DNA of 8,338 nt, taken from NCBI GenBank assembly GCA_003559395.1, contig PWLL01000064.1:1-8338 (forward strand), given 5' to 3'. This DNA comes from Candidatus Iainarchaeum sp. GTDB taxonomy: Archaea > Iainarchaeota > Iainarchaeia > Iainarchaeales > CSSED10-239. Shown here piece after piece: positions 1 to 8,338 of the stretch (position 1 is the stretch's first letter; each line of letters opens with the position of its first letter). The notes below the pieces were generated by a model. It made no database searches and was not told the origin of the DNA. It worked only from the letters and a program-made list of their open reading frames with translations. The position numbers and the translations under genes were made by a program.

Positions 1-43
1 GAAAAAACTCTTTCTTACACTGGCCACGAGGTCTCTTTAGAAA

Positions 44-78
44 ACCTATATAAACCTAACAAACCATATAATATATAT
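44..78 (+). promoter_or_regulatory. Candidate archaeal promoter for the helicase gene (TATA-like runs ctatataaa at 46-54 and catataatatatatc at 64-78)
   Basis: A/T TATA-like strings lie 17-50 nt upstream of the ATG at 95. No clear Shine-Dalgarno is visible, which fits a short-leader or leaderless mRNA. TATA-like strings also arise by chance at this base composition. Confidence 0.3.
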
Positions 79-94
79 CAAACAAAGAAAAAAC

Positions 95-2221
95 ATGAGT
101 CCACAAGAAATAATAAACCACGTTCTAGAAATTAACAACTATACAGAACTTAACCCAGTACAAGAAAAAGCAACCAAACATCTAACCAAATATGAAAACC
201 TAATAGTTGCTTCTCCTACTGCTTCTGGAAAAACAACCATCTTTGAGTTGTTTATGCTTGACTATCTTATAAACAAAAACAAAAAAGTAATTTATCTAGC
301 GCCCTTAAAAGCACTTACTTTTGAACACTATCAAGAAACTAAAAGAAAATTTGCACACAAACACAATTTAAAAGTTGGTGTATCTACTGGTGATCTTGAC
401 TCAAGTTCTAAAAACCTTTCTTCTTATGATGTTTTGTTTCTAACCTATGAAAAGTTTGATTCTATTGTTAGACATAACCCTTCTTGGTTAAAAGAAATAG
501 GACTTATAACAATTGATGAGATTCATGAGCTTGGTGGAGATAGAGGTGCAACTTTGGAGATACTAATAACACAAATAAGAAGTTCTTTTAAAGAAATTAA
601 TTTTCTTGGACTTTCTGCAACTATAAAAAACTCAAAAGAACTTGCAGACTGGTTAAAAGGCAACTTGATTGAAAGTAATTATAGACCAGTTCCGTTAGAT
701 ATTGGAATCTTACATGATAAAAAAATATTCTTTGATATGCAAGAAAAAAACATAGATCAAAATCTAAACATAAAAGACAATGGTCTGCTTGATGTTATTG
801 TTGATACTTTAAAAAAAGAAAAACAAATAATTGTTTTTTGCAACTCCAGAAAAAACACAATGTCTTTTGCAAAAAAATACGAAAAAATCATTTCTAAATA
901 TTCAGAACAACAAAAACTTAAAGAAGTTGCAAAAGAGATTGCACAAGTTCTTGAACAACCAACACAACAGTGTCTTGCGTTGTATAGTTGTTTGTCTTCT
1001 GGTGTTTGTTTTCATCATGCAGGACTAGTTTATAAACAACGACAAATAATAGAAGATAATTTTAAAAATAAAAACATAAAAGTAATTTTTGCAACACCAA
1101 CTTTAGCAGCTGGCATAAACCTTCCAGCATACAGAGTTGTTCTTCATAGTATCTATAGATATTCTGGTGGGTTTATGGCACCCATACCAATAAACGAGTT
1201 CTTTCAAATGGCTGGAAGAGCTGGAAGACCTAAGTATGATGATCATGGTGAAGCAATAGTAAATGTTTCTAAAGAAAACGAGATACAAAAGATATATCAA
1301 TCATATATCTTGGCAGGACCTTCTGAGATAGAATCTCAGCTAGCAAAAATAAATCTTTTAAGAACTAATCTTTTGGGAATTATTATGATGAACACTTTTG
1401 AAAGTGTTTCTGACATACACAAATATTTTTCAAAAACCTTTTATTTTCATTTGTTTGGAAACAATCTTGAGCTTGAAGAAACAATAAACGAGATTATTGA
1501 AGAGTTTTTTGATTTTTGTTTTTTAGAAGGCAATTTTTCTTCTTTTAAGCTTACAAACTTAGGAAAAAAGGTTTGTTTATTATATCTAGACCCAATATCT
1601 GCAAACAACATAATAAACAATCTTAAAAAAGAAAAAACAGACCACGAAGATATTAAAAGAATCTATACGATCTCAAACACGTCTGAACTTTATCCATATG
1701 TAAACTACAACCATAAAGAAGAAGACCTTTTATTTGAAATTTTTGAAAATATAAAAAAAGATATTTTCTTTGATTATGAAGATATTAATCTTCTTAAAAA
1801 AATACAACTGTCTAGACTTATAAAAGATTGGATCTCTGAAGAAAAAGAAGATCATATCATAACAAAATATAAAAGCAGTCCAGGACATATACAAGAAATA
1901 ACTAACAGATCAAAATGGATAAGTCATTGTATCTTAGAGCTTTGTAAGTTTTTAGAGATTAGTCTTTTAGAATATAAAAAATATAAAGACTTGTCAACTA
2001 GAATAGAATATGGAATAAAAGAAGAACTTGTTGAACTAGTAAAACTTAAAAATATCGGTAGAGTAAGAGCTAGAAAATTGTATAACCACAATATAAAAAC
2101 AATCTCTGATATTAAAAAAAATCCAGAAATGTTTATTGCAGTTGTTGGTAAGTTTGGACAAAAAGCATTAAGGGAACTAAAGATAGACTATACAGGCGAT
2201 AGTCTACAAAAAAGTCTTTAA
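95..2221 (+). CDS. hel308: Superfamily-2 Ski2/Hel308-family helicase (708 aa)
   Basis: All SF2 motifs occur in order: Q motif LNPVQEKA, I ASPTASGKT, Ia YLAPLKAL, Ib TYEKFD, II DEIH, III LSAT, IV IVFCNSRK, V ATPTLAAGINLPA, VI QMAGRAGRP. The C-terminal helix-hairpin-helix-like segment LKNIGRVRARKLY is typical of Hel308 domain 5. The ~700 aa length fits Hel308. Stop is TAA. Confidence 0.9.
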   Translation: MSPQEIINHVLEINNYTELNPVQEKATKHLTKYENLIVASPTASGKTTIFELFMLDYLINKNKKVIYLAPLKALTFEHYQETKRKFAHKHNLKVGVSTGDLDSSSKNLSSYDVLFLTYEKFDSIVRHNPSWLKEIGLITIDEIHELGGDRGATLEILITQIRSSFKEINFLGLSATIKNSKELADWLKGNLIESNYRPVPLDIGILHDKKIFFDMQEKNIDQNLNIKDNGLLDVIVDTLKKEKQIIVFCNSRKNTMSFAKKYEKIISKYSEQQKLKEVAKEIAQVLEQPTQQCLALYSCLSSGVCFHHAGLVYKQRQIIEDNFKNKNIKVIFATPTLAAGINLPAYRVVLHSIYRYSGGFMAPIPINEFFQMAGRAGRPKYDDHGEAIVNVSKENEIQKIYQSYILAGPSEIESQLAKINLLRTNLLGIIMMNTFESVSDIHKYFSKTFYFHLFGNNLELEETINEIIEEFFDFCFLEGNFSSFKLTNLGKKVCLLYLDPISANNIINNLKKEKTDHEDIKRIYTISNTSELYPYVNYNHKEEDLLFEIFENIKKDIFFDYEDINLLKKIQLSRLIKDWISEEKEDHIITKYKSSPGHIQEITNRSKWISHCILELCKFLEISLLEYKKYKDLSTRIEYGIKEELVELVKLKNIGRVRARKLYNHNIKTISDIKKNPEMFIAVVGKFGQKALRELKIDYTGDSLQKSL

Positions 2222-2252
2222 GTTTTTTCAAATTTTAGATTTTTAAAATACT
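2222..2252. terminator. Convergent-gene spacer with oligo-T tracts (T6 at 2223-2228 directly after the helicase stop)
   Basis: This 31-nt spacer lies between convergent stops at 2221 (+) and 2253 (-). On the + strand it carries T6, T4 and T5 runs, and archaeal termination commonly uses oligo-T. The minus-strand signal is weaker. Confidence 0.3.
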
Positions 2253-3497
2253 TTATTTAACAATTTCATTTATTTTTTTCAATAATTTTATATATGGCAC
2301 AAAATAAACAGACGTATTTTCTTTCTTTATTTCTCCTTCAAACTCTTTTGTTGCTATAAAACCAACATCTGGTTTATATTTTGTTAAAAAAGAATTAAAT
2401 GATCTTGAAAGATTTTCTTTTTTTAAAGTACTTTTTACTTCTATTGGAATTATTTTTCCAGATTTTTCAATTATAAAATCAACTTCTGCATTTGATTTTG
2501 AATTCCAATATTTTACTTCAAACTCATTATTAATAAGTTCAAGTAAGATAAAATTTTCATGTAATTGGCCTATATCTGATCTAAAACTCACATCTTCTAA
2601 AAAATTATTATTTACTTGGTTTCTAAGACCAAGATCATAAAAATAAACTTTTTTACTTTTATTTATTTCTTTTTTTTTATTTCTAAAAAAAGGTCTTATT
2701 TCTATATATATAAAGGTTTTATTTAATATATTCAAAACTCTTTTAAGTTCTTTATATCTAAAACCTGTCAAAGAAGAAAGATTTACATAGTTTATTATGT
2801 TTCCTATTTGTAAAGAAAGTGCTTTTATTAAATCATTAAACATAAAATCATCTGACAAAACAATTATATCTTTTATATCTCTTAAAGCATGTGTGTTGTA
2901 TATATTTTTTAACACTTGTTTTTTTTCTTCTTTATCTTTAGCTAATACAACTTTAGGATAGCCTCCATAAATAAGATATTCATCTAAATATTTATTTATT
3001 TTTTTTAAAATCACCTCTTTATATTTATTTTGCACATATAAATTATATAAATTTTCATCTTTATATCTTAAAAACTCACTAAAAGAAAAAGGATATAAAT
3101 TAAAAACAAATATTCTTCCTACTAAATATCTTAAACATTTGATAGCAATATCTACTGATGAAGATCCAGATACAATTATTTTTGTTTTCTTATAAGTATC
3201 AAATATGTATTTCAATTGAGGACCACATTTATTTGCATGTTGTATTTCATCTATAAATAAAATATCTGTATCTTTTACATATTTTTCAATAAAAGAATCA
3301 ACATCTGTTATAAAAAGACGTAAATCAGAAATATTATCAAAAGAAACTTCTTTTATATTTTTATTTTTAATATTAGATAAAATATGTTTAATTATGGTTG
3401 TTTTTCCAGATTGTCTAGGACCTACCACTGCAAGAATTTCTTTATTATCAATATATTTTAAAAGAATTTCTTCTAAATTTCTTCTTATATAAATCAT
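2253..3497 (-). CDS. AAA+ ATPase with C-terminal PD-(D/E)xK nuclease-like domain (COG1373-type, AAA_14 + DUF4143 architecture), 414 aa
   Basis: Walker A is VVGPRQSGKTT (res 24-34) and Walker B is ILFIDEIQ (res 79-86). The C-terminal part has the family-typical GQLHENFILLEL followed by AEVDFIIE...IPIEVKS (res 337-356), a D...ExK restriction-endonuclease-like signature. Stop is TAA. Confidence 0.85.
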   Translation of the reverse strand: MIYIRRNLEEILLKYIDNKEILAVVGPRQSGKTTIIKHILSNIKNKNIKEVSFDNISDLRLFITDVDSFIEKYVKDTDILFIDEIQHANKCGPQLKYIFDTYKKTKIIVSGSSSVDIAIKCLRYLVGRIFVFNLYPFSFSEFLRYKDENLYNLYVQNKYKEVILKKINKYLDEYLIYGGYPKVVLAKDKEEKKQVLKNIYNTHALRDIKDIIVLSDDFMFNDLIKALSLQIGNIINYVNLSSLTGFRYKELKRVLNILNKTFIYIEIRPFFRNKKKEINKSKKVYFYDLGLRNQVNNNFLEDVSFRSDIGQLHENFILLELINNEFEVKYWNSKSNAEVDFIIEKSGKIIPIEVKSTLKKENLSRSFNSFLTKYKPDVGFIATKEFEGEIKKENTSVYFVPYIKLLKKINEIVK

Positions 3498-3505
3498 TTA
3501 TACAC

Positions 3506-3530
3506 ATCCTTTAATATATTATATATATAG
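3506..3530 (-). promoter_or_regulatory. Candidate promoter/RBS for the ATPase gene (TATA-like run 3512-3530; AGGATG 9-14 nt upstream of ATG)
   Basis: Read on the minus strand, the sequence upstream of the ATG at 3497 is ctatatatataatatattaaAGGATGtgtataaATG. It has a long TATA-like run and a possible weak SD. Confidence 0.3.
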
Positions 3531-3571
3531 AAAGAAATTTAAACATTACTTTTTTTTCATTTTTGTAAAAA

Positions 3572-3618
3572 TAAACCTGGTTTAAATTTATAAAAAGTAA
3601 ATTTTAACCTGGTTAAAA
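3572..3618. repeat. Two palindromic sites sharing the core AACCTGGTT (TAAACC-T-GGTTTA at 3572-3584; TTTTAACC-T-GGTTAAAA at 3602-3618)
   Basis: I read both sites directly from the sequence. Their centres at 3578 and 3610 are 32 bp apart, about three helical turns. They lie in the 176-bp spacer upstream of the ATPase gene and downstream of truD. Confidence 0.5.
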
Positions 3619-3668
3619 AAAAGAGCTGTTTAATAACGCCCGAGTTGAAAGTAAATATCTTTTAAAAA
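3615..3668 (-). terminator. Oligo-T tracts downstream of truD (T5 at 3664-3668 and T8 at 3615-3622 on the minus strand)
   Basis: A-runs on the + strand correspond to T-runs on the transcribed strand, 6 nt and ~52 nt after the truD stop at 3674-3676. Confidence 0.3.
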
Positions 3669-3673
3669 TAACT

Positions 3674-4936
3674 TTAACACCAACCAATCTTTTCTGGCTT
3701 TATCAATTCTCTTAAAAGATTTGTTGCATATTGTCCTTTATCAAGCACAAAAGAAAGCTTTATTTTCTTTTTTCCTGGATTTATTTCATCGTCTGTAATC
3801 TCTTCTAGCTTAAGATCATACACTTCTGAAACAAATTTTCTATACTCTCCTTGACTAGACAAAGCTCCATAATCTTGATTTTTAAAATCTAATAAAGAGA
3901 TATCTTCTTTTTTAAGAACTTCTCTTTCTAATTGCCCTGCTAACCCTGAAGAAAACTGTGTTTCATATCCAAATAAAGGAAGATGTATCTTGTCGTTTAT
4001 TATTTTATCTCCTTCTATCTGTTTTACACCAAAGCCTTTTTCTAATCTTAGATTAACAAGCTGATTAAATAAAAAAGATTGATAGGCATGAACAAAAAGA
4101 TACTGAATGCCTTTAGGCAAACACTTTATAGCACCAAGATAATCTTCTGGCTGGTTTGCAAGATGATTTAACATCTGTTTTTCATAACCTGCTCTTGCTG
4201 GAAAATCAGAAGCGTGTTTTCTATAATCTAAATCTTTTTTAAGATCTTCTCTTGCTTTTTTTATATGTTCTTCTTCATATTCGTTTGTTTGTGTAAGATA
4301 CAAAATAATTGCTTCTTTGTATTTTCTTTGCAACAAGAGTTTACCAATTTTATGTGTTATCTCTCTAACACCACCAAATCTTTGTTCGCCGTAATAATTA
4401 ATAATTCCTTTTTCGTATATTTCTTTTACAAATTCTGAAACTATTTTGTCCAGGTAATCAAACAAAGAAATTTGTCTTACAGTTATAATAAATTTATTTT
4501 GTTTAAGATCACCAATTGTAATTTCTTTTTCTTTATAAGCTGGGTTATATATTTTTATATTTTTATAATAAAATTTAGAGATTCTTTCTTTTGGCACATC
4601 AGATATAGAAATTCTTTGACAAGTAATAGCTCTTTTGTCTTTTAATCCAGCATATCCTATTTTCTTTTTTGAAATTCTTAAAAATCTTGAAAGTTGATTA
4701 ATTGCTGCAGTTGTTGAAAGTCCTTTTTTTTCAAAATCAACATGAAGAATTTTCTTTTCTGGATTTTCTAAGAAAAATTTATCCCACTCAACATACACTC
4801 TTTTATCTGGAAGATATTTTACTTGTGTTTTATAGTCTACGCCAATTTCTTCTACAATAAAATCGTCTGCAATTTCTTTTATTCTGCCACCGATTGGTTG
4901 TGTTGTTGTTAAGTATAGATATTTCATATTTTTCAC
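3674..4936 (-). CDS. truD: tRNA pseudouridine synthase TruD/Pus7 family (tRNA Psi13 synthase type), 420 aa
   Basis: TruD hallmark blocks are present: N-terminal ADDFIVEE (E. coli PEDFVVVE); the catalytic-Asp block YAGLKDKRAITCQ (E. coli FAGQKDKHAVTEQ); NYYGEQRFG (E. coli NYFGAQRFG); SFLFNQ; and C-terminal YATNLLRELI. The track start is a GTG at 4936-4934. An in-frame ATG at 4927-4925 is an alternative start. Stop is TAA. Confidence 0.9.
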   Translation of the reverse strand: MKNMKYLYLTTTQPIGGRIKEIADDFIVEEIGVDYKTQVKYLPDKRVYVEWDKFFLENPEKKILHVDFEKKGLSTTAAINQLSRFLRISKKKIGYAGLKDKRAITCQRISISDVPKERISKFYYKNIKIYNPAYKEKEITIGDLKQNKFIITVRQISLFDYLDKIVSEFVKEIYEKGIINYYGEQRFGGVREITHKIGKLLLQRKYKEAIILYLTQTNEYEEEHIKKAREDLKKDLDYRKHASDFPARAGYEKQMLNHLANQPEDYLGAIKCLPKGIQYLFVHAYQSFLFNQLVNLRLEKGFGVKQIEGDKIINDKIHLPLFGYETQFSSGLAGQLEREVLKKEDISLLDFKNQDYGALSSQGEYRKFVSEVYDLKLEEITDDEINPGKKKIKLSFVLDKGQYATNLLRELIKPEKIGWC

Positions 4937-7443
4937 TTGTATCTTAAAAAAGCCCCGATTCCTCCAAAGGCTCTATAAAACTGCATTCCTTCTTGTGTTT
5001 CTGTTGATACAACTTCTATTTTGCTTCCAAAAGGTTTAGCAAAATCAACAATAAAGTCAATAAAGTCTGCTTCTTCTAAAAGTTCTGTTTTTTTACCACA
5101 GGTTTCACAGCTATTTTCCATTTCTTTTTCTACTTGTAAAACATTATCTTTATCTTTTACAACTTTTGGAATAATCTTATCACATGAAAAGCACTTAAAC
5201 TTTAAAACAGTCCAATCGATAGTTTCAGAAATTAAAACACTAGCAACTTTTCCAAGCTTTATAGCTTCAAGCACTTCTAAAAACCCATAGGTTGCAAGAT
5301 TATTTTTTGCAACTTCGCCAAAAAATTGATTTACTAGTTCTTTTTCTTTAACAATAGATAGGTCTTTAAGAATATCTGAGCCTTTATCTAAAATTTCTTT
5401 AATTCCTGATTCGTCTGTATATCCAACATCTACTGTGCCTAAAATTTTATCTTTTATTCTATGATCTAGACCAGAAATGTCTATAAAGTCATGTTTGGTA
5501 TGTCCTGGCCCTCCAACAATAATTCCTTTTAATTTTTCTTCACCTACAAAAGCAGCATTAACACGTTCTCCAACTCTTCTAAAAAAAGATTCTGCTGCTT
5601 TTTCTCTTAGTCTTGCAAACCTAGCTGCTGAGTTATGCACAACGAGTCCGTTTGCTAAAAAGTTTTTATTTACTACTGAGATGTCAATCATTTTTGTTTT
5701 TTTAGATGTTTTTTGTATTTCTTTTATTTGTACTGGTACGATAGGATTTTTGTATATTTCTAACAACTCAGAATATACTTTTTTATTTTTTATTTTCTTT
5801 AAGATAGATTCTTCAAACCTTTTTTTACTTATCTTACTTTTATTATTAAAATAGGCACTAACTTTAGGAAACAATTTTAGATTACAATTATTTTCTTCGA
5901 TAATCTTTCTTATATGTTTGCCTGAAAAAATCATTTGCCTATCATAATTTGTATTTGATTTATCTTTAATAAGCTTATCTAGTGTTTTGGATTTTTCAAG
6001 AGAACTGAAATTTATTTTTTCTTTAAAAATTTCTAAAGATTTTTTTTCTGAAATACTTATTATAAAGTTTGAGTTTCTACTTGTTTTATTACCGCGTTCT
6101 ATAAAAGAGCTAATTATAGAAAACCTAAGTAACAACAATTGCATTTCTTGAGCCATTTTTTTATTTTTAATAGATATGGTTATGTTTTTTCTATTTTTGT
6201 TTATGTTAGCTTTTGCATCAAAAAAACCTTTTAAAAAACTTGCAACAACATCGTTTTCTGATCTAGTGATCTTTTTAGGTATTCTTGAGTTAAAGTGTTC
6301 TTTTATTTCTATAAAATTATCTTTTATTAATCTTGTTAATGATCTACTTGTAAAATTTAGTTGATTATTTTTATTTTCTTTAAGTTTATAGTTTGAAGTA
6401 ATATTAAAATAATTATCATATTCTTTTTTATAATCTTGTAATATGTTATGTTTTTCAAAAAAGAAAATACTATCTTCTTCTATACAACCTACACCCATAA
6501 AATAACCAACAAACTTAGAAAGTTTTGAGTCTAGTATTTTTGGAAGTTTTATATCTTTTTCTTTTATCTTGTTAACATTCAACATTTGTTTTTTTGATTT
6601 AATATTAATAATCTCAGGAACAATTAAAGAATCTTTTTTTATTAAATCTTTTGCTTTTTTTTCAATAATTTTATAACCATCGTTAACAAAAAAAACATGA
6701 TCTTCACTTGCTTCAATTTCCATTCTTGGGTTTTTTGTTATTATCTTGCATGTTTTAGTTTTGTTTACTTCCCAGACTTTATTTATCTTTGAGGAATCAT
6801 TCACATATTTTTTATTAAAATATACAGAATTAACAAAGCTATTTGACTTACAATCTTCAATATCTGTGATGGTCCCATCACTTAATTGAACTAGACAATC
6901 TTTCAAACACTGTCCACCAGCCCTTGTTTTTCCAGGTACCGCTGATGTTGATCTTTTTATTATTCTATATGTTTTTCCTGTTATTAACGCAATAGTTGCT
7001 TCTCTTTTATCAACGGCAATAACACCATACACTTCATCATGCGTCATCTGTTCTTCTAAAGGAGCTGTATGAAAAGAAGAATCACACCAATAAAGTTTTG
7101 TTTTTAGTTCTTTAGGTGGTTCAATATCTAATAAAATTACATCTGTTTTAGAAGGATTTTCAGAAACATCTCCTGAAAAAAGAACAAGTCCGTTTTTAGG
7201 AAGTTTAAAATCAATTTGTCTTAGGTATGTGGTTATTCTTTTTAAGGCTGCTTGTACGTTTTTTCTTGTATGTTGGCTTTTTATGTTTGATGATTGACTA
7301 ATTTCATCAGTAAGTTGTTTAGTAACACTACTTCTATCTACGTTTGGTGGAAGATAAAGGCTTATAAGTTGTGTTCCTTCTCCTGTGTATTTTTTTATTT
7401 CTTTTATTTTCTTTTTAACTATCATTTTTTGATATTCGTCCAT
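4933..7443 (-). CDS. prf1: Peptide chain release factor aRF1 (archaeal eRF1 homologue), 836-aa precursor containing an in-frame 426-aa intein; predicted spliced product 410 aa
   Basis: Domain-N determinants are SSNIKS (NIKS at res 53-56) and YWCDSSF (YxCxxxF, res 118-124). The GGQ motif is at res 176-178. After the intein comes SAARFARLREKAAE (res 605 onward), which continues the conserved GGQSAxRFxRLR block. The C-terminal domain ends in ...GGIGAFLRYK. Stop is TGA at 4935-4933. Confidence 0.95.
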   Translation of the reverse strand: MDEYQKMIVKKKIKEIKKYTGEGTQLISLYLPPNVDRSSVTKQLTDEISQSSNIKSQHTRKNVQAALKRITTYLRQIDFKLPKNGLVLFSGDVSENPSKTDVILLDIEPPKELKTKLYWCDSSFHTAPLEEQMTHDEVYGVIAVDKREATIALITGKTYRIIKRSTSAVPGKTRAGGQCLKDCLVQLSDGTITDIEDCKSNSFVNSVYFNKKYVNDSSKINKVWEVNKTKTCKIITKNPRMEIEASEDHVFFVNDGYKIIEKKAKDLIKKDSLIVPEIINIKSKKQMLNVNKIKEKDIKLPKILDSKLSKFVGYFMGVGCIEEDSIFFFEKHNILQDYKKEYDNYFNITSNYKLKENKNNQLNFTSRSLTRLIKDNFIEIKEHFNSRIPKKITRSENDVVASFLKGFFDAKANINKNRKNITISIKNKKMAQEMQLLLLRFSIISSFIERGNKTSRNSNFIISISEKKSLEIFKEKINFSSLEKSKTLDKLIKDKSNTNYDRQMIFSGKHIRKIIEENNCNLKLFPKVSAYFNNKSKISKKRFEESILKKIKNKKVYSELLEIYKNPIVPVQIKEIQKTSKKTKMIDISVVNKNFLANGLVVHNSAARFARLREKAAESFFRRVGERVNAAFVGEEKLKGIIVGGPGHTKHDFIDISGLDHRIKDKILGTVDVGYTDESGIKEILDKGSDILKDLSIVKEKELVNQFFGEVAKNNLATYGFLEVLEAIKLGKVASVLISETIDWTVLKFKCFSCDKIIPKVVKDKDNVLQVEKEMENSCETCGKKTELLEEADFIDFIVDFAKPFGSKIEVVSTETQEGMQFYRAFGGIGAFLRYK
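5632..6909 (-). mobile_element. Intein (426 aa; Hint splicing domain plus LAGLIDADG-type homing-endonuclease domain) inserted between Q178 and S605 of aRF1
   Basis: It begins with Cys (TGT, 6909-6907; block A CLKDCLVQLSDGT). Block B is EASEDHVFFV (SxxH). The two LAGLIDADG-like motifs are KFVGYFMGVGC (within 6478-6522) and FLKGFFDAKAN (within 6202-6246), about 92 aa apart. Blocks F/G are MIDISVVNKNFLANGLVVHN, ending His-Asn (5637-5632), followed by the +1 Ser (5631-5629). Removing the insert restores RAGGQ/SAARFARLR. Confidence 0.9.
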
Positions 7444-7454
7444 AAATAATACCT

Positions 7455-7482
7455 TTTATAAATATAAAATAAGTTATAAATT
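7455..7482 (-). promoter_or_regulatory. Candidate promoter of the aRF1-truD unit (TATA-like tttatatttataaaa, 12-26 nt upstream of ATG)
   Basis: Read on the minus strand, the upstream sequence is tttataacttattttatatttataaaaggtattatttATG. There is no strong SD, and the spacing fits a leaderless or very short leader. Confidence 0.3.
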
Positions 7483-7543
7483 TTTTTCTTTTTGTTAGAG
7501 AAAATATAGCAACATGTTGATTTTCTTTATATTTTATAAAATA

Positions 7544-8005
7544 TTATATGTCTGCATGTTTTTTTAATGATTTGGTTTGATATGGAAAATCAATCCATAT
7601 TTTTTCAATAACTTTATTTATATAAAAGTTAGGAACAAATTGAGTATCTTTTTTTTGTCTATAGAATATGCCTGCACAGTCTATTTTTTTTATATTTTTG
7701 TATCTTTTAAAAAGATGGTCTGCAATAATATTGATTGTTTCTTCTAGAATGTCATCTACTAAAAGAATGTTTCCTTGTATTTCTTTAAAACTTGAAACTT
7801 CTGGTTTTACAATATATTTGTTGTCATCACATTTTGCAGAGATAATTCCTAATGGAAGATCAAGTATTTCAGATAGTAGTCTTCCTAAAAGAAGTCCTCC
7901 TCTTGCAACACAGACAATCTGATCATATTTTTGATTAGATTCTTGTATGTTTTTAGCAAGATCAACAGAGAGTCTTTCAAATTCGTCCCAAGATATTCCA
8001 TACAT
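7544..8005 (-). CDS. Type I phosphoribosyltransferase, Gpt (xanthine-guanine PRTase)-like, 153 aa
   Basis: It is colinear with E. coli Gpt (152 aa) as I recall it. ISWDEFERLSVDLAKNI...IVCVARGGLLLGRLLSEIL matches IVTWDMLQIHARKLASRL...IIAVSRGGLVPGALLAREL. The PRPP-motif core ILLVDDIL matches FIVIDDLV. C-terminal WIDFPY matches WIEQPW. Stop is TAA. Confidence 0.75.
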   Translation of the reverse strand: MYGISWDEFERLSVDLAKNIQESNQKYDQIVCVARGGLLLGRLLSEILDLPLGIISAKCDDNKYIVKPEVSSFKEIQGNILLVDDILEETINIIADHLFKRYKNIKKIDCAGIFYRQKKDTQFVPNFYINKVIEKIWIDFPYQTKSLKKHADI

Positions 8006-8034
8006 AGTATATATTAGGAACGAATATAATTAAA
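8006..8034 (-). promoter_or_regulatory. Candidate promoter of the phosphoribosyltransferase gene
   Basis: Read on the minus strand, the upstream sequence is ttttttaattatattcgttcctaatatatactATG. TATA-like ttaattatatt lies 16-26 nt upstream of the ATG at 8005. Confidence 0.25.
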
Positions 8035-8081
8035 AAACAATTTATTTTTAAGAAATTTGAAATTATTATATTGGCTGATAT

Positions 8082-8104
8082 AAAAAAATTATTTTTTTAA
8101 AAAA
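8082..8104 (-). terminator. Oligo-T tracts (T6 at 8099-8104, T7 at 8082-8088 on the minus strand) downstream of the LamG-like ORF
   Basis: A6 and A7 runs on the + strand lie 11 and 27 nt beyond the TAA at 8117-8115. Confidence 0.3.
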
Positions 8105-8114
8105 GAATTATATT

Positions 8115-8338
8115 TTATTCTATTAACGTTTTTGTTGAACTCCAAATCTGTGTAATTTGTTCTAAATCTAAAACACCAGAATATGCTTTAGCAAACTTAA
8201 TCAAACCATCAAAACCCCTATCAGTAGAAGTTGAACGATTACCAATAGTCAAAGGATTAGTAGTAGTAATATCAGTCAAATGATTGGTTTGTTGGTTTGC
8301 TGTACCACTAAGAGCAGGTGCGTTGTTTAAATCACCTA
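8115..8338 (-). CDS. 3' end (last 73 codons plus stop) of a LamG / concanavalin-A-like lectin domain protein; the 5' part lies outside the window
   Basis: I translated the minus strand by hand from 8336 to the TAA at 8117-8115: GDLNNAPALSGTANQQTNHLTDITTTNPLTIGNRSTSTDRGFDGLIKFAKAYSGVLDLEQITQIWSSTKTLIE*. The segment PLTIGNR...FDGLI..AKAYSGVLDLEQI resembles the Laminin_G_3 terminal pattern (IG...F.G.ID.vriY.raLs..EI). It is absent from the ORF track because it is truncated by the window edge. Confidence 0.6.
   Translation of the reverse strand, partial: GDLNNAPALSGTANQQTNHLTDITTTNPLTIGNRSTSTDRGFDGLIKFAKAYSGVLDLEQITQIWSSTKTLIE

Follow-up and report, generated by a model that had tools for sequence, protein, structure and literature searches.

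The window, by which we mean the whole 8,338-nt stretch of DNA analysed here, contains on its minus strand an 836-codon open reading frame that is uninterrupted by stops in a 26% GC sequence, and profile searches give matches to the Pfam eRF1_1, eRF1_2 and eRF1_3 domains on both flanks of a large insert (Table 1). The flanks read ...PGKTRAGGQ and SAARFARLREKAAE..., and conceptual excision of the insert yields a colinear 410-aa protein in which the NIKS, YWCDSSF and GGQ motifs are all intact. This spliced sequence matches the TIGR03676 model in one single stretch with a score of 464.2 bits (cutoff 234.7), and scores 73.9 with the pelota model, below the cutoff of 177.65. It also aligns with the aRF1 structure 4af1 (E 1.8e-85), without gaps across GGQSAxRFARLR. 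The gene is aRF1, the archaeal class-I release factor, and is not Pelota. An earlier sequence-only reading had placed the insertion at GGQ/S and predicted that its removal restores the aRF1 consensus, and the gapless 4af1 alignment and 464-bit TIGR03676 match bear out both points.

A second NIKS, at residue 280 of the precursor, lies inside the insert and is regarded as coincidental. Two plus-strand open reading frames (5021..5290 and 5477..5854) are antisense inside aRF1 and are treated as spurious, and a scan of the window for tRNA and Rfam families found none.

Table 1. Features of the aRF1 precursor gene and its intein, in window coordinates.
Feature	Coordinates	Strand	Details
aRF1 precursor ORF	4933..7443	-	836 aa plus TGA stop at 4933..4935
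N-extein, aRF1 residues 1-178	6910..7443	-	Domain N and start of domain M
NIKS of N-extein	7276..7287	-	Domain N, extein residue 53
YWCDSSF of N-extein (YxCxxxF motif)	7072..7092	-	Domain N, extein residue 118
GGQ ending the N-extein	6910..6918	-	Domain M, extein residue 176
Intein, 426 aa, precursor residues 179-604	5632..6909	-	Pfam; AF2 and Foldseek; family alignment
Intein Cys1 (Cys179)	6907..6909	-	First residue
N-terminal splicing (Hint) half	6610..6909	-	Beta-rich in AF2 model
Block A, CLKDCLVQLSDG	6874..6909	-	
Block B, S-E-D-H (S68 to H71)	6697..6708	-	
Intein residues 115-116 (I-K)	6562..6567	-	Site of missing HTH_3 domain
LAGLIDADG homing-endonuclease domain, degenerate	6010..6534	-	PF14528; Foldseek; family alignment
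Block C, KFVGYFMGVGCI	6481..6516	-	Val140 (6490..6492) replaces catalytic Asp
Block E, SFLKGFFDAKANI	6202..6240	-	Lys233 (6211..6213) replaces Glu/Asp
C-terminal splicing half	5632..5745	-	Block F ...KMIDISV, block G NGLVVHN
Block F Asp409	5683..5685	-	
Intein terminal His-Asn (H425, N426)	5632..5637	-	Last two residues
C-extein, aRF1 residues 605-836	4933..5631	-	Remainder of domain M and domain C
+1 Ser of C-extein (Ser605)	5629..5631	-	Opens SAARFARLR
CxxC...CxxC mini-domain of C-extein	within 5050..5220	-	Domain C

A class-1 intein following the GGQ motif

The insert begins CLKDC and ends VVHN, such that the junctions are GGQ/C and HN/S. It matches the Pfam profiles Intein_splicing (PF14890; E 4.6e-21, 75.7 bits with a cutoff of 35.8) and LAGLIDADG_3 (PF14528; E 2.5e-13), and its PDB sequence matches are PI-PfuI (1dq3, phmmer 9e-9) and VMA inteins. 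An AlphaFold (AF2) model of the intein has a pLDDT of 94.7 and a pTM of 0.93, and superposes on the TliVMA intein (Foldseek E 5e-26, TM 0.78), PI-PfuI (Foldseek E 1e-22) and PI-SceI. The features of the class-1 inteins are present, including the Hint fold, Cys1, the SxxH of block B, Asp409, the terminal His-Asn and Ser605 at the +1 position, and an alignment of 115 family members shows C1, S68, H71, D409, H425, N426 and the +1 Ser to be invariant (115/115). By its sequence, its predicted fold and the existence of intein-free orthologues the insert is a canonical class-1 intein, and the profile, AF2 and Foldseek results agree with both the intein assignment and the exact boundaries (residues 179-604) proposed from the sequence alone.

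Archaeal-type LAGLIDADG class-1 inteins with solved structures include the Thermococcus litoralis TliVMA intein (7qss), PI-PfuI (1dq3), PI-PkoII (2cw7) and PI-SceI (1vde). The window intein shares with these a bipartite Hint domain interrupted by a LAGLIDADG domain, together with Cys1, the block-B His, the terminal His-Asn and a +1 nucleophile, although the sequence identity is only 12-18%. The host is aRF1 rather than a V-ATPase, RNR or DNA polymerase and, unlike the solved inteins, the window copy lacks the catalytic Asp/Glu in both LAGLIDADG motifs and has Ser in block B where Thr is usual; this Ser is constant throughout the aRF1 intein family. The nearest relatives found outside of aRF1 are inteins of RadA (26-33% identity), MCM and GlmS, with one of the MCM inteins also having an HTH_3 domain, and the best intein-bearing NCBIfam model is that of IF-2 (aIF5B/IF-2). 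These inteins have the same architecture and are likewise located in conserved motifs of essential proteins, but they occupy other exteins and other insertion sites.

Inteins are known to favour catalytic motifs in proteins of replication and repair. The aRF1 intein is inserted immediately behind the catalytic Gln, a universally conserved residue of class-I release factors, and translation termination is thereby added to the list of processes that may rely on protein splicing. We found no description of a release-factor intein in the full-text literature searched, in which the Novikova 2016 survey is represented by its main text; that text reports few inteins in translation components. Among translation factors, IF-2 is the only intein host in the parts of the literature covered, with no termination factor described there, and the suspicion in the sequence-only reading that release factors are missing from documented intein hosts fits with this and with the Novikova 2016 main text. 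The host protein and the GGQ site appear to be new for inteins, and the class of intein itself is well known. We note that some database entries of the family carry the automatic JGI label 'peptide subunit release factor 1 (eRF1)/intein/homing endonuclease'.

The chemistry of class-1 intein splicing is established and, judging from the motifs, the intein most likely excises itself after translation by the standard four-step route. Cys1 would undergo an N-S acyl shift, trans-esterification onto the +1 Ser would follow, Asn426 would cyclise, and an O-N shift would give a normal Gln-Ser peptide bond; the predicted product is an aRF1 of 410 aa whose GGQSAARFARLR loop is intact. Because the GGQ loop must reach the peptidyl-transferase centre, an unspliced precursor carrying a 49-kDa domain on this loop should be unable to release peptides.

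The endonuclease domain of the window copy

The central domain of the intein has Foldseek matches to I-DmoI and I-Tsp061I, with the alpha-beta-beta-alpha-beta-beta-alpha arrangement of the two-helix LAGLIDADG pseudo-dimer fold. Characterised LAGLIDADG enzymes require both of their acidic residues for DNA cleavage, and the window copy has neither of the acidic metal-binding residues at the ends of the two LAGLIDADG helices. The first is changed by D140V, at a position that is Asp in 111 of the 115 aligned family members, and the second by E233K, at a position that is Glu or Asp in 110/115; the relative P0003 likewise has Val and Lys at the two catalytic positions. Of the intein blocks listed in the sequence-only reading (A, B, C, E, F and G), A, B, F and G are preserved, whereas C and E can still be recognised but no longer have their catalytic acids, a loss that the sequence-only reading did not mention.

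About 85% of the family are approximately 500 aa long, with intact GDG and DAEG motifs and an XRE-type HTH_3 domain of ~76 residues inserted between positions 115 and 116. In contrast, the 426-aa window copy has no HTH domain and has GVG and DAKA in place of GDG and DAEG. With the loss of both catalytic acids and the HTH domain the window intein is predicted to be no longer able to move, its endonuclease being by all appearances catalytically dead and the intein an immobile relic.

The endonuclease domain has dN/dS values of 0.13-0.14 in a trio of intact alleles and 0.28-0.38 in the trio that includes the window, where its dN is three times the extein value; the extein dN/dS is 0.11-0.13, and in the intact trio the dS of the intein is below that of the extein, with dS values close to saturation in this AT-rich lineage. 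With a dN/dS below 1, the endonuclease domain in the window is not drifting freely, and the constraint may reflect folding that is needed for splicing, or another role. The near-identical contig L058 differs from the window at two nucleotides, both nonsynonymous and both in the intein, which are too few to address selection at the population level.

Distribution and probable horizontal spread of the family

Database entries define a DPANN family of aRF1 inteins at the same GGQ site, with homologous exteins and homologous inteins (31-60% identity). At least 119 of the 120 90%-identity clusters listed (213 hits) have an intein at the GGQ/C...HN/S site, and occupation recurs across several DPANN phyla; with more than 200 sequence clusters bearing this allele, the insertion in the window is not a one-off. 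Genomes that carry the intein and are complete or nearly so include JAJRVL01, with a 526-kb contig, and JAGVWE01. Related species-representative genomes show a patchy pattern, with 36 empty and 16 occupied alleles, one of the latter being a 144-aa mini-intein. The closest extein relative, P0125, is intein-free and has 86% extein identity, and the PRTase-aRF1-TruD-helicase neighbourhood is common to the window, to P0125, and to an allele with an intact endonuclease. The empty junction in L055 reads ...GGTGGTCAA/AGTAGTGCA.... Together these alleles provide a natural progression at one insertion site, from inteins with an active-looking endonuclease and HTH domain, through a dead endonuclease, a partly deleted intein and a mini-intein, to empty sites, and the series is a resource for work on the homing cycle and for the discovery of new mini-inteins.

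Taken as a whole, the intein diverges more rapidly than the exteins and, in distance-based phylogenetic tests, the intein topology conflicts with that of the exteins in 2405/3000 quartets. Since the intein and host phylogenies disagree, the sequences point to horizontal spread of the intein family; most members have an apparently functional LAGLIDADG endonuclease and HTH domain, and homing appears to be the means by which the family spreads. The intein has a lower GC content than the exteins (22.8% vs 31.6%), yet GC3 is about equal (0.169 vs 0.139), and as the GC difference is due to amino-acid composition it provides no evidence of recent import. Target-site immunity was also considered, and in a comparison of the junction codons of 39 empty and 17 occupied alleles the +1 Ser is encoded by AGY in 27/39 and 8/17 respectively, with no clear difference.

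Retention of the intein and alternative readings

The locus is very probably an aRF1 precursor with a class-1 intein between Gln178 and Ser605, belonging to a homing family of which the window copy is an immobile member. The intein probably persists because the host depends on splicing and an imprecise deletion would not restore the essential GGQ; only a perfectly precise one would do so. It is quite improbable that the window intein is still mobile, whether through an endonuclease that is active despite D140V and E233K, or by mobilisation in trans through the intact endonuclease of a related intein, or by ordinary recombination. The constraint on the endonuclease domain (dN/dS <1), the high confidence with which its fold is predicted, and the presence of intact-endonuclease alleles in close relatives such as P0002 are consistent with mobility, but non-acidic residues stand in place of both metal-binding acids, which ~96% of the family keep, and the HTH domain has been lost. 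That the insertion does not splice, and that the gene is dead or repurposed with another aRF1 copy providing termination, is extremely improbable. The aRF1 copy count covers an 8.3-kb contig, which leaves room for a second copy elsewhere, but the 836-codon frame is intact at 26% GC, the exteins retain every aRF1 motif and a dN/dS of 0.11-0.13, all of the splicing residues are conserved, and the locus is orthologous, by synteny, to an intein-free gene. Moreover, a pattern-based scan of close relatives, of limited sensitivity, found no assembly with more than one aRF1 match among 54 related loci.

A third possibility, that of a conditional intein, is compatible with the immobile class-1 intein favoured here and adds a function to it. 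A cellular signal would gate splicing and so tune the amount of active release factor and global termination, for example through a redox-sensitive disulfide between Cys1 and the nearby Cys5 of CLKDC. The splicing residues are perfectly conserved even after death of the endonuclease, the window and its nearest relatives P0002 and P0004 have a second Cys four residues away from Cys1, and conditional splicing is known for archaeal inteins, as for that of RadA in the portions of the literature covered. However, Cys5 is poorly conserved and is Ala, Ser or Thr in most family members, retention is accounted for just as well by imprecise deletion within GGQ being impossible, and the empty alleles in close relatives show that hosts can thrive when the intein is missing. 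Regulated splicing is an unlikely reading, and it is equally unlikely that the GGQ-site intein is no mere selfish passenger but an environmentally sensitive switch, with every termination event in these genome-reduced DPANN archaea dependent on splicing. If true, a switch role would explain why the intein is retained with conserved splicing residues after the endonuclease has died. Engineered GGQ mutants of eRF1 act as dominant-negative stop-codon binders, and by analogy the unspliced aRF1 precursor could do the same.

In automatic annotation many of these genes are named 'LAGLIDADG family homing endonuclease' or 'helix-turn-helix domain-containing protein'. An essential marker gene is concealed under these names, which can distort completeness estimates and phylogenies of DPANN genomes.

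The aRF1 precursor and its intein

The minus strand of the window contains a single long ORF, in which a 426-residue insert begins with CLKDCLVQLSDG, ends with NGLVVHN, and is flanked by ...PGKTRAGGQ upstream and SAARFARLREKAAE... downstream (coordinates rechecked). Its removal leaves a 410-residue protein with NIKS at position 53, YWCDSSF at 118 and GGQ at 176, and the flanks match the Pfam domains eRF1_1, eRF1_2 and eRF1_3. As a single stretch, the joined exteins match TIGR03676, the curated aRF1 equivalog (464 bits, cutoff 234.7), score under the cutoff of the Pelota model, and align to the aRF1 structure 4af1 (E 1.8e-85) with no gaps over GKxRxGGQSAxRFARLR. The insert is genuine, with exact boundaries; the sequence-only reading, which had placed an intein within the aRF1 GGQ block and called for comparison with an aRF1 structure, is borne out by translation, Pfam, TIGR03676 and 4af1 alike.

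The insert alone has Pfam matches to Intein_splicing (75.7 bits, cutoff 35.8; E 4.6e-21) and LAGLIDADG_3 (E 2.5e-13), the profile similarity that the same reading had anticipated, and sequence matches to PI-PfuI and VMA inteins. An AlphaFold2 model, built from an alignment of 67 sequences, has a pLDDT of 94.7 and a pTM of 0.93; Foldseek matches it to the TliVMA intein (E 5e-26, TM 0.78), superposes it on PI-PfuI, PI-PkoII and PI-SceI, and relates its central domain to free-standing LAGLIDADG enzymes such as I-DmoI. By every sequence and structure criterion examined the element is a class-1 intein, and by its active site the window copy does not qualify as a functional LAGLIDADG endonuclease.

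Features of the aRF1 locus in the window
Feature	Coordinates (strand)	Description
aRF1 precursor ORF	4933..7443 (-)	836 aa
Intein	5632..6909 (-)	426 aa
Intein residues 1-5	6895..6909 (-)	C-L-K-D-C
CxxC...CxxC mini-domain	~5050..5220 (-)	KCFSCDK...SCETCGK, aRF1 domain C
aRF1/TruD overlap	4933..4936	GTGA: aRF1 TGA stop, possible TruD GTG start
AAA_14/DUF4143 ATPase gene	2253..3497 (-)	414 aa; between TruD and helicase

The mini-domain in domain C has a weak match to Zn_ribbon_6, and the corresponding segment of 4af1 aligns with it.

Predicted splicing and mobility of the window copy

In an alignment of 115 inteins of the aRF1-site family, C1, Ser68 and His71 of block B, Asp409 of block F, His425-Asn426 and the +1 Ser are invariant, and the splicing machinery of the window copy looks intact. 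The endonuclease motif GYxxGDG has its Asp in 111 of the 115 and FDAEG its Glu/Asp in 110; the window motifs read GYFMGVGC (Val140) and FDAKAN (Lys233), replacements common to P0003, one of the two closest intein-bearing relatives. About 85% of family inteins are ~500 aa long and have an HTH_3 domain of XRE type that separates the N-terminal half of the splicing machinery from the endonuclease domain; this is missing from the window intein, with a clean 76-column gap following residue 115. The mobility machinery of the window copy has thus lost both catalytic acids and the presumed DNA-binding module. HTH_3 is seen in the homologues P0002 and P0004-P0007, among others, at intein residues ~116-190 of ~500, and in an MCM intein (P0286); extra DNA-binding regions occupy the equivalent location in PI-SceI and PI-PfuI, and the HTH_3 domain may serve in target recognition or in regulation by the free intein.

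The analysis shows the sequence, the fold and the conservation pattern; from established intein chemistry we infer that splicing would start with an N-S acyl shift at Cys179, continue by trans-esterification onto Ser605 and, once Asn604 has cyclised, end with an O-N shift that yields mature aRF1 with Gln178 joined to Ser. The GGQ loop has to reach the peptidyl-transferase centre, as established in ribosome structures, and a precursor with 426 extra residues at this loop therefore should not catalyse release; N5-methylation of the Gln, if any, would have to come after splicing. With both domain N and domain C intact, one may speculate that the unspliced precursor still binds stop codons or aEF1-alpha and disturbs termination, which would add selection for fast splicing. 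A dependence of all termination on splicing, as had been suggested for a sole aRF1 copy, would hinge on the aRF1 gene copy number.

A pseudogene or non-splicing insert is an unlikely reading of these data, given the intact ORF, an extein dN/dS (like the other rates, a rough estimate) of 0.11-0.13, and the invariance of the splicing residues. Residual mobility of the window intein is likewise unlikely in view of the double active-site loss. The second Cys, four residues past the catalytic Cys1, could speculatively form a redox-sensitive pair with it. Regulatory (conditional) splicing has a low probability; Cys5 is limited to the window and its nearest relatives (P0002 and P0004), and empty alleles are common.

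Distribution and evolution of GGQ-site inteins

A search with the precursor yielded 213 clusters (90% identity) at E<=1e-10, and at least 119 of the 120 clusters among the matches listed share the GGQ|C...HN|S junctions at the corresponding position, so that the survey of related archaea proposed earlier recovers the same insertion site. The hosts, by their source-given names, are DPANN archaea (Diapherotrites/Iainarchaeota, Woesearchaeota, Nanoarchaeota and Aenigmarchaeota). When the intein alone was run against 1.84 billion representatives by exhaustive HMMER search (E<=1e-30), 35 matches emerged. Nearly all have the size of aRF1, with an intein that begins around residue 180; inteins of RadA, MCM and GlmS come next in relatedness. 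JGI labels some members 'eRF1/intein/homing endonuclease', and NCBI often names the whole protein 'LAGLIDADG family homing endonuclease' or 'helix-turn-helix domain-containing protein' (e.g. P0007, P0013, P0073, P0079), names that mask an essential marker gene. Two inteins at this site are at further degenerate stages: that of P0020 (271 aa) is without the first LAGLIDADG half, and that of the related locus L045 (JAGVWE010000002.1) is a 144-aa mini-intein with no endonuclease. As natural mini-inteins, both might be put to use in protein engineering.

Inteins typically occupy catalytic motifs of essential proteins, and one in aRF1 is therefore not mechanistically surprising; we rate it as a new host protein and site for a well-known kind of element. 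The classical InBase host list is not known to include a release factor, and a full-text literature search turned up no report of inteins in peptide chain release factors, aRF1 and eRF1 included. The suspicion that release factors are undocumented hosts thus holds for the literature searched but not for databases, where JGI already labels some automatically; aRF1 GGQ-site inteins are abundant there, partly auto-annotated, and apparently undescribed. The main text of the survey by Novikova et al. gives aIF2/IF-2 as the translation-related host and describes few inteins in core translation components (PMC4760082).

Host and intein histories disagree. A distance-based test sampled 3000 quartets from four groups that were delimited by extein similarity: every one of the 3000 extein quartets places the window clade with the other Iainarchaeota, whereas 2405 of the 3000 intein quartets place its inteins with those of Woesearchaeota/Nanoarchaeota. 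By estimates that are rough because dS is near saturation and the tests are distance-based, three Iainarchaeota loci with intact endonucleases (L040, L041, L050) have an endonuclease-domain dN/dS of 0.13-0.14 and an intein dS (~0.4-0.6) below that of the exteins (~0.83-1.0), and in the window's trio the intein dN is ~3x the extein dN with an endonuclease-domain dN/dS of 0.28-0.38. The low intein dS is what movement of the intein after host divergence would produce, and these sequence comparisons suggest that a functional endonuclease has recently spread the intein horizontally in the L040 group. The inteins of the window's trio are 55-58% identical at 81-86% extein identity, the lowest of 97 comparable pairs (median 74%). 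Recent import finds no support in composition, since GC3 is the same in intein and exteins.

Species-representative genomes, scanned with the spliced extein, yielded 54 related loci, each from a separate assembly, of which 36 are intein-free, 16 occupied and 2 unparsed by the motif scan. Within the protein collection, P0125 (86% identity, 410 aa) is the nearest extein homologue, and it has no intein. On its contigs PRTase is followed by aRF1 and TruD and then, on the opposite strand, by a Hel308-like helicase. This order recurs in the window and in the P0002 contig, where the intein has the HTH and intact endonuclease motifs; the loci are therefore orthologous, in related organisms, with the site in three states. 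Rates, histories and site states fit the classical homing cycle of invasion, fixation, endonuclease decay, deletion and empty site.

The GC of the AAA_14/DUF4143 gene (20%, GC3 0.08) is the lowest in the window, and the gene is absent from the syntenic loci, where L055 has an unrelated 205-aa gene and L057 nothing; it looks like a lineage-specific insertion. The GTGA overlap suggests that aRF1 and TruD are co-transcribed, although the true TruD start may be an ATG a few codons downstream of the GTG, because TruD in L055 and L057 starts 9 nt past the aRF1 stop. A further locus from another data set (L058, Logan SRR490128) has the same precursor gene with two nucleotide differences, both nonsynonymous and both in the intein (V569L, S580F).
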